From contig CAZWVR010000003.1 in the NCBI GenBank assembly GCA_964637235.1, positions 1 to 50,340 on the forward strand: DNA of 50,340 bases. The letters are read 5' to 3'. Shown in pieces: positions 1 to 50,340 of the stretch. The notes beneath the pieces were generated by a model. It was given only the letters and a program-made list of their open reading frames with translations. It searched no databases and was not told the origin of the DNA. The stretch comes from an uncultured Bacteroidales bacterium (GTDB lineage: Bacteria; Bacteroidota; Bacteroidia; Bacteroidales; S143-33). How positions within the stretch are numbered: position 1 is the first letter of the stretch; every line of letters starts with the position of its first letter. The translations under genes and the position numbers were made by a program.

Positions 1-1
1 A

Positions 2-235
2 GCTACTATGGGCGAAAAATTCGTTTCTGCCATAGATAAAGCACTTGAAAAAGATATTCCTGACAAGACTGCTGAAAATATTTATCAAAAAACAAAGCAA
101 TATACAGAGCAAAAGATGGAAGCCTTAATAAAAGAGGTTGAGGAGATAAAAGAGGAATTAAAAACTCATCCTAAGGTAGAAAAATTAGTACATAAACTTG
201 ATAGTTTAGAGAGTAAACTTAAAGAAATTAGGTAA
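2..235 (+). CDS. Small Lys/Glu-rich coiled-coil protein, or the C-terminal end of a longer protein (the frame is open to the window edge)
   Basis: Track ORF 8..235. The frame has no stop back to position 2. The heptad-like charged sequence (EEIKEELK..LESKLKEIR) matches no family I recognise. Confidence 0.4.
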   Translation, partial: ATMGEKFVSAIDKALEKDIPDKTAENIYQKTKQYTEQKMEALIKEVEEIKEELKTHPKVEKLVHKLDSLESKLKEIR

Positions 236-258
236 GTAATTTTTACTTTTGTAGCCAG

Positions 259-341
259 TACCCGGGGCCGGAGTCGAACCGGCACGGGGCAAGCCCACTG
301 GTTTTTGAGACCAGCGCGTCTACCAATTCCGCCACCCGGGC
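259..341 (-). tRNA. tRNA-Leu (anticodon CAA), 83 nt, CCA not encoded
   Basis: The reverse complement reads gcccggg-tg-gcg..cgc-g-ctggt-ctCAAaa-accag-(14-nt variable arm)-gccgg-ttcgact-ccggc-cccgggt-a. It has a 7-bp acceptor stem (G1-U72), the T-loop GGTTCGACTCC, a long variable arm (class II) and anticodon loop cuCAAaa. Confidence 0.9.
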
Positions 342-383
342 ATGCTCCGCAAAAGTATTATATTTTTTTTAAAAATGCAAATT

Positions 384-2042
384 TTATAGATTAAGTAATT
401 CTTTTGCTGCTTTTAATGAATACTCTGTAATTTTTTTGCCACTTAACATTTTGGCAATCTCTTGAATTCTTTCTTGGTGAGATAAGGTTTTAATAAAAAC
501 CTCTGTTTTTTCTGCTGTTTCTTTTTTATATACCAGAATATGTTTGTCTCCTTTTGCAGCGATTTGAGGGGAATGTGTTATTTGTATTATTTGTATATTT
601 TTTGCCATATCTTTGATTAACTCTCCTGTTTGTGCAGCTATTTTCCCAGAAATGCCAATATCTATCTCGTCAAAAATTATAGTCGGTAGATTTTTTTTAC
701 GGGAAATTATGTATTTTAGAGCTAACATAACTCTTGAAATTTCCCCTCCTGATGCTATTTTTTGCAGTGGTTGTGCCGCAAAATTTTTATTTGCACTAAA
801 TAAAAATTGTATTTTGTCTTTACCATTTTCAGTAAAATTTTCGCTTTTTTCTAATTTAACTAAGAATGTAGCATTTTCTATGCCTAATTTATTGAGAATT
901 TTTATTATAAGATTTTGAAAATCAGTGGATTTATTTTTACGATTTTTATGTAATTTTTCTGCCAAATCTTCTAATTTTTCAATTGTATTTCGTAATTGTT
1001 CTCGTTTTTGTTCTATTTGTGTTTCAAAAGATGAAATTTCCGAAAGTTTCTCTTGGAGCTCGTCTTTTATTTTCAGGAGTTCTGATATTGAGTTGACATT
1101 AAATTTATATTCAAGTTCGTAAATTGTATTGAGCCTGTTATTTATAAAATCTAATCGTTGAGGGTCGTATTCCATATCAGCATTTTGTATTTGAGCTTCG
1201 TTGCCAATTTCTCGTAGTTCAATAATTGCACTTTGTAAGCGGGAGGCAAAGTCTTTGGCTTGTGGATAATATTCGCTGATGTTCTCAGCATAAGATAATG
1301 CTTTGGAGAGTTGTTCATTTATTCCTGTTTCATCGTTATTTATTGCTTCTGCGATATATTGTAGTGCTTCTTTTATTTCCATTATGTGGCTTAATTGTTT
1401 CTGTTCAGCTTCTAATTTCTCTTGTTCTTGCGGGTCATTTAATTGTGCTTTTTCTAATTGTTCAAATTGGAATTGATAATAATCCATTTGTTTTTTTGCC
1501 TCAGCATTTTTTTGTTCTAATTTATCTATTTCGTTCAGTAGTGTTTTATATATATGGAAAACTTCTTGATATCGTTTTAGTAAATCCATATTGTCAGAAA
1601 AAGCATCTATTGCCTGCATCTGAAAATTTTGGTCTTTAAGTAGAATGTTATCGTATTGAGAATGAATGTCAATTAGTTTGTCTGTCAGGATTTTGAGAGT
1701 TGTAAGATTTACAGGAGTATCATTGATAAATGCACGACTGCGTCCGGAAGGAGTTATCTCTCTACGGATTATTGTTTCCTCAAAAAAATCAATATCTTGT
1801 TGAGAAAAAAATTCTTTAAGGTCATATTTTTTTATGTCAAAAATAGCCTCTACAATAACTTTTTGATTTTTATCCCTCATTGCAGAAGTTTCAAATCTTT
1901 GCCCTCGTATAAGATTTAATGAACCTATTATTAGTGATTTCCCGGAACCTGTTTCTCCGGTTATAGTAGTTAAATGTTCTGAAAAGTTTATTTCTAAATC
2001 TTTGATTATTGCTAAGTTTTTGACTTTTAGACTTTTAAGCAT
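384..2042 (-). CDS. recN: DNA repair protein RecN
   Basis: Walker A GETGSGKS near the N-terminus, a long coiled-coil middle, and a C-terminal SMC signature region (ASGGEISRVMLALK, IFDEIDIGISG). I chose the ATG at 2042 (MLKSLKVKNLAIIKD), which gives about 552 aa; the track start at 2093 adds 17 unconserved residues. Confidence 0.93.
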   Translation of the reverse strand: MLKSLKVKNLAIIKDLEINFSEHLTTITGETGSGKSLIIGSLNLIRGQRFETSAMRDKNQKVIVEAIFDIKKYDLKEFFSQQDIDFFEETIIRREITPSGRSRAFINDTPVNLTTLKILTDKLIDIHSQYDNILLKDQNFQMQAIDAFSDNMDLLKRYQEVFHIYKTLLNEIDKLEQKNAEAKKQMDYYQFQFEQLEKAQLNDPQEQEKLEAEQKQLSHIMEIKEALQYIAEAINNDETGINEQLSKALSYAENISEYYPQAKDFASRLQSAIIELREIGNEAQIQNADMEYDPQRLDFINNRLNTIYELEYKFNVNSISELLKIKDELQEKLSEISSFETQIEQKREQLRNTIEKLEDLAEKLHKNRKNKSTDFQNLIIKILNKLGIENATFLVKLEKSENFTENGKDKIQFLFSANKNFAAQPLQKIASGGEISRVMLALKYIISRKKNLPTIIFDEIDIGISGKIAAQTGELIKDMAKNIQIIQITHSPQIAAKGDKHILVYKKETAEKTEVFIKTLSHQERIQEIAKMLSGKKITEYSLKAAKELLNL

Positions 2043-2146
2043 ATTTTGCACATTTATTAAATCTGTCAAAAATAATAATTTAATTTTTATCATAAACAGA
2101 AACTTTTTTAACTTTGCGCAGATTTTTAAAACCTAAAAGTGAGTTT

Positions 2147-3613
2147 ATGGAAATAACAAAAAATCCGACGTCAGACTTAGAAGGAAAATTATTGATAAAA
2201 ATAACTGAAAAAGATTATGCGGATAAAGTTGATGAAGAACTCCGCAAATTGAGAAAAAAGGTCGTTTTAAAGGGCTTCCGACCTGGACAGGTTCCTTTAA
2301 CAGTTGTTAAAAAATTGTATGGTAAACAGGTTATTGCTGAACAAGTGGATAAGCTCCTTAATGAGGAATTGGATAAATATGTGAAAGAAAATATGAACTT
2401 GGCTTCAATATTATTGCCTGTTAATGAGGAAATTGATTTTGATGTTTCAAAAAAGGATTTTCTTTTTGTCTATGAATACGGAGAATATCCCAATCTGGAA
2501 ATTTCATTGGATGACATTGAATTTGATTATTATAAAATTAAGATTACCGACGAAATGATAGACAAAGAGATTGAAGCTCTGCGTAATAAATATGGCGAAC
2601 TTATAGAAGTTGAGGAAGCTACTGAAAATAGTTTGCTTCGTGTTAAAGCTAAGGAACTCATTGATAATGAAGATAATAAAAAACCTATTGAAGTAGAAAG
2701 TCTTTTAGCTGTTAAATTTCTATCCGAGCAAGGTAAAAACACTTTTATAGGTAAGAAAAAAGGAGATAAATTTATTGTGAACTTGAAAGAAGCTTTTGCT
2801 AATGAATTGGATCTGAAAAGCTTTCTGAATTTAAAAGAACAAAATTTAGATGAAATTTCCGATAAATTTGAGATAGAAATATTGAAAATAGAAGATTTTA
2901 AACCTGCTGAATTAAATCAAGAGTTTTATGATAAAGCCTTTGGCAAAGATACTGTTCATAATGACGACGAAATGCGTGAGCAGATTCGTAAAAATTTAGA
3001 GCAAAAAAATCAATATCTTGAAAAAGTATTATTTGTAAGTCTTGCTAGAAAAAAGCTTTTGGAAAAATATAATTTTGATTTGCCAGAAAATTATTTAAGA
3101 AAAGTTATCGGAGAAAAAACTTCTTGGGAAGATATTGACAAATATTACAGATGGAAATACATTTTAGATAAATTAGCTGATTTGGTAGAATACAAATTTG
3201 ATATGAACGATTTATACGAAGATGTTTTTGATGAATATTCAGCTATTTTTGAGAAATATGGTATAAATACAGATATTGACAAAGAGGCTAAGGCACAAAT
3301 GATAAGCGGTATCATTAAAAATATGGACGAAAATCAATTGGCAGAAAAAGTCCAATTAACTAAGGAACTTAGAATTTTTAATAAATTGCTTGATACTAAA
3401 AAAATCAAAGTAAATGTTATTGAAAAAGAAAAGGAGGAAATAGATAAAATTGTCTCAGAATTGAATAAAGACGCAACTGCTAAGAAAGAGGAAAATAATT
3501 CAGAAACAGATACCCAAGAAAGCAAGCAAGAAAATGAAAATAATCAGAGTTCTGAAAATTCTGAACAGACTAACTCTGCAGAGGAAAATCAAGAAAACTC
3601 AAATAAACAATAA
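2147..3613 (+). CDS. tig: Trigger factor with an acidic/polar low-complexity C-terminal tail
   Basis: The N-terminal ribosome-binding motif region is GFRPGQVPLTVVKK (the GFRxGxxP signature). The gene sits immediately upstream of clpP-clpX, the classic tig-clpP-clpX order. I chose the ATG at 2147 (MEITKNPT); the track start at 2114 is a TTG. Confidence 0.9.
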   Translation: MEITKNPTSDLEGKLLIKITEKDYADKVDEELRKLRKKVVLKGFRPGQVPLTVVKKLYGKQVIAEQVDKLLNEELDKYVKENMNLASILLPVNEEIDFDVSKKDFLFVYEYGEYPNLEISLDDIEFDYYKIKITDEMIDKEIEALRNKYGELIEVEEATENSLLRVKAKELIDNEDNKKPIEVESLLAVKFLSEQGKNTFIGKKKGDKFIVNLKEAFANELDLKSFLNLKEQNLDEISDKFEIEILKIEDFKPAELNQEFYDKAFGKDTVHNDDEMREQIRKNLEQKNQYLEKVLFVSLARKKLLEKYNFDLPENYLRKVIGEKTSWEDIDKYYRWKYILDKLADLVEYKFDMNDLYEDVFDEYSAIFEKYGINTDIDKEAKAQMISGIIKNMDENQLAEKVQLTKELRIFNKLLDTKKIKVNVIEKEKEEIDKIVSELNKDATAKKEENNSETDTQESKQENENNQSSENSEQTNSAEENQENSNKQ

Positions 3614-3707
3614 TTAGACTCTTTTTTGGCTGAAATTATATAATTTGGTCTTTGAGTAGATTATCAATTCAGTAATTTTTTAAGTGGAAATAAAAAAATG
3701 AAATAAT

Positions 3708-4391
3708 ATGTTGTTGTTAACAAAAAATGAATTCAGGAATTTTGCTATAAAACACCGCAATATAAGCGGTTTAGCGTACGATCAATATACTCGTACCATT
3801 ACAAATATGACCCGTGCAGTTATTGAGGAAAGAGAAATGCCTTTTCGTGAGGTAGATGTCTTTTCACGTTTAATGTTGGACAGAATTATTTTTATAGGTA
3901 CAGTGATTGACGATGTTGTAGCTAATATTATTCAAGCTCAGCTTCTGTTTCTTGACTCTACTGACCAGAAAGATATACAAATTTACTTTAATACTCCTGG
4001 GGGATCGCTCTATGGTGGCTTTGGTATATACGATACAATGCAGTATATTAACTCCGAAATCGCATGTACTTGTACAGGTATGGCAGCATCTATGGGTGCT
4101 GTGCTTTTAGCAGCCGGTACCCCCGGTAAACGTTATGCACTGAAACATGCTAGAATTATGCTCCATCAACCATACGGATATGCACACGGACAAGCTTCTG
4201 ACATAGAAATTGATGTAGAACATCTTAAAAGTTTGCAAAAAGACCTTTACCAAATTATCTCAAAACATACCGGTCAACCCATAGAAAAAATTACTGAAGA
4301 TATAGACCGCGATTTTTGGATGAGACCAGAGGAAGCTATGGAATATGGCATCATTGATAAAATTATTGAACGTAATCCTTCAAAAGAATAA
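3708..4391 (+). CDS. clpP: ATP-dependent Clp protease proteolytic subunit (canonical copy, Bacteroidota-type N-terminal extension)
   Basis: Motifs DVFSRLMLDRIIFIG, catalytic Ser in GMAASMGA, His in IMLHQP, Asp in DIDRDFWM, and GQASDIEI after the His. Confidence 0.93.
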   Translation: MLLLTKNEFRNFAIKHRNISGLAYDQYTRTITNMTRAVIEEREMPFREVDVFSRLMLDRIIFIGTVIDDVVANIIQAQLLFLDSTDQKDIQIYFNTPGGSLYGGFGIYDTMQYINSEIACTCTGMAASMGAVLLAAGTPGKRYALKHARIMLHQPYGYAHGQASDIEIDVEHLKSLQKDLYQIISKHTGQPIEKITEDIDRDFWMRPEEAMEYGIIDKIIERNPSKE

Positions 4392-4408
4392 CCTTTAAAA
4401 GAAAAATT

Positions 4409-5005
4409 ATGGAAAACTATATAAAAAACCAAGGACAAGATTTTTTTGAAACCTTTAATTCTTTAAATTTTAAGAAAAAATTACTTGAACGTCGTAAAGT
4501 TTTGTTTTGGGGACCCGTTTATGACGAAACAGCTAAGGAAATAGTTGATCAATTACTCTATCTTGAAATGGAAGCTCCCGGTAAAGAAATAACTTTATAC
4601 ATAAATAGCCCCGGTGGTTCAGTGACTGCTGGTATGGCTATTTATGATACAATGCAAATGATTAGTTCACCAGTATCAACTGTATGTGTAGGATTGGCTG
4701 CTTCTATGGGTGCTGTGCTGCTCTCCGGAGGAGAAAAAGGTAAACGCTATGTTTTTCCTAATGCAGAAATTATGATACATCAACCTGCTATATTTCAACC
4801 TATTCAAGATGAAGCGGCTAATTTGATTATTACCGCAGAGCAAATGAAAAAAACAAAGTTGCGTTTGAGTAAAATCTTAGCAGAAAATTGTAATCAGCCT
4901 TTGGAAAAAGTTCTTAAAGATACTGATAGAGACTATTGGATGAGTGCAGAAGAAGCTGTAAATTATGGTATCGTTGATAAAATAATTGATAAAATAGAAC
5001 TTTAA
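4409..5005 (+). CDS. Second, divergent ClpP-family subunit (catalytic triad retained)
   Basis: [18 protein letters not shown], Ser in GLAASMGA, His in IMIHQP, Asp in DTDRDYWM. The N-terminus and the segment after the His differ from canonical ClpP. The gap from clpP is 17 nt and the gap to clpX is 11 nt. Confidence 0.85.
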
Positions 5006-5016
5006 AGCTTTTATTT

Positions 5017-6285
5017 ATGATGCCAAAAACAGAAAATAAAGCACGACATTGCGTTATTTGCGGTCGTCCAGAGCATAAGACTAAGTTGCTTATAGAAGGT
5101 AGCTACGGATACATCTGCTCAGACTGCGTAGTCGAGATATACAATGATTTAGCTTTCCTCCGTAAACAAATTGGACGTAAAAGAATTATTAGTTATTCCA
5201 ATATACAGAGCCCAAAAGATCTGTTAAAACCCCGTGAAATAAAAAAATATTTGGATAAATTTATTATCGGACAAGAAGAAGCTAAAAAAGTTATATCTGT
5301 TGCTGTATATAACCATTATAAACGCATATTGTATAAAGATAAGCTTTTGAATAATGACGAAGATGTCGTTCTTGAAAAATCAAATATTTTATTAGTAGGT
5401 CCTACTGGAACAGGCAAAACTTTAATAGCCCGTACAATTGCTCAAATGCTTGATGTGCCTTTTGCAATAGCAGATGCTACTACCTTGACTGAAGCTGGTT
5501 ATGTTGGTGAAGACGTGGAGAATATCCTTACCAGACTTTTACAAGCTGCTAACTATGATGTAAACCGAGCTCAACGTGGTATAGTATATATTGACGAGAT
5601 TGATAAAATCTCAAGAAAATCTGAAAATCCATCTATAACAAGAGATGTATCGGGCGAAGGTGTTCAACAAGCCCTCTTGAAAATATTAGAAGGCGCTGTT
5701 GTAAATGTACCTCCACAGGGTGGTAGAAAACATCCTTATCAGGAATTTATCAAAATTGATACTACTGATATCCTTTTTATAGCCGGTGGTGCTTTTGATG
5801 GTATAGAACGAATTATTGAGAAAAGAATAAAAAGCAGTGCAATCGGTTATGATTCAGTAGCAACCCATAGACAAGTCGATAGAGACAAACTACTGCAATA
5901 TATTACTCCTCACGATGTTAGAAAATATGGTTTAATACCAGAACTCGTAGGACGTCTCCCTGTTATTGCTCATTTGAACGCTCTGGATAAAGAAGCATTG
6001 AAAAGAATTTTGTTTGAACCTCAAAATGCAATTTTACGCCAATATATTAAACTTTTTGAATTGGATGGAATTAAGCTTATCTTTGAGCAAGAGGCTATTG
6101 ATTATATCGCTCAAAAAGCTATTGATTTTAAAGTTGGGGCTCGGGGTTTACGTTCTATATGTGAATTGATAATGACAGATTTAATGTTTGATATTGATAA
6201 GTATAAAAATAAAAAACGTTTAGTTATAACTAAGTCCTTTGTTGAGGAAAAACTTAAATATAAAGATAAATTTACAGCTGCTTAA
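5017..6285 (+). CDS. clpX: ATP-dependent Clp protease ATP-binding subunit ClpX
   Basis: N-terminal zinc finger CVICG..CSDC, Walker A GPTGTGKT, Walker B VYIDEIDK, and the pore loop GYVGEDV. Confidence 0.95.
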
Positions 6286-6302
6286 ATAAAAAATCACATA
6301 AA

Positions 6303-7157
6303 ATGGCAGATATAAAATATTTAACGAAAGTTGCCACACAGGTCAGACGCGATATAATTCGTATGATAAACTTGGCAAAATCTGGACATCCGGGTGGAGC
6401 ATTGAGTGCAGCGGATTTTTTAGTTGCATTGTATTTTGAGATTATGAAGCATTCCCCGGAAAATTGGGATATGGAAGGTAAAGGGCAAGACGTTTTTTTC
6501 CTTTCTAATGGACATATTTCTGCTGCTTGGTATAGTGTATTGGCGCGTTCGGGGTATTTCCCCATAAAAGAACTTGCAACTTTCAGACGTATAAATTCCC
6601 GTTTACAAGGACATCCTGCTACTGCTGAAGGATTGCCGGGAGTAAGGGTAGCTTCCGGTTCCTTAGGACAAGGGCTTTCTGTAGCTATTGGTATGGCGCT
6701 TGCTAAAAAATTAAATAATGATAATACTTTGGTTTTCAGTTTACACGGAGATGGTGAATTGCAAGAAGGGCAAATTTGGGAAGCTGCTATGTTTGCCGGT
6801 GCTAAAAAACTTGATAATTTGATTGCTACTGTAGATTTTAATGATTGTCAAATAGAAGGACATGTTCATGAAGTTATGGACGTTCGTCCTTTGAAAGATA
6901 AATGGTGTTCTTTTGGATGGAAAGTTTTAGAAACCGAAGGTAATGATATGGAGAAAATACTCGCAACTTTAAATGAAGCTAAATCTTTGGCTTTCAATGG
7001 ATATCCAATTGTTATATTAATGAGGACTCAAATGGGTAAAGGAGTAGATTTTATGTTGGATCAGCCCGGATGGCATGGTAAAGCTCCTTCTGATGAGCAG
7101 GCAGAAAAAGCTCTTTCCCAATTAGAGGAAACCTTAGGTGATTTTCCTATTGAGTAA
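6303..7157 (+). CDS. Transketolase, N-terminal (thiamine-diphosphate-binding) subunit of a split enzyme
   Basis: GHPGGALSAAD, the GDGELQEGQIWEA TPP-binding motif, and GWHGKAP. At 284 aa it covers only the N-terminal third of a full-length transketolase. Confidence 0.9.
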   Translation: MADIKYLTKVATQVRRDIIRMINLAKSGHPGGALSAADFLVALYFEIMKHSPENWDMEGKGQDVFFLSNGHISAAWYSVLARSGYFPIKELATFRRINSRLQGHPATAEGLPGVRVASGSLGQGLSVAIGMALAKKLNNDNTLVFSLHGDGELQEGQIWEAAMFAGAKKLDNLIATVDFNDCQIEGHVHEVMDVRPLKDKWCSFGWKVLETEGNDMEKILATLNEAKSLAFNGYPIVILMRTQMGKGVDFMLDQPGWHGKAPSDEQAEKALSQLEETLGDFPIE

Positions 7158-7183
7158 TAGATAAAGCTTTTTAATAGTAAAGG

Positions 7184-7292
7184 GGGCTGTCTGACCAGTA
7201 AAAAATAAATTTTGTAAATTTTTAGAGAATAGTCGCGTTTGTTCTTTCTTTTTTCTTTTGAGTACAAATAGAGTCTTTAATAGACAGCCCGC
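7184..7292. repeat. Long-range inverted repeat (gggctgtct / agacagccc) between convergent gene ends
   Basis: The 9-bp perfect arms lie at 7184-7192 and 7282-7290, and extend to 11 positions with one mismatch. The spacer is 89 nt and AT-rich, and tttt follows the right arm. Confidence 0.7.
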
Positions 7293-7294
7293 TT

Positions 7295-8824
7295 TTAATT
7301 ATTGGACTTTTTGACTATAATTCTTTTATAAAAACGTTCTTCGGGAGAATTATCAGGCATTGTAAATTTATCTGTAAAGTAGAGTTTCCCATCAATATAT
7401 ACATTAAAGCGGTAAGTAAATCCTGAGTAAGTATAAAATTTAATTTGTCCTTGCGAGGGTTTTATAAATTGTTTTTTAGCTAAGTCCATATTTATTAGTT
7501 CAATTTTTGCTTTATTATAAATATGTCCAGAGCTGTCTAATATAGTAGCAATATTTAAGGTTTTTTGTTTTTTGCATATTTTGTTTAAATTTATTAAAAA
7601 TATATCTCCAAATCCTTTGCTATCGTATTTATATGAACAGTAAAAAGCTTTATGAGTTTTAGGTATTGGATAAAAGAATATATCATTATCTATTGAATTT
7701 ACAGGAAAATCCAAGTTTTTTGGAGTTGTCCATTTATTATTTTTGTATTGGCATTTATATATGTCATAGCCGCCGTATCCTCCTGGTTTATCTGATGAAA
7801 AAAATAGAGTTTGTTTATTAGAGATATATTCTGGGCTCTCTTCATTATATTTAGTGTTTATAGGCAGGTTTATTGGTTTTGACCATTTACCATCTGGTTT
7901 TTTATATGACATCCAGATATCTAAGCCACCCTTGCCTCCGGGACGATTGCTTGAAAAAAATATTGTATCCATATTAGGTGTAAAACATGCATGTGTTTCT
8001 CTATGTCGTGTATTTATTGGATAGGGTAGTGGTAAAGGTTCTGACCATTGTCCATTTTTATATTCTGTAATGTAAATGTCGCCTTTATTTATTCCTTTAT
8101 AGATTAGAAGTTTACTACCGCTGTCGCAAAAACCAATAGTTGCTTCATTTTCAGGTGTGTTTAATATATTTACATATTCTGGATTTGACCATTTGCCGTT
8201 ATTTAAATGGCTTATAAAAATATTTTCGTCATATTGACCATCATCTAATAATGTGGAATTTGGAGTTTTCCTACGAGAAGTAAATGCCAGAATGTTATAC
8301 TTTTCTGAAAATACTGGTGAATGTTCTGTATATGGCGAGTTTATAATCTCTCCGAGATTTTCAACACTAAAATATTTATCCAACGAATATTGTGCTAGTT
8401 TTATTTCTCTTTTTATTATTTTACGATTTTTTGGTACGGTAATTTTTTTGAGTAGGTTTTCTAAGATAATTATAGCACTATCTATTTGTCCATTAAGTCT
8501 ATATGCTCTGGCTAAATAGAATTTTATTTCATTTACTTGCAGGTTAGGATTATCCTTTTTTTTAAGAAGTTGTAAGCTATTTTTAAGATATATTATTGCG
8601 CTGTCTTGTTTACCAAAAGTATTTAGATAAGCAAAGCCCAGTTTATAATGATACACAGGATTTTTTGGGTCAAAAAGTATCATTTGTTTATACAGAGCTA
8701 TTGCACCATTGAAGTCTTCGCTAAAAGCTGGTTCAGGTAGAACATTAAATTGTTCTTTTACTTGTGGTTGTCCAAATAAGTTAATTTGGATTAGCATTAG
8801 AAGAATTAGGGATATACGTTTCAT
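7295..8824 (-). CDS. Secreted TPR plus TolB-like PD40 beta-propeller repeat protein
   Basis: Signal peptide MKRISLILLMLIQINLFGQ and N-terminal TPR-like helices. PD40-type motifs recur (FTSRRK.., FFSSNRPGGKGGLDIWMS..GKWSKPINL, FFSSDKPGGYGGYDIYKC..NKWTTPKNL). I see no OmpA-like C-terminal domain. Confidence 0.8.
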   Translation of the reverse strand: MKRISLILLMLIQINLFGQPQVKEQFNVLPEPAFSEDFNGAIALYKQMILFDPKNPVYHYKLGFAYLNTFGKQDSAIIYLKNSLQLLKKKDNPNLQVNEIKFYLARAYRLNGQIDSAIIILENLLKKITVPKNRKIIKREIKLAQYSLDKYFSVENLGEIINSPYTEHSPVFSEKYNILAFTSRRKTPNSTLLDDGQYDENIFISHLNNGKWSNPEYVNILNTPENEATIGFCDSGSKLLIYKGINKGDIYITEYKNGQWSEPLPLPYPINTRHRETHACFTPNMDTIFFSSNRPGGKGGLDIWMSYKKPDGKWSKPINLPINTKYNEESPEYISNKQTLFFSSDKPGGYGGYDIYKCQYKNNKWTTPKNLDFPVNSIDNDIFFYPIPKTHKAFYCSYKYDSKGFGDIFLINLNKICKKQKTLNIATILDSSGHIYNKAKIELINMDLAKKQFIKPSQGQIKFYTYSGFTYRFNVYIDGKLYFTDKFTMPDNSPEERFYKRIIVKKSNN

Positions 8825-9875
8825 TTCTGTATATTAAAAGTTTACTTTTTGGTAAATCTAAAATTTGTTTTGGTTTTTGTATAATTTTTGGGGCTTGTAC
8901 GCCTTTTATAAATGTTTTATAACCTATAAAAACTCTTGCTTCGTCCCAAAGATTTTTTTCAATAAAAGATGAAAGGAGTTTGCTGCCTCCTTCTACTATT
9001 ATAGACATAATCCCCAAGTTATAAATATATTTTAAAATTTCTTCTAAAAAATTTTTTTCAGATTGAATTTTGACGAAAGTGATATTTTTATTGATTTTAA
9101 AATTAATGTTTTTATTTGTGAAACATATAGTTTTAGCGCTATTGTCAAATATTTTGTAATTATTTTTATTTTTGACGAATTGTAGTTTTTTATCGATGAA
9201 CATTCTTAAAGGATTTTCGCCGTAAAATAGTCTTGCAGTTAGTTGCGGATTATCGTATTTAATAGTGTTTGTGCCGACTAATATAGCTTGTTCTTCTGTA
9301 CGCCATTTATGCACTAAAATTTTTTCATATTCACCAGTTATCCAGTTTGGGCCAATAGGAGTTTCAGGAGATCTTTCTATATCTATTAGACCGTCGAGGG
9401 TTTGCGCCCATTTTAGTATTATATATGGACGTTTTTTTTCGTGGAATGTAAAGAAGCGTTTATTTAGTTCTCGTGCTTGTTTTTCCAATATTCCGGTAAT
9501 AACTTCTATACCAGCGTTTTGTAATATTTTTATTCCTTTACCATTGACTTTTTCAGTGGTATCCTTTGTAGCTATAACTACTTTTGGGATTTTTAGTTGG
9601 GCTATTTTTTCGGCGCATGGAGGGGTTTTTCCCCAATGAGAGCATGGCTCAAGATTAACGTATAAAGTTGCTTTCCGTAATAGAGATTTATCTTTAACAG
9701 AATTTATTGCATTTATTTCTGCATGGGCTTCTCCTGCTTTTCTATGATATCCTTCTCCAAGTATTTTGTCTTTATAAACTATGACTGACCCAACAAGAGG
9801 ATTTGGATAAGTATTTCCCAAAGCGTTTTTTGCTAAATCTATTGCTCGTTGCATATAAAGTGTATGCTTATTCAT
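8781..9875 (-). CDS. ribD: Bifunctional riboflavin biosynthesis deaminase/reductase RibD
   Basis: Deaminase zinc motifs HAEINAI and PCSHWGKTPPC, with a reductase half in the C-terminus (ILKWAQTLDG, VEGGSKLLSSF). Its 3' end overlaps the downstream gene start by 44 nt. Confidence 0.93.
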   Translation of the reverse strand: MNKHTLYMQRAIDLAKNALGNTYPNPLVGSVIVYKDKILGEGYHRKAGEAHAEINAINSVKDKSLLRKATLYVNLEPCSHWGKTPPCAEKIAQLKIPKVVIATKDTTEKVNGKGIKILQNAGIEVITGILEKQARELNKRFFTFHEKKRPYIILKWAQTLDGLIDIERSPETPIGPNWITGEYEKILVHKWRTEEQAILVGTNTIKYDNPQLTARLFYGENPLRMFIDKKLQFVKNKNNYKIFDNSAKTICFTNKNINFKINKNITFVKIQSEKNFLEEILKYIYNLGIMSIIVEGGSKLLSSFIEKNLWDEARVFIGYKTFIKGVQAPKIIQKPKQILDLPKSKLLIYRNETYIPNSSNANPN

Positions 9876-9880
9876 TTTTA

Positions 9881-10966
9881 TTATTTTGGTGCAAATGGAT
9901 ATGTTAGTATTGCTATTATGCCAAAAATAATATTAGGCATCCATGCGGAAAGACCTGGCGGAAGTCCTCCTTTTGTTGCAAGTGAATCTGTTATTTGCAT
10001 AAAAAATATATATGCAAAACTTAATGCAAATCCTATACCGATGTTTAGTCCTGTACCTCCACGTCTTTTTTTGGCTGAAAGACTTACTCCTATAAATGTT
10101 AAAATAAAAGTAGAGAAAGGGAAAGCTATTCTTTTATGTTTTTCTAAAAGAAATTCGTTAATATGTTCATTACCATGAAGTTTTTGGTTTTCTATATATT
10201 TGTTTAGTTCAAAATAATTCATTGTACTTATGTCTATTTTTGTCTGTTTTATATCCTCAGGAGTTATCATTAGAGCTGTGTCTATTTTAAACCCATATAT
10301 TAGTGAATCTTTTTTGTATCCATAAAAACGGGTGTAATAGTTATTTAGTTGCCATTTCTTTTTATCTTTTTGCCATATCATATTGTCTGCAAATGTTTTG
10401 GAAATCAAATATTTACCTTTAAATTTTTCTAAGGTTATAATATGACCTATATCATTTCTTGTATCGTAAAATTTTATATAAAGGTATTCTCCGGGGCGGA
10501 TTTGTTTATGGATATTTCTTGTTTCTGGTGGTTCACGATAGTAAATGTATTTATTTTCAAAAGCTATACGAATTTTGTTAGAAGGTGGTATTATAAAATT
10601 GCCAAGTAAGAAAGATAATACTGCTATAACAAAAGCGCTAAACATATAAGGAAAAAGAAGCCTATTGAAGCTTATCCCACTACTTATCATTGCTATAATT
10701 TCGCTTTTTGCAGCCATTCGTGATGTGAAAAATATTATTGCTATAAATACAAACAAAAACAGAAATAGGTTGGTATAATACGGAATAAAATTTAAGTAGT
10801 ATTTAAAAAAAATTTCTTTGGCGGGAACTTTATGCTCAATAAAATCTCCCAATTTTTCTGAAAGATCAATGATTATAACTATGCTGATAATCAGTATGAT
10901 AGAAATAAAAAAAGTTGTCAAAAATTTTTTTATGATGTATCTATCTAATATTGTAAAAATTCTCAT
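9881..10966 (-). CDS. LptF/LptG-family LPS export permease (YjgP/YjgQ)
   Basis: 361 aa starting LDRYIIKKFLTTFF. It has three N-terminal TM helices, a periplasmic beta-rich middle and three C-terminal TM helices, as in LptF/G. Confidence 0.85.
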   Translation of the reverse strand: MRIFTILDRYIIKKFLTTFFISIILIISIVIIIDLSEKLGDFIEHKVPAKEIFFKYYLNFIPYYTNLFLFLFVFIAIIFFTSRMAAKSEIIAMISSGISFNRLLFPYMFSAFVIAVLSFLLGNFIIPPSNKIRIAFENKYIYYREPPETRNIHKQIRPGEYLYIKFYDTRNDIGHIITLEKFKGKYLISKTFADNMIWQKDKKKWQLNNYYTRFYGYKKDSLIYGFKIDTALMITPEDIKQTKIDISTMNYFELNKYIENQKLHGNEHINEFLLEKHKRIAFPFSTFILTFIGVSLSAKKRRGGTGLNIGIGFALSFAYIFFMQITDSLATKGGLPPGLSAWMPNIIFGIIAILTYPFAPK

Positions 10967-11107
10967 TTAGAAATTTTGTTTTTTTAGTCGTTTAGGCTAC
11001 AAATTTAAAAAAAATACACTTTTGAAATAATAGTCTGAAAATTATTATGTATAACTTTAGGTATATACATTTTATAGAGAAAAATTTTTTTGTTAGTATA
11101 AATTTTT

Positions 11108-11115
11108 TAGCTTTG
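11108..11115 (+). promoter_or_regulatory. Candidate Bacteroidota -7 promoter box TAGCTTTG (TAnnTTTG)
   Basis: Exact match to TAnnTTTG, ending 9 nt before the first riboswitch P1 nucleotide. A TTTG lies at 11089-11092, but its 15-nt spacing is shorter than the usual spacing as I recall it. Confidence 0.4.
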
Positions 11116-11124
11116 TATAGAATG

Positions 11125-11222
11125 AAACGGGGGTGCCCTAAAAATTACGGGCTGAGATTATACCCTTAGTACCGGGACAGGTAATGCTGACCCGGGAGTT
11201 TCGGCATAATCCCTCCGTTTCA
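11125..11222 (+). promoter_or_regulatory. TPP (thiamine pyrophosphate, THI-box) riboswitch
   Basis: P1 pairs aaacgg-ggg with ccc-t-ccgttt. Conserved elements are gggtgc, gctgaga, taccc and ggtaatgc. It is a GC-rich island in AT-rich DNA, 35 nt upstream of the receptor ATG. Confidence 0.8.
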
Positions 11223-11256
11223 GTATCATTTATTTGTAAATCTAAAACTTTAAGTT

Positions 11257-13644
11257 ATGAAAAGAGGGATTTTTTTGTTAATCTTTCTGTTTTTTGGGGT
11301 TATGTCCTATGGGCGTACTTTTTTTGTTGAAGGGAAGGTTTATGACAATTTTGGGCAGCCAGTATCTTATGCTTCTGTAAGTCTCAAAGGTACTAATTTT
11401 AAGACACTTACAGATGAGTATGGTTATTTTAAATTTGATGGAGTGCCTGAGGGTACCTATGTGCTGAATGTTGTTTCAGTAGGTTTTAAAGAGTATTCAA
11501 AGAAAATTTTAATAGAGAATGATTTGCGTTTGGAAATAAGGTTGGAGCCAGATCAAAGTACTGAGCTGGATAATGTTATTGTGAAAGCTACAAGAGCTGA
11601 TATTACTACTCCCGTGGCTTATACTGATATCCCAAAGCCATTGATAACCAGGAGTAATCTTGGGCAGGATGTACCTTTTGTGCTTAAACTCGCTCCTTCT
11701 ATTACAGTCTCCTCTGATGCCGGTACTGGTATAGGGTATACACAATTGTGGATACGTGGTACAGATCCAACCAGGATAAATATTACCTTAAATGGTGTTC
11801 CTCTCAATGATGCAGAGTCTCATGGTGTTTGGTGGGTAGATATACCAGATTTCCTGTCTTCTGTCGAAAATATTCAAATACAAAGAGGAGTAGGTACTTC
11901 TACAAATGGTGCTGCTGCTTTTGGTGCTTCCATAAACTTAAAAACTACTAAGATTTACAGAAAACCTTATGCTGAGCTTGCCACCACTTTTGGATCTTTT
12001 AATACTTTGAAAAATACCATTAAATTGGGAACTGGAATTATAAATAAACATTTTTCTTTTGATGTAAGACTCTCCAAAATTCATTCAGACGGTTATATTG
12101 ACAGAGCTTGGGCAAACTTAAAGTCGTTTTATATTTCTGGCGCTTATATAGCAAATAAAACTTTATTAAGAGCTATCTTATTTTCTGGCTTGGAAGAGAC
12201 CTATCAAGCTTGGTATGGAGTTCCCAAAGAATACTTGGATACCAATAGAACATATAACCCCTATACTTATGATAATGAGATTGACCATTATGGACAAACT
12301 CATTTTCAGTTTTTTATAGTTCATAAATTCAATGAAAATTTTAAGATAGAAACTGCCTTGCATTATACCAAAGGTGCTGGTTATTATGAACAATATAAAA
12401 ATAATAGAAAGCTTTCAGATTATAAAATAGAACCTTTTGTCTTTGGCGAAGATACTATATTTAAAACAGATTTAATACAACGGAAATGGTTAGATAATGA
12501 TTTTTATGGTGTTGTAGCTTCTGCTTTTTATAAAAATGGTATATATAGCTCTGTTATTGGTGGCGCATGGAATAAATATTATGGTTTGCATTTTGGTAGA
12601 ATTCTCTGGCTTAAATATAATGCAGGTGTTCCTATTCGTTATCAATGGTATAATAGTGACGGTTTGAAATATGATTTTAATATATTTTGGAAACAAAACT
12701 TGACAATAGGAAAATTTAATGCTTTTATAGATATACAATACAGAAAAATTAACTACAAAATTACAGGCATTGACGATGATCTAAGAGATATAGGACAGGT
12801 TCATAATTATAACTTCTTTAATCCGAAAGCTGGTATGATATTTAATATCAATGAGTTCCAGAATTTATATGCAACCTTTGGTGTAGCTAATAGAGAACCT
12901 AAAAGAAGTGATTTTACAGATGCTCCTATGGATAAAATACCTAAGCCTGAAACATTATTTGATTATGAGTTGGGCTATAAATTAAATACGCCGGATATAT
13001 TTTTCAATTTGAACTTATATTATATGGACTATAAAAATCAATTAGTTATAACTGGCGAAATTAACGACGTGGGGACCCCTATTATGGTTAATGTACCACA
13101 TAGTTTTAGAGAAGGGATAGAATTAGTTTGGGGATTTAAGCCTGTGAAGTTTATAAATTGGAATGCAAATCTTACATTAAGTCGAAATAAAATTTTGAAT
13201 TTTACAGCTTATATTGATAATTGGGATTATTGGGATGACCCGGCACATCAACCTTTGCAATATACTGAGTATTACCCAATTACGGATATATCTTTTTCTC
13301 CGTCTATTATAGCTGCAAGTATGCTTAGTTTTAATATTTTTAAGGGTTTCTCAGTTGATTTGAATTCTAAATATGTTTCTCGTCAATATATTGATAATAC
13401 TTCTAATAAAGAGAGAAGTTTAGATCCGTATTTTGTAAATGACCTTCGTTTTTATTATCATTTTAGTTTGAAGCCTTTTAGTTCCATACAGTTTAATTTC
13501 CAGATTAACAATATCTTAGATGAAAAATATGAGACTTTTGCTTGGGTGTATCGTTATTATTATGGCGGTAAAGAGTATGAGATGAATGGTTATTTCCCAC
13601 AAGCAGGACGTAATTATTTATTAGGTATTGATATTGCTTTTTGA
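11257..13644 (+). CDS. TonB-dependent outer-membrane receptor with N-terminal carboxypeptidase-regulatory-like domain (likely thiamine-related uptake)
   Basis: Signal peptide, then a CarbopepD_reg-like segment (GKVYDNFGQPVSYASVSLKG..GTYVLNVVSVGF). The plug region contains IQIQRGVGTSTNGAAAFGASINL, and the C-terminus ends in an aromatic residue (..GIDIAF). Confidence 0.9.
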   Translation: MKRGIFLLIFLFFGVMSYGRTFFVEGKVYDNFGQPVSYASVSLKGTNFKTLTDEYGYFKFDGVPEGTYVLNVVSVGFKEYSKKILIENDLRLEIRLEPDQSTELDNVIVKATRADITTPVAYTDIPKPLITRSNLGQDVPFVLKLAPSITVSSDAGTGIGYTQLWIRGTDPTRINITLNGVPLNDAESHGVWWVDIPDFLSSVENIQIQRGVGTSTNGAAAFGASINLKTTKIYRKPYAELATTFGSFNTLKNTIKLGTGIINKHFSFDVRLSKIHSDGYIDRAWANLKSFYISGAYIANKTLLRAILFSGLEETYQAWYGVPKEYLDTNRTYNPYTYDNEIDHYGQTHFQFFIVHKFNENFKIETALHYTKGAGYYEQYKNNRKLSDYKIEPFVFGEDTIFKTDLIQRKWLDNDFYGVVASAFYKNGIYSSVIGGAWNKYYGLHFGRILWLKYNAGVPIRYQWYNSDGLKYDFNIFWKQNLTIGKFNAFIDIQYRKINYKITGIDDDLRDIGQVHNYNFFNPKAGMIFNINEFQNLYATFGVANREPKRSDFTDAPMDKIPKPETLFDYELGYKLNTPDIFFNLNLYYMDYKNQLVITGEINDVGTPIMVNVPHSFREGIELVWGFKPVKFINWNANLTLSRNKILNFTAYIDNWDYWDDPAHQPLQYTEYYPITDISFSPSIIAASMLSFNIFKGFSVDLNSKYVSRQYIDNTSNKERSLDPYFVNDLRFYYHFSLKPFSSIQFNFQINNILDEKYETFAWVYRYYYGGKEYEMNGYFPQAGRNYLLGIDIAF

Positions 13645-13665
13645 TAATTTAAGCGGAGATATCTG

Positions 13666-13690
13666 CCCCGGGCTTATGCTCGGGGTTTTT
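13666..13690 (+). terminator. Rho-independent terminator of the TonB-dependent receptor gene
   Basis: ccccgggc-ttat-gctcgggg (8 bp with one G-U) followed by ttttt, 22 nt after the stop. Confidence 0.75.
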
Positions 13691-13918
13691 AATCCCTAAT
13701 ATCGCGATTTTAGAAATCCTTAAATCTTTGATTGACAGGGAATTGCTGTCTTTTTTATTGTCTATTTTTAGGTAATAAGAATTGGAGGCTAACTTTCTAA
13801 TTTTCAATCTATAATCCTTTCTCTATTATCTCAAAGTATGGAGGCAGGGTTTAATGTATTGATTTACTGATAGTTATACTGTTGTATTTTGGTTAGTACT
13901 AAAAGTATAATTGGTTTA

Positions 13919-14911
13919 TTAGCTATAAAGTTTTTTTAAAAAATTATAAGCTTCTGTAATCTTTTTGTATTTTTCTGCTGCTTCTTTTTGTTTTTTAGTA
14001 TCTTGGTTGTATCTATCTGGGTGGTATTTTAATGAAAGTTTATAAAAAGCCTTTTGTATTTTTTTTAAATCATCGGTTTGTTCTATTCCGAGTATATTGA
14101 AATATTCGGCAATAGTTGTCATTTTGTAGTTTTTATGAGCTTGTTTTTCTTGTTTTTTATTTTCTTGGTATTTTTTAAAACTGTTATAATAATCTATAAT
14201 TTTTTTTGTTAAGATTTTTGCCTCGTCTTTATTGATTCTTAGGTAATCGGCTATATTTTTTATTTTTTCAGAGAATTCAAATTTTTCTTTACCATAAAAA
14301 GAAAATTCTGTACAAAGTAAGAAAAGTAAGCGTCTTTGTTTGGAATTTAGTTTTTTTATATGTTTCAAGTGCTTTGTTTCATCTATTTCTAACTCATTAT
14401 TATTTTTTGCTTGGATTATTTTTTCAGCAGTTTTAGAGCCATATATAATAATTAAAGTTTGGAATAAAAATTTATTAGTTATTGTCTCATTTGATTGCTC
14501 ATTTTTGAAAGTTTCGCATATTGATAGCAGATAATAGGCGAATATTCCGTATTCTCTAATAAATTTTGGCATAAAAAATTTGTGGTATTCTACAAATAGT
14601 AAAATTAGGAGTGATATAATGCCCAAGTATAGTAGATTTGGAGCTTCTATTATCAGTATTGTACTTATTATTAGACTGAGTAGTATTAAAATATCGCGTA
14701 TTGTGTTTAAGTCTTTTTGTTGTTGTATATGTTTGTGAATGATTTGATCACGAGTTTTATTTATTGAGAAGTGAGGGCAGTATAATAGAAAAAAAGGTTT
14801 TTCATTTTTATAGGTGCAATATAAGCCTTTTCTGCGTATTCTTTGAGCATATTTGCAGCTATAACATAGGCGGCGGTGGAATATAATAAACCAGTTTCTG
14901 TAATATTGCAC
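13919..14911 (-). CDS. Membrane J-domain protein (DjlA-like architecture) with Cys-rich N-terminus
   Basis: C-terminal J domain with HPD (LSLKYHPDRYNQD..YKKITEAYNFLKK), two central hydrophobic helices, and N-terminal CYSC..YC..YCPH. The only in-frame start near the 5' end is a GTG at 14911. Confidence 0.75.
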   Translation of the reverse strand: MQYYRNWFIIFHRRLCYSCKYAQRIRRKGLYCTYKNEKPFFLLYCPHFSINKTRDQIIHKHIQQQKDLNTIRDILILLSLIISTILIIEAPNLLYLGIISLLILLFVEYHKFFMPKFIREYGIFAYYLLSICETFKNEQSNETITNKFLFQTLIIIYGSKTAEKIIQAKNNNELEIDETKHLKHIKKLNSKQRRLLFLLCTEFSFYGKEKFEFSEKIKNIADYLRINKDEAKILTKKIIDYYNSFKKYQENKKQEKQAHKNYKMTTIAEYFNILGIEQTDDLKKIQKAFYKLSLKYHPDRYNQDTKKQKEAAEKYKKITEAYNFLKKLYS

Positions 14912-14947
14912 TTTACCAAAAAGTTTAGCGAATTTTATGGTAGTTAT

Positions 14948-15055
14948 AGAAAGGGGTGACCAAGAAAGGTAAGTTGTTTTAATATACTAATTATCAGTGT
15001 TTAATGATGTCTAAAATATTTTTTGAATTAATGTAATTTATAGTCACCCCTTTCT
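14948..15055. repeat. Long-range 13-bp perfect inverted repeat (agaaaggggtgac / gtcacccctttct)
   Basis: The arms lie at 14948-14960 and 15043-15055 with an 82-nt AT-rich spacer. It fills most of the pckA to J-protein intergenic region. Confidence 0.8.
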
Positions 15056-15060
15056 TGTTA

Positions 15061-16680
15061 TTAAAGTTGAGGACCTACTTTTGCAAGTTTTTTTCCTTCT
15101 TCGTTATCCATAAATTGTTTAAAGTTTTCAATGAATTTTTCAGCAAGTTCTATACGCATTTTATCGTAAGCATCTTTATCTTCCCATGTGTTTCTCGGGT
15201 TTAAGATTTTGGGGTCAATTCCGGGAATTTCCTTAGGAATAGCTAAATTAAATACATCAAAGTTTTCATATTCAACGTTTAGAAGTGTTCCATCGAGGAT
15301 TGCGTCAATAATTTTACGGGTAATAGGTAAATCCATTCGTTTACCTACTCCATAAGGACCGCCTGTCCATCCGGTATTTACGAGCCAAGCTTGTGAGTTA
15401 TGCTCTTCCATTTTTTTGACGAGGACTTCTGCATATACAGTGGGATGTAGCAGTAAGAAAGCGGCACCAAATGCAGCTGAGAATGTTGGTACAGGTTCCT
15501 TAATGCCTCGTTCTGTACCGGCGACTTTTGCTGTATAACCGTTCAAGAAATAGTATTTAGTTTGTTCTTTTGTTAGTTTAGCTACTGGCGGTAGTACTCC
15601 GAATGCATCAGCAGTAAGGAAAATTACATTTTTGGGGTGTCCTCCTTTTGATGGGATTACAGCATTAGGAATGTGGTATATAGGATATGAAACTCGTGTG
15701 TTTTCTGTTTTTGAGCTATCGGAGAAGTCAACTTTACCGTTTTCGTCAACAACTACATTTTCTAAGAGAGCATTTCTTTTGATAGCGTTGTATATCATTG
15801 GTTCTTTTTCAGGATCTAAGTTAATGACCTTGGCGTAGCAGCCGCCTTCAAAGTTAAATACGCCATCGTCGTCCCAACCGTGTTCGTCGTCGCCAATGAG
15901 TTTACGTTTCGGATCGGCTGAAAGGGTAGTTTTTCCTGTACCTGAGAGGCCAAAGAATATAGCAGTATCACCTTTTTCTCCCATATTTGCTGAGCAGTGC
16001 ATAGAAGCGATACCTTTTAGAGGTAGGTAATAGTTCATAATTGAGAAAAATCCTTTTTTGATTTCGCCGCCGTACCATGTTCCGCCTATTGCAGCGCGTC
16101 CTTCTTTGAGGTTAAATACGACATAAACTTCGCTGTTCAGTCCATGCTCTTGCCATTTAGGGTCAGTAGTTTTCGGAGCATGTAGCATTACAAAGTCTGG
16201 TTCAAAATCTTTTAGTTCTTCTTCTGTTGGGCGGATAAACATATTTTTTACAAAATGTGCAGCCCAAGCAATATTTGTAATTACTCTTATTTTTAGGCGT
16301 GTATCTTCGTTAGCCCCGGCAAAGGCGTCCATTACGTATAGTTTTTTGGAGCCAGATAGGGCTTTTGCAGAGTTTTGCCATAAATCTTGCCAAACTTGCT
16401 CTGATATAGGTTTATTATCGGAGCTTGTTCTTTGTTCATTGCGCCACCATATATTATGCTCTGATGTAGGTTCTTTTACTATATATTTATCTTTTGGCGA
16501 GCGTCCTGTAAATATGCCTGTATCTACTGCTACTGCACCGAACTCAGTGACTACGCCTTTTTCGTAGCCTTCATTAGAGGGATCTGTTTCGTGTTCAAAA
16601 AGTAAATCGTAAGATGGATTGTAGTAAACTTCATTTACTGAAGTTATTCCATACTGGGATAAATCGATTTGTTTGTCCAT
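15061..16680 (-). CDS. pckA: Phosphoenolpyruvate carboxykinase (ATP)
   Basis: Kinase-1a motif [13 protein letters not shown], plus IGDDEHGW and GGCYAK. At 539 aa it is the typical length. Confidence 0.95.
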
Positions 16681-16829
16681 AATTTTAAAAATTTTAGCAG
16701 TTTACTTTCAAAAAAAGTAAAAAATACTATTTTAAGGAAGCAAATTATTCTATTAGAGAAAATAGATAAAAATGTTTTTTAAAGCTATTTTTTGTTTTGC
16801 AGAATTATATCTGCTGTAATTTTGACCAA

Positions 16830-17624
16830 TTATTTTTTTCTGAACATATCTGTTTTATTATCGTAGTTAATGAAATATGTACCTGGCTCTAAATCAGACA
16901 CATCTATTTTATAGCCATATCCTTTCTTTTTTAGACGACCATAGTAGTCATATATTTCATAGTCAGTAGGTACAGAAAAGGTGATATATTTACCTACTCT
17001 TTCGTTTTTGCCAGGTTTCATTCTTACAGGAGGTTCTGGATTATTGTATTTTACTTCCGGTGAGTATCGAGGTTTTTTAGTATAATCAATTTGTTTAACT
17101 CTGAATATATTTAATCCACTTGTAAAATGCACATTTACAGTATATGTATGATAACCTTGTGTTCCTTTACCTTTTACTGTGGCTATTGGTACCCATTTAT
17201 TCCATTTATATTGTTCTACGATAAATGGTAGTGAGCCTATTTCTCCTGAGGTAATCCAGATTAGTTTGCCGCTTTTATCAACTTTTATACTTTCAATATT
17301 GAATGTACTTTTTGGTTGTAATACTTCTGGGTTCAGGACTTTTGGGGTGCAACCGTCATGGTAATATATATCTACTACAACTTTATCGCCGAGTTTAAAG
17401 TTATATACGGAAAGGTCAATTTCAAAGGCACTTGAATTTATTTCATCAGTAGTTATTTGGCCATTTACTTTTACTTCATAGATGCAAAATCCTACACCTG
17501 TGGGTGAAAAGGGATTTAGTATATATAAATTATCTCCTTGGTATATTCCTTCTAAATGAATAACACCTGCTTTTAGTCCGATATAGGAAAAGATGAATGC
17601 AAATAGCAATAGTCTTGACTTCAT
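16830..17624 (-). CDS. Secreted protein of unknown function with a probable T9SS C-terminal sorting domain
   Basis: Signal peptide MKSRLLLFAFIFSYIGLKAG. The C-terminal ~55 aa (YEIYDYYGRLKKKGYGYKIDVSDLEPGTYFINYDNKTDMFRKK) fit the Por-secretion-tail pattern. Confidence 0.65.
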   Translation of the reverse strand: MKSRLLLFAFIFSYIGLKAGVIHLEGIYQGDNLYILNPFSPTGVGFCIYEVKVNGQITTDEINSSAFEIDLSVYNFKLGDKVVVDIYYHDGCTPKVLNPEVLQPKSTFNIESIKVDKSGKLIWITSGEIGSLPFIVEQYKWNKWVPIATVKGKGTQGYHTYTVNVHFTSGLNIFRVKQIDYTKKPRYSPEVKYNNPEPPVRMKPGKNERVGKYITFSVPTDYEIYDYYGRLKKKGYGYKIDVSDLEPGTYFINYDNKTDMFRKK

Positions 17625-17719
17625 TGTATTTTACTGATTTATAGGCAATTAAATTAAATAAAGATAGTTTTAAAATTTAGATACAAAGTTAATTTTTTTT
17701 AATCTTAAATCAAAAATAA

Positions 17720-19534
17720 TTATTTATCAGTCCACTTACCGCTTTCTTTTATTAAATTTACAAGTTCTTCAATTGCGTATTTTTGGTCTATTGTTTTAAC
17801 AGGTTTTTGTCCTTTATAAAGAGTAATTTTTCCGGGAGAAGCTCCGACATAACCGAAATCTGCGTCAAGCATTTCCCCGGGACCATTAACAATGCAGCCC
17901 ATTATAGCTATTTTTATCCCTTTTAAGTGAGAAGTTGCTTTTTTTACTTCTTCTGTAACTTTTTGTAAATCAAATAGTGTTCTAGCACACCCGGGGCATG
18001 AGATATATTCAGCCTTTGTGATTCTTCTACCTGTACTTTGAAGAATTGTATATGCAATGTTAGAAAGTTTTTCAGGATTTATATTTTCACTTTGTATAAA
18101 TAGTCCGTCTATTATTCCGTCTATTAGGAGAATGCCGCTATCGGAAGCTATTTCAATAGCAATATCTTCTTCTGAACTTGTTTTTTTATTGAAATGTAGT
18201 ATTAGAGGTAAATCAATTTTTTGTTTTCGTAGTTTATATGCAGCAAGACGTGTTTCTCCTACTACATTATATGTTTGAGGTTTGAATACAAGGGTAATTT
18301 GTTTTTCTTTTTTCAATTTTGATATGAATTCTTTGGTGATATCATTTAGGGTGAAGATTATAAATTTTTCTTGTGGTATTTTGTTTTTTATGAAGTCGTC
18401 AGCTTGCAGTAGTGGGTATATATTTTCATTTTTTGTATTGTTTTGCCAAATTTTAAAAGGTACTATCAGTTTTGTATTTTCTATATTTTGTGGAATTTCG
18501 GTTGTATAGAAATAATCTGGAACTCTGTCGAGATTTTCTACTTTAAATAAATCTGTGATTACTAACGGGGTATATTTATTGATATTTTTGGGAGTATGAT
18601 AGTATGAGAAAAATTCCTCTTGGATATTTTCTAATTTTGGCGCATTTTTATATTTTTCAATATGCTCTATAATTTTCCAGCATGCAGGTAGTTCGTTTTC
18701 TGGGGGTTCTGTTAAAGAGACACGTATAGTATCGCCTATTCCGTCAATAAGCAAGCCGCCTATTCCTATTGCAGATTTAATTCTACCTTCAATACCATTG
18801 CCAGCTTCTGTTACTCCTAAATGAATAGGGTAATCCATACCTTCTTCATACATTTTTTTGATTAGGAGGCGGTTAGAGTATATCATTACAGCTGGATTAC
18901 TAGCTTTTATGGATATTATTATCTCTTTAAAGTCATATTTTTTGGCTATTCTGAGGTATTCCATAGTGGCTTCAACAAGCCCTTCTACTGTATTTCCGTA
19001 TCTGTATATAATTCTATCGGATAGGGAGCCATAATTTGTGCCTATGCGAATGCTTCTGCCATATTTTTTTGCTTGTTTGAAAAATTCTTTTAATATTTCG
19101 TCTATTTTTTGGAGTTCTGCATTGTATAGCTCATCTGTTATTTTTTTATTTCGTATTTTTTTATCCACAAAATTTCCTGGGTTTATTCTTATTTTTTCAA
19201 AGTATTTCAGAGATTCAAATGCTACTTTGGCATTAAAGTGTACATCTGCTACTAAGGGTTTATCTCCTACCCCTTTTTCGTGCATTTTTCTTTTAATTTC
19301 TTCTGCGGCTTCTACGTCCATAAGGGTCGGTACAGAAATTCTTACATAGTCAGCCCCATTTCTTATTATTGCTATTATTTGTTCTGTGGTCTTTTCTACA
19401 TCTTTTGTATCTGTATCTGTCATTGATTGAACTCTGATAGGGTAGTGTCCTCCTACTGGAACATTTCCTACATATACGATTGATGTTTTAAAACGTTTAT
19501 AGTTTGTTAAACTTGGTATAAAATTATTTTTCAT
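17720..19534 (-). CDS. ispG: 4-hydroxy-3-methylbut-2-en-1-yl diphosphate synthase IspG (long form with inserted domain)
   Basis: VYVGNVPVGGHYPIRVQSMT, with the Fe-S Cys motifs ISCPGCARTLFD and MGCIVNGPGE. At about 600 aa it implies the extra central domain. I preferred the ATG at 19534 (MKNNFIP); the track start 19561 is also possible. Confidence 0.9.
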   Translation of the reverse strand: MKNNFIPSLTNYKRFKTSIVYVGNVPVGGHYPIRVQSMTDTDTKDVEKTTEQIIAIIRNGADYVRISVPTLMDVEAAEEIKRKMHEKGVGDKPLVADVHFNAKVAFESLKYFEKIRINPGNFVDKKIRNKKITDELYNAELQKIDEILKEFFKQAKKYGRSIRIGTNYGSLSDRIIYRYGNTVEGLVEATMEYLRIAKKYDFKEIIISIKASNPAVMIYSNRLLIKKMYEEGMDYPIHLGVTEAGNGIEGRIKSAIGIGGLLIDGIGDTIRVSLTEPPENELPACWKIIEHIEKYKNAPKLENIQEEFFSYYHTPKNINKYTPLVITDLFKVENLDRVPDYFYTTEIPQNIENTKLIVPFKIWQNNTKNENIYPLLQADDFIKNKIPQEKFIIFTLNDITKEFISKLKKEKQITLVFKPQTYNVVGETRLAAYKLRKQKIDLPLILHFNKKTSSEEDIAIEIASDSGILLIDGIIDGLFIQSENINPEKLSNIAYTILQSTGRRITKAEYISCPGCARTLFDLQKVTEEVKKATSHLKGIKIAIMGCIVNGPGEMLDADFGYVGASPGKITLYKGQKPVKTIDQKYAIEELVNLIKESGKWTDK

Positions 19535-20351
19535 TATTTTGGTTTTGCTGGTTAATTTCATCTTTTATTTTAGGGTTTAATTTTATTGGTCTAAATTTCT
19601 GCCGGTTGACTCTTAGATTTATGAATTCTACTGCCATTGAAAAGAATAGTGCAAAATATATATAGCCTCTTGGTATATCCAAATGCACTGCGTCCAAAAT
19701 TAGAGTAAATCCTATCAAAATCAAAAAAGAAAGTGCTAAAATTTCCATACTGGGGTGTAATTTCATAAAATCACCTAATTTTTTTGTAAAAATCATCATT
19801 ATTATTACAGCTATTATGACCGACAATATCATTGCTGGTAGGTTATCTGTGATACCTATGGCTGTTAATATTGAATCGAATGAGAAAACAATATCTACGG
19901 CTATAATTTGTATAATTATGGAAAATAATGAATGAGTTTTTGGCTCAATTTCTTTGCTTTCTCCTTCCATTTTATGGAATATTTCCGAAACTGTTTTGCT
20001 TATTAGAAATAAGCCTCCGATTAAAAGTATAATCTCTCTTATACCAATAGTATGGATTAGGAGACTAAGTTTTACTGAAATTTGCTCGGTTTTTTTATAT
20101 AATTCAATTACTTGTGTATAGTCCATGTTTGGGATAGGGAATAAAGGTTGTTTTAAGTTATCTATTATCCACACTAAGCTGCTCAAAAGGAGTATTCTTA
20201 CAAATATTGCTCCTGTCATTCCGATAATTATAGCTTTATTACGTTTTTTTTCTTTAAGCCGGTTAGAAACTATACTTATAAAAATGATGTTATCTATACC
20301 CAAAATTAATTCTAATATTATTAATGTAATTAAAGCTAAAATAAATTCCAT
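19524..20351 (-). CDS. TerC-family integral membrane protein
   Basis: LELILGIDNIIFISIV and SFDSILTAIG, the duplicated TerC signatures. About 7 TM helices. Confidence 0.9.
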   Translation of the reverse strand: MEFILALITLIILELILGIDNIIFISIVSNRLKEKKRNKAIIIGMTGAIFVRILLLSSLVWIIDNLKQPLFPIPNMDYTQVIELYKKTEQISVKLSLLIHTIGIREIILLIGGLFLISKTVSEIFHKMEGESKEIEPKTHSLFSIIIQIIAVDIVFSFDSILTAIGITDNLPAMILSVIIAVIIMMIFTKKLGDFMKLHPSMEILALSFLILIGFTLILDAVHLDIPRGYIYFALFFSMAVEFINLRVNRQKFRPIKLNPKIKDEINQQNQNNEK

Positions 20352-20601
20352 AAACTACTTTTTTCAAAGTTAGATAAAAAAATCTTTTTATGAAAGCCTT
20401 TGCTATATATTTTTCAACTTTCTGGTAATTAGATTAGTGTGATTTTTGAAATAAAGTTTTTTTATTGAAAATCAATTTATTATTTAGAAAGTAAAACAAG
20501 ATTAGCCTAAATACAAGTTGTTTTTACAAAATATCAAAGTTAGAATGCATTTTTGGCACGTTTTTGGTATTTGATATAACAGAAACTTAAAATAAAAAAA
20601 T

Positions 20602-20802
20602 ATGGAAAATTTCATAAGAGTTGAAAGGGCTAAGAAGAAAATTACACAAGCCGAATTGGCTGAAAAAGTTAATGTTTCCAGACAAACCATTCATGCTATT
20701 GAAACAGGTAAATTTATACCTTCTACTGTATTAGCTCTTAAAATTGCTAAATTTTTCAATGTAAAAATTGAGGATTTGTTTAAATTGGAGGAGAACGATT
20801 GA
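20602..20802 (+). CDS. Small XRE-family helix-turn-helix transcriptional regulator (66 aa)
   Basis: ITQAELAEKVNVSRQTIHAIETGK is a textbook Cro/C1 HTH. Confidence 0.85.
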   Translation: MENFIRVERAKKKITQAELAEKVNVSRQTIHAIETGKFIPSTVLALKIAKFFNVKIEDLFKLEEND

Positions 20803-20892
20803 AAAGGGGCTATGAATTCTTCCGGGCTACTTTTTTAGTTGGTACAGGGAAATTGTTATGCTCTCTGCTGGTAGCCCATTATAGCCCCTTTT
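20802..20892. repeat. Bipartite inverted repeat, probable bidirectional terminator
   Basis: Outer 12-bp perfect arms aaaaggggctat (20802-20813) and atagcccctttt (20881-20892). Inner 7-bp arms gggctac (20824-20830) and gtagccc (20871-20877). The apical region is 40 nt, and T-runs follow the element on both strands. Confidence 0.7.
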
Positions 20893-20893
20893 T

Positions 20894-21265
20894 TTATATG
20901 AATAAGTCTTCTTCTCTATAAGTATTTGAATAGGTTTTTGTCTCTTTATCAGTCTTTTTCCCAGACTTTTTAAATGCCATAAAAGAGCTGAGGGCTGTGC
21001 CAAGTCCACTTAAAAAAGGTAGTATCAGTTTTTTAATGCCGTGATTGGAAAATAAATTTGGGATATATTGCCAAAAGGTTCCTTCCAACTTCAAAGTTTT
21101 TATTACTTCTTTTGTAATATATTCAGCAGAAAGATCGTTTTCTAAATCTTTTAGATGTTTATCTAATAGTTTTTTACGTAAAAATATTTTTTTGTGCAGT
21201 CTTTTTTTATATCTCTGCAAATCGTTAAGATTTCTTACTCTTGCTAATATTTTTTTGTCTTTCAT
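20894..21265 (-). CDS. Hypothetical protein (basic N-terminal coiled coil plus one hydrophobic segment)
   Basis: Track ORF with an ATG start. It overlaps the upstream gene by 41 nt. No motif recognised. Confidence 0.55.
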   Translation of the reverse strand: MKDKKILARVRNLNDLQRYKKRLHKKIFLRKKLLDKHLKDLENDLSAEYITKEVIKTLKLEGTFWQYIPNLFSNHGIKKLILPFLSGLGTALSSFMAFKKSGKKTDKETKTYSNTYREEDLFI

Positions 21266-21620
21266 TTTTATCTAAGTTAAAAAATATGGAAAGAAAAATT
21301 CTTAATAAAGGATTTGTTATAAGAGTATGACGCATTAAAAGTATTATAAGGGCAATAATTAGTGCTCCTGCGGAGGTAGCTAAAAAGCCCCAATACCATG
21401 CTCCCCATAATTTACCTAAGTATAAACTTAGCGCTATTAGTAAAAATAAAAATACAAAAGAGAAAACCATTCCTAATATTGCCCAAAGGATTATTCTGCT
21501 ATATACCTCGACTATTTTTTCAACAGTTTCGGCTTTTAGATAATCAAATTTTAGTTCAATATATCTGCGTATATCCTTAGAGATTTTATTTAGATGTTCC
21601 GATAAGTTTTTTTCTGCCAT
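21225..21620 (-). CDS. Small two-TM membrane protein, holin-X/DUF1469-like
   Basis: An amphipathic N-terminus followed by two long hydrophobic helices. It sits directly after a YtxH gene, an arrangement I recall from the common YtxH/holin-family clusters. The family assignment is from memory only. Confidence 0.55.
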   Translation of the reverse strand: MAEKNLSEHLNKISKDIRRYIELKFDYLKAETVEKIVEVYSRIILWAILGMVFSFVFLFLLIALSLYLGKLWGAWYWGFLATSAGALIIALIILLMRHTLITNPLLRIFLSIFFNLDKNERQKNISKSKKS

Positions 21621-21650
21621 AAATGGTAATTTTCAAAGCCTCAATTTATA

Positions 21651-21677
21651 AAAGCGGGGCATTCATTACCCCGCTTT
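21651..21677 (-). terminator. Hairpin terminator after the YtxH-like gene
   Basis: aaagcgggg-cattcatta-ccccgcttt, a 9-bp perfect stem 15 nt downstream of the stop on the minus strand. Confidence 0.65.
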
Positions 21678-21691
21678 AAATCCATTTCATT

Positions 21692-21895
21692 TTACTCTTC
21701 CGTAGCTGGTTTTTCTTTTTTCTTTTTTAGCTTTTCATAAACTTCTTTTCCTTTATCAGCGTATTCGTCAAATTTTTCACGTATAAGTTTTCGTGTGTCT
21801 TCGCCTTTTTCAGGAGCTAAAAGTAATCCTAATGTTGCGCCTGTGAGTGCTCCTGCTATGAAACCCAAAAGAAATTTTGTTGTAGTATTGCTCAT
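21692..21895 (-). CDS. YtxH-domain protein
   Basis: N-terminal TM with GFIAGALTGATLGLLLAPEKGEDTRK (YtxH signature), then a charged helix. Confidence 0.8.
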   Translation of the reverse strand: MSNTTTKFLLGFIAGALTGATLGLLLAPEKGEDTRKLIREKFDEYADKGKEVYEKLKKKKEKPATEE

Positions 21896-22113
21896 AGCTA
21901 AATCTTTTATTTTTTACAAATCTATGAAAAAAAAATTACAATTGAAAGTCTTTAATAAAAAATTGCTAAATAGCGTTTGACAATTGAGGTATTATATAAG
22001 ATTAGATACTTGGACGGGTTAATAGTTTGCTATAAGCTTTTTGAATATATTGTTAAAAAATTTCGTTTATTTCTTTTATTTAATTGAAAAAGTTATTTTT
22101 ACACAAAAAAAAT

Positions 22114-22968
22114 ATGAAACTATATGCAATAGAAACGGGGACTTTTAAATTAGATGGAGGTGCAATGTTTGGTGTTGTACCTAAAGTACTTTGGAATAAA
22201 ATATATCCTGCGGATGAGAACAATTTATGTACATGGTCTATGCGTGCTTTGCTTATTGATGATGGTAAACGCAGAATTTTGATAGATACTGGCATGGGAG
22301 ACAAACAATCGGATAAATTTTTCGGGCTTTATCATTATACAGATAAAGGCAAAATGCTTAAATCATTAGAGGAGTATGGATACAAACCTGAGGATATTAC
22401 CGATGTTGTACATACCCATTTACATTTTGATCACTGTGGTGGTACTATTAAATACGACGATAAAGGTAATTTAGTACCTACTTTTCCTAATGCTACGATT
22501 TGGGTTAGCAGAGAACATTGGAAAACTGCAACTGAACCAAATCCACGAGAGCGAGCTTCTTTTTTTAAGGAAAATATACTACCAATGCAGCAGAGCGGTA
22601 AGCTTAGATTTATTGAAACCGAGGGACTTCTTTTTGAGAATTTTGAAGTGTTGATTTTTAATGGGCATACTCGGGGGCAAGTCATACCTGTGATAAATGT
22701 AAATGGACATTTTTTGGTATATGGTGGAGATTTATTCCCCTCTTCTGCACATATATATGAGCCTTACATCATGAGTTATGATATGTGTGCTGAACGTACT
22801 TTGGACGATAAAGCTCGCTTTTTTAAAAAGGCGCTGGAAAATAATTACACTATATTTTTTGAGCATGATTATTATAATCAGTGTGCTACTATATATAAAA
22901 CAGAGAAAGGACATAAGGTAAAAGAAACGTTTAATTTGGAGGATTTTTGTAAAAAAGCTGGTTGTTAA
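22114..22968 (+). CDS. MBL-fold metallo-hydrolase
   Basis: HTHLHFDHCGG (the HxHxDH motif). I chose the ATG at 22114 (MKLYAIETG); the track start is upstream. Confidence 0.85.
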   Translation: MKLYAIETGTFKLDGGAMFGVVPKVLWNKIYPADENNLCTWSMRALLIDDGKRRILIDTGMGDKQSDKFFGLYHYTDKGKMLKSLEEYGYKPEDITDVVHTHLHFDHCGGTIKYDDKGNLVPTFPNATIWVSREHWKTATEPNPRERASFFKENILPMQQSGKLRFIETEGLLFENFEVLIFNGHTRGQVIPVINVNGHFLVYGGDLFPSSAHIYEPYIMSYDMCAERTLDDKARFFKKALENNYTIFFEHDYYNQCATIYKTEKGHKVKETFNLEDFCKKAGC

Positions 22969-22980
22969 AAATTATCGCTG

Positions 22981-23619
22981 ATGTTAAGGGCTTTAATTTT
23001 TGATTTTAATGGGGTTATAGTAGAAAGCACTGATAGTAATGCACAAATTTATTATTCTATTTTTTTACGTTTTGGAAAAAATGTTGCTGAAAAAGCCGTA
23101 GAACATTATAAAAAATACGGAGGGATACCTCGCCAGAAGCGGATAGAGATGTATTTACGTGAATTTGCAGGTATCTCTCCGACACATAAATTGATTGAAG
23201 AGCTTTCCCTGGAATTTTCTCGTATGTATATGCAGAGTATCAAAAAAGCTGAATTTGTACCCGGTAGTAAGGAATTTCTGATGAATGAGGGTAAAATCTA
23301 TGACAAATTTCTTTCCAGCGGTGCTCCACAAGATGAACTTCCAGAGATTTTAAAGGCTGTAAATATTTTGCAATATTTCAAAGAAGTTTTTGGTGCTCCT
23401 GCTCCTAAGAGTGAGCACATTTTAACTATTTTGAATAAATATAATTATGCTCCTAATGAAGTAGTTTTTATTGGAGATTCTCCAAAAGATCGTGAAGCTG
23501 CTTTGCACAATGGTATCTATTTTATTGCCCGAGATAGAGGTTTAAAGGAACTTGCAGATGAGCCTTTTAAAATAAAGGATTTAACAGAATTGCCGAACGT
23601 CTTAAAACTTATTTCTTAG
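22981..23619 (+). CDS. HAD-superfamily hydrolase (phosphatase-like) with an atypical motif I
   Basis: Motif I is LIFDFNGVIVES (DxN rather than DxD), motif III-like GDSPKD, and a cap region between them. Confidence 0.75.
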   Translation: MLRALIFDFNGVIVESTDSNAQIYYSIFLRFGKNVAEKAVEHYKKYGGIPRQKRIEMYLREFAGISPTHKLIEELSLEFSRMYMQSIKKAEFVPGSKEFLMNEGKIYDKFLSSGAPQDELPEILKAVNILQYFKEVFGAPAPKSEHILTILNKYNYAPNEVVFIGDSPKDREAALHNGIYFIARDRGLKELADEPFKIKDLTELPNVLKLIS

Positions 23620-24254
23620 TCTAAATAGAGCATTGCGTAATTTTCTTTTAGCCAATTTATACTTTCTTTATACTTCGGATATATTTTTGCTACAAGTGCC
23701 CAAAATTCTTTGGAATGGTTCATATATTTAGTATGAGCTAATTCGTGAGCTATTACATAGTTAACTACAAATGTTGGTGCCATAGCTAATCGCCATGTAA
23801 AAAACAAGCGTTTATCCCACGAGCAAGAACCATAGCGTTTTTTGGCTGATGTAATACTAAAACTTTTATATTTTAAATTATGTTTGCTGCAAAACAAGAA
23901 TAGTTGTTCATTTATATATTTTTTTAACTGCTCTTTATAAAAATTTATAACTTGTTTTTTTCTTTTTTCTCTATGCTTTGAGTGAAGTTCTAAGGTATAT
24001 GCGCATTGGTTCTTTTTATTCAATGATAAACATGTATCTAAAAATGGTAAACGTTCTCCATCTGTGAAGTTATATTTTTGGTATTTTTGTGCGGCTTTTA
24101 GTCTATTTTCTATCCATTTTTTATGTTTTAATATAAAAAAGTTAATGAGCTCTGGGTCAGTTTTTAAAGGTGCTTTGACCAATATTTCTCCTTTATAATC
24201 CACTTTTAAATTGACGTTTTTTACCTTATTTGTAAAAATTATTTTATAATACAT
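23616..24254 (-). CDS. YgjP-like (DUF45/M48-related) metal-dependent hydrolase
   Basis: HELAHTKYMNHSKEFWALV zinc motif near the C-terminus. The length and layout match the YgjP family. Confidence 0.85.
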   Translation of the reverse strand: MYYKIIFTNKVKNVNLKVDYKGEILVKAPLKTDPELINFFILKHKKWIENRLKAAQKYQKYNFTDGERLPFLDTCLSLNKKNQCAYTLELHSKHREKRKKQVINFYKEQLKKYINEQLFLFCSKHNLKYKSFSITSAKKRYGSCSWDKRLFFTWRLAMAPTFVVNYVIAHELAHTKYMNHSKEFWALVAKIYPKYKESINWLKENYAMLYLD

Positions 24255-24354
24255 GATTATGCTACTTCTGATGCTTCTGTATATACAAAATTAGAAAATC
24301 TTAATTTGCTTCAAAATTAAAACTCTTTTATCTTTGTATATAAAAAAGCTAAAT

Positions 24355-25902
24355 ATGAAAAGCTTTGTTGCTTGGCTTACAACTATTTTTCATCATTGGG
24401 GCTTTTCTTCACATGGAGTAGAAATAGCTATTACAGTTGTGTTATTTATAATTCTTCTTTTTATAGCATGGGTTGCTAATTTGTTAACAAAATATGTAAT
24501 TGTTAAGATTGTTGAAGCAATAATTAAGAAGACAAAAAATGACTATGATGATGTATTTATTCAACATAAGGCTTTTAATAATCTTTCGCATATAATTCCT
24601 GCTTTGATTATATATTTTGGAGTACCTTTTACATCTAAAAGTGAGGTTTTCATTGGTGTAATTAGGGATTTGACTTATGTATATCTTATTATTGCTATTT
24701 TATTGGTTATCAATAAGATATTAAATGCATTGAACGATATTTATGAGATTTATGCTGAGAAACGACAAATAAATGTTCATATAAAGCAGTTTATTCAAGT
24801 TGTAAAGATAATTTTTATCATAATTGCCATAATTTTAATTATTTCTGTGATCCTTCATAAAAAACCTGGTGCAATACTCGCAGGTTTAGGTGCTATGACA
24901 GCAGTACTTATGTTAATTTTTCGCGATTCTATTTTAAGTTTTGTTGCAGGTATTCAATTAACTGCATATCAGATGGTTAAAGAGGGTGATTGGATAACGG
25001 TACCTTCTCGCGGCATTGATGGGGATGTTATGGATATTAGTCTTAATACTGTTAAAATACGTAATTTTGATAAGACCATATCTACAATACCTACATATGC
25101 TTTGGTACAGGAGTCTTTTATCAATTGGAAAGGAATGGAGCAGAGTGGTGGGCGTAGAATAAAAAGGAGCATTTATATAGATATGAATTCTATTAAAATT
25201 GCTGATAATGAACTTGTTGAAAAATTACGAAAAATAAGTTTCCTTAAAGAAATTATTGAACAAGAAAATACAGAATTAAGCAATGATTTGATTAAAATTG
25301 CAGAAAATCAGGCTATTACAAATATTACTCTGTTTAGACATTATATTGAAGCTTATATTAGAAAAAATTTCCGAGTTTATAAGAAATATAAAAAGCAAAC
25401 TTTTATCAAGGATTCAGTAGTTATTGAAAGGTTTGTTATAGATGATCCTGAGGAATTTAAAGCAGACTTAGGCAAATACGCTGATAAATATACAGAAGTT
25501 CTTGATGGTAAATTGATTATCAAAGATGTAAATAAGTTTTTAATACATTTTTCTGATAAATATGTGCTTGAAAATAACTATTTATATAAAGTTAATAAGA
25601 GGCAGAAAACAATAATTGTAAAAGGTACAGAAGTTAAGCGAGATTATTATGAAAAGATTTTAATAAAGCCGGGCTTATTTTGTGATGATTTAACAATGCT
25701 TGTGAGGGAATTACCACCTTCGGAAAAAGGATTGCCCATAGAGGTTTATGTTTTTGCTGCTACTACTGATTGGGCTACTTATGAGCAAATACAGGCACGT
25801 CTGATTGAGCATTTATTAGCAGTTATACCTTTATTTGAACTTAGAGCATTTCAGCAACCTGCGGGTAGTGATTTCAATTTACTATTGAATAAGTCTAATT
25901 AA
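24355..25902 (+). CDS. MscS-family mechanosensitive channel with an enlarged C-terminal cytoplasmic region
   Basis: N-terminal TM helices and the MscS beta-domain signature GDWITVPSRGIDGDVMDISLNTVKIRNFDKTISTIPTYALVQESFINW. I chose the ATG at 24355; the track start at 24334 is a TTG. Confidence 0.85.
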   Translation: MKSFVAWLTTIFHHWGFSSHGVEIAITVVLFIILLFIAWVANLLTKYVIVKIVEAIIKKTKNDYDDVFIQHKAFNNLSHIIPALIIYFGVPFTSKSEVFIGVIRDLTYVYLIIAILLVINKILNALNDIYEIYAEKRQINVHIKQFIQVVKIIFIIIAIILIISVILHKKPGAILAGLGAMTAVLMLIFRDSILSFVAGIQLTAYQMVKEGDWITVPSRGIDGDVMDISLNTVKIRNFDKTISTIPTYALVQESFINWKGMEQSGGRRIKRSIYIDMNSIKIADNELVEKLRKISFLKEIIEQENTELSNDLIKIAENQAITNITLFRHYIEAYIRKNFRVYKKYKKQTFIKDSVVIERFVIDDPEEFKADLGKYADKYTEVLDGKLIIKDVNKFLIHFSDKYVLENNYLYKVNKRQKTIIVKGTEVKRDYYEKILIKPGLFCDDLTMLVRELPPSEKGLPIEVYVFAATTDWATYEQIQARLIEHLLAVIPLFELRAFQQPAGSDFNLLLNKSN

Positions 25903-28900
25903 ATTTTCATTCTGCTAAATATATGTTTTATAATTTCACGGTCTGTTGCTAAAAGATTGAAAAATTTAAATCGGTTTAAAGCTAAAATATTTGCTTTTTT
26001 TTCGACTATTAGTTTTTGGGTTTTTATTGGTGCATTTAATCCTCTTATAATTAGTGTATTTCGGGAGAAGTTTTTGTTTTCTGCTTTTAATTCGCCTTTT
26101 ATTATCAAAAAGATATATTCTTGTCCTTCAATAAAGAAATTTAGTGTTTCTCCTTCTGACAGTTTTATTTGTTTGCTTATTTCTGCTACATATTGTAGTG
26201 ATTTTTCTGAAACAGTGTAGAATAAATAGATTCGTTTTAGTTTTTTTATTCTATCAATGATAAGATCATCTTTATTTTTTAGTTTGTTAAGTATATGGCT
26301 TTTATTTTTTGGTATTGTAGAAAAAATTTTTTCGCACAATTGTGGAGAAATTTTATATAGAATTTTAGCTGCGGTATCAAATACAAGTGGGTCTGGGTTA
26401 TAAATTGCGATTAAAATATCGCGAATTGTACATTTTTCCAGTTTTTTGTATATAAGTTGGGCTTGTTCTCGTGTCCAAGTTTCAGGAAATTGAATTTTGG
26501 GTATCTCTTGGATATTGATTTGGGTTTTGTCGATTTGTTTTGCAAGTAGTTCCAAAGCTTTTGATATTGTCCAGTTATCTATTCGTCTATAATCACTCAT
26601 AATGATGTCAAGCAGACGTTCTTTGAAAGTAAGGTTTTCATAATGGAAATGAGGTTTAAGGCGTTTTACTTTTTGTCCAATACTGATGGGTTCAAATATA
26701 GGTAGTAAAATATGTTTAATATCGTTATCTATAAAGTTATCAATCAATTCTAAGGCAAATATAGTGTTTTCTCCAATTATATTTGTTTTTATCAGTTCAA
26801 TAAGTTCTGTTTCGTGAATAAAAGATAAGAGTTTAAATAATTGTTCAAATTTGCTAATTCTTTCTAAATCAAGTGATTGCACTAGTTTTAAAGTATTTTT
26901 TTCTCTAACAATATCTCTTATTGATAGATATAGCCACATAATATTATCTACTGTATCTTTAATTTTTTCTTTAATTATTGCGATAGTGTCTTCCTTTGCT
27001 TTAAAATCTGAGTAATAAAGCGCGTCAATTACAACTTCTTGTATATGCCTGTTTGGATAATTTATATAAGAAATTATCATTCGTTGTGCTTTGGCTGTGC
27101 CTATTTTTGCAAATACTTGGAGTATTTTTTCTTTTACGATGTTGTTTTGGGTATTTATAAAAAATTTATTCAGTATGTTTAGAATATCTTCACCAATTTC
27201 AACTAAAATACTGATTACCAGGTTATTGTATTCAGAGTCTTCTAAAAGTTTTATAATTTTTTCCCATAATTGTGGAGTTTTTCGTTTGCTTGCCAATTTA
27301 ATAGCAGCTAATTTTACTTGTCTATTATCATCTTCCAGTAGAATTTTTATGTATTTTATATCTCTGGGCTGGGGAAATTTTATGAAATATTTTATTGCTT
27401 TTATTTTATCTTTAACATTTGAGGAGTTAATTAATTGTTCTATTTCCTGATCTGAGGCAGGATTAGTTATATCTGAGAAATCGAGGTTGTAAAGTGCTTG
27501 GATTATAATTTTTTGTAGTTCTCGTTCTTTAAAACCTATTTTATCGCCAACTTGTTCAATTATTTTTACTAATTTTTGAGTGTAAGTGCTATCAATATTT
27601 AGCAGGATAATTTTTCTAAGGAGGTTATCGTCGATTTTTAGCAGAAAGCTGGCATAAACTTCCAGACTCCGGGGATTTGTTTCTGAAAGGACTAATGCAC
27701 TGAATTTATAGGTATTTTTTTCTGGGCTTAAAATATTTTTTTGGAGTATATCTAAGGCAAAAACATCTTTTTCTACGTATTGAAAATCAAAAAGGCGTTT
27801 TTCTTCTAAAATTTGGTGGATCCGATATTTGTATGTATTGTATAATTTAAAGGCGCTGAGAATAAATAAAATCATTACTGGCAGGATATAAAGTGGATAT
27901 AGTCCTAATTTAAATATTTCTCCACCTTTGACCAGTGTAAGATTTATGATAAAAAGTATGATTCCTGCCAAAGCTATTGCCAGTTGTTGAACAATTCCTA
28001 CTCGGGTTTGGATATATAATTTTTGATTATCCGGTAAAGCTTGATATAGAACATTAAAAGATGGGTCGTCTATACCTCGACGGATTATTCGTTCCAGCAT
28101 TTTATTAGCAGTAATAAATCCTAAAAAGAAAAAGCTTAATGTTCCAGCAATTTGTGCACTTATAAAAGCTAAAAGAAAAATAGTTGTTATTGTAATACCC
28201 ATAAATGTCAATCCTACTTTTATTCCCCATCGGCTGAGAATTCTACCTGAAAATACTGATATTAAAAATTCGCCTATTTTTAATCCTGCAAATACTATTG
28301 ACATAAAAGCTGCTACTGCTTGATCGTTCGGGAAAAGTCCTGTTTGTGATTTTATGGTGATAAGAAATCCATAGTCCACTAAAAAAATTACTACTGCCGA
28401 AAGTAAAGCTGTAATAAAAATGAATATTATGAACTTATTTTTTAGAAGTTTACTTTTTATAAAATTTTGTTTTACTTCATTATGGAACGATTTGGTTTCG
28501 GGGAATTTTTTATATATGTAGAAAATTAAAATAATAGCAGCTATAAGTCCTATGCTTCCTATTAGAATTAAATCATAATGATGAGGTAAAATTTTTATTA
28601 GCAAACTAATTGTAAAATAGCTGATTATAGCTGCAATAACTCCACCGAGATTTATTAAGCCGTAGAATTTTTTCACTTGCAGTAGGTTAAGAAGTCGGAC
28701 GGCTAAGCCTCCTGTTACAGTAGAAACAAAAGCAATAAAGGGCCAAGCCCATATAAAAACAAAAAAAGCTAAATATTTATATGCTAATTTTTTTTCATAG
28801 GTAGTTAAGCTTAGTAGATTTTTATCTAACAAGACCAGAAAAAAGCGAGATATAAGGGAGATGAATAACATAATCAATATGGCGATGGTAAAAAGAGTTT

Positions 28901-29153
28901 TGCTTTTATATTTTATTTGAATATTTGAATAGATTACAATGGCAATAGTGCCTACTATTCCTGAGAATATATAGGCAATAGGGAGTTCCTTATGTCCAAA
29001 GTTTGCTAAAAATTGGGAGTTGGCAGGTACAAAATAAAAGGCTATAAATAAACCTAAGAAAAATGAAAAAATAAATAGAAATTTGAGTTTATTAAAATCC
29101 TCTTTTGTTAATTTGAATTTATCTCTAAAATATTTTTCTATACTAAATTTCAT
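25899..29153 (-). CDS. 1084-aa fusion: 12-TM MFS/TLC-like transporter domain, HEAT-like helical repeats and a C-terminal cNMP-binding-like module
   Basis: About 12 hydrophobic helices in aa 22-440 (nt 27834-29090). HEAT-like repeats lie around aa 575-720 (LLEDDNRQVKLAAIKLASKRK, YPNRHIQEVVIDALYYS). The C-terminal aa 965-1084 have cNMP-domain-like spacing (LFYTVSEKSLQYVAE..LSEGETL..GQEYIFLIIKGELK) but no clear phosphate-binding cassette. Confidence 0.8.
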   Translation of the reverse strand: MKFSIEKYFRDKFKLTKEDFNKLKFLFIFSFFLGLFIAFYFVPANSQFLANFGHKELPIAYIFSGIVGTIAIVIYSNIQIKYKSKTLFTIAILIMLFISLISRFFLVLLDKNLLSLTTYEKKLAYKYLAFFVFIWAWPFIAFVSTVTGGLAVRLLNLLQVKKFYGLINLGGVIAAIISYFTISLLIKILPHHYDLILIGSIGLIAAIILIFYIYKKFPETKSFHNEVKQNFIKSKLLKNKFIIFIFITALLSAVVIFLVDYGFLITIKSQTGLFPNDQAVAAFMSIVFAGLKIGEFLISVFSGRILSRWGIKVGLTFMGITITTIFLLAFISAQIAGTLSFFFLGFITANKMLERIIRRGIDDPSFNVLYQALPDNQKLYIQTRVGIVQQLAIALAGIILFIINLTLVKGGEIFKLGLYPLYILPVMILFILSAFKLYNTYKYRIHQILEEKRLFDFQYVEKDVFALDILQKNILSPEKNTYKFSALVLSETNPRSLEVYASFLLKIDDNLLRKIILLNIDSTYTQKLVKIIEQVGDKIGFKERELQKIIIQALYNLDFSDITNPASDQEIEQLINSSNVKDKIKAIKYFIKFPQPRDIKYIKILLEDDNRQVKLAAIKLASKRKTPQLWEKIIKLLEDSEYNNLVISILVEIGEDILNILNKFFINTQNNIVKEKILQVFAKIGTAKAQRMIISYINYPNRHIQEVVIDALYYSDFKAKEDTIAIIKEKIKDTVDNIMWLYLSIRDIVREKNTLKLVQSLDLERISKFEQLFKLLSFIHETELIELIKTNIIGENTIFALELIDNFIDNDIKHILLPIFEPISIGQKVKRLKPHFHYENLTFKERLLDIIMSDYRRIDNWTISKALELLAKQIDKTQINIQEIPKIQFPETWTREQAQLIYKKLEKCTIRDILIAIYNPDPLVFDTAAKILYKISPQLCEKIFSTIPKNKSHILNKLKNKDDLIIDRIKKLKRIYLFYTVSEKSLQYVAEISKQIKLSEGETLNFFIEGQEYIFLIIKGELKAENKNFSRNTLIIRGLNAPIKTQKLIVEKKANILALNRFKFFNLLATDREIIKHIFSRMKI

Positions 29154-29162
29154 ATAAAAAAG

Positions 29163-30572
29163 CTAATCATTTTGCTGTTGCAAAATAACTAATTTTTCTT
29201 TTCTGAATTTATATATTTTGACCACAACATAAATTGTTATTAAAAATGCCAATATTGAAATTATCCAGAATACAGTGTCGGAATTTGGTGACTTGAATTT
29301 TATTGCTCTTTCAATGGCTTTATATATGTTTAAAATGCCTATCACAGTGGTTATCCATACTACAAAAGACATTAAAATATTGGAAAAATGGCTATTTATC
29401 CGTTTTTTCCCCATTATTTCAGGATTATTTATTACTATCATCAGAAATATACTGATGAAGGGTAAAATTAGTCCATTAAATGCTTGTGCCAAAATTATTG
29501 CAGGAACAGGTTTAACTTGTAAGAAACCGAATGTTAGACCGACTGCTAAAATTGTAATTGTCAATAATCTAAATCTTAATGATTGAGATCCCCATTTTTC
29601 ATTATTTTGTTGATTGAGTAAACTGCGGGTTGTAATTGCCGAAGCCAGAGGTGCAGTGATAGCTGATGTAAAACCTGCTGCAAACATTCCTATACCAAAA
29701 ATATATACAGCATATTCATTGATGTATGAGTTTAAATATAAAGCGTCTTTTATAATATCAAATGAGAAGGTTAGATTTTTTAGAGCTTCCTCAGACCAGC
29801 CAGCTGTTAGCGCACTTCCTACTGTCATTATAGACATTGATATTATGCCTCCTAATATTATTGCTACGCTTAGTCCAAAACGTACATCTCTGATATTGTG
29901 TGTTTTATCTATTATGCCTGAGCCAAGAAATATATCGTAAGGGACTACGGTAGTTCCTATAATTCCTAATATCAATATTCCGGCTCCTGGTACATCTGGA
30001 ATAGTTGGTATAAAGCTTCCTAATAGTAATGCATCAATATCAGGTTTGACAACTATGGCTGTAAATAGGAATGCAAAGCCCATTAAAAATACAAATGCAC
30101 CAAGAAATTGGGCAATTATGCGTATAGATTTTAAGTTTAAAGCAATAATGGCAAGAAGGGCAACGATAGTTACGAACCATAATTTATCTGTATGCGGGAA
30201 AATAAAATGTAAGCCTTCAATGGAACCGAGAATATTACCGGCTTCATAAGCTGCGCTACCAAGTACTATTGCCATTATTACAGAAAATATGACTGCACCT
30301 CGCGATTTTTTACCTGCAAATTGTTTTGCTATTGCTTCTCCTAAGTTCATACCAGAATATATGGTAATCCGGGCGCTAGCTTCTTGGAGTAATAGACAGG
30401 CAAAAATGGAAAATAGTATGGTCCACATTAAATCAAAATGATAATATACGCCTGCCTTGGTTAAGGTTGTCACTGTGCCAGGTCCTATAAACGCAGCTGA
30501 TACTACTGACCAAAATAGTATTACGAAAAATTTATGTCTTATTTTCTTTAATATGTTTTTAAGTTTATTCAT
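29163..30572 (-). CDS. NRAMP-fold (SLC11-like) transporter lacking the canonical metal-binding residues
   Basis: The TM1 motif is AAFIGPGTVTT where MntH has DPGN. The TM6 motif is GTTVVPYDIFLGS where MntH has GATVMPHxxxLHS. About 11-12 TM helices; 469 aa. Confidence 0.8.
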   Translation of the reverse strand: MNKLKNILKKIRHKFFVILFWSVVSAAFIGPGTVTTLTKAGVYYHFDLMWTILFSIFACLLLQEASARITIYSGMNLGEAIAKQFAGKKSRGAVIFSVIMAIVLGSAAYEAGNILGSIEGLHFIFPHTDKLWFVTIVALLAIIALNLKSIRIIAQFLGAFVFLMGFAFLFTAIVVKPDIDALLLGSFIPTIPDVPGAGILILGIIGTTVVPYDIFLGSGIIDKTHNIRDVRFGLSVAIILGGIISMSIMTVGSALTAGWSEEALKNLTFSFDIIKDALYLNSYINEYAVYIFGIGMFAAGFTSAITAPLASAITTRSLLNQQNNEKWGSQSLRFRLLTITILAVGLTFGFLQVKPVPAIILAQAFNGLILPFISIFLMIVINNPEIMGKKRINSHFSNILMSFVVWITTVIGILNIYKAIERAIKFKSPNSDTVFWIISILAFLITIYVVVKIYKFRKEKLVILQQQND

Positions 30573-31099
30573 TGAGCGTCTTTAACATATTCAAATATTT
30601 TGAGTTTTTCTCTCATCTGTTCAATAACTTCCTCTATATTAAGATTTTGCTGTTTTTGTAGTAAGTGTTGCAATGCTTCAATAGGTTCAAAATTGGAGGT
30701 AAAATCTCCGTCTAATATTTTGGCAGGACCATTTTTCCTTCGGTAATAAAAAGCGTACTTGGCTTTGTCGGGTTCAAAGCTATATTTCCCTTTTTCTCTT
30801 AATTGCCAGATGGGTGTTATATCAAGGTCATAACCTTTGGGAAATTGTCCCGATAGGGCTTCTAAAAAGTTTATTCTTTCCAGTGCATAAAAGCTAACTA
30901 TATAAACTTCTCCTATTGTAGCAGCATTTTTGTATCTTTTATCTATGTAAACACTTCCTTGTTCAGATTTCATCAGTTGCCCATTAGTATAGTAGTACCC
31001 TTTGAATTCTGCTCCTTTGATGTAAAAATGAAATTTTTGTCCTTGCCTAAGGGTACCATATACAAATAATCTAATTTTGGGTTTATCTAATCCGTTCAT
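30569..31099 (-). CDS. Gamma-glutamylcyclotransferase-fold (AIG2/GGACT-like) protein with a helical C-terminal extension
   Basis: N-terminal LFVYGTLRQG signature, then GEVYIV..LERINFLEAL resembling the G-x-ly..lD..E region. The last ~50 aa have no match I recognise. Confidence 0.7.
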   Translation of the reverse strand: MNGLDKPKIRLFVYGTLRQGQKFHFYIKGAEFKGYYYTNGQLMKSEQGSVYIDKRYKNAATIGEVYIVSFYALERINFLEALSGQFPKGYDLDITPIWQLREKGKYSFEPDKAKYAFYYRRKNGPAKILDGDFTSNFEPIEALQHLLQKQQNLNIEEVIEQMREKLKIFEYVKDAQ

Positions 31100-31232
31100 A
31101 ATTATTTTTGTATTTCTAAAACAAATTCTTTACCAATTTTTGAGTTTTTTTATTGCGTTTTTTAGATTTAAAAAAATTGCAAATTTGCACAAAATTTATA
31201 AAAAAGTTGGTTTATACCAAAATTATTTTTCA

Positions 31233-32321
31233 ATGCGAATACTTATTGCTTTTGATAAGTTCAAATATACTTTTTCTGCGGAGGAAATTACACATATAGT
31301 CGCTCAGTTGTTAGATTCAGATAAATACACTATTTGGGAAGTGCCACTTTCTGATGGAGGTGAAGGATTTTTAGATGTCATAAAAAGATATGTGTCTGCT
31401 CAATTTATTGAGTTAAAAACATATAATGCCATTTTAGAAGTAATTACTGCCCCTGTTTTAGTTGCTGGGAGGGTTGCGTTTATAGAATGTGCTAACACTT
31501 GTGGTATTGCCAATCTACCTGCTGATAAAAGAAATCCACTTTTTACTACAAGTTTTGGTCTTGGAATTCAAATAAAAAAATTGTTAGAGTCTGAGGGAGT
31601 TTCAGAATTTTATATTGGTTTAGGAGGGAGTGCTACTCATGATGTTGGTATTGGAATGGCTGCGGCTTTGGGGTATAGATTTATAGATGTTTATAAGCGT
31701 GAATTAAAACCCATAGGCAAAAATCTTATTGAAATAAATCATATTGTTTTTCCGAAGTCTTTTCCATCAGGGGTAAAGTTTACAGGTGTGTGCGATGTTA
31801 GAAATCCTTTATTGGGAGAAAATGGGGCTGCATATACCTTTGCACAGCAAAAAGGAGCACGGGAATATGAAATTCAGTTATTGGAGAAGGGTACAAAAAA
31901 TATTAGTGAAAAGATTAGGCAATATTTAAAACAGAATATTGGATATGGAGCTTTTGAAGGCGCAGCTGGCGGATTGGGTGCTGGTATTAAAGCCTTTTTG
32001 AGGGGTAAACTTATTTCAGGAGCTCAATTTGTTTTTAAACTTGCTGATATTGAGCATAAAATAAAAAATGCTGATGTTATTATTACTGGCGAGGGTCGTC
32101 TGGATAAAACATCTTTTAAAGGTAAACTTACCGGAGAGATTTATAAACTTGCTGTTAAATATCATAAAAAGCTTATAGTTATTTGTGGTTCATTGTATGG
32201 GGATATAGATTTACCAAATTTGGAGATTTATCCTCTGTTTTACGAAAAAGTGCCCATTTCAATAGCTAAAAAATTAACTCCCCAGAGAATGAAACTTGTT
32301 ATAAATAATATTTTTAAGTAA
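31233..32321 (+). CDS. glxK: Glycerate kinase
   Basis: MRILIAFDKFKYTFSAEE and PLSDGGEGF at the N-terminus, with ITGEGRLDKTSFKGK in the C-terminal half. The track start at 31077 is a TTG giving 52 junk residues that overlap the divergent gene. Confidence 0.88.
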   Translation: MRILIAFDKFKYTFSAEEITHIVAQLLDSDKYTIWEVPLSDGGEGFLDVIKRYVSAQFIELKTYNAILEVITAPVLVAGRVAFIECANTCGIANLPADKRNPLFTTSFGLGIQIKKLLESEGVSEFYIGLGGSATHDVGIGMAAALGYRFIDVYKRELKPIGKNLIEINHIVFPKSFPSGVKFTGVCDVRNPLLGENGAAYTFAQQKGAREYEIQLLEKGTKNISEKIRQYLKQNIGYGAFEGAAGGLGAGIKAFLRGKLISGAQFVFKLADIEHKIKNADVIITGEGRLDKTSFKGKLTGEIYKLAVKYHKKLIVICGSLYGDIDLPNLEIYPLFYEKVPISIAKKLTPQRMKLVINNIFK

Positions 32322-32358
32322 AAAATGTTTTTTTGTATCTTTGACAAAAATAAAATCA

Positions 32359-32649
32359 ATGGCTAAATATAACATCCTTGAAGGGGAAGTGGTTGCCCAA
32401 GATCAAAAACTTAATAAAATAAAGCTTCATTATAAAGTTGTTTATGAAAATCAGGGCGATATAAAAAAAATTGTGGAGGATAATATCAAGAATATGACAA
32501 ATTTAGTCGGTGTGAAAAAAATAGAGCATTTTGACCATATTATTAAATTCCGCCTTCAAACAGAAGCTGGTAAAAAAGGATTGGGCGTTAGGGTAAAGGA
32601 GTTTTATCTGAAAGCCCAAGAGCTCGAAGAAGCACAAGAGAATAAATGA
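32359..32649 (+). CDS. Hypothetical 96-aa protein
   Basis: ATG at 32359 (MAKYNILEG). It fits tightly between glxK and ispD on the same strand. No recognisable motif. Confidence 0.5.
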   Translation: MAKYNILEGEVVAQDQKLNKIKLHYKVVYENQGDIKKIVEDNIKNMTNLVGVKKIEHFDHIIKFRLQTEAGKKGLGVRVKEFYLKAQELEEAQENK

Positions 32650-32673
32650 AAATATTGATTTTAAATTTGCGTA

Positions 32674-33336
32674 ATGCAAAAAGAAGCTGTAATAATATTA
32701 GCTGGCGGTAGTGGAAAAAGAATGGGCTTAGATTTTCCGAAGCAGTTTTTGCCTTTGCAGGATAAACCTATTGTAGTTCATACAATAGAGAAATTTCTTT
32801 TGTATAACCCTGATATTCAGGTAATATTAGTACTTCCTGAGGCTTATCTTTCTTATTGGCATGAGATTTTGGATACTTATGCTTTTGATAATATTATAAC
32901 TGTTATTGGAGGTAAAGAGCGTTTTTTTTCAGCTAAGAATGGTTTTAATTATACTAATGCAGAGAAAATAGCCATTCATGATGCAGTGCGTCCGTTTATT
33001 GATAGGCAAATTATAGAGGTAGGTTTTAAATTTCTTGATTATCATGATGTTGCTGTTCCCGTTATTTTACCTAAATCTAGTTATCGTATTGTGGAAAATG
33101 AAGTAAATAAAGCAATTGATAGAAACAAATTACGTATTGTGCAAACTCCACAGTTTTTTCGGAGAGTTGTTTTGCAAAAAGTTTTTTCATTGCCTTATGA
33201 TCCTTTGTTTACAGATGAAGCTACTGCTGCACAAAAAGCTGGTTATGAAGTCTATCTTTTCCCCGGCAGTGAAAAGAATATAAAAATTACGACACCTTTT
33301 GATTTGAAATTAGCTCATTTGCTTATAAATGAATAG
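32674..33336 (+). CDS. ispD: 2-C-methyl-D-erythritol 4-phosphate cytidylyltransferase
   Basis: AVIILAGGSGKRMG, HDAVRPF and VQTPQFF. Confidence 0.92.
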   Translation: MQKEAVIILAGGSGKRMGLDFPKQFLPLQDKPIVVHTIEKFLLYNPDIQVILVLPEAYLSYWHEILDTYAFDNIITVIGGKERFFSAKNGFNYTNAEKIAIHDAVRPFIDRQIIEVGFKFLDYHDVAVPVILPKSSYRIVENEVNKAIDRNKLRIVQTPQFFRRVVLQKVFSLPYDPLFTDEATAAQKAGYEVYLFPGSEKNIKITTPFDLKLAHLLINE

Positions 33337-33337
33337 T

Positions 33338-33934
33338 TTATTCTGTTTCTAAAAAACGTTCTAATTCACTATATAATTTTTCCACAGGTAAGCCCACTAC
33401 GTTAAAATATGATCCTTCGATTTTTTCTATGCCCGTCATTCCTATCCATTCCTGAATGCCGTATGCTCCTGCTTTATCAAAGGGTTGATATTTTTCGACA
33501 TAGTAATTTATTTCGCTTTCTTTTAGTTCTTTGAACCATACATTAGTTGTGGAAGTGAAACAGTGCATTTTTTTTATAGTTTGCAGACAAACACCTGAAA
33601 TTACAGAGTGTTTCTTATTAGAGAGGAATTTGAGCATTTGAATTGCATTTTGTTTATTACCTGGTTTTCCCAGTATTTTGTTTTCGCATACTACTATTGT
33701 GTCTGCGGTTATTAGCAGTCTATTTTTTTTTAGAATTTGAGAATATACTTCTGCTTTTTTTCTTGCTATAAAAACAGGAATATCCTCGTAAGCTATATTC
33801 TTTGGATACTTTTCTTCAACTGGTAAATAACTGGCAACTATAAAATTGATGTCCAATTGTTTTAATAATTCTCTTCGTCTTGGCGATTGAGAGCATAAAT
33901 AAATTTCGTAATTTTTTAATTTTTCCAGTAGCAT
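33338..33934 (-). CDS. maf: Maf-family nucleoside triphosphate pyrophosphatase
   Basis: LCSQSPRRRELLKQL, ITADTIV and DKAGAYGIQ. Confidence 0.92.
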   Translation of the reverse strand: MLLEKLKNYEIYLCSQSPRRRELLKQLDINFIVASYLPVEEKYPKNIAYEDIPVFIARKKAEVYSQILKKNRLLITADTIVVCENKILGKPGNKQNAIQMLKFLSNKKHSVISGVCLQTIKKMHCFTSTTNVWFKELKESEINYYVEKYQPFDKAGAYGIQEWIGMTGIEKIEGSYFNVVGLPVEKLYSELERFLETE

Positions 33935-33940
33935 AGTTTT

Positions 33941-35599
33941 TTATTTTTTAAAGAATTCGGTAAAAAAGTATATCTCAGAGATGTTTATATCTTTACGTAT
34001 TTTAATGACATCAAAATGCAAATTATCTATTATTTTGCTCTGTTTACTTTTTATATCACCGAGGTCAAAGTAATTTATAAAAAATGTTTCGTCTAATGGA
34101 TTTGAGACTATGAGCGCTTCTTGTGGTACTTTACCATTGCCTGTTGCTCCTATGGCATAAATGAAGCCTAAATATTTATATAGTTCTTTTTCGCCTTTGG
34201 AATATTGATTTAGTTCAAATAAAGATAATGCTTTGTAGTAATAGATTTCTAATATGTATGGATATTTTTTTTCAAAAATAGTAGCTTGTTTTATGCAAGC
34301 GTCGTATTTATCCTTTTCATACATATTAGCCAACAGATTATCAATAAATTGAATTTTATTTGTATCGTAAGAAGCTTCTTTGGTGCCGCCTATTATTAAC
34401 ATTAAAAATTTATCTATACCCCAGTTAGCGATGTCGTTTATAAACTCTTGGTGTAGTTTTTTGTATTTATATTTGCCTTTTTGGGTTTTTGATAATAGTC
34501 TTTTATAGTGTTTTACATCGAAATTTTTTAAAAAATTATTATCGTCTAATATTTCAGAAGGTGTATTTATAATTAAGCGAATTTTTGAACGTTCAATTCT
34601 GTATTTTAAGTTTGTGCTGTCTAAATTTATTGCTTGGGATATATCAGTTAGTGCCGGTTCATATTGTTTTTTTGCTACGTGTATTAAATATTTATCAAAA
34701 TGTAGGAGAGGAGAGTTTGGATATTTTTTGATTCCGACATTAAGGATAAATAATGCGCTATCCATATCCTTTAAACCGTAATATAAAGTTGCCCATACAT
34801 CATATAAATTTGGAGAGTTTATGTATGCTTCTGCATTTTTACATACTTTTAGAGCTTCTTCGTTGAGATTTATACTTTGGAGAATTTTTATTTTTGCCAT
34901 ATAATAATCATAGAAGTTGCGTCTTAGGGAAATAGCGCTGTCTATCGCACTTAGGGCTTTTTTGTAGTTTCCGAGGCGGTAGTATATAGATGATAGTAAA
35001 TAATAAGCATCTGTTAATGGAAAGATATTTAAGCTTGAATCTATGTAAGAAACTGCTTTAATAATGCTATCGCGTTCGTAGTAGTAATTTGCGAGGAAGT
35101 AATATAGTTTAGCTTTTGTTTTTGGGTCTTTACTATTTAATGCAATTTTTAAATATTTATGTGCCTTTTGATAATTGCTATCAGCTAAGAATGCAACGCC
35201 GCTGTAAAAGGCATATATTAAGCTATCTGGGCTGAATAGGTATCCTTTTTCAAAATATTGAGCAGCAGTAGTATAATCACTATCGCTGAAAAATATATTG
35301 CCGATGTTAATATAAGCATTTGCATAAGTGCTATCAATAGATAAGGCTTGCTTGAAGTAGTTAAAAGCTGTATCTTCAATCCCTTGTGTATAATACCAAA
35401 TACCTAAAAGATTATATGAGGCTGGGCTTTTAGGGTGATATATTACAAAGCTATCTATAATTTTTTTAGCTTTTGTATAATCCCCTTCTGAATAGAGTTT
35501 TGCTATTTTCTCTTGTAATTGTTTTGGGACAGTGTCAGTCTGTGAATATGCATTTATTAGCAGTACAAAAAATAATAGTATAAAGATGATTTTTTTCAT
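33941..35599 (-). CDS. Secreted TPR-repeat protein
   Basis: Signal peptide MKKIIFILLFFVLLINAYSQ and many 34-residue A/Y/L-patterned repeats. Confidence 0.8.
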   Translation of the reverse strand: MKKIIFILLFFVLLINAYSQTDTVPKQLQEKIAKLYSEGDYTKAKKIIDSFVIYHPKSPASYNLLGIWYYTQGIEDTAFNYFKQALSIDSTYANAYINIGNIFFSDSDYTTAAQYFEKGYLFSPDSLIYAFYSGVAFLADSNYQKAHKYLKIALNSKDPKTKAKLYYFLANYYYERDSIIKAVSYIDSSLNIFPLTDAYYLLSSIYYRLGNYKKALSAIDSAISLRRNFYDYYMAKIKILQSINLNEEALKVCKNAEAYINSPNLYDVWATLYYGLKDMDSALFILNVGIKKYPNSPLLHFDKYLIHVAKKQYEPALTDISQAINLDSTNLKYRIERSKIRLIINTPSEILDDNNFLKNFDVKHYKRLLSKTQKGKYKYKKLHQEFINDIANWGIDKFLMLIIGGTKEASYDTNKIQFIDNLLANMYEKDKYDACIKQATIFEKKYPYILEIYYYKALSLFELNQYSKGEKELYKYLGFIYAIGATGNGKVPQEALIVSNPLDETFFINYFDLGDIKSKQSKIIDNLHFDVIKIRKDINISEIYFFTEFFKK

Positions 35600-36171
35600 A
35601 TTTTGTTATTTATTAGTTTTTCAATAATAAGCGGATAATAGTGGTACTCTAATTGATGTACTCTTTTTTCCAGTGTTTTTGGAGTATCATCTGGATATAC
35701 AGGACAAGTTGCCTGAAATAGTATTTTGCCTTTGTCGTATTCTTCATTTACTATATGAATTGTTATGCCAGAAATTTTTTCTTTATTTTTTATTACAGCT
35801 TTATGGACATATTGCCCATACATTCCTTTACCTCCATATGCGGGTAAAAGTGCAGGGTGAATGTTTATAACTCTTTGGCTAAATTCTTTTAAAATATTCT
35901 GAGGTATTAACCATAGGAACCCTGCTAAAACTATATATTGAATGCCTCTCTGTTTTAATAAATTGATTATTTTTTCACTATGATAGAACTCTTGTTTGTT
36001 AAAAATAAAATAAGGTATTTTTAAAGCTTTTGCCCGTTCTATGACGTATGCTTTGGGGTTATTAGTAAAAAAACTATCAACAATTGCGGTTTTTCTTTTA
36101 TTAAAATATTCAGCTATATTTTGTGCATTGGAACCATTTCCAGAGGCAAAAACAGCTATCTTAGGAATCAT
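35596..36171 (-). CDS. purN: Phosphoribosylglycinamide formyltransferase
   Basis: IAVFASGNGSNAQNI, INIHPALLPAYGG and GITIHIVNEEYDKG. Confidence 0.93.
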   Translation of the reverse strand: MIPKIAVFASGNGSNAQNIAEYFNKRKTAIVDSFFTNNPKAYVIERAKALKIPYFIFNKQEFYHSEKIINLLKQRGIQYIVLAGFLWLIPQNILKEFSQRVINIHPALLPAYGGKGMYGQYVHKAVIKNKEKISGITIHIVNEEYDKGKILFQATCPVYPDDTPKTLEKRVHQLEYHYYPLIIEKLINNKI

Positions 36172-37166
36172 TATTTCAATTTAACTGATTTTAGAATAGC
36201 TTCTACTTGCCAAACGTATAATTTTTTTTCTTTTTTCCCTCCATAAATTACACTAAATAGCGTTATCATACGGTTAGTTTTTTCATTTATTATGCTAAGA
36301 GACAAAAAAGGACCTCCAAGGAAAAAGCCTCCTTCGGTTTTCCATAATCCTCGCATAAAAATAGCGTTTTTGCCGTTTAGATTTATATTTTCAACCTTTA
36401 CGGGATAACGTAATTCTATTGACGGATATGTTCCCTCCTTAGGTCCTGGTACGTATTTATATAGAAGTTTATCCCATAAAACGATTAAGCTGTCTTTATT
36501 GAGTTGATAGCTACTTGTAAAAGGTTCTGAATAGATGAATATCGCCTGTGTTGATATGCTCGTCTCTCTGCTGAACCAAAGAAAGTCGCCTTTTTGTTCA
36601 ACGAATTTATATTCATTCGGGAGAGTTAAATCTATTCCGTAATATGCAAGGATTTTATCGTGAAGTTTTTTATTAAGCATACTTGCGAATGCTGCTTGAT
36701 AACGTTTTATTTCTTCATTAAAAAATAGTTGACGAATTTTAGTTTTATTTTTATTCCATAACTTTATAAATGTTGTAGTATCAGGTGCTTGTATTTGTAT
36801 GACAAGTTGACCTCTTGCCCATAAGTCTCTATCTACTTGAATATTGTTTTTTAAGTCGGGTTTTATATTTATTATCAATACGTTACGGTTAGATTTAAAT
36901 AGATTTTTAAAGCCTTGCGGTGGTACATGTGGAACTTTGAAGGTGGGTTCATCTTGTGGAAGCCCGTAGAATGGTTCAGATAAAAAATAAAAAATTGAAT
37001 CTCCTACGGAGCTATTCCATAAACTATCATCAATAACAGCGATAATTTCGCCAGCACGTCCTCCTGCTGCTGGTTTTACATCAGAAGTATTGAATATACT
37101 TTTTTCACCCTTTTTACAACTATTAAAAATAATTATGACCGATAGAATGAAAAATAATTTTTTCAT
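36171..37166 (-). CDS. Lipoprotein of unknown function (DUF4837-like, family recalled from memory)
   Basis: Lipobox IIFNSC followed by AAGGRAGEIIAVIDDSLW..YGLPQDEPTF. It overlaps purN by 1 nt. Confidence 0.65.
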   Translation of the reverse strand: MKKLFFILSVIIIFNSCKKGEKSIFNTSDVKPAAGGRAGEIIAVIDDSLWNSSVGDSIFYFLSEPFYGLPQDEPTFKVPHVPPQGFKNLFKSNRNVLIINIKPDLKNNIQVDRDLWARGQLVIQIQAPDTTTFIKLWNKNKTKIRQLFFNEEIKRYQAAFASMLNKKLHDKILAYYGIDLTLPNEYKFVEQKGDFLWFSRETSISTQAIFIYSEPFTSSYQLNKDSLIVLWDKLLYKYVPGPKEGTYPSIELRYPVKVENINLNGKNAIFMRGLWKTEGGFFLGGPFLSLSIINEKTNRMITLFSVIYGGKKEKKLYVWQVEAILKSVKLK

Positions 37167-37186
37167 ATTTGTATAATTTTGTTAGT

Positions 37187-37990
37187 TTATATAAGAAAAT
37201 TGATATCTTCATAAAATTTTTCAATATCTTGCGTATATATTTTGTCAAGATTATTTGCAAATTCATAAATTTCATCATAGGAATCTTTAACATTAGTAAT
37301 TTGGCGATATACACCATATATATAACGTTCGTCAAGTTGTAAGCGATACAAAGCGTATCCTTTATATGTTTCAATTATTAGCAGGATACTGCCGTTAAAG
37401 AAATGATTTTGAGGTATCCTGCTTTTACTGCGCCATAGTATTTTCCATAATTTATTAGTTTCGAATATATTGTCTTCTGTGCCTGTGCTGAGGATTTCAT
37501 TAGCTTGCTCATAAGCAATTTGATCAAAATAATAATCTGGTTGTACAAAATTTTTTGGATATATTTCTGAAAACATATAATCAACATCGTCAATAATTAC
37601 AAAGTTCTCTATATGCGGATTTTCTTGTAAATACCAAAAAATTTCCGAGGCTCTAAGATTGGTAGATATACTTACAGTTTTATCATATAAGTATTTTTCC
37701 ATATTATGAATAGCAAATAATAGACGTAATTTATAAATATTAAGGCTTTCGCGCCAATTGGATATTATTACAATCTGAGCATTATGGTTTTTACATAAAA
37801 GTTTTAGATTTTCTATTGCATGTTCATTCCAGTCATATAATACTGCTCCTATATCGTATTTGCTTATATCTGTATATTGAAAATTTTTTTCAATAAAACT
37901 ATTTTTTAATTCATCTAAGTTTTCATTAAATCTTTGCTGAGCGTCCTCCGGTTGTATTACTCCGTCAATATCCAAGAAAATGACTTTCAT
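37187..37990 (-). CDS. HAD-like phosphatase domain (resembles the HAD domains of RNA-repair 'Swiss army knife' proteins) fused to an unknown ~100-aa C-terminal domain
   Basis: Motif I is VIFLDIDGVI. ISNWR, RASEI and FVIIDDVD match the layout of that HAD subfamily as I remember it. The C-terminal aa 170-267 match nothing I recognise. Confidence 0.65.
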   Translation of the reverse strand: MKVIFLDIDGVIQPEDAQQRFNENLDELKNSFIEKNFQYTDISKYDIGAVLYDWNEHAIENLKLLCKNHNAQIVIISNWRESLNIYKLRLLFAIHNMEKYLYDKTVSISTNLRASEIFWYLQENPHIENFVIIDDVDYMFSEIYPKNFVQPDYYFDQIAYEQANEILSTGTEDNIFETNKLWKILWRSKSRIPQNHFFNGSILLIIETYKGYALYRLQLDERYIYGVYRQITNVKDSYDEIYEFANNLDKIYTQDIEKFYEDINFLI

Positions 37991-38130
37991 AAGTTTTTTA
38001 GCAAAAATAGGAAAAAACTTTTAAATCAATTGTCCGACTGTGAATTTTAAAATATATTTGAACTGAAAACTTTATTTTTCTATACAACTTTTTTTCACTA
38101 AAAGTAATCTTAAAACAAATTTATTGCTTG

Positions 38131-38550
38131 ATGGAAAAAATGAATGTAAAAGGATGTTATATTATTGATTTTGAAAATGTTAATGATAATAATAAAGCTT
38201 TTTTAACAATAATTCAAATTCATAAGCATATTCCTTTTGAAGTTAAGAGAATTTTTTTACTTTCGGATATAAAAGAAATAAAGCGAGGTAATCATGCCCA
38301 TAAGAAATTGCATCAGATAATTATAAGTGTACAGGGAAGTTTTCTTTTAAAGCTTGATGATGGAGAAAATAAGCAAGAAATTTTTCTTGATAGCCCATCA
38401 AAAGGAGTATTTGTATCAAATTTGGTATGGAAAGAACTTACCAATTTTTCAGAGGATTGTAAAATTCTTGTATTAGCGTCGGATTATTACGATGAAGGTG
38501 ATTATATTCGTAATTATGATGATTTTTTAAAGATTGTGAAAAGGTATTAA
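38131..38550 (+). CDS. WxcM/FdtA-like cupin (sugar 3,4-ketoisomerase-like)
   Basis: FEVKRIFLLSDI..RGNHAHKKLHQIIISVQGSF..VWKEL..VLASDYYDEGDYIRNYDDF follows the FdtA pattern. I used the ATG at 38131. Confidence 0.7.
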   Translation: MEKMNVKGCYIIDFENVNDNNKAFLTIIQIHKHIPFEVKRIFLLSDIKEIKRGNHAHKKLHQIIISVQGSFLLKLDDGENKQEIFLDSPSKGVFVSNLVWKELTNFSEDCKILVLASDYYDEGDYIRNYDDFLKIVKRY

Positions 38551-38703
38551 AACTACCCCAAAAATTAAAAATAAAAAAATAACGTACTATAATATTGACT
38601 TTCATTTTTTACTCCCCAAGTGAGCTATCTAAAAAGTCAAGTATGTTATAAATTATGATATTTAGAAAGATTTTTTGTGTAAATGGGAAAAATTATAGAA
38701 AAT

Positions 38704-38738
38704 AAAAAAGGGAGCGCCTTTTTAGACACTCCCATTTT
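38704..38738. terminator. Bidirectional hairpin terminator
   Basis: An A-run, then gggagcgcc-ttttt-agacactccc (a GGGAG/CTCCC core extendable with G-U pairs on the minus strand), then ttttt. It lies 33 nt below the FGE-like gene stop. Confidence 0.6.
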
Positions 38739-38770
38739 TCAGTGAGCCCTATATTAAGTAAGATGTATTT

Positions 38771-39589
38771 TTATTCGTTAGTTGCGGTTTGGGCTAATCT
38801 TATACCGATATTTCCTTGTGCAATATTAGGACTAAGGCTAAATCTACGAGTCACACGTAAATATTCTATACTGCTTTTGAAATTTCCGCCTCTATATACT
38901 CTGGTTTTACCATTAGCTGGTCCGTGTGGATTTTCAGAGGGAGATTTTTTGTAATAGTCTTTGTCATAGTAATCCCAGCACCATTCCCAAGCATTTCCGA
39001 GCATATCATACACAGCTAATTCATTAGGTTTTTTCTGACCTACTTCGTGAGGTTTTCCATCAGAATTTGCAGCATACCAAGCTACCTCATTAGGATCATT
39101 ACTACCGCAGTATGCATATCCTTGGGATTTTGAACCTCCTTTTGCGACATATTCCCATTCTGCTTCGGTAGGTAATCTATAACCATTTGCATCCCAGTGT
39201 ACTTCTTTTACATATGTTCCATTACTGTCTATCTCTAATTCATATACTTTGTCTAATCCAAAACGAGAGCTTAACCAGTTGCAGTATTTTATTGCACCTT
39301 CCCAACTAACATTCATAACAGGTAATTTACCTCTTCCGAAGCCTCCGTCGTCTGGGAAAGGATAGCCAGTAGAACGACAGAATAAATCAAATTCGTCAAA
39401 AGTTACTTCATATTTGCCAATATAAAAGTCGCTTAATGTTACTTTGTGCTCAGGTTTTTCGTCCAACGCATCTGAATAGTCATTTCCCATGTAAAAAGAG
39501 CCGCCTTCAACAAATACCATTTCAGGTTTTTGAGCATTGAGAATTCCTGTTAAAATCAGTAATGCAAAGAAAAGAATGTGTTTTTTCAT
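38771..39589 (-). CDS. Secreted formylglycine-generating-enzyme (SUMF1/FGE) family protein
   Basis: Signal peptide MKKHILFFALLILTGILNAQ. Also HKVTLSDFYIGKYEVT, YRLPTEAEWEY, GNAWEWCWD and RVYRGGNF. I used the ATG at 39589. Confidence 0.85.
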   Translation of the reverse strand: MKKHILFFALLILTGILNAQKPEMVFVEGGSFYMGNDYSDALDEKPEHKVTLSDFYIGKYEVTFDEFDLFCRSTGYPFPDDGGFGRGKLPVMNVSWEGAIKYCNWLSSRFGLDKVYELEIDSNGTYVKEVHWDANGYRLPTEAEWEYVAKGGSKSQGYAYCGSNDPNEVAWYAANSDGKPHEVGQKKPNELAVYDMLGNAWEWCWDYYDKDYYKKSPSENPHGPANGKTRVYRGGNFKSSIEYLRVTRRFSLSPNIAQGNIGIRLAQTATNE

Positions 39590-39740
39590 ATTTATTTTTT
39601 TTACAGTTTTTAATATTTTGAAAATTATCTTGCACAAATGTAAAATAAAAATTGTTTTTTATCAAATGGAATAATTTATATTTGTATTGTTTTTATTTTT
39701 AACGAAAAAATTTCGCTTCAATTATATAAAATCTTATAAA

Positions 39741-40469
39741 ATGAATGTTCAAAATGAGACTCCTGTTGTTTTTGATAAAATTTTATTAAAATTAAGTGGA
39801 GAAGCTCTCGCCGGTTCTCTTGGATATGGTATTGATGAAACAATGGTGGATTTTTTTACTGAAGAAATTATTAAAATTGTTAAATTAGGTGTAAAAGTAG
39901 CTATAGTTGTGGGAGGTGGAAATATATTTAGAGGTTTAAAGGGTATTAAGCAAGGAATAGAACGCCTTAAAGGTGATTTTATGGGTATGCTTGCTACTAC
40001 AATAAATGCTTTGGCTTTGGAGTCTTTTTTTAATACGAAAGGATATAAAGCCAAGGTGCTTACATCTACTTTTATGGAACCTTATGCAGAGAGATATTCT
40101 CCTTGGAGAGCTCATAACTATTTAGATAAAAATTATATACTTATCTTTGCCGGAGGTACAGGAAATCCTTTTTTTACTACGGATACTGCCGCAGCCCTTA
40201 GAGCTGTAGAAATTGGTGCAGATGTGCTAATAAAAGCAACTAATGTGGATGGAGTATATTCCGATAATCCTAAAAATAATCCTAATGCTGTAAAATACGA
40301 TACCCTTGATTTTAAAACTGCTATTGAGAAAAATTTACAAGTGGTAGATATGACTGCTTTTGCTATGTGTTATGAAAATAATTTACCTTTAATAGTGTAT
40401 AATGCTCATAAGGCAGATAATCTATTGAAAATCATTAAGGGACAAAAAATTGGGACACTCGTAAAATAA
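39741..40469 (+). CDS. pyrH: UMP kinase
   Basis: ILLKLSGEAL, VVGGGNIFRG and TNVDGVYSDNPK. I used the ATG at 39741. Confidence 0.93.
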   Translation: MNVQNETPVVFDKILLKLSGEALAGSLGYGIDETMVDFFTEEIIKIVKLGVKVAIVVGGGNIFRGLKGIKQGIERLKGDFMGMLATTINALALESFFNTKGYKAKVLTSTFMEPYAERYSPWRAHNYLDKNYILIFAGGTGNPFFTTDTAAALRAVEIGADVLIKATNVDGVYSDNPKNNPNAVKYDTLDFKTAIEKNLQVVDMTAFAMCYENNLPLIVYNAHKADNLLKIIKGQKIGTLVK

Positions 40470-41065
40470 TGTTGAAATTATATTACAATAATAACTTTTT
40501 GGAGGTAGGTTGTGACGAAGCTGGTCGTGGCGCTCTTGCCGGTCCTGTATTTGCCGCTGCTGTGATTTTACCATCTGATTTTAATGTTCCATTGTTAAAT
40601 GATTCTAAAAAACTTTCTGAGAAAAAAAGATATGAACTAAGAGAAAAAATCCTCCAACAAGCTATTGATTGGGCTGTCGCTTACGTAGATAATACACAAA
40701 TAGACAAAATAAATATTTTAAATGCTTCAATAGAAGCTATGCATAGAGCTTTGGATAAATTGAAAGTTAGACCTCAGTTTATACTTATAGATGGAAATAA
40801 GTTTTATAAATATAGAAATATTCCCCATAAAACTATTGTAAAAGGAGATGCTCTGTATGCTTCAATTGCTGCTGCTTCAATTTTAGCTAAAACTTTTCGT
40901 GATGATTATATGAAAGAGCTACATAAAAAGTTCCCCCAATATAACTGGTATAAAAATAAAGGTTATCCTACAAAAGAACATAAGAAATCTATTTTTTATC
41001 ATGGACTTACTAATTATCACCGTAAAACTTTTTGTTCTTTTTTTTATGAAAAAAAATTGTTTTAA
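40469..41065 (+). CDS. rnhB: Ribonuclease HII
   Basis: VGCDEAGRGALAGPV, LNDSKKLS and IDGN. The TAATG junction overlaps pyrH. Confidence 0.93.
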   Translation: MLKLYYNNNFLEVGCDEAGRGALAGPVFAAAVILPSDFNVPLLNDSKKLSEKKRYELREKILQQAIDWAVAYVDNTQIDKINILNASIEAMHRALDKLKVRPQFILIDGNKFYKYRNIPHKTIVKGDALYASIAAASILAKTFRDDYMKELHKKFPQYNWYKNKGYPTKEHKKSIFYHGLTNYHRKTFCSFFYEKKLF

Positions 41066-41076
41066 AATATGACAAA

Positions 41077-43107
41077 ATGAAACGTTTAATATTTTTATTT
41101 ATTTTTTTGCCTTGGCAGTTATTTGCTCAGTATCAAAGTTTTAGGGATTCCATTGATGTAATTAAATATAACATAAACTTGAATGTATCTGTTAAAGAGA
41201 AAAAAATTTCCGGTTATACAATTGTGAATTTTAAACCTCTTTATCCAAATATGCATACGATACGTTTAGATTTACTTAAATTAAAAGTCTATAAGATATT
41301 TTTTAATGGCAAGGTTATTTCTCGTTGGAGCCAAAATGATTCTTTAATTATCATTGACTTGCCTATGGATATAGATACCTCGCATAATTATTCTTTAAAA
41401 ATTTTTTACGGAGGAAAACCTGTTCAGGATAAATTTTGGGGTGGTTTTTATTTTAAAAATAATAATGCTTTTAATATGGGCGTTGGTATGACATCTATAC
41501 CCCATTCTTTTGGAAGAGTTTGGTTTCCTTGTAATGATAAATTTAGCGATAAAGCTCTCTTTGAATACCATATTACAGTTAAAAAACCTTATACTGCTGT
41601 ATGTGGCGGAAAACTTATAGAAAAAAAACAACTACGTAATAAAAGGGTTTTCGTTTATAAACTTAATAAACCAATACCTGCTTATTTGGCTTCTGTAAAT
41701 GTGGGTGTTTTTGATACTATAACAGGAATTTATAATGGAATAACTAAAAAAATTCCGTACAGAATTTTTGTTTTTAAAGGTAAAAAACAGCTCGCTAAAA
41801 AAACATTTGTACATATTTTAGATGCTTTATCAATTTTTGAAAAATTATTTGGTGCCTATCCTTGGGATTTAGTTGGTTATTCTGAAATAAATTTTACAGG
41901 AGGAGCTATGGAACACGTTGAAAATATTTCTATGCCATTTATTGTAATAGATGGTACACTTAAAAATGAGGCTCTTTTATATCATGAACTTTCCCATTCT
42001 TGGTTCGGTGATTTAGTTACTTGTAAAACAGCAAAGGATATTTGGCTTAACGAGGGTTGGGCTTCTTATGCCGAAATTCTATTTTTTGAAAATTTATACG
42101 GTCAAGATAAAGCTAAGGAACAACTTAGAAAAAAACACTTTTATGCCCTAAATTTTGCTCATCGTAATGATCACGGATATCGAGCTATTGCAAATATGAA
42201 TTTGAAGTTTACTTATGGAACTACAATTTATAAGAAAAGTCCAAGTGTAATCCATACTTTGCGATATTATATGGGCGATTCTTTATTTTTTGCTACTGTG
42301 AAAGCTTATTTAAAAAAATTTGCTTTTAAGAATGTATCTACTGCTCAAATGCAGCAGTTTTTTTCTACATATTCTAAAAAAGATTTAACAGATTTTTTTA
42401 ATTTGTGGATATATTCAAAAGGTTTTCCATATTTTGAACTTAAAAATTGGAAAATTATCGATTCATCTAAGTATGGTTATCAAATCTTATTAACAATCGT
42501 CCAGAGAAAACTAGGAGATACCCTTGTGGGAAAAAATGTGAAATTGCCGGTATTTTTTTATGATAGAACTTTTAAACCTCTTGAAAAAGACATTTTTGTC
42601 AGTGGCGAAAAAACAACTCTAAAATTACGCGTGCCTTTTAAACCTCGTTATGTCGCTTTGGATATAAATGAACAAATTGCAGATGCTACTACCGATAGAT
42701 ATTACATTGTCCGAGACACCGGTACTTATATATTTGATTATGAATTGTCTGACGTGGTAATTACATCTATTGGGCATTCTGATAGCGCTTTGATACGTGT
42801 GCAAGCTAATTGGCTCCCGCCTGATAATGTTAAAAAATATAAAGGCTACCTTTTCCAAAAAAATTATTATTGGACTGTTGGAGGAATATTCCCAAAGACT
42901 ATGAAAGGTAAACTTAAACTTTATTTGACAACTCTTATGGATATAAATTTTGTAAATTTGCATAATCCAAAGGAATTTTTATTATTTTATCGTAGTAAAC
43001 CTACTTCTGCATGGAAACGTGTAAATTTTCGTTTGGTGAAAAGTAATTATTTAGAAACTGATTTAAAACCAGGTGATTATGCTATTGCTATAAAAACTTA
43101 TGAATGA
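41077..43107 (+). CDS. M1-family zinc aminopeptidase (secreted)
   Basis: GGAMEH exopeptidase motif, and HELSHSWFGD..(18 aa)..WLNEGWASY (HExxH-x18-E). Signal peptide present. Confidence 0.9.
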   Translation: MKRLIFLFIFLPWQLFAQYQSFRDSIDVIKYNINLNVSVKEKKISGYTIVNFKPLYPNMHTIRLDLLKLKVYKIFFNGKVISRWSQNDSLIIIDLPMDIDTSHNYSLKIFYGGKPVQDKFWGGFYFKNNNAFNMGVGMTSIPHSFGRVWFPCNDKFSDKALFEYHITVKKPYTAVCGGKLIEKKQLRNKRVFVYKLNKPIPAYLASVNVGVFDTITGIYNGITKKIPYRIFVFKGKKQLAKKTFVHILDALSIFEKLFGAYPWDLVGYSEINFTGGAMEHVENISMPFIVIDGTLKNEALLYHELSHSWFGDLVTCKTAKDIWLNEGWASYAEILFFENLYGQDKAKEQLRKKHFYALNFAHRNDHGYRAIANMNLKFTYGTTIYKKSPSVIHTLRYYMGDSLFFATVKAYLKKFAFKNVSTAQMQQFFSTYSKKDLTDFFNLWIYSKGFPYFELKNWKIIDSSKYGYQILLTIVQRKLGDTLVGKNVKLPVFFYDRTFKPLEKDIFVSGEKTTLKLRVPFKPRYVALDINEQIADATTDRYYIVRDTGTYIFDYELSDVVITSIGHSDSALIRVQANWLPPDNVKKYKGYLFQKNYYWTVGGIFPKTMKGKLKLYLTTLMDINFVNLHNPKEFLLFYRSKPTSAWKRVNFRLVKSNYLETDLKPGDYAIAIKTYE

Positions 43108-43814
43108 TGAAGCCAAAAATTTTGCATATTGAAACGAGCTCTAATATTTGTTCTGTTTCTCTTTCTGAGGGAAATAAACAAATAGCAACTAAAAGTATCC
43201 AGCAGCCTAATATGCATGCAAAATATGCACCTGTTTTTATTAAAGAACTACTTACTGACTATATTTCTGCTGATGAACTTGATGCAATTGCTGTTAGTAT
43301 TGGACCTGGTTCATATACAGGTTTACGGATTGGACTTTCTTTGGCAAAAGGCTTGGCTTATGCTTCTAATAAGCCTATTATCGCGATAAACACCCTTGCC
43401 ATAATTTGTGCAAATTTGAAACGTAAAATATCTATCGATGGAACTGTTATTGCTGCCATAGATGCTCGTAGAGATGAAGTTTTTGCTCAATTGTTTGATA
43501 ATCAATGTGCTGCAATATCGGATTTGTTGAATATAAAGCTTTCTGAACAAGATTTTTCGCAATATCTTCCGAATAATAAGTCTATTATTGTCGGGAGTGG
43601 AGCTCAAAAAATTCAAAATTATTTTTCTGATGACAATATATCTTTTTATCCCGAAATTATGCCTACTGCTGATGGTATGATAGATTTAGCCCTTGAAAAA
43701 TTTAATAATGCTAAGTTTGAAAATTTAGCGTATATAGAACCTGTTTATATGAAGCCTTTTATAGCAATAAAGCCTAAAAATAAGGTTTTAGGGCATTTGA
43801 AAAGAAATAAGTAA
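43104..43814 (+). CDS. tsaB: tRNA threonylcarbamoyladenosine biosynthesis protein TsaB
   Basis: ILHIETSSNICSVSL and GPGSYTGLRIGLS. ATGA overlap with the upstream gene. Confidence 0.9.
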   Translation: MMKPKILHIETSSNICSVSLSEGNKQIATKSIQQPNMHAKYAPVFIKELLTDYISADELDAIAVSIGPGSYTGLRIGLSLAKGLAYASNKPIIAINTLAIICANLKRKISIDGTVIAAIDARRDEVFAQLFDNQCAAISDLLNIKLSEQDFSQYLPNNKSIIVGSGAQKIQNYFSDDNISFYPEIMPTADGMIDLALEKFNNAKFENLAYIEPVYMKPFIAIKPKNKVLGHLKRNK

Positions 43815-43991
43815 TTATTGAGCTGTTTAGTTTGTCAATTGATTTTTATAACTCCTTGTTTATCAGGGAAATGTGTTTTAGTTAAACTTTTTCAAGACAG
43901 ATTTGCTTTTCGTTTGCTATAACAAAAGGTTATTCAAAAGGCAGGGATATTGTATGTTTTATGGCATTTAGAAATAATTTTTGTGAAAAAT

Positions 43992-44023
43992 AAAAAAGGG
44001 GCGTCTAAAAAGACGCCCCTTTT
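43992..44023. terminator. Bidirectional rho-independent terminator (rpoD side and tsaB side)
   Basis: aaaaaa-ggggcgtct-aaaa-agacgcccc-tttt, a 9-bp perfect stem 18 nt from the rpoD stop. Confidence 0.85.
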
Positions 44024-44036
44024 GGGTGCTTCTCCA

Positions 44037-44882
44037 CTATTCGTAAAGTATTTTTTTCCCTTTCTTTTTCAAATAGTGCAGAGCTTTATCTTTTATCTGT
44101 CTTACTCTTTCTCTTGTTAATCCTAAATGTTCACCTATTTCGTCCAAAGTATATTTGTGAATATAATCTATACCGTAATACATTTTCAATATTTCAATAG
44201 ACCTCTTATCTGGCAAAATAGATAGTAATCTTTTAACCATTTCTTTTGTTTCTGCTAAATATTCAGCTTCCGCCTCGTTATTTGCTGCAATTCTATCAAG
44301 CAATCTAGTTTGTTCATCATCGGAATAAATAGGAGCGTCTAAGGATTCTACATTATCCGAACGCATTAGCTTAGTGATCTCCTTTTCGTCTATTTGCATT
44401 ACTTTGGCAATCTCTTCTGGCGTTGGTTCGCGATTATATTTTTGACTTAGATCTGAGAAAATTTGTCCTATTTTGTTTGCCTTATTGGATTTATTTACAG
44501 GTAATCTTACGATACGAGAGTGTTCTGCCAAAGCTTGAAGAATAGTTTGACGTATCCACCAAACTGCATAAGAGATAAACTTAAACCCTTTTGTTTCATC
44601 AAATCTTTTAGCAGCTTTAATCAAACCGATATTACCTTCGTTTATCAAATCGCTCAGACTTAGTCCTTGTCCTTGATACTGTTTAGCTACCGATACAACA
44701 AAACGAAGATTAGCTCTAACTAGTTTGTCCAGAGCGTTCATATCTCCCTGACGGATACGTGCAGCAAGACGTACCTCCTCTTCGGGAGTGAGAAGTTCCT
44801 CACGAGCGATGTCATTCAGATACCGATCCAATGCTTCTCCATCACGTTGTGTGATCTGTTGTGTGATTTTCAGTTGACGCAT
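44037..44882 (-). CDS. rpoD: Primary sigma factor (short Bacteroidota sigma-A)
   Basis: Region 2 has NLRFVVSVAKQY and YAVWWIRQ. Region 4.2 has LDEIGEHLGLTRERVRQIKDKAL. 281 aa. Confidence 0.93.
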   Translation of the reverse strand: MRQLKITQQITQRDGEALDRYLNDIAREELLTPEEEVRLAARIRQGDMNALDKLVRANLRFVVSVAKQYQGQGLSLSDLINEGNIGLIKAAKRFDETKGFKFISYAVWWIRQTILQALAEHSRIVRLPVNKSNKANKIGQIFSDLSQKYNREPTPEEIAKVMQIDEKEITKLMRSDNVESLDAPIYSDDEQTRLLDRIAANNEAEAEYLAETKEMVKRLLSILPDKRSIEILKMYYGIDYIHKYTLDEIGEHLGLTRERVRQIKDKALHYLKKKGKKILYE

Positions 44883-44966
44883 AGTGAAAGCTGTTAGTTT
44901 TTGGGGTTCATTAACTAAAACGTTTTTTTTCTAAAAAGGTTGCATTTTAAAAAAAATTTTTTTATA

Positions 44967-46091
44967 TTAGCACTCCCTGAGGAAGGAAATTATCTTTTCA
45001 GCTATATTTTCAATCACTTTATTTTGATTATTGCTTTTTAATGTAGAGATGATTTTTTGATATTCTTGTTTCATTTTTCCTTGAATTTCTTTATTGTTTA
45101 GTAGATTGTTTAGTTCATAGCTAAGTCTTGCATAAAATTTATGTTGAATAATTTCTGGGACAACTTTTTTTCCGGCTATAATATTTACCAATGAGATGTA
45201 GGGAATATTTATTAAGGCTTTTCCGATAAAATAAGTTAAAAAACCGGGGATGTAAACTACTATTTGGGGAATTTTTAATATCGCAGTTTCTAATGTTGCT
45301 GTACCGGAGACAACTACTGCTGCATCTGAGATAGATAAAATTTCGTAGGTTTTATCATATATGATATGTAAATTTTTTTGTGGATTTATTTTATACGCTT
45401 CTTTTAGAGTACTTATGCCTGCTAAAATAAAATTTATATTCGGAAAGTCTCTTGTTAGTTGTTCATAGTAGGGCAGAACTCTGCTTATTTCTTGTAATCT
45501 ACTACCGGGTAGGAGAGCAACTATTTTCTTTTGAGATGGGATTTGATATTCTTGACGAAATTTTTGTGCATTGAAAAATTTTAGTTTTTCGTTTATTATG
45601 TCTATAAGAGGATTACCAAAGTATTCAACAGTTATTCCGAATTTCTTATAAAAATTAACTTCAAAAGGAAATATGACGAATATTTTATCCGTATATTTTT
45701 TAAGTTGGTAAATTCGTTTTTTTTTCCATGCCCATACTTTGGGAGGTATAAAGTAAAATATAGTTAACTCTTTGGATTTTAGATATTTAGCTAATTTTAG
45801 ATTAAAACCGGGATAGTCTATCAAAATAACTGCATTGGGCGAAAATTTGTTAATATCATCTTTTGCAATAGCGAAGTTTTGGCGAATTTTTTTTATATTT
45901 TTTATTACTTCAAAAATTCCCATAAATGCCATATCTTTATAATGACGTACTAAATCAACTTTTGTTGCTGCCATTTTATTTCCGCCGAAGCCTCTTAATA
46001 TTGCATTTTTGTCAATATTTTTGATAGCTTTTGCGAGTTCTGCTCCATATAAATCTCCTGAGGCTTCGCCAGCTATTATATAATATTTCAT
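44967..46091 (-). CDS. lpxB: Lipid-A-disaccharide synthase
   Basis: YYIIAGEASGDLYGAEL, IDYPGFNL and SGTATLE. Confidence 0.92.
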   Translation of the reverse strand: MKYYIIAGEASGDLYGAELAKAIKNIDKNAILRGFGGNKMAATKVDLVRHYKDMAFMGIFEVIKNIKKIRQNFAIAKDDINKFSPNAVILIDYPGFNLKLAKYLKSKELTIFYFIPPKVWAWKKKRIYQLKKYTDKIFVIFPFEVNFYKKFGITVEYFGNPLIDIINEKLKFFNAQKFRQEYQIPSQKKIVALLPGSRLQEISRVLPYYEQLTRDFPNINFILAGISTLKEAYKINPQKNLHIIYDKTYEILSISDAAVVVSGTATLETAILKIPQIVVYIPGFLTYFIGKALINIPYISLVNIIAGKKVVPEIIQHKFYARLSYELNNLLNNKEIQGKMKQEYQKIISTLKSNNQNKVIENIAEKIISFLREC

Positions 46092-46127
46092 TGTCCTGCT
46101 TTTAGTATCTTAACTTTATTTCTAAAT

Positions 46128-46161
46128 AAAAACCCCCTGTGCCCAAATAGACAGCAGGGGG
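46128..46161 (-). terminator. Rho-independent terminator after gcvH
   Basis: On the minus strand, ccccctg-(15 nt)-caggggg is followed by ttttt. It lies 35 nt below the gcvH stop. Confidence 0.65.
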
Positions 46162-46195
46162 CTTTAAGTAAGAGTAATCTAAATTGAAAATAAGC

Positions 46196-46576
46196 TTATT
46201 CTTCCACAAAGGATTTATACTCAGAAGCACTCAAAAGATTATCTAAATCAGATAAATCTGAGTATTTTACTTTTATAATCCAGCCTTCGCCATAAGGATC
46301 TTTATTTATTAGCTCTGGTTCATCATTTAGTTTTTCATTAAATTCAATGACTTCTCCTCCTACGGGCATATATAAATCTGATACTGTTTTTACAGCTTCT
46401 ACTGTTCCGAAAACATCACCTTGTGATAGAGTTTCACCCAGAGTGTTTACTTCTACATATACAATATCGCCCAGTTCTTTTTGGGCATAGTCAGAGATGC
46501 CAACAATGGCTATCTCTCCATCAATTTTTACCCATTCGTGTTCTTTTGAGTATTTTAAATTTTCAGGAAAATTCAT
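46196..46576 (-). CDS. gcvH: Glycine cleavage system H protein
   Basis: YSKEHEWV and the lipoyl-Lys motif [10 protein letters not shown] chose the ATG at 46576 (MNFPENLK, 126 aa); the track ORF adds 27 unconserved residues. Confidence 0.93.
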
Positions 46577-46724
46577 GATATTTATTTTTTTGAATTTGTT
46601 ATTTTTTTCAATAGCATAATAGTACATCCAGTTATATGAAGGGGCACAAAGTCCCATTGTTTTTTTGCGAAGTTAAGATAAAAATTTTATTTAAAAAAGA
46701 TTTTTTCGCATTTTTGTTTAAAAA

Positions 46725-48965
46725 ATGTCTGCATTGCGTCTTTTAATTGTTTTTTTACTATTACCTCTTATTACAATAGGTCAAATTGGCAGCTGGCAAG
46801 AGTTTTTTTCTTTTAATAATGTTTTTTCAATAACTCAAAATAATCAAAATCAAATAATTGCCGCTTCTTCTAATGGTTATTTTATTGTTGTGAACCAGAA
46901 ACAAATACAGAAAGTTTCAAAAATAGAAGGTCTTTCCGATATATCCCTGACGCAGGTAGCTTATAATTCTGTTCAAGATAAATTGGTAGTAGGTTATAAA
47001 AATGGCAATATTGATATTATTGGACAAAAAATTGTAAACCTTCCTTATATTAAAGATAAGCCTTTGGCTATTAACAAAAAGATCAATAGAATATTAAATT
47101 ATCAATCTTATGCATTTATAGCCACTGGTTTTGGTATTTTAAAGTTAGATTTAGCAACAGATCAAATTATTGAAACCTATTTTCTTTCTGAGACTTCCGA
47201 CTATGTTGGCGTAAATGATATAATCATAAATGGAAATACTTTTTGGGCAGCAACAGAAAATGGCTTATTTTCTATATCTCTTGATGAAAATATGATTGAT
47301 TTTAGAAAATGGAAGCAACATACTTTTTTTGCCAATAAAAATGTTTTAAAACTTACATTATTCAACAATGCCTTAGTTGTTTTATTCAATACTGGCAATT
47401 CTCTTGAAATTGCTATGGAAACTTCTTCCAGTAGCGATACTTGGCAGATTATTTTTCCTAATGCCGATGATGTACTTAATATTTATTCAGATAATCAAAA
47501 ATTATATCTTGTCAAAAGCGATAGAGTAGAAGTATATAATTCTAATTTGTTAAAAATTAGAGAAATCTCTACTGTGAATAATAAAAGCTTGCATCCTAAC
47601 TGTGTATTTGTTTCTAAGGAGGGAGTTTTATATATAGGCGATAAGAAATTGGGTTTAATAAAATATACTGATGAACCTGAAATTATAGTTCCAGAAGGTC
47701 CTTTGTCTAATTATATATTTCATATAAAGCTAAAAAATGGAATACTTTATGCTGTACATGGCGCTTATGATTCTCTTTCATTTAATGCTAAAAATTTTAC
47801 AGGAGAAATTTATATTTATAATCAAGGGAAATGGACAAATTATTCTTTTCCTACAATTACTGATTTTTCTGCCATAGCGATTGATCCTACGGATGTCAAT
47901 CATATATTTGTAAGTTCGTGGAATAAAGGACTATATGAACTTAGGTCTAATCAGATAATAAACGTATATAATCATATTGGCTCTGTACAGGATCCCAATA
48001 TATCAATACTTAAATATGGAGCTAATGGCGTGTTATGGCTTTTTATGATGAAAAATAAGCCTCCTATATATACATATGTTAATGGAGTATGGTCTCCGAG
48101 TTATATTACTACCCCTTATAATTATCTGCCTCGACAATTGATTTTAAAAGATGGTGCAGCATATATTGCATATGACTTGCGAGGCATACTTATGATGCAA
48201 TATAAATATTCGGGAGGGAATGTATCTTATAGCAATGTAATGTTATTTTATCCTACTGATGTTAATAATCAAAAAATAGGCAGAAGAGTTATCTCTATTG
48301 CTCTCGATAAGGATAATAATCTTTGGTTTGGCACAGATGATGGAATAGGTATTGTCTCAAATATTAATTTTGAGGATAGAAGTTATGTTAGCTCTCGTAT
48401 AACTATTGAGACGCAAGAGGCTGATACTGTGATAATTAATTATTTACTTAAAGGTTCTTTTATTAATTCAATAGTTATTGATCCAGCAGGTAGAAAATGG
48501 GTAGGTACTAATTCAGGAGTTTATTTACTTAATGAAACGGGAACAGAGCAAATACTCCATTTTACAACTGAAAATAGCCCTCTGCCTGATAATAAAATAA
48601 AGCAGATTTTGATAAATCCTTCTAATGGGCAAGTGTTTTTTCTGACTTCAAAAGGTCTTGTTTCATATTTTTCTGATGCTGCTGAGGGTGCACATAATTT
48701 TGATAATGCTTATGTCTATCCTAATCCGGTTAGAGAGAATTATGTTGGTGATATTGTAATTAAGGGTCTTATGGATAAAACCAGAGTAAAGATAACAGAT
48801 ATCAATGGGAATTTGATATATGAAACCGTTTCTAATGGCTCAATTGCCAGATGGAATGGTAAAACTTTTTCAGGGCGTAAACCCGCTACCGGTGTGTATT
48901 TGATATTTTTGACAAATGAAGATGCTACAACAGGTAAAGTGATTAAGCTATTGATTATAAATTAG
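46725..48965 (+). CDS. Two-propeller (two-component-regulator-propeller-like) protein with T9SS C-terminal sorting domain; PorZ-like
   Basis: Signal peptide. Reg_prop-like repeats (IDPAGRKWVGTNSGVYLLNE.., LPDNKIKQILINPSNGQVFFLTSKGLVSY). C-terminal tail VYPNPV..ITDINGNLIYE..GVYLIFLTNE..KVIKLLIIN. Confidence 0.7.
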   Translation: MSALRLLIVFLLLPLITIGQIGSWQEFFSFNNVFSITQNNQNQIIAASSNGYFIVVNQKQIQKVSKIEGLSDISLTQVAYNSVQDKLVVGYKNGNIDIIGQKIVNLPYIKDKPLAINKKINRILNYQSYAFIATGFGILKLDLATDQIIETYFLSETSDYVGVNDIIINGNTFWAATENGLFSISLDENMIDFRKWKQHTFFANKNVLKLTLFNNALVVLFNTGNSLEIAMETSSSSDTWQIIFPNADDVLNIYSDNQKLYLVKSDRVEVYNSNLLKIREISTVNNKSLHPNCVFVSKEGVLYIGDKKLGLIKYTDEPEIIVPEGPLSNYIFHIKLKNGILYAVHGAYDSLSFNAKNFTGEIYIYNQGKWTNYSFPTITDFSAIAIDPTDVNHIFVSSWNKGLYELRSNQIINVYNHIGSVQDPNISILKYGANGVLWLFMMKNKPPIYTYVNGVWSPSYITTPYNYLPRQLILKDGAAYIAYDLRGILMMQYKYSGGNVSYSNVMLFYPTDVNNQKIGRRVISIALDKDNNLWFGTDDGIGIVSNINFEDRSYVSSRITIETQEADTVIINYLLKGSFINSIVIDPAGRKWVGTNSGVYLLNETGTEQILHFTTENSPLPDNKIKQILINPSNGQVFFLTSKGLVSYFSDAAEGAHNFDNAYVYPNPVRENYVGDIVIKGLMDKTRVKITDINGNLIYETVSNGSIARWNGKTFSGRKPATGVYLIFLTNEDATTGKVIKLLIIN

Positions 48966-48968
48966 TTA

Positions 48969-49688
48969 TTAAATAAGTTTATTGGCAGTTGCTAAGGTTA
49001 AGATACTTATTTTGACATTTTCTACTTTTCTTTCAAGAGTATTTGCGCAAGCTTCTATTGTTGCACCTGTTGTGAGAACATCGTCTATTAAGACTATATG
49101 TTTATTTTTTAGTTTTTTGGGATTATGAACATCAAAAGCAGAACGAACATTGTACCATCTTTGTTCTTTACCTTTTAGTGTTTGCGTTTGCGTATTTATG
49201 ATTCTAACGAGGTTATTTTTCTCTATTGGAATATTTAAAACTTCTGAAATACCTCTGGCTAACCATTCACTTTGATTATAGCCTCTTATTTTTAATTTTA
49301 GGGGGTGTAAAGGTACTGGAATTAGCAAATCTGCATTTTTAAATTCACTGTCCTTTATATCTTGTGCAAGATAATTGCCTAAATCGTAAGCTAATTCTTT
49401 AGTGCCGGAATATTTTATTGCGTGTATAATTTTTTGAACGATAGTATGTTTATAAAAAAATAAAAAAGAATAAGCGTTCTGTAAGTTGATAATACGTCCT
49501 TTCAGAAGTTCTGTGATAATATTTTTTCTTGTGGATTGAAAGTAAGTATGTGGTAATTCTAAAAGACATTCAGTACATATATAATGTTCTGAGCCATATA
49601 GCTCTTTTCCGCAGCTTAAACAAACATTTGGATATAATAGGTCAACAAAGCCTACAATGATTGATTTAAAAGTTTTTAATATTTGCAT
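48969..49688 (-). CDS. comF: ComF-family protein (phosphoribosyltransferase domain)
   Basis: N-terminal Cys pairs CLSCG..CTEC, and the PRT motif IVLIDDVLTTGATI. Confidence 0.85.
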   Translation of the reverse strand: MQILKTFKSIIVGFVDLLYPNVCLSCGKELYGSEHYICTECLLELPHTYFQSTRKNIITELLKGRIINLQNAYSFLFFYKHTIVQKIIHAIKYSGTKELAYDLGNYLAQDIKDSEFKNADLLIPVPLHPLKLKIRGYNQSEWLARGISEVLNIPIEKNNLVRIINTQTQTLKGKEQRWYNVRSAFDVHNPKKLKNKHIVLIDDVLTTGATIEACANTLERKVENVKISILTLATANKLI

Positions 49689-49816
49689 TTATATATGCTC
49701 TTTTAATTTTTATGGTAAAAAGATAATAAAATTTGTTAAAATAAACAAGTCAAAGGTGTGTAAAAACTATTTTTTAACCATTAAAAAAATATTATTTTTG
49801 ACTAAGTTTTTATCAT

Positions 49817-50340
49817 ATGCGTCTTTTAATACTTTATATATTTATATCTTTTTTTGGTTTATTATCGGCTCAGAATGTTGATAGTTTACGTAATGAATTT
49901 TTACATTCTAAAAATAATTATAAGAAAATCAAACTTTTAGAGGAGCTTTCCAATCATTATTTTTATTCTCAGCCAGATAGTGCCTTTTATTATTTAAAAA
50001 AAGCATTGAAATTAGCCGAAGCCTCTGAATTGGATACAGATTTATATATTATAAATCGTGATATAGGTATTCTGTTTAATGAGCGGGGAGAGGTTGATAG
50101 TGCGCGTAAATATTTATTTATTTCTCTAAATAGTGCTCAAAAGGTTGGTGATAGTATATTTATTGCTAATGTTTTAGGGAATTTGGGTATTTCTTATCTT
50201 GCAGAGAATCAGTATTATAAGGCATTAAAATATTTTATGCAAATAGAGAATATTTTTCGTAAAAAGCATTTATATAGTGGCTTAGGCAATATATATGGCT
50301 CCATAGCTAATATTTATAATTTAATGGACACTATGGATAA
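49817..50340 (+). CDS. TPR-repeat protein with signal peptide, 3'-truncated by the window edge (possible N-terminus of a TPR sensor/regulator)
   Basis: This is my own translation from the ATG at 49817: MRLLILYIFISFFGLLSAQNVDSL..YYLKKALKLAE..GNLGISYLAENQYYKALKYF.. It has no stop before the window end and is absent from the track because it is open-ended. Confidence 0.7.
   Translation, partial: MRLLILYIFISFFGLLSAQNVDSLRNEFLHSKNNYKKIKLLEELSNHYFYSQPDSAFYYLKKALKLAEASELDTDLYIINRDIGILFNERGEVDSARKYLFISLNSAQKVGDSIFIANVLGNLGISYLAENQYYKALKYFMQIENIFRKKHLYSGLGNIYGSIANIYNLMDTMD

Follow-up and report, generated by a model that had tools for sequence, protein, structure and literature searches.

Among Nramp-related proteins, there are "G-motif" groups without metal and proton residues that are otherwise uncharacterised (PMC12873925). 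For one member, PxpT, genetics show that cells cannot grow on 5-oxoproline without it and that the growth loss of a ΔpxpT mutant on this compound is complemented by pxpT alone; likewise, deletion of ycsG blocks 5-oxoproline use (PMC13274462). 5-Oxoproline is toxic unless removed (bioRxiv 10.1101/2024.05.01.592088). An NTT-HEAT-cNBD protein architecture has also been described already (PMC5381601).

Here, we analysed a window of 50,340 nucleotides from an uncultured Bacteroidales bacterium (contig CAZWVR010000003.1), which contains an operon of three minus-strand genes joined via an ATGA overlap between the first two and a gap of 9 nt between the last two. Its features are as follows:

31100 to 31232, no strand assigned: divergent intergenic region of 133 nt, from the GGCT-like gene to a glycerate-kinase gene
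30569 to 31099, minus strand: GGCT-like gene (176 aa)
30569 to 30572, minus strand: ATGA stop/start overlap of the GGCT-like and carrier genes, read from the sequence
29163 to 30572, minus strand: gene for a G-motif (GPGT/PYD-type) Nramp-related carrier (469 aa)
29154 to 29162, minus strand: spacer 'cttttttat' (9 nt), from the carrier stop codon TAG to the ATG of the 1084-aa gene
25899 to 29153, minus strand: large fusion gene (1084 aa)
25899 to 25902, no strand assigned: TTAA convergent stop overlap of the 1084-aa gene (minus) and an MscS-like gene (plus)

The gene calls, the overlaps, the 9-nt gap, and the 133-nt spacer of the original prediction were all borne out. Homologues at 50 to 67% identity in many MAGs indicate that the three genes are real. 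The ATGA overlap would couple translation of the GGCT-like and carrier genes, and all three genes are presumably cotranscribed; no minus-strand terminator-like site was found within the three-gene unit. The divergent spacer, across which the glycerate-kinase gene starts with an ATG at 31233, may serve as the operon's promoter region. Within it, 118 nt before the ATG of the GGCT-like gene, lies a TAnnTTTG motif of the Bacteroidetes type (TAATTTTG, minus strand, 31218 to 31225). A σ70-type promoter scan of the spacer did not rise above shuffles, and no Rfam element was present in it.

The first product belongs, by its sequence, to a distinct subfamily (~170 aa) of the GGACT/AIG2-like γ-glutamyl cyclotransferase fold, predicted to be cytosolic and carrying a C-terminal extension. 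It matches Pfam GGACT (PF06094) at 32.3 bits (cutoff 22.8), and its closest PDB relatives are PH0828 (1V30), YkqA, and YtfP. Two sites bear on catalysis:

31046 to 31060, minus strand: YGTLR motif (aa 14 to 18), the N-terminal signature of GGCT-fold enzymes, with G15, T16, L17, and R18 invariant in alignment A5
30908 to 30910, minus strand: Glu64 in the 'TIGEVY' motif, candidate catalytic glutamate, invariant in alignment A5

Glu64 aligns with the EVY of PH0828 and is at least 90% conserved in 51 GGCT-like sequences; its role in catalysis would follow from the GGACT/GGCT literature. GGCT-fold enzymes need no metal. The subfamily, recognisable by the motifs FV[FY]GTLR, TxGExY, and SGEFPKGYDL, is tiny, with only 18 representatives at E ≤ 1e-10 among 1.84 billion, and in every context read, a carrier or fusion gene adjoins it. 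The window copy has Phe where a His is otherwise at least 90% conserved.

The second product matches Pfam Nramp (E = 1e-63) and scores 124.5 bits against NCBIfam MntH, under the 430-bit cutoff. Its canonical metal site has been replaced in both unwound helices:

30474 to 30485, minus strand: TM1 'GPGT' (aa 30 to 33), in place of the metal-binding DPGN, in 120/120 homologues
29934 to 29957, minus strand: TM6 'GTTVVPYD' (aa 206 to 213), in place of GAxxMPHN, in 120/120 homologues

Every canonical metal-coordinating residue is thereby changed, from Asp to Gly, Asn to Thr, Ala to Thr, Met to Val, and His to Tyr. An MntH control keeps the canonical DPGN, whereas GPGT never varies in the carrier groups linked to GGCT, pxp, or Hyu, and the loss of the metal site is kept at every depth sampled, with both helices altered in all 120 homologues. 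TM3 and TM6 carry conserved polar residues (E110, N113, and D213), and hydropathy reveals an extra C-terminal hydrophobic segment (aa 431 to 456). The carrier is 36 to 38% identical to haloarchaeal and proteobacterial GPGT proteins, 29% to MntH, and 23% to a YcsG orthologue. Two earlier assignments thus stand: a GGCT fold for the 176-aa product (Pfam score above cutoff, YGTLR and Glu64 kept) and an NRAMP-fold transporter whose metal site is erased.

The pairing of a GGCT-like enzyme with this metal-site-less carrier is real and widely conserved in Bacteroidota, and the three-gene operon occurs in the FCB group (Bacteroidota and Chlorobiota-type bacteria). We sampled 80 species-level carrier loci, 78 of which could be assessed for GGCT-carrier adjacency. 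As the proposed unit implied, 49 of the 78 have the GGCT-like gene immediately upstream of the carrier gene, mostly with gaps of 3 to 50 nt. The fusion gene follows the carrier in 23/80 loci, and the full triad is present in 19; the architectures include GNB in 14 loci and GNNB in 5. This arrangement is conserved to a degree far above chance. Because the flanking genes vary by lineage (M23 peptidase, LOG/RecR, and others), the GGCT-carrier pair is itself the conserved unit. In 9/80 loci, a fused HyuA/HyuB lactamase takes the place of the GGCT-like gene, often with a 4-nt overlap, and the two partner types never share a locus (0/51 overlap). Another 18/80 carriers have no GGCT, fusion, or Hyu partner. 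Some carrier paralogues adjoin a TonB-receptor/FecCD/binding-protein cluster, a metal- or cofactor-like context.

More distant GPGT relatives, at a median of 37% identity to the window carrier, lie directly upstream of pxpA(BC) in 40/80 metagenome loci and of HyuAB in 5 more, and a split HyuA/HyuB follows a GPGT carrier in Haloferax and Haloarcula. Since the Hyu-type neighbours score far under the NCBIfam equivalog cutoffs and their best PDB match was deposited as 'N-methylhydantoinase', 5-oxoproline as their substrate is an assumption. PxpT/YcsG forms a G-motif group more distant than these pxp- and Hyu-linked relatives and is itself tied to 5-oxoproline use. The ycsG parallel of the original prediction is real, according to the literature and to a Bacillus badius locus reading pxpA-NRAMP-ycsI; the window carrier, however, is not a YcsG orthologue, being in a different G-motif group. 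The earlier statement that none of the products fits a characterised pathway is now partly outdated, given the PxpT/YcsG genetics (PMC13274462).

Because its relatives adjoin 5-oxoproline-degrading enzymes, the carrier's substrate is most likely a molecule of the 5-oxoproline or γ-glutamyl type rather than a metal. We judge the chances to be somewhat better than even that the operon is a γ-glutamyl/5-oxoproline transport-and-processing module and not one of metal homeostasis, as had been proposed; support for the organic ligand is comparative throughout, coming from the synteny and from the position of relatives upstream of both 5-oxoprolinase-type enzymes. We infer the ligands, transport direction, and enzyme activity as follows. 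The core would be a GGACT-family cyclotransferase-like enzyme in the cytosol, its translation coupled to that of an Nramp-related G-motif secondary carrier. The ligand bound at the carrier's unwound TM1 and TM6 is most likely a small organic solute, a glutamate-derived lactam or γ-glutamyl compound, and not a divalent metal. In sister lineages, the carrier clade upstream of PxpABC or HyuA/HyuB would bring in 5-oxoproline to be converted to glutamate; here, the partner enzyme would instead make 5-oxoproline from γ-glutamyl compounds. The favoured direction is import: an Asp213 ('PYD') subtype may take up a γ-glutamyl compound bearing a free ammonium group, such as Nε-(γ-glutamyl)-lysine or another γ-glutamylamine, which the enzyme would split into 5-oxoproline and an amine or amino acid that the cell can use.

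Asp213 marks the GGCT/fusion-linked subtype. TM6 reads PYD in 60/60 GGCT/fusion-linked carriers and PYN or GYN in 52/52 lactamase-linked carriers, making this position a candidate specificity switch. On the tree, one or two evolutionary events seem to account for the switch, and it is therefore not an independent correlation with partner type; alignment also showed further subtype-specific positions. Alternatively, Asp213 could be a restored cation site (H+, Na+, or metal).

A variant of the module just described runs in the opposite direction, with the carrier exporting or recapturing toxic 5-oxoproline. As a detoxification unit, the operon would degrade intracellular γ-glutamyl compounds through the GGCT-like enzyme and remove the 5-oxoproline through the carrier, sparing the ATP cost of 5-oxoprolinase. 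The mutual exclusivity of GGCT and Hyu-type partners would be expected with export standing in for hydrolysis; the 50-kb window contains no 5-oxoprolinase gene; accumulated 5-oxoproline is toxic; and 5-oxoproline is the simplest shared ligand, because sister carriers are linked to its consumers. We nevertheless consider export doubtful, since the subtype-specific Asn-to-Asp change and other pocket-region substitutions suggest a changed ligand, and an importer is usually paired with the first enzyme in catabolic operons.

It is unlikely, in our estimation, that the carrier is still a divalent-metal importer (of Mn2+ or similar, like the proposed MntG) with a noncanonical site, its linkage to lactamases and other enzymes then reflecting either the supply of metal to metalloenzymes or a tie between Mn and nitrogen metabolism. 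The case draws on YcsG, renamed MntG, whose overexpression is reported to raise cellular Mn and whose gene is repressed by MntR (PMC10448178); on an Acidobacterium capsulatum Nramp-outgroup protein that complemented as a Mn transporter (PMC4072509); and on NrmT/EleNRMT, which move Mg2+/Mn2+ without DPGN/MPH (PMC12873925). The conserved polar residues in TM3 and TM6, the paralogue beside the TonB-receptor/FecCD/periplasmic-binding-protein cluster, and the annotation 'Nramp family divalent metal transporter' in all databases point the same way. However, four of the canonical ligand positions and the His have invariably become Gly, Thr, Thr, Val, and Tyr, and the MntG data transfer poorly to a carrier only 23% identical to YcsG. 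The dominant partners are metal-independent, and the clade is linked to two nonhomologous 5-oxoprolinase-type systems and a 5-oxoproline-forming enzyme, so that the common denominator of the partners is an organic molecule. The growth loss of ΔpxpT and its rescue by pxpT alone also argue against a metal role (PMC13274462).

Very improbable is a GGCT-like protein that is no enzyme of this pathway but serves the carrier as a cytosolic subunit with an accessory or regulatory role, akin to the MgtE-like fragment encoded with NrmT, with the fusion a mere unrelated neighbour: the ATGA overlap suggests stoichiometric coproduction, the small subfamily shows a conserved C-terminal extension of its own along with motifs absent from generic GGACT proteins, sits almost only beside these transporters, and has lost the conserved His in the window copy, and most loci are without the fusion, but the invariant YGTLR and the Glu of 'GE[VL]Y' argue for retained catalysis, and one locus (L086) pairs the same subfamily directly with the fusion and no carrier, so the protein is not a dedicated carrier subunit.

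The third product comprises three parts:

27786 to 29105, minus strand: N-terminal transmembrane domain (aa 17 to 456) of the 1084-aa protein, MFS fold, AF2 pLDDT 85.6
26274 to 27758, minus strand: HEAT/ARM-like α-solenoid (aa 466 to 960), Pfam HEAT_2, 29 to 32 bits
25902 to 26261, minus strand: C-terminal cyclic-nucleotide-binding-homology domain (aa 965 to 1084), domain model pLDDT 85.3

The predicted "transporter/HEAT/cNMP-like" folds are upheld by AlphaFold2 and Foldseek, with a reservation about the last. As modelled, the transmembrane domain, whose Pfam MFS_1 match is weak, is closest to NTT-type ATP/ADP translocators (best Foldseek matches AtNTT1, 9j3l/9j3m, and Chlamydia pneumoniae NTT1, 9j3n; TM ~0.70 to 0.72). 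The solenoid is an all-helical repeat in the AlphaFold2 model and matches karyopherin and the PP2A scaffold. The best 50 Foldseek matches of the C-terminal domain are all CNBD/CNBHD (E ~1e-7), including hERG, EAG1, ELK, PKG, PKA-R, and MlotiK1; yet the family consensus 'IIIRGLNxP' is without GE..A...R[ST]A, and the phosphate-binding-cassette residues are absent. The 1084-aa protein has no Pfam cNMP_binding (PF00027) or TLC match, and hhalign of the CNB-like domain against CRP was not significant. Operon membership, also claimed originally, holds for this locus but is facultative elsewhere, with the fusion in just those 23/80 carrier loci and only 3/7 fusion-anchored loci having GGCT and/or carrier. 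The fusion is thus a facultative partner of known, uncharacterised architecture. Within the favoured module, it would be an optional third component, probably a transporter that handles a related substrate or product and is regulated through its cytosolic HEAT/CNBHD module, with gating by a ligand probably other than cAMP or cGMP. One fusion homologue has been named 'ATP:ADP antiporter, AAA family' by JGI.

The three-gene feature is real and conserved. It lies on the minus strand of the window, and the open reading frame list gives the following coordinates:

30569-31099, minus strand: GGCT-like gene, 176 aa
29163-30572, minus strand: carrier gene, encoding an Nramp-related G-motif protein of 469 aa
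25899-29153, minus strand: fusion gene, encoding a 1084-aa protein with NTT-like MFS, HEAT, and CNB-homology (CNBHD) parts

Reading the junctions in the sequence bore out all such details of the original prediction. The GGCT-like stop codon overlaps the carrier start in ATGA; the carrier and fusion genes are joined by TAG, a 9-nt spacer, and ATG; the fusion stop overlaps that of a convergent MscS-like gene in TTAA; and a 133-nt spacer separates the GGCT-like gene from a divergent glycerate-kinase gene. The unit thus has the form of an operon, with reading frames that share a strand and overlap or nearly abut. Support for a putative single transcript across both junctions is indirect and comes from a terminator scan, which found no minus-strand terminator-like hairpins inside the unit. 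Between 25500 and 31500 of the window there are seven such hairpins, against 2.4±1.4 expected from shuffles, all on the plus strand and antisense to the operon; this excess may be a composition artefact or may mark antisense transcription signals. A σ70 promoter scan gave 27 sites versus 32.6 expected, with a model that is uninformative for Bacteroidota, and a Bacteroidetes-type TAnnTTTG motif 118 nt upstream of the GGCT-like ATG may be a weak sign of a promoter. A riboswitch or leader RNA was rejected because an Rfam gathering scan of the whole window matched only a tRNA at 259-341 and no element in or near the operon.

The flanks are ordinary chromosomal housekeeping genes (PEPCK, IspG, IspD, Maf, PurN, and TerC), and a mobile-element or defence-island origin was rejected on these grounds. 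Together with a window protein bearing a T9SS sorting domain, they are consistent with a Bacteroidota chromosome of ~30% G+C. The window holds no metal-related gene context, neither the operon nor the window holds a GGT or 5-oxoprolinase gene, and the source record has no names for the three proteins. The convergent neighbor (24334-25902, plus strand) encodes a 522-aa MscS-family protein whose Pfam match is confined to the β-domain (residues 198 to 266) and whose long C-terminal region of ~250 aa is without a domain match. Also, amid the housekeeping genes, a holin-superfamily-III-like reading frame (PF07332, 131 aa) overlaps a 123-aa reading frame without a Pfam match (20894-21620, minus strand).

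NRAMP/SLC11 proteins are textbook metal transporters. The carrier has a full-length Nramp domain (Pfam PF01566, E=1.3e-63, residues 34 to 392), like canonical NRAMP/SLC11 proteins (MntH, DraNramp, and DMT1) and NRMT proteins (EleNRMT/NrmT), with which it also has in common the scaffold motifs LLQ…AR and an "AQ..NG..LP"-like segment in TM10. It passes the generic Nramp_1 model (58.9 versus 50) and fails both the NCBIfam MntH model NF001923 (124.5 bits; cutoff, 430) and TIGR01197 (95.2 bits; cutoff, 272.5). Unlike the canonical proteins, it is without DPGN and AxxMPH, and its TM3 Glu is replaced by Asn. TM1 reads GPGT where DPGN is expected, the same in 120/120 closest homologues, and TM6 reads GTTVVPYD where GAxxMPHN is expected, again invariant in the 120. 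The same replacements are still present in haloarchaeal and proteobacterial proteins at 36% identity; the canonical motifs (DPGN) were seen in the control, an MntH from Staphylococcus. Judged from its sequence, the carrier has lost the metal site.

The GGCT-like protein scores above the Pfam GGACT (PF06094) gathering threshold (32.3 bits versus 22.8), and in the PDB it is closest in sequence to PH0828, YkqA, and YtfP. With GGACT/AIG2-like cyclotransferases (mammalian GGACT/A2LD1, E. coli YtfP, B. subtilis YkqA, P. horikoshii PH0828, and BtrG) it shares PF06094, the YGTLR motif (at residues 14 to 18), and the Glu of "GE[VL]Y." This residue, Glu64 within "TIGEVY," is invariant in the subfamily, aligns to PH0828, and is predicted to be catalytic. 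Unlike those enzymes, the window protein belongs to a separate, obligately transporter-linked subfamily of ~170 aa, small and sharply delimited, which has its own conserved motifs (GQLM, GSxYID, RINHLE, SGEFPKGYDL, and RRNxPxKIxxGD) and a C-terminal extension of ~50 aa. Searched exhaustively with HMMER, 1.84 billion representatives yielded 5 matches at E<=1e-30 and 18 with E<=1e-10; below that set came only generic GGACT proteins of 120 to 140 aa, separated from the subfamily by a gap of ~40 bits or more. Residue 78 of the window protein (30866-30868) is Phe at the position of the "RINHLE" His, which is at least 90% conserved in the subfamily. P0241 and P0242, relatives with 84% and 100% identity, share Phe78 with the window copy; the residue could mean altered activity in this lineage.

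A scan with the carrier alignment, using one genome per species, yielded 80 loci from Bacteroidales, other Bacteroidota, Chlorobiota-labelled MAGs, Microscillaceae, and one member of the Phycisphaerae; we analyzed ±10 kb around each.

Gene arrangements at the carrier loci
GGCT–carrier–fusion: 14 loci
GGCT–carrier–carrier–fusion: 5 loci
GGCT–carrier, sequence ends downstream: 9 loci
GGCT–carrier–other: 21 loci
carrier–fusion: 4 loci
carrier–fused HyuA/HyuB: 6 loci
carrier alone: 18 loci

By tblastn, a GGCT-like gene is found in 51 of the 80 loci. Of 78 assessable loci, 49 have it directly upstream of the carrier on the same strand, usually 3 to 50 nt away. The outer genes vary by lineage (M23 peptidase, LOG/RecR, PLP enzyme, and AddB-like nuclease), and so the GGCT–carrier pair itself is the conserved unit; chance synteny is rejected on the same grounds, as the flanks change and the pair stays. 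Gene order across distant genomes is thus strongly kept for the pair, and the third gene accompanies the carrier in 23/80 loci. Some loci (L012, L013, L015, L017, L020, and L176) hold two tandem GPGT/PYD carriers (~445 and 452 aa) between the GGCT-like and NTT–HEAT–CNBHD genes, which may be a heterodimer or a split-specificity pair. Seventeen loci, of Chlorobiota type or from some Bacteroidales, have a conserved protein of ~256 aa encoded convergently just 3′ of the carrier (cluster c3, e.g., L032 11364-12134), for which no Pfam or NCBIfam match was found. At least 13 loci have a LOG-family ("lysine decarboxylase-like," SLOG) gene divergent upstream of the GGCT-like gene, usually with recR beyond (cluster c5/c6; L044 8654-9235, L086 5701-6276, and L089 6377-6946); this persistent LOG/recR neighborhood is probably lineage synteny.

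In 9/80 loci, none with a GGCT-like gene, the gene for a 1268-aa fused Hydant_A_N/Hydantoinase_A/Hydantoinase_B protein comes next after the carrier, often overlapping it by 4 nt; the protein has the same architecture as eukaryotic-type 5-oxoprolinase. On Haloferax and Haloarcula megaplasmids, a 36 to 38% identical GPGT carrier precedes split hydantoinase/oxoprolinase A and B genes; in two haloarchaeal loci (L081 5226-5771 and L085 5235-5780), a CopG-family ribbon-helix-helix regulator gene lies just 5′ of the carrier–HyuA–HyuB operon and is, by analogy, a candidate for a dedicated, PxpR-like regulator. Scanning metagenomes for GPGT carriers of the more distant kind gave a further set of 80 loci, with carriers 34 to 40% identical to that of the window. 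In 40 of these, pxpA, usually with pxpB and pxpC, is directly downstream on the same strand, and 5 more have HyuA/HyuB. We do not call the Hyu-type neighbors 5-oxoprolinases outright, since NCBIfam gave only sub-threshold caprolactamase and acetophenone-carboxylase matches and their best PDB match is an "N-methylhydantoinase." Peptidases of the S9 family (prolyl-oligopeptidase/DPP type) repeatedly lie directly 5′ of carrier–fused-Hyu pairs (L077 4155-6980; cluster c32, comprising L071, L076, L077, and L078), and one is directly 3′ of a GGCT–fusion pair (L086 10274-12499), which suggests a link to peptide breakdown.

The pxpABC- or Hyu-linked carriers, from marine Proteobacteria-like metagenomes and haloarchaea, belong to the same clade as the window carrier, with identical AAFIGPGT and GTTxVxY motifs, and likewise sit in tight same-strand operons with a 5-oxoproline-type enzyme. 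That partner is a lactam hydrolase for them and a cyclotransferase-like protein for the window carrier. They are also shorter (~400 aa versus 469 aa) and keep canonical-Nramp residues lost in the window subtype (the equivalents of M65, E154, H217, and D233), several of which the Asn subtype has in common with MntH and the Asp subtype does not. The residue after the TM6 Tyr, Asp213 in the window carrier, separates the two: it is Asp in 60/60 carriers linked to GGCT and/or the fusion and Asn, as in canonical MPHN, in 52/52 pxp- or Hyu-linked carriers. The change amounts to one or two events on the tree, and so these counts are a lead rather than statistical proof for a candidate specificity switch. 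Asn/Asp offers a natural pair for specificity engineering.

An Nramp-related carrier within an operon for 5-oxoproline metabolism is already known from PxpT/YcsG. PxpT (C. glutamicum Cg1142), YcsG (B. subtilis; also PxpG or "MntG"), and KipT (C. difficile) are "G-motif 3" carriers encoded in pxpABC operons. C. glutamicum cannot grow on 5-oxoproline without PxpT, and deleting ycsG abolishes use of the compound; the 5-oxoproline genetics are limited to these two (PMC13274462). A competing claim makes YcsG a Mn importer, hence "MntG" (PMC10448178), so that its function is disputed between Mn import and 5-oxoproline uptake (PMC10448178; PMC13274462). The window carrier resembles PxpT/YcsG in its NRAMP/LeuT fold, the TM1 Asp-to-Gly change (GPGx), the TM6 His-to-Tyr change, and a gene position next to an enzyme of 5-oxoproline metabolism. 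It differs in Asp213, in a 12th hydrophobic segment, and in the type of that enzyme, which in the window is a GGCT-like protein, predicted to be 5-oxoproline forming, and not a 5-oxoprolinase. A synteny-defined YcsG orthologue on a Bacillus badius plasmid (pxpA–NRAMP–ycsI) has Gly and Tyr substitutions too (GPGF…GGTVGGY), is 23.5% identical to the window carrier (E=3e-8; MntH is closer, at 29%), and falls outside the GPGT clade in a rough NJ tree. Orthology of the window carrier to YcsG/PxpT is therefore rejected; it belongs to another, second G-motif group whose gene context is of the same kind.

The only factor that unites PxpABC, Hyu/OPLAH-type lactamases, and GGCT-fold enzymes is 5-oxoproline, as substrate or product, and not metal. 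GGCT-fold enzymes are not known to require a metal. For these two reasons, we take the clade to carry organic solutes derived from glutamate and the window operon to be a putative γ-glutamyl/5-oxoproline transport-and-processing unit. The original prediction, a module for a γ-glutamyl or oxoproline-like ligand rather than for metal homeostasis, had proposed gene-neighborhood analysis as its own check, and the adjoining orthologues support it.

Transport in such a unit might run in either direction. If the carrier imports, it would bring in a γ-glutamyl compound bearing a free ammonium group, which would fit the Asn-to-Asp change and the logic of an importer with a first enzyme; catabolic operons usually pair the two. 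If it exports, it would remove toxic 5-oxoproline, which fits the mutual exclusion of GGCT and lactamases; the toxicity of 5-oxoproline has been described (bioRxiv 10.1101/2024.05.01.592088).

A role in metal transport, the label that the carrier bears, as "divalent metal transporter," in nearly every database, is at variance with this comparative evidence and keeps some weight. In its favor are the MntG report for YcsG (PMC10448178) and the Mn activity of an Acidobacterium Nramp-outgroup protein (PMC4072509). Also, in three rumen Bacteroidales loci (L051, L053, and L062), a paralogous PYD-type carrier directly follows a TonB-receptor-sized gene, a FecCD-sized gene, and a Peripla_BP_2 binding protein, the last being the member covered by the Pfam check. 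The setting resembles one for siderophore or cobalamin uptake and is at odds with the 5-oxoproline account; the same MAGs also hold a GGCT-linked carrier copy (e.g., L023 and L021).

The organic-solute reading can be taken further, to a proposal that we regard as possible and, on balance, rather doubtful. Under it, the GPGT G-motif clade would be a deep NRAMP/SLC11 branch of carriers for glutamate-derived lactams and γ-glutamyl compounds. In FCB bacteria, the Asp213 ("PYD") subtype with its dedicated GGACT-like enzyme, often joined by the NTT–HEAT–CNBHD transporter, would form a salvage system for protease-resistant γ-glutamyl isopeptides and amines. If true, this would be a previously unrecognized, transporter-linked bacterial half of the γ-glutamyl cycle, and the PxpT-versus-MntG dispute would be settled in favor of organic substrates. 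The Meister cycle (GGT, uptake of γ-glutamyl amino acids, GGCT, and 5-oxoprolinase) likewise joins glutamate-derived transport to a 5-oxoproline-forming cyclotransferase. The likeness is in logic only, as the window operon is without GGT and 5-oxoprolinase, the latter step being supplied in sister operons. Bacteroidota are not known to produce glutathione.

In the papers covered, we found no description of an Nramp-related carrier paired with a dedicated GGACT-like enzyme, of the recurrent third gene, or of a second, uncharacterized G-motif clade tied to both 5-oxoprolinase types, and a literature search on bacterial GGACT/AIG2 roles returned nothing relevant to such a pairing. The analysis presents a large, deep-branching, metal-site-less clade wired to three unrelated enzyme types (PxpABC, HyuAB/OPLAH-type lactamases, and a GGACT-like cyclotransferase) and flags thousands of probable misannotations. 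It is directly relevant to the dispute about the substrate of YcsG/PxpT, Mn2+ or 5-oxoproline. Also, a 2026 preprint from the NRAMP structural community places MntG within "G-motif 3" and lists the remaining Nramp-related groups as "entirely uncharacterised" (PMC12873925); for these, there is now a concrete substrate hypothesis.

The fusion protein is the looser partner. A PDB sequence search with all 1084 aa gave no match at E<=1, and Pfam on sub-fragments at E<=5 gave no TLC (PF03219) or cNMP_binding (PF00027) match and only weak MFS_1. In a confident AlphaFold2 model (pLDDT 85.6; pTM 0.75), the protein comprises a membrane domain of 12 helices, a long α-solenoid, and a C-terminal domain rich in β structure. 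By Foldseek, the membrane domain is closest to NTT ATP/ADP translocators, before generic MFS carriers; the best structural matches are NTT1 structures at 14 to 16% identity, and one homologue carries the JGI annotation ATP:ADP antiporter. HEAT repeats follow the TM domain (PF13646, 29 to 32 bits), corresponding to a helical solenoid at residues 466 to 960 of the model. The last 139 residues, modelled separately (pLDDT 85.3), gave CNBD/CNBHD folds as all of the top 50 Foldseek matches. This domain-level search supersedes an hhalign comparison of the C-terminal family profile with an approximate E. coli CRP sequence, which was not significant (E=0.08; probability, 0.7%), with the expected region in register. 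The phosphate-binding-cassette residues (GE…R[ST]A) are absent from the C-terminal family consensus.

These three parts (12-TM NTT-like, HEAT, and C-terminal CNB-type) correspond in overall form to the NTT–HEAT–cNBD architecture, which Major, Embley & Williams 2017 (PMC5381601) describe as widespread, monophyletic, and uncharacterized, Bacteroidetes included. Unlike those proteins, the window fusion has no TLC/cNMP_binding match and no phosphate-binding cassette, and so its sequence would suit either a divergent member or a merely analogous protein. The parts of PMC5381601 covered make no mention of a recurrent linkage with GGCT-like and Nramp-related carrier genes. This linkage offers a first clue, from genomic context, to what NTT–HEAT–cNBD proteins do; such proteins also occur in Chlamydia and cyanobacteria. 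The fusion is best described as a facultative partner and as a probably ligand-gated transporter of known architecture.

Contexts anchored on the fusion (n=7) are looser than those anchored on the carrier: GGCT–fusion–S9 peptidase without a carrier, carrier–fusion, and GGCT–carrier–carrier–fusion occur once each, and in the other four the fusion comes after a dCache–GAF sensor (two) or an FGGY kinase (two). The GGCT-like gene that adjoins the fusion without a carrier is of the same GGCT-like subfamily. In two Chlorobi-type loci (L087 5322-10955 and L175 3180-8225), the NTT–HEAT–CNBHD gene comes directly after a dCache/sCache–GAF protein, and next to it in L087, on the downstream side, come a LytTR response regulator and an M20 peptidase; the sensor and regulator neighbors hint at a role for the fusion in sensing or signaling.

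Follow-up and report, generated by a model that had tools for sequence, protein, structure and literature searches.

A Bacteroidales member of the NTT-HEAT-cNBD fusion family with predicted loss of the nucleotide-binding lysines of NTT1 and of the cyclic-nucleotide pocket

Introduction

The ATP:ADP antiporters of plastids and chlamydiae (NTT1; TLC/NTT class, PF03219, TC 2.A.12; structures 9j3j, 9j3l and 9j3n) have a 12-helix MFS fold, and in AtNTT1 residues K155 and K527 bind the nucleotide while E245 drives translocation (PMC3306366). Fusions of such a carrier to HEAT repeats and a cyclic-nucleotide-binding (CNB) domain, the NTT-HEAT-cNBD architecture, were described and named by Major, Embley & Williams (2017, Genome Biol Evol; PMC5381601), whose speculation on cAMP-tuned ATP uptake is the sole published idea on the role of the family; literature searches found no functional study of it. 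Its members are labelled 'ATP:ADP antiporter' or 'MFS transporter' in databases, and the family is large, with ca. 2,800 clusters (50 % identity) matching its profile at E<=1e-30, yet no function has been assigned to it since the 2017 catalogue.

Here we analyze a member of this family encoded in a stretch of 50,340 nt (the window) from an uncultured Bacteroidales bacterium (contig CAZWVR010000003.1). The window protein has the same order of three modules as the described proteins, a similar length (ca. 1000–1100 aa) and, at the key NTT1 positions, the replacements also found in published NTT-HEAT sequences of bacteria. In contrast to these, the Bacteroidales subfamily is too divergent for the Pfam TLC and cNMP_binding models, the CNB-like domain of the window protein has a shortened phosphate-binding cassette without Glu or Arg, and the gene partners (Nramp-like and GGACT-like genes, or dCache and LytTR genes in a paralogous clade) are not described in PMC5381601. 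Draconibacterium and Paludibacter, genera named for the loci examined here, were not found in the sequence file of that work, where the Bacteroidetes entries examined were flavobacterial and labelled HEAT only. The architecture itself is not new, the window gene being a member of a catalogued family; what is new are the residue replacements at the NTT1 sites, the shortened cassette and the gene neighbors. The initial annotation, made from the DNA letters without database searches, rightly described TLC-HEAT fusions as annotated and uncharacterized, although it overstated the case in calling this one giant, because exactly this three-part architecture had already been named and its family is very large.

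Results

The gene and its four parts

The fusion gene is a single open frame of 1084 codons plus the stop, starting with ATG (Table 1), and belongs, as a genuine and divergent Bacteroidales representative, to the NTT-HEAT-cNBD family. The product consists of four parts: a 12-helix MFS domain, HEAT repeats of the PBS-lyase type, a conserved helical domain and a C-terminal CNB fold. AlphaFold2 (AF2) modeled the whole chain with a mean pLDDT of 86.4 and a pTM of 0.76, and the best Foldseek match of this model was ATP-bound AtNTT1 (9j3l, TM 0.74). Pfam and NCBIfam scans with the single sequence returned a marginal HEAT_2 match and a sub-threshold MFS_1 match and none to TLC or cNMP models, with PF03219 and PF00027 failing to match even at E<=1. 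Since the single sequence lies below the detection limit of the Pfam TLC and cNMP_binding models, the carrier and CNB assignments rest on profiles and predicted folds, which concur: the family profile matches AtNTT1 (E 2e-12), alphaRep/HEAT structures (E 2e-17) and the CNB domain of the cGMP-dependent kinase, PKG (E 5e-5). Additionally, there is an unbroken gradation from the window family to proteins that match Pfam TLC, HEAT_2 and cNMP_binding, such as relative P0200, which matches the family profile at E 4e-182, and there is full-length profile continuity with the published bacterial NTT-HEAT sequences. The window gene is an ordinary family member which, to judge from the alignments described below, appears to have lost both ATP-binding residues and the cyclic-nucleotide pocket.

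Table 1. Positions in the window of the fusion gene, the regions of its product and the neighboring genes.
Feature	Position	Strand	Evidence
Whole gene, NTT-HEAT-CNB-homology fusion protein	25899..29153	-	Single ORF; full-length homologs
Basic amphipathic N-terminal helix, aa 1–16	29106..29153	-	Sequence; AF2 helix at aa 2–13
12-helix MFS-fold carrier domain, NTT/TLC type, aa 17–455	27789..29105	-	Profile, Foldseek, hydropathy, residue mapping
Linker helices and initial helical repeats that follow the last membrane helix, aa 456–561	27471..27788	-	AF2 secondary structure
HEAT-like repeats, PBS-lyase/alphaRep type, aa 562–714	27012..27470	-	Pfam HEAT_2, NCBIfam NblB, PDB alphaRep
Conserved all-helical domain, aa 715–960	26274..27011	-	Family alignments; AF2 helical
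Cyclic-nucleotide-binding homology domain, aa 961–1084	25902..26273	-	PKG CNB-B profile; AF2; Foldseek
Degenerate, shortened equivalent of the phosphate-binding cassette, aa 1038–1046 (GLNAPIKTQ)	26016..26042	-	Alignments; no helix in AF2 model
Upstream partner, Nramp-fold carrier	29163..30572	-	Pfam Nramp E 1.3e-63; 9 nt from the fusion gene
GGACT/AIG2-like protein of the cyclotransferase fold, first in the apparent operon	30569..31099	-	Pfam GGACT E 1.6e-7

The membrane domain is of the NTT type and lacks most charged residues for ATP/ADP exchange

Eight of the first 25 residues of the window protein are Lys or Arg, and its basic amphipathic N-terminal helix is presumably cytoplasmic. A Kyte-Doolittle scan identified 11–12 hydrophobic segments within aa 20–439, and in the AF2 model 12 helices cross the membrane within aa 17–455, in line with the ca. 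12 helices at aa 22–440 and the basic amphipathic N-terminus noted in the initial annotation. The 12-helix MFS fold is shared with NTT1, which is the best match for aa 17–455: the family profile matches AtNTT1 (9j3j) at E 2.2e-12, the top Foldseek matches are AtNTT1 (9j3l, TM 0.74) and the NTT1 of C. pneumoniae (9j3n), and sequence P0001 matches potato NTT1 by BLASTP (E 9e-6). A transporter family could in this way be assigned to the membrane domain, a check that the annotation had proposed, although PF03219 itself is matched by only one of 44 aligned relatives. The MFS core is well conserved, loop motifs such as K161 in QVKKFYG and DDPxFNVLYQ included, which fits continued conformational cycling of the carrier. 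The loop motifs AK[KR]FY and [DE]Pxxxxx[YF] are common to the window protein and NTT1. The window protein differs from NTT1 in having ca. 630 additional cytoplasmic residues and in residues essential for exchange.

The four charged residues of AtNTT1 required for ATP/ADP exchange (K155, E245, E385 and K527) were located by two independent and concordant alignments, at ca. 15–25 % identity and with one plant NTT as the reference for mutagenesis. The first started from the residues in PMC3306366, with E245, E385 and K527 matched to the numbering of the PDB chain (offset 84), and the second from the potato NTT1 included in the 2017 supplement. In the window protein they align, respectively, to Y61, W137-P138, D260 and I393-A394, the last of which adjoin a 4-residue deletion. 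Only one of the four is retained (E385, as D260); Tyr, Trp-Pro and small hydrophobic residues take the place of the others, and both nucleotide-binding lysines are gone. The four bacterial NTT-HEAT sequences checked in the 2017 supplement carry the same substitutions and also the 4-residue deletion at K527. The predicted central-cavity positions of the carrier domain are conserved, and the absence of both lysines from the bacterial members checked argues against the label 'ATP:ADP antiporter'. A nucleotide-like substrate is still conceivable, because other members of the NTT family transport NAD+ or other nucleotides, and their residues differ in part.

A HEAT solenoid is followed by a conserved helical domain

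No Pfam or PDB sequence match was obtained for the linker region, aa 456–561. Immediately after it, Pfam HEAT_2 matches aa 572–641 with 29.4 bits (cut-off, 27.7), NCBIfam NblB matches weakly, and the family profile matches alphaRep/PBS-HEAT structures over aa 562–699 (E 1.6e-17), confirming the HEAT-type repeats that had been placed at aa ~575–720; HEAT_2 is also matched by 41 of 44 family members. A PDB profile search with aa 455–960 returned no match beyond the HEAT part. Nevertheless, aa 715–960 are the best-conserved cytoplasmic part of the protein, with L776, N791, E802 and K813 (motif NIIGENTIFALELIDNF) invariant even in relatives of 19–23 % identity, and on the evidence of these searches and alignments they make up a family-specific helical domain without a recognized relative.

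The C-terminal domain has a CNB fold with a shortened cassette

Residues 961–1084 were modeled as helix A, an eight-stranded beta roll and helices B and C. The family profile of aa 925–1084 matches domain CNB-B of the cGMP-dependent kinase (E 6e-6), the AF2 model of this piece reached a pLDDT of 90.2 and the top 50 Foldseek matches of the C-terminal model were all CNB or CNB-homology domains (E ca. 1e-7, TM up to 0.64). The three approaches agree with the beta roll that the initial annotation had perceived in the last ~120 residues and for which it had advised a structure prediction; its failure to find a Gly-Glu...Arg-Ser/Thr-Ala cassette is likewise borne out by the alignments and the model. 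The equivalent of the cassette, from G1038 to Q1046, is 3–4 residues shorter than that of the canonical relative P0200 (GEMSLLDSEPRSA), has neither the Glu nor the conserved Arg and does not form a helix in the model.

The canonical GE...R[ST]A cassette is kept by only 3 of the 212 full-length relatives, and the few family members with it (P0094, P0141 and P0200) are distant; on PF00027, relatives P0187 and P0200 reach 55–77 bits with their aligned C-termini. In the genome that contains the window, PF00027 found three other CNB proteins and neither copy of the NTT-HEAT-cNBD family, and none of these three, taken as a canonical control, matches the GE...R[ST]A pattern. Since this pattern is often missing from Crp/Fnr-type domains, its absence is in itself no proof that a ligand is lacking; the shortened cassette is a more specific feature than the lost motif. 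Most close relatives lack the cassette, and together with the missing lysines this speaks against the antiporter label.

By analogy with the CNB-homology domains of KCNH channels (hERG/EAG/ELK), the CNB-like domain may serve in regulation or docking without binding a ligand. In both cases the CNB fold lacks the residues that contact the cyclic nucleotide and sits, as a regulatory module, at the C-terminus of a membrane transport protein, and KCNH structures 5va1, 6syg and 4llo are among the top Foldseek matches of the window domain. However, the relationship is limited to the fold and does not extend to the sequence, and the cassette of the window protein is shortened and not merely substituted. 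Also, the intrinsic-ligand strand that follows helix C in KCNH has no counterpart, because the window protein ends (aa 1084) only three residues after helix C (aa 1072–1081). The sperm Na+/H+ exchanger SLC9C1, which binds cAMP, is likewise a secondary carrier that extends through a long stretch of cytoplasmic helices to a CNB fold at its end. With a very low TM of 0.08–0.09 it was one of the Foldseek matches of the whole model; its carrier fold is unrelated and the likeness is only one of analogy.

The gene neighborhood varies with the clade

Upstream of the fusion gene in the window there is a gene for an Nramp-fold carrier in which the metal-site motifs are replaced (DPGN by GPGT, and MPH by VPY), its start overlapped by 4 nt by the GGACT-like gene (Table 1). 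The Nramp-like gene lies directly upstream in every locus of the window clade with enough flanking sequence, and in 25 of the 85 loci overall; this linkage is clustered on the tree, with 6 changes versus the 21.6 expected from shuffled labels. In locus L001, the gene calls for the Nramp-like (4595–6001) and the fusion gene (6001–9279) share one base. The GGACT-like gene is conserved upstream in 15 loci.

In the paralogous clade, the fusion gene is preceded in 18 of 72 loci by a same-strand gene for a dCache_2 (with or without GAF) membrane sensor without an output domain and followed, in 11 of 67 loci, by one for a REC-LytTR regulator. Loci L023 and L073 show the order dCache, Nramp-like and fusion gene. 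No dCache or LytTR gene adjoins the copy in the window, genes for exported kinases or phosphatases were not found near it, and histidine kinases do not belong to the conserved set of neighbors. As the neighborhood varies between clades, the link with the Nramp-like and GGACT-like genes may not speak for the whole family. These conserved Bacteroidales neighbors (Nramp-like, GGACT-like, dCache and LytTR) are concrete partners for experiments.

Discussion

Most likely, the window protein handles something other than ATP/ADP as a regulated carrier or transceptor, and is not gated by cAMP or cGMP. The basic N-terminal helix leads into the carrier domain, an MFS fold of 12 helices from the NTT/TLC lineage, and the chain then goes on in the cytoplasm with the HEAT/ARM-like solenoid, the family-specific helical domain and the terminal CNB-fold domain. 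The mechanism is inferred throughout from sequence, model and neighborhood. The membrane domain would serve as a secondary carrier, or as a receptor derived from one, and its residues suggest that the solute is not ATP/ADP. The solenoid and the CNB-homology domain would form a built-in regulatory or docking module, either reading out the conformational state of the carrier or controlling it, and this module is predicted to be blind to both cAMP and cGMP, given that no phosphate-binding cassette is left. In the orthologue group of the window, the protein would work with the GGACT-like enzyme and the metal-site-less Nramp-fold carrier that are presumably co-transcribed upstream, probably to take up or sense a small organic solute. 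We give somewhat better than even credence to this explanation as a whole, i.e. a NTT-HEAT-cNBD member acting as a carrier or receptor for a solute other than ATP/ADP, with a module blind to cyclic nucleotides and in partnership with the Nramp-like and GGACT-like proteins. The initial annotation had proposed a transporter or transceptor, with its scaffold as the sensor of a ligand distinct from cAMP/cGMP. This is compatible with the loss of the cassette and of three of the four exchange residues, although the CNB-like domain may instead be ligand-free.

An unlikely, although not negligible, alternative is that the protein does not transport at all, the NTT fold being a membrane receptor or anchor whose HEAT/CNB scaffold couples dCache sensors and the Nramp-fold carrier to LytTR-type regulators. 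HEAT solenoids are protein-docking modules, and the output-less sensors and REC-LytTR genes of the paralogous clade, together with the gene order of L023 and L073, would suit such an adaptor. However, the well-conserved MFS core retains the loop motifs typical of working MFS/NTT carriers, the copy in the window has neither a dCache nor a LytTR gene beside it, and the conserved set lacks a histidine kinase. A broader form of this idea, that the NTT-HEAT-CNB-like proteins are transceptors and not nucleotide carriers, passing their conformational state via the scaffold and a ligand-blind CNB-like domain to partner proteins, seems to us doubtful. If it were true, the partners in Bacteroidales would be the metal-site-less Nramp-fold carrier, the output-less dCache sensors and the LytTR response regulators, and the family would define a previously unrecognized nutrient-sensing pathway shared by thousands of free-living bacteria.

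We consider it improbable that the protein is an antiporter of ATP:ADP or other nucleotides tuned by C-terminal binding of cAMP or cGMP, or an exporter of ATP to the periplasm. The homology and fold match to NTT1, the naming of two homologs as 'ATP:ADP antiporter, AAA family' by JGI, the cAMP-gating idea of PMC5381601, the two class III cyclase homologs encoded in the genome and the canonical cassette of the few distant members all point in this direction. It is opposed by the replacement of three of the four exchange residues, both nucleotide-binding lysines included, by the shortening of the cassette with loss of its Glu and Arg, by the failure of PF03219 and PF00027 to match, and by the lack of nearby genes for exported kinases or phosphatases.

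Finally, the chance that the long ORF is an artefact of assembly or gene calling, joining a transporter gene to unrelated downstream genes, is vanishingly small: this possibility, raised by the initial annotation itself, is ruled out by the conservation of the same uninterrupted architecture (1075–1127 aa; full-length homologs of 35–67 % identity) in over 70 assemblies that are independent of one another and derive from different studies and habitats, and is further opposed by the confident whole-chain AF2 model, by the presence of the family in 34 of the 121 genomes sampled across the order and by a second copy in this same genome, with 40 % identity to the window protein.

The fusion gene is intact and widely distributed

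The fusion gene is uninterrupted and shows no compositional break in a window of ca. 30 % G+C. A search of 5.8 billion proteins identified more than 70 full-length relatives (1075–1127 aa, 35–67 % identity, 97–100 % coverage) from independent assemblies of Bacteroidales, Bacteroidota and MAGs labeled as 'Chlorobi', and a scan of species-representative genomes yielded 124 matching stretches, of which the best 80 loci were kept. The family occurs in 34 of 121 genomes sampled across the order, with one to four copies each, and the window's own genome (2.67 Mb, 87 % complete) carries a second full-length copy on another contig, with 40 % identity over the full length. The initial annotation had considered that the fusion might be an assembly artefact; this is excluded because the same full-length architecture is found in independent assemblies, in the second copy and across the order, and the gene is a real fusion.

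Many genomes contain two to four family copies, and in some genomes two copies are ca. 10–12 kb apart on a single contig. Some otherwise full-length matches contain in-frame TAA stops, one or two per match, which may indicate pseudogenes or sequencing errors.

Coordinates of genes, domains and residues, and neighbors recurring after clustering all neighbors of 85 loci
Feature	Position	Observation
Fusion gene	window 25899-29153 (-)	single ORF, 1084 aa
Nramp-family gene	window 29163-30572 (-)	upstream, 9-nt gap
MscS-like gene	window 24334-25902 (+)	522 aa
Second copy in own genome	C30:13510-16728 (locus L088:1498-4746)	1082 aa; no Nramp-like linkage
Two copies on one contig	L018 and L070 (JAIFMG010000047.1)	ca. 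10–12 kb apart
Two copies on one contig	G037:C232:16766-20041 and 28631-31864	
Matches with TAA stops	G008:C22:13519-16764; G054:C163:4221-6803; G056:C12:43910-45232	
Short N-terminal helix, then 12 membrane helices	to about aa 455	AlphaFold2 model
All-helical region	aa 466-992	AlphaFold2 model
Beta-roll, then two helices	beta-roll aa 993-1060	AlphaFold2 model
AtNTT1 K155	window Y61	aromatic or aliphatic in aligned bacterial fusion proteins
AtNTT1 E245	window W137/P138	P138 invariant in the full-length alignment A1
AtNTT1 E385	window D260	acidic, mostly kept
AtNTT1 K527	window I393/A394	beside a 4-residue deletion ('KSGG')
Crp/Fnr-type proteins, own genome	C77:2370-2630; C125:3303-3566; C76:4515-4772	ca. 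240 aa
Nramp-like carrier	upstream, same strand	25 loci
dCache_2 (with or without GAF) membrane sensor, no output domain	upstream, same strand	18/72 loci with enough flank
GGACT-like enzyme	upstream	15 loci
REC-LytTR regulator	downstream, same strand	11/67 loci with enough flank
M20 peptidase	downstream	10 loci
dCache_2 sensor, Nramp-like carrier, fusion gene	L023:2898-9231; L073:2785-9150	in this order, one strand
dCache_2-GAF protein, fusion gene, REC-LytTR regulator	L003:4322-9952; L029, L034, L046, L048, L049, L052, L055, L056, L065	paralogue clade
dCache/HAMP/GAF family, own genome	C7:23104-24633	best match

Domain organization and predicted fold

Taken as a single sequence, the window protein reached only two Pfam models, HEAT_2 (aa 572–641, 29.4 bits, cut-off 27.7) and, below threshold, MFS_1; neither TLC nor cNMP_binding matched it in Pfam even at E≤1, and in NCBIfam there was only a weak match to NblB (HEAT). 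When all PDB sequences were searched with the 44-sequence full-length family alignment (A1) as profile, it matched the Arabidopsis plastid ATP/ADP translocator NTT1 (9j3j; E 2.2e-12, positions 71–427), artificial alphaRep/PBS-HEAT proteins (E 1.6e-17, positions 562–699) and the CNB domains of cGMP-dependent kinase (E 4.7e-5, positions 939–1019).

A confident AlphaFold2 model of the whole chain was obtained from A1 (mean pLDDT 86.4, pTM 0.76), its membrane part being consistent with hydropathy. ATP-bound AtNTT1 ranked first in a Foldseek search of the PDB with the whole model (TM 0.74 on target), followed by ADP/Pi-bound AtNTT1 and Chlamydia pneumoniae NTT1, with generic MFS carriers ranking lower. 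The C-terminal end (aa 925–1084), modeled from its own alignment (A2) with a pLDDT of 90.2, retrieved CNB or CNB-homology domains in all 50 top matches, including hERG/EAG CNBHD, MlotiK1, PKA-R, PKG, and CNG and HCN channels, and the A2 profile matched PKG CNB-B (E 6e-6). Since profile matches and predicted folds agree with it, the layout originally read from the sequence, with a 12-helix carrier, HEAT repeats and a cNMP-like C-terminus, is confirmed in all its elements. The best-conserved cytoplasmic part is aa 715–960, where L776, N791, E802 and K813 are invariant even including relatives of 19–23 % identity; this region had no sequence match in the PDB.

A divergent branch of the NTT-HEAT-cNBD family

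NTT-HEAT and NTT-HEAT-cNBD fusions were described as one bacterial clade, widespread and of unknown function, with the speculation that the cNBD might tune ATP uptake via cAMP (Major, Embley & Williams 2017, PMC5381601). Our literature searches found no functional study of the NTT-HEAT family later than 2017. A HMMER search with A1 among 1.84 billion cluster representatives returned 14,778 clusters with E≤1e-3, of which 2,778 had E≤1e-30; the best are mostly ca. 1050 aa long, with matches that span carrier, HEAT and helical domains. Sampled distant members exceed the Pfam thresholds for TLC, HEAT_2 and cNMP_binding; one of them, P0200 (27.3, 101.9 and 76.5 bits, respectively), matches the A1 profile at E 4e-182. 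Judging from this profile continuity, the window protein is a divergent Bacteroidales branch of the family. Two of the genus names that the loci bear, Draconibacterium and Paludibacter, are absent from the sequence file of PMC5381601, in which the Bacteroidetes entries examined are flavobacterial and labeled as HEAT only. With high confidence, we assign the fusion gene to this known family, whose function is uncharacterised, as one of its ordinary and divergent members.

Three of four residues for ATP/ADP exchange are replaced

Mutagenesis of AtNTT1 showed that K155 is needed to bind ADP and ATP, K527 for ATP binding and E245 for translocation (PMC3306366); the original work cited there tested E385 as a fourth conserved charged residue. 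These positions, placed on the PDB chain with an offset of 84 by matching E245, E385 and K527, were mapped through a HMMER alignment, a MAFFT alignment with AtNTT1 and CpNTT1 fragments, and a further MAFFT alignment comprising full-length potato NTT1, Simkania NTT2 and NTT-HEAT sequences published in the 2017 supplement, with consistent results. The same substitutions as in the window protein occur in the published sequences from Aquimarina, Kordia, Pleurocapsa and Oscillochloris; an oomycete (Aphanomyces) sequence is partly different, with Glu at the E245 position and Arg at that of K527. The window protein retains loop motifs of NTT/MFS carriers (K161 in 'QVKKFYG', and 'DDPxFNVLYQ'). From these low-identity alignments we infer that the membrane domain probably works as a carrier-type domain, with a cavity unsuited to a nucleoside triphosphate.

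The cyclic-nucleotide cassette is degenerate

The Gly-Glu...Arg-Ser/Thr-Ala cassette, reported as missing in the initial annotation, is indeed replaced by G1038-L-N-A-P-I-K-T-Q1046, aligned with the canonical GEMSLLDSEP-RSA of P0200. G1038 and N1040 are conserved in the Bacteroidales subfamily, whose stretch is 3–4 residues shorter and lacks the Glu and any conserved basic residue; the predicted model has no helix at this position, and GE...R[ST]A is kept in only three of 212 full-length relatives examined. The own genome encodes two class III cyclase homologs (contigs C51 and C22) and three proteins detected by PF00027, which are of the Crp/Fnr type and include neither fusion-family copy. Absence of the motif alone is not unusual, because these three proteins also lack its strict form. 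The CNB fold may accommodate ligands of another kind, or be ligand-free. Its closest functional analogy is the CNB-homology domain of KCNH channels, although, unlike these, the fusion protein lacks an 'intrinsic ligand' strand following helix C.

Gene context

The fusion gene is preceded by the Nramp-family gene, which a GGACT/AIG2-like gene precedes in turn with a 4-nt overlap; a divergent glycerate kinase gene lies upstream. The Nramp-like protein lacks the canonical metal-coordinating residues, because GPGT replaces DPGN and VPY replaces MPH. Comparison of the window neighbors with all fetched loci by tblastn placed an Nramp-like gene directly upstream in every window-clade locus with enough flank, including the closest relative, where the truncated gene upstream shares 74 % identity with the window's Nramp-like protein. 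On the family tree this linkage requires 6 changes, compared with 21.6 when the labels are shuffled; it appears in several clades separate from a large derived clade of 43 loci without it, which includes second copies from genomes also having an Nramp-linked copy.

The recurring neighbor counts give two partner sets, one metabolic or transport and one signaling, bridged by a few loci, such as L023 and L073. The initial annotation proposed a transporter, or a transceptor, whose cytoplasmic scaffold senses a ligand other than cAMP/cGMP. This reading is partly supported and agrees with the loss of the cassette and of three of the four ATP/ADP-exchange residues; the CNB-like domain may also have no ligand at all. 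In the likeliest mechanism, proposed with moderate to low confidence, the protein would be a regulated carrier or a transceptor whose solute is not ATP, and its cytoplasmic HEAT/CNB-like part would serve as a regulatory module blind to cyclic nucleotides. In the window's orthologue group, the Nramp-like carrier and GGACT-like enzyme would be its working partners.

The MscS-like gene converges on the 3′ end of the fusion gene and overlaps it by its last 4 nt, so that the stop codons overlap and leave no room for a terminator in between. The window's second copy is flanked by genes for an Exo_endo_phos_3 (endonuclease/phosphatase-family) protein and a UvrD-like helicase, which belong to neither partner set. 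At least 14 tblastn matches to the dCache/HAMP/GAF family neighboring the paralogue clade, mostly to its C-terminal half only, lie on 14 contigs of the own genome, and none adjoins either fusion copy. In the paralogue clade, the gene is flanked on its own strand by genes for a dCache_2-GAF membrane protein, in which no output domain is recognisable, and for a REC-LytTR response regulator, often followed by M20 peptidase and cytidine deaminase genes, an arrangement that looks like a conserved signaling cassette.

Follow-up and report, generated by a model that had tools for sequence, protein, structure and literature searches.

Organization of the locus

The window, a stretch of 50,340 nucleotides from an uncultured Bacteroidales bacterium (contig CAZWVR010000003.1), carries on its minus strand three consecutive genes that appear to form a tightly packed operon: a GGACT-like protein, predicted to be a cytosolic cyclotransferase (30569..31099, 176 aa), an Nramp-like carrier in the middle (29163..30572, 469 aa), and an MFS-HEAT protein with an NTT-like domain (25899..29153, 1,084 aa). 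The stop codon of the GGACT-like gene overlaps the start codon of the transporter gene (ATGA), a start/stop overlap that is also present in three of four close relatives, and the MFS-HEAT gene begins 9 nt past the transporter stop; no terminator-like site was seen on the minus strand inside the operon. An AT-rich spacer (31100..31232) separates the operon from a divergent glycerate-kinase gene and presumably holds the promoters. It contains no Rfam element, and a scan with the σ70 consensus, which is ill-suited to Bacteroidota, returned fewer sites than shuffled controls. Rfam detected no riboswitch in the window, including the Mn and Mg types (M-box, yybP-ykoY), and no MntR, Fur or MgtE-like fragment was found near the transporter gene.

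The GGACT-like protein matches PF06094 with 32.3 bits (cutoff 22.8), and contains a YGTL motif near the N-terminus and a Glu within GEVY; both motifs, YGTL and GE[VL]Y, are conserved among the GGACT-like proteins of 10 compared loci. PH0828, YkqA and YtfP match the protein, which we aligned to PH0828, and inspection by eye gave no sign of a signal peptide. As judged by these sequence features, it is a GGACT/AIG2-like protein of the γ-glutamyl cyclotransferase fold. The MFS-HEAT protein (Pfam MFS_1 and HEAT_2) is laid out as an N-terminal 12-TM MFS domain, a HEAT-type α-solenoid (approximately aa 466–990), and a C-terminal β-roll with helices (approximately aa 993–1078). In the AF2 model of this protein, built from database homologues (pLDDT 84.9), the best structural matches of the MFS domain are NTT ATP/ADP translocators (Foldseek; AtNTT1, target-normalised TM-score, TMt, 0.72). 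The MFS-HEAT family is small, with 185 matches.

The open reading frame of the middle gene lies on the minus strand, the translation of the plus strand of 29163–30572 being riddled with stops. Its product matches the Nramp profile PF01566 with E=1.3e-63 and 215.6 bits over profile positions 1–355 of 357. Structure prediction yielded an inward-open, Nramp-like model (AF2; mean pLDDT 86.5, pTM 0.87) with 11 core TM helices and an additional C-terminal helix (aa 431–468). With Foldseek, the model superimposes on inward-open DraNramp, B. fragilis Nramp and EleNRMT with TMt values of 0.86–0.90, and on the Nramp structures alone with values of 0.88–0.90; the Nramp/LeuT scaffold is thus retained, as the original prediction had held. 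Among the NCBIfam models, the curated MntH model (124.5 versus a cutoff of 430 bits) and TIGR01197 (95.2 versus 272.5 bits) are not reached, and the looser NF037982 is the only one passed (58.9 versus 50 bits).

Substitution of the metal-binding side chains

We compared the protein with DraNramp structures (8e6h and others) using phmmer (E ~1e-21). In TM1, AYMDPGNFAT pairs with AFIGPGTVTT, and the unwound motif reads G30-P31-G32-T33 (30474..30485, minus strand) in place of DPGN. In TM6, GIIGATVMPHVIYLHS pairs with GIIGTTVVPYDIFLGS, and the motif reads G206-TTVVPYDIFLG-S218 (29919..29957, minus strand). The equivalences, from DraNramp to the window protein, are: D56 – G30; N59 – T33; A227 – T207; M230 – V210; H232 – Y212; and, for the second histidine, H237 – G217. 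In TM3, whose signature G105-SAA-Y109-E110-A-G112-N113-IL-G116-SIE-G120 is encoded at 30213..30260 (minus strand), E110 corresponds to D131 and N113 to E134. The original prediction, made by eye, was that DPGN had become GPGT, that A-x-x-MPH…LHS of TM6 had become T-x-x-VPY…LGS, and that Asp, Asn, Met and both His were replaced by Gly, Thr, Val, Tyr and Gly; profile and structure alignments bear this out without any shift of register.

Canonical MntH/DMT proteins (DraNramp, ScaDMT, EcoDMT and B. fragilis Nramp) share with the window protein a LeuT-fold core of 11 TM helices in which TM1 and TM6 are unwound. P31, G32, T208, P211, Q363 (Q378 in DraNramp) and the acidic TM3 residue E110 are conserved between the two, whereas D56, N59, M230, H232 and H237 have all been replaced. 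The non-canonical metal transporters differ as well. The TM1/TM6 signatures are DxxN-AxxM in classical Nramp, DxxN-AxxT in NRAT and DxxG-TxxA/T in NRMT, and the TM1 Asp is present in every characterised metal-transporting branch (PMC8806188), so that the earlier statement that NRMT and NRAT retain this residue was correct. NRMT (EleNRMT, 7QIA; TMt 0.86) has the same fold as the window protein, a Thr at the first TM6 site position, and has likewise lost the Met and the TM6b histidines. However, NRMT keeps the TM1 Asp, which is replaced by Gly in the window protein (GxxT in TM1, TxxV in TM6), and neither an M-box riboswitch nor an MgtE-like fragment lies near the window gene. The DxxN and AxxT motifs required for NRAT are both absent. 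On these alignments, the window gene is a member of the Nramp family from which all metal-binding side chains are gone.

Two acidic residues, E110 and D213 (codon 29934..29936, minus strand), occupy mapped positions of the window protein and could bind a cation. Helical periodicity, taken by itself, would place D213 in or near the site.

The Slc11 orphan outgroup and its sub-types

The substitutions are a property of a large clade. Both GPGT and TTV[VI]PYD[LI]FLGS are present in 120 of the 120 nearest homologues, and among 124 full-length representatives of clusters at 50% identity we found G30 in 122, T33 in 121, T207 in 122, V210 in 121 and Y212 in 122. Grouped at 50% identity, the clade falls into no fewer than 339 clusters. 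In 42% of its representatives Q110 is combined with N213, which leaves no acidic residue at any equivalent of an Nramp metal or proton site. A whole GPGT/VPY clade thus exists, a point that the original prediction had left to be checked.

This clade has been described before. Cellier defined an "orphan outgroup" of Slc11 by a Y/N pair and four glycines in TM3, and by V-Y and an Ala to Thr exchange in TM6 (PMC10606218; PMC9606685). The window protein has all the published traits: in TM3, Ala to Tyr (Y109), Gly to Asn (N113) and the four invariant glycines (G105, G112, G116 and G120), and in TM6, Met to Val (V210), His to Tyr (Y212) and Ala to Thr (T207), together with the loss of the Slc11 residues for Mn and H+. 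By this signature we assign the window protein to the orphan outgroup. The earlier treatment of the clade as unrecognised therefore does not hold (PMC9606685, PMC10606218): the clade is already known, and the gene context is the new part. The window protein differs from the outgroup at large in belonging to a minor monophyletic sub-clade with D213, in its own operon partners (GGACT-like and MFS-HEAT), and in its extra C-terminal helix.

Residue 213 is the main one dividing two sub-types, being Asp in 24 of 24 PYD and Asn in 63 of 63 PYN sequences; apart from it, only position 296 (M/L) differs in a nearly fixed manner. PYN is the common sub-type and the window protein is of the PYD sub-type; D213 occurs in only 4 of the 124 cluster representatives. 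The PYD sequences are monophyletic in 98 of 100 NJ bootstraps and are nested within PYN. On plasmids, a second search with a PYN-type query matched only haloarchaeal, Qipengyuania and Pseudoalteromonas genes of the orphan type.

Gene neighbours of PYN and PYD carriers

We tabulated the gene neighbours from open reading frames and corrected the counts by tblastn. A HyuA/B homologue (PF05378, PF01968, PF02538) lies on the same strand and within 400 bp of the PYN gene in 37 of 70 loci, 23 times upstream and 14 times downstream, in both fused and split forms, and is found elsewhere in the locus in six more; approximately half of the PYN loci are without a HyuA/B neighbour. The hosts of the PYN–HyuA/B pairs are widely spread, and include Bacteroidota, Acidobacteriota, Balneolaceae, Latescibacterota, Aminicenantes, Methylococcales, Myxococcota and haloarchaea. 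By contrast, a GGACT-like gene stands directly upstream in 15 of 18 PYD loci, a count that shared Bacteroidales synteny may inflate, versus none of 70 PYN loci. The MFS-HEAT gene follows downstream in nine of the PYD loci examined (five genome loci including the window, and four contigs of relatives), and is absent beside most clade members. No metal-related gene cluster appeared among the conserved neighbours of the clade.

We refrain from treating the HyuA/B partners as established 5-oxoprolinases, since none reached the cutoff of an NCBIfam equivalog model and since their closest solved relative is a chain of PDB 7hk5 labelled N-methylhydantoinase (1,288 aa), with caprolactamase models also near; they could thus act on a different lactam or on a hydantoin. 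In one member of the clade, the carrier is joined to an Amidohydro_1 domain, whose superfamily contains cyclic amidases and related hydrolases. The genes pxpA, pxpB and pxpC are absent from the window and from every PYD locus. Beside two Roseivirga PYN genes, pxpABC is found 3–4 kb away on the other strand, in divergent orientation and with unrelated genes between, and we regard this as weak evidence. In the part of the literature covered, we found no published link between the orphan clade and HyuA/B or GGACT genes, and nothing relevant on a connection of Nramp proteins to oxoprolinases or hydantoinases, or on the function of bacterial GGACT proteins.

Comparison with YcsG/PxpT

The Nramp-family carrier YcsG/PxpT/PxpG of B. 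subtilis, C. glutamicum and C. difficile is a distant homologue of the window protein (hhalign probability 98.4%, E 9e-15, 330 columns), and the two have in common G30 (TM1 Asp to Gly), N113, Y212 (TM6 His to Tyr) and N366. YcsG/PxpT is encoded beside a 5-oxoproline-metabolising enzyme, in pxpABC operons, a setting that the orphan carriers probably share in kind; their partners are instead HyuA/B or GGACT-like proteins. YcsG/PxpT nevertheless forms a separate, more distant branch, with the motifs GPGF, AFNIGN and GGTVGGY versus GPGT, AYEAGN and GTTVVPY in the window protein, and PF01566 scores of 61–72 bits versus 215. Neither phmmer nor tblastn detected it from the window-protein query. A tblastn search of PLSDB plasmids with the window protein for YcsG-type genes gave partial matches that were canonical MntH, some adjoining mntR or metal-resistance genes, or unannotated stretches; YcsG-type genes, which we found with E. 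coli PxpA as the query, were missed because they are too distant from the window protein.

The function of YcsG/PxpT is disputed. One report describes it as genetically needed for growth on 5-oxoproline, evidence that favours uptake of this compound (PMC13274462), versus a second source in which overexpression of YcsG raised cellular Mn, Mn2+ import was claimed and the protein was renamed MntG (PMC10448178).

Proposed substrate and mechanism

From the observed clade membership, residue equivalences, fold, conservation and linkage, we infer a substrate, a direction of transport and a mode of coupling. We hold it to be about an even proposition that the substrate of the window protein is a small, polar organic molecule from the 5-oxoproline (pyroglutamate)/γ-glutamyl family rather than a divalent metal. 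Four lines of evidence favour a non-metal substrate: (i) the metal-ligating side chains are replaced clade-wide; (ii) a large fraction of the representatives lacks an acidic residue at the mapped sites; (iii) the neighbours are of enzyme types that consume or make 5-oxoproline-type lactams, with no metal regulator or riboswitch nearby; and (iv) the distant YcsG/PxpT is reported to be genetically needed for growth on 5-oxoproline (PMC13274462). As far as such guilt by association reaches, the original prediction of a non-metal or unconventional substrate is supported.

The carrier would be a secondary transporter with the Nramp/LeuT rocking-bundle fold and a central site at the unwound TM1 and TM6, where the Mn2+/Fe2+ ligands (Asp, Asn and Met) and the proton-relay His have been exchanged for the small or polar uncharged G30, T33, T207, V210 and Y212. 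The clade-invariant residues Y109, N113, S303, T306, Q363 and N366 are expected close to this site. By analogy with Gly versus Asp in TM1 of NSS transporters, the carboxylate of the substrate may fill the space vacated by the TM1 Asp, and the retention of E110, the counterpart of the DraNramp proton acceptor, makes H+ coupling plausible.

In the window, the GGACT-like cyclotransferase would free 5-oxoproline from a γ-glutamyl compound, and the PYD carrier would either import a γ-glutamyl/5-oxoproline-like zwitterion or remove the 5-oxoproline that the cyclotransferase produces. The ancestral PYN form is paired instead with a putative ATP-dependent oxoprolinase/hydantoinase, and the N213D exchange accompanies the switch of partner; that a single exchange goes with this switch suggests that the ligand is unchanged or closely similar, with the addition of a group that binds ammonium or a proton. 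A more tentative extension, which we regard as possible but on balance doubtful, is that the GGACT-like/PYD-carrier/NTT-like MFS-HEAT operon is an undescribed γ-glutamyl turnover system of Bacteroidota in which an Nramp-fold protein moves 5-oxoproline or a small γ-glutamyl amide, that the orphan outgroup as a whole consists of 5-oxoproline/lactam carriers, and that N213D retunes the ligand or the proton coupling as the partner changes from a consumer (HyuA/B) to a producer (GGACT-like).

The solute could also be a different organic compound, such as a hydantoin, N-methylhydantoin or creatinine-derived compound, another lactam or an amino acid, with the link to 5-oxoproline arising merely from the naming of the hydantoinase/oxoprolinase family. 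The N-methylhydantoinase label and the caprolactamase models nearest to HyuA/B, none at equivalog cutoff, and the Amidohydro_1 fusion point in this direction, and the orphan outgroup has been seen as connecting the family in evolution to LeuT-fold carriers of substrates other than metals (PMC4072509). We nevertheless consider such a solute rather unlikely. The conserved module consists of the carrier and HyuA/B only, without a conserved downstream enzyme such as carbamoylsarcosine amidase or creatininase, which fits a one-step conversion such as that of 5-oxoproline to glutamate, and the GGACT-like partner of PYD and the pxpABC partner of YcsG/PxpT both indicate 5-oxoproline.

To a similar degree we doubt that the protein is an unconventional cation carrier, in which Mg2+, Ca2+, a monovalent cation or hydrated Mn2+ would be bound through hard oxygen ligands (E110, D213, T33, T207, Y212, Q363 and N366), possibly as a cofactor supply for the neighbouring enzymes, as proposed for YcsG/MntG. 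ATP-dependent oxoprolinases do require divalent cations, and E110 and D213 are present in the window protein. Substitutions at the site changed the ion specificity of NRMT and NRAT (PMC8806188), an Nramp-related protein of Acidobacterium, assigned to the NrmT grouping, seemed to be a transporter of Mn (PMC4072509), and, besides the overexpression result, a triple mntH mntA ycsG mutant was unobtainable (PMC10448178). Against this, the TM1 Asp of every characterised metal-transporting branch is Gly in nearly all representatives, and the Q110/N213 members have no acidic residue at the mapped positions. No metal regulator or riboswitch lies near the window gene, and the conserved neighbours include no metal-related cluster. 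The PYD partner has the GGCT fold, and to our knowledge enzymes of this fold have no metal requirement, so a role in metal supply fails to explain the PYD pairing.

Loss of transport, whether the protein now acts as a sensor/transceptor or assists the neighbouring MFS-HEAT protein as a subunit, or whether the gene is decaying, would agree with the loss of the catalytic metal site and with the tight coupling to a large membrane protein of several domains whose β-roll may bind a ligand, but is very improbable given the very strong purifying selection on site residues and gating glycines across the clade, the intact reading frame with its confident inward-open model, and the lack of the MFS-HEAT partner in most members.

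Implications

For two decades, the orphan branch, which lies at the root of the Nramp tree, has been the reference against which the features that make Slc11 proteins metal transporters are judged. If the 5-oxoproline reading is wrong, the window protein is an ordinary further member of this known clade. The pattern of neighbours, an oxoprolinase-type lactamase with PYN and a γ-glutamyl cyclotransferase-type enzyme with PYD, provides a concrete and cheaply testable hypothesis for its substrate. Public records that label the protein a divalent metal transporter are probably mistaken, and transport of 5-oxoproline, if true, would correct hundreds of clusters mis-annotated as "Nramp family divalent metal transporter" or "manganese transport protein". 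It would also bear on the dispute over whether YcsG/PxpT moves 5-oxoproline or Mn2+, and would show how metal-ion and organic-acid sites are interconverted on one scaffold.

Metal-site residues and fold of the carrier

The 469-residue open reading frame at 29163–30572 is encoded on the minus strand, the plus strand being non-coding there as judged by translation, and matches the Pfam Nramp family PF01566 over its full length (E = 1.3e-63, 215.6 bits, profile positions 1–355 of 357). It fails the curated MntH model (124.5 versus 430 bits required) and TIGR01197 (95.2 versus 272.5 bits required) by wide margins. When solved structures were searched with phmmer, about 390 residues aligned with DraNramp (E ~1e-21), pairing AFIGPGTVTT in TM1 with AYMDPGNFAT, and GIIGTTVVPYDIFLGS in TM6 with GIIGATVMPHVIYLHS; the motif coordinates were confirmed by translation. 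Relative to DraNramp, Asp56 is replaced by Gly30, Asn59 by Thr33, Ala227 by Thr207, Met230 by Val210, His232 by Tyr212 and His237 by Gly217; Gln378 is retained as Gln363, while Asp131 and Glu134 correspond to Glu110 and Asn113. The original prediction, made by eye, that the Asp, Asn, Met and both His residues of the two signature motifs are lost is borne out, with no shift in the alignment. The AF2 model, calculated with 40 homologues as input, is confident (pLDDT 86.5, pTM 0.87) and gives target-normalised TM-scores of 0.86–0.90 against inward-open Nramp, B. fragilis Nramp and EleNRMT structures which, together with the PF01566 match, confirms that the Nramp scaffold is kept.

GPGT and TTV[VI]PYD[LI]FLGS are present in all of the 120 nearest database homologues (50–68% identity; Bacteroidales and Bacteroidota MAGs). 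An exhaustive HMMER search of 1.84 billion cluster representatives returned 339 at E ≤ 1e-30, and in the 124 full-length representatives among the best 150 of these, residues G30, P31, G32, T33, N113, T207, T208, V210, P211, Y212, S303, T306, Q363 and N366 are near-invariant, showing that a whole GPGT/VPY clade exists. Two site-adjacent positions are dimorphic across the same 124 representatives, position 110 (Glu in 71, Gln in 52) and position 217 (Gly in 55, His in 51); the variants are combined in every way, and may mark differing proton or ion coupling.

PF01566 has been divided into the Slc11 family and two outgroups, the “orphan and NRMT types”, of which the orphan type has an altered metal site, with A→Y and G→N substitutions and four invariant glycines in TM3, and M→V, H→Y and A→T in TM6 (PMC10606218; PMC9606685; PMC4072509). 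The window protein carries all of the signature residues (G105, Y109, G112, N113, G116, G120, T207, V210 and Y212), and is thus a further member of the described orphan clade, so named because no substrate is assigned to it in the literature. The NRMT (DxxG-TxxA/T) and NRAT (DxxN-AxxT) offshoots are metal-shifted but retain the TM1 Asp (PMC8806188), as originally stated. An Nramp protein devoid of metal ligands is already known to specialists, and is no surprise to them.

Operon and genomic surroundings

The carrier gene is the middle one of three closely packed minus-strand genes. Upstream (30569–31099, minus strand) lies a gene for a 176-aa GGACT/AIG2-like protein of the γ-glutamyl cyclotransferase fold (PF06094, 32.3 bits, cutoff 22.8), whose TGA stop overlaps the carrier ATG in the sequence ATGA. 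The protein is related to PH0828, YkqA and YtfP, and has an N-terminal YGTL motif and the conserved Glu in a GEVY motif. The third gene (25899–29153, minus strand) starts nine nucleotides past the carrier stop and encodes a 1,084-aa MFS-HEAT protein, modelled by AF2 (pLDDT 84.9) with 12 helices in the MFS domain, followed by an extended HEAT-type solenoid of ~500 aa and, at the C terminus, a β-roll plus helices. NTT ATP/ADP translocators are the top structural matches of the MFS domain (AtNTT1, TMt 0.72); Pfam matches to MFS_1 and HEAT_2 are both weak, and a sequence search for a solved homologue found none. The β-roll with its helices resembles a cyclic-nucleotide-binding fold that Pfam does not detect. 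The family is small, with 185 database matches, all of ~1,075–1,130 aa and from Bacteroidota and Chlorobi MAGs.

The remaining genes are those of an ordinary Bacteroidota chromosome: RecN-like, trigger factor, ClpX, PEPCK, IspG, IspD, Maf and PorZ, the last a component of the type IX secretion system. Rfam detected no Mn or Mg riboswitch in the window, its sole match being a tRNA (259–341, minus strand). The glycerate-kinase frame at 31077–32321 (plus strand) is listed with a TTG start and a hydrophobic extension of ~52 aa; since the Pfam match begins only at residue 55, translation probably starts at the ATG near 31233. On two contigs of close relatives, L094 and L096, the operon likewise has a divergent glycerate-kinase gene upstream. 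Three of the four close relatives have, next after the operon and in the same orientation, a gene of the Pterin_bind (dihydropteroate synthase-like) type (L094 10704–11525; L096 10688–11527; L097 10740–11573), a place occupied in the window by a convergent MscS-like gene (24334–25902). Common descent could explain this synteny, or it could hint at a link with folate or γ-glutamyl tails.

Two sub-types with different gene partners

A clade-profile scan of one genome per GTDB species gave at least 600 pattern matches, at least 586 of them confirmed as relatives, and the best 80 loci were used; gene context was drawn from neighbour clustering, a tblastn recount and four extra contigs of close relatives. 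The clade splits in two by the residue following the TM6 Tyr: PYN (70 loci) and PYD (18 loci including the window). In 37 of the 70 PYN loci, a homologue of the ATP-dependent hydantoinase/oxoprolinase HyuA/B (Hydant_A_N, Hydantoinase_A and Hydantoinase_B domains; ~1,260 aa if fused) is encoded in the same orientation no more than 400 bp away, and in six more it is found elsewhere in the locus. The partner gene precedes the carrier in 23 cases and follows it in 14, and the stop and start codons of the two often overlap. It is fused in most bacteria, but some Acidobacteriota and Haloarcula have separate hyuA and hyuB genes. PYN hosts include Bacteroidota, Acidobacteriota, Balneolaceae, Latescibacterota, Aminicenantes, Methylococcales, Myxococcota and Halobacteria. 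Because the genes stay adjacent although their order, the fusion state and the host phylum vary, there is good evidence that carrier and HyuA/B form a functional pair. In two Roseivirga genomes, pxpCBA, encoding 5-oxoprolinase, lies 3–4 kb from the PYN-type carrier on the opposite strand, with unrelated genes between (L071 4433–6783; L078 3543–5879), which lends a 5-oxoproline link weak support.

None of the 18 PYD loci contains HyuA/B or PxpABC. Instead, a GGACT-like gene directly precedes the carrier in 15 of 18, versus 0 of 70 PYN loci, and an MFS-HEAT gene follows it in nine of the PYD loci examined. MFS-HEAT homologues are mostly encoded directly after PYD-type carriers. For 32 or more of the 120 nearest carrier homologues, one occurs on an identically sized contig, which sets a minimum for co-occurrence. 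In a neighbour-joining tree, PYD is monophyletic and nested in PYN (98 of 100 bootstraps). Only two positions are fixed differently between 24 PYD and 63 PYN sequences: 213 (Asp versus Asn, 100% each) and 296 (Met versus Leu). Asp213 directly follows Tyr212 at the start of TM6b, and helical periodicity places it on the same face as position 217, the counterpart of DraNramp His237; we infer that it would line the inner vestibule just under the site.

Distant relatives linked to 5-oxoproline

A search from E. coli PxpA revealed three plasmid-borne Nramp-family genes that neighbour pxpA, in Bacillus badius, Lactiplantibacillus plantarum and Klebsiella. These YcsG/PxpT-type carriers share ancestry with the window clade (hhalign probability 98.4%, E = 9e-15, 330 columns), but constitute a more distant third type with motifs of its own (GPGF, AFNIGN, GGTVGGY) and PF01566 scores of only 61–72 bits. 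Both replace the Asp with Gly and the His with Tyr, and both have N113 and N366; the corresponding residues of canonical MntH are D, H, E and L. The three loci (L091, L092 and L093) also carry a D-Glu-cyclase-like “putative hydro-lyase” (PF07286); the Klebsiella cluster (plasmid pKpN06-SIL, L093 2749–9909) additionally has a GntR regulator and urea-amidolyase/biotin-carboxylase genes, and Klebsiella accounts for 98 of 729 plasmid records matching PxpA. A deposited integrative cross-linking model of B. subtilis YcsG with FabL (PDB 9a52) has a TMt of 0.81 to the window model.

C. glutamicum PxpT is needed for growth on 5-oxoproline, and deletion of B. subtilis ycsG is stated likewise to block its use (PMC13274462). 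Each of three Asp-less branches is thereby associated with a distinct enzyme acting in 5-oxoproline chemistry: YcsG/PxpT to PxpABC, a consumer; PYN to HyuA/B of the oxoprolinase/hydantoinase family, a presumed consumer; and PYD to GGACT-like proteins, whose family produces 5-oxoproline. The partners are mutually non-homologous.

Proposed substrate and alternatives

The window protein would be a rocking-bundle secondary carrier with a central site where TM1 and TM6 are unwound, lined by hydroxyl and amide side chains that would suit a small polar organic acid or zwitterion. By analogy with NSS transporters, the substrate carboxylate could stand in for the missing TM1 Asp carboxylate. 5-Oxoproline or a close γ-glutamyl relative would be the simplest substrate to account for all three gene linkages; we give a substrate of this type an even chance, and are far more confident in setting aside a role as a classical Mn2+/Fe2+ importer. 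The clade-wide loss of Asp and these linkages favour the non-metal or otherwise unconventional substrate originally predicted.

PYN carriers would take up 5-oxoproline, or a similar lactam, for ATP-dependent ring opening. As N213D is the sole site difference, the PYD ligand should be of the same or nearly the same size. Asp213 might pair with the α-ammonium of a small γ-glutamyl compound, which the GGACT-like enzyme would then cleave to 5-oxoproline and an amine; alternatively, it might add a protonation site to a carrier handling enzyme-made 5-oxoproline. Glu110, kept at the position of DraNramp Asp131, makes H+ coupling plausible on sequence grounds, and coupling may vary across the clade since about half of its members have Gln there.

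Hydantoins or other lactams are a rival to 5-oxoproline: the HyuA/B partners reach no equivalog model, their closest solved relative is labelled an N-methylhydantoinase, and one PYN-type representative, P0128 (920 aa; GPGT, TTVVPYN), is a natural fusion to a C-terminal Amidohydro_1 domain, which could be a Rosetta-stone hint to amide or lactam substrates. However, no additional pathway enzymes are conserved beside the carrier–HyuA/B pair. An unconventional cation carrier or metal supplier has precedent within the family and in a competing report that YcsG imports Mn2+, for which it was renamed MntG (PMC10448178), but is weakened by the universal loss of Asp and by the 42% of representatives without any acidic site residue, and a metal requirement does not account for the GGACT pairing. 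A non-transporting sensor or subunit is unlikely given the strong conservation.

Implications for annotation of the family

In the literature covered, which was incomplete, we found nothing linking the orphan clade to HyuA/B, GGACT or an MFS-HEAT operon; the context evidence that gives this clade a testable substrate may be new, as may the PYD/GGACT/MFS-HEAT operon with its single-residue switch. Relatives bear the public names “Nramp family divalent metal transporter” or “manganese transport protein” because the loose NF037982 model is narrowly passed (58.9 versus 50 bits for the window carrier). This model is typed as an equivalog, yet admits a protein without any metal ligand, and is probably carrying an incorrect functional name into MAG annotations. 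The finding flags a likely systematic mis-annotation.
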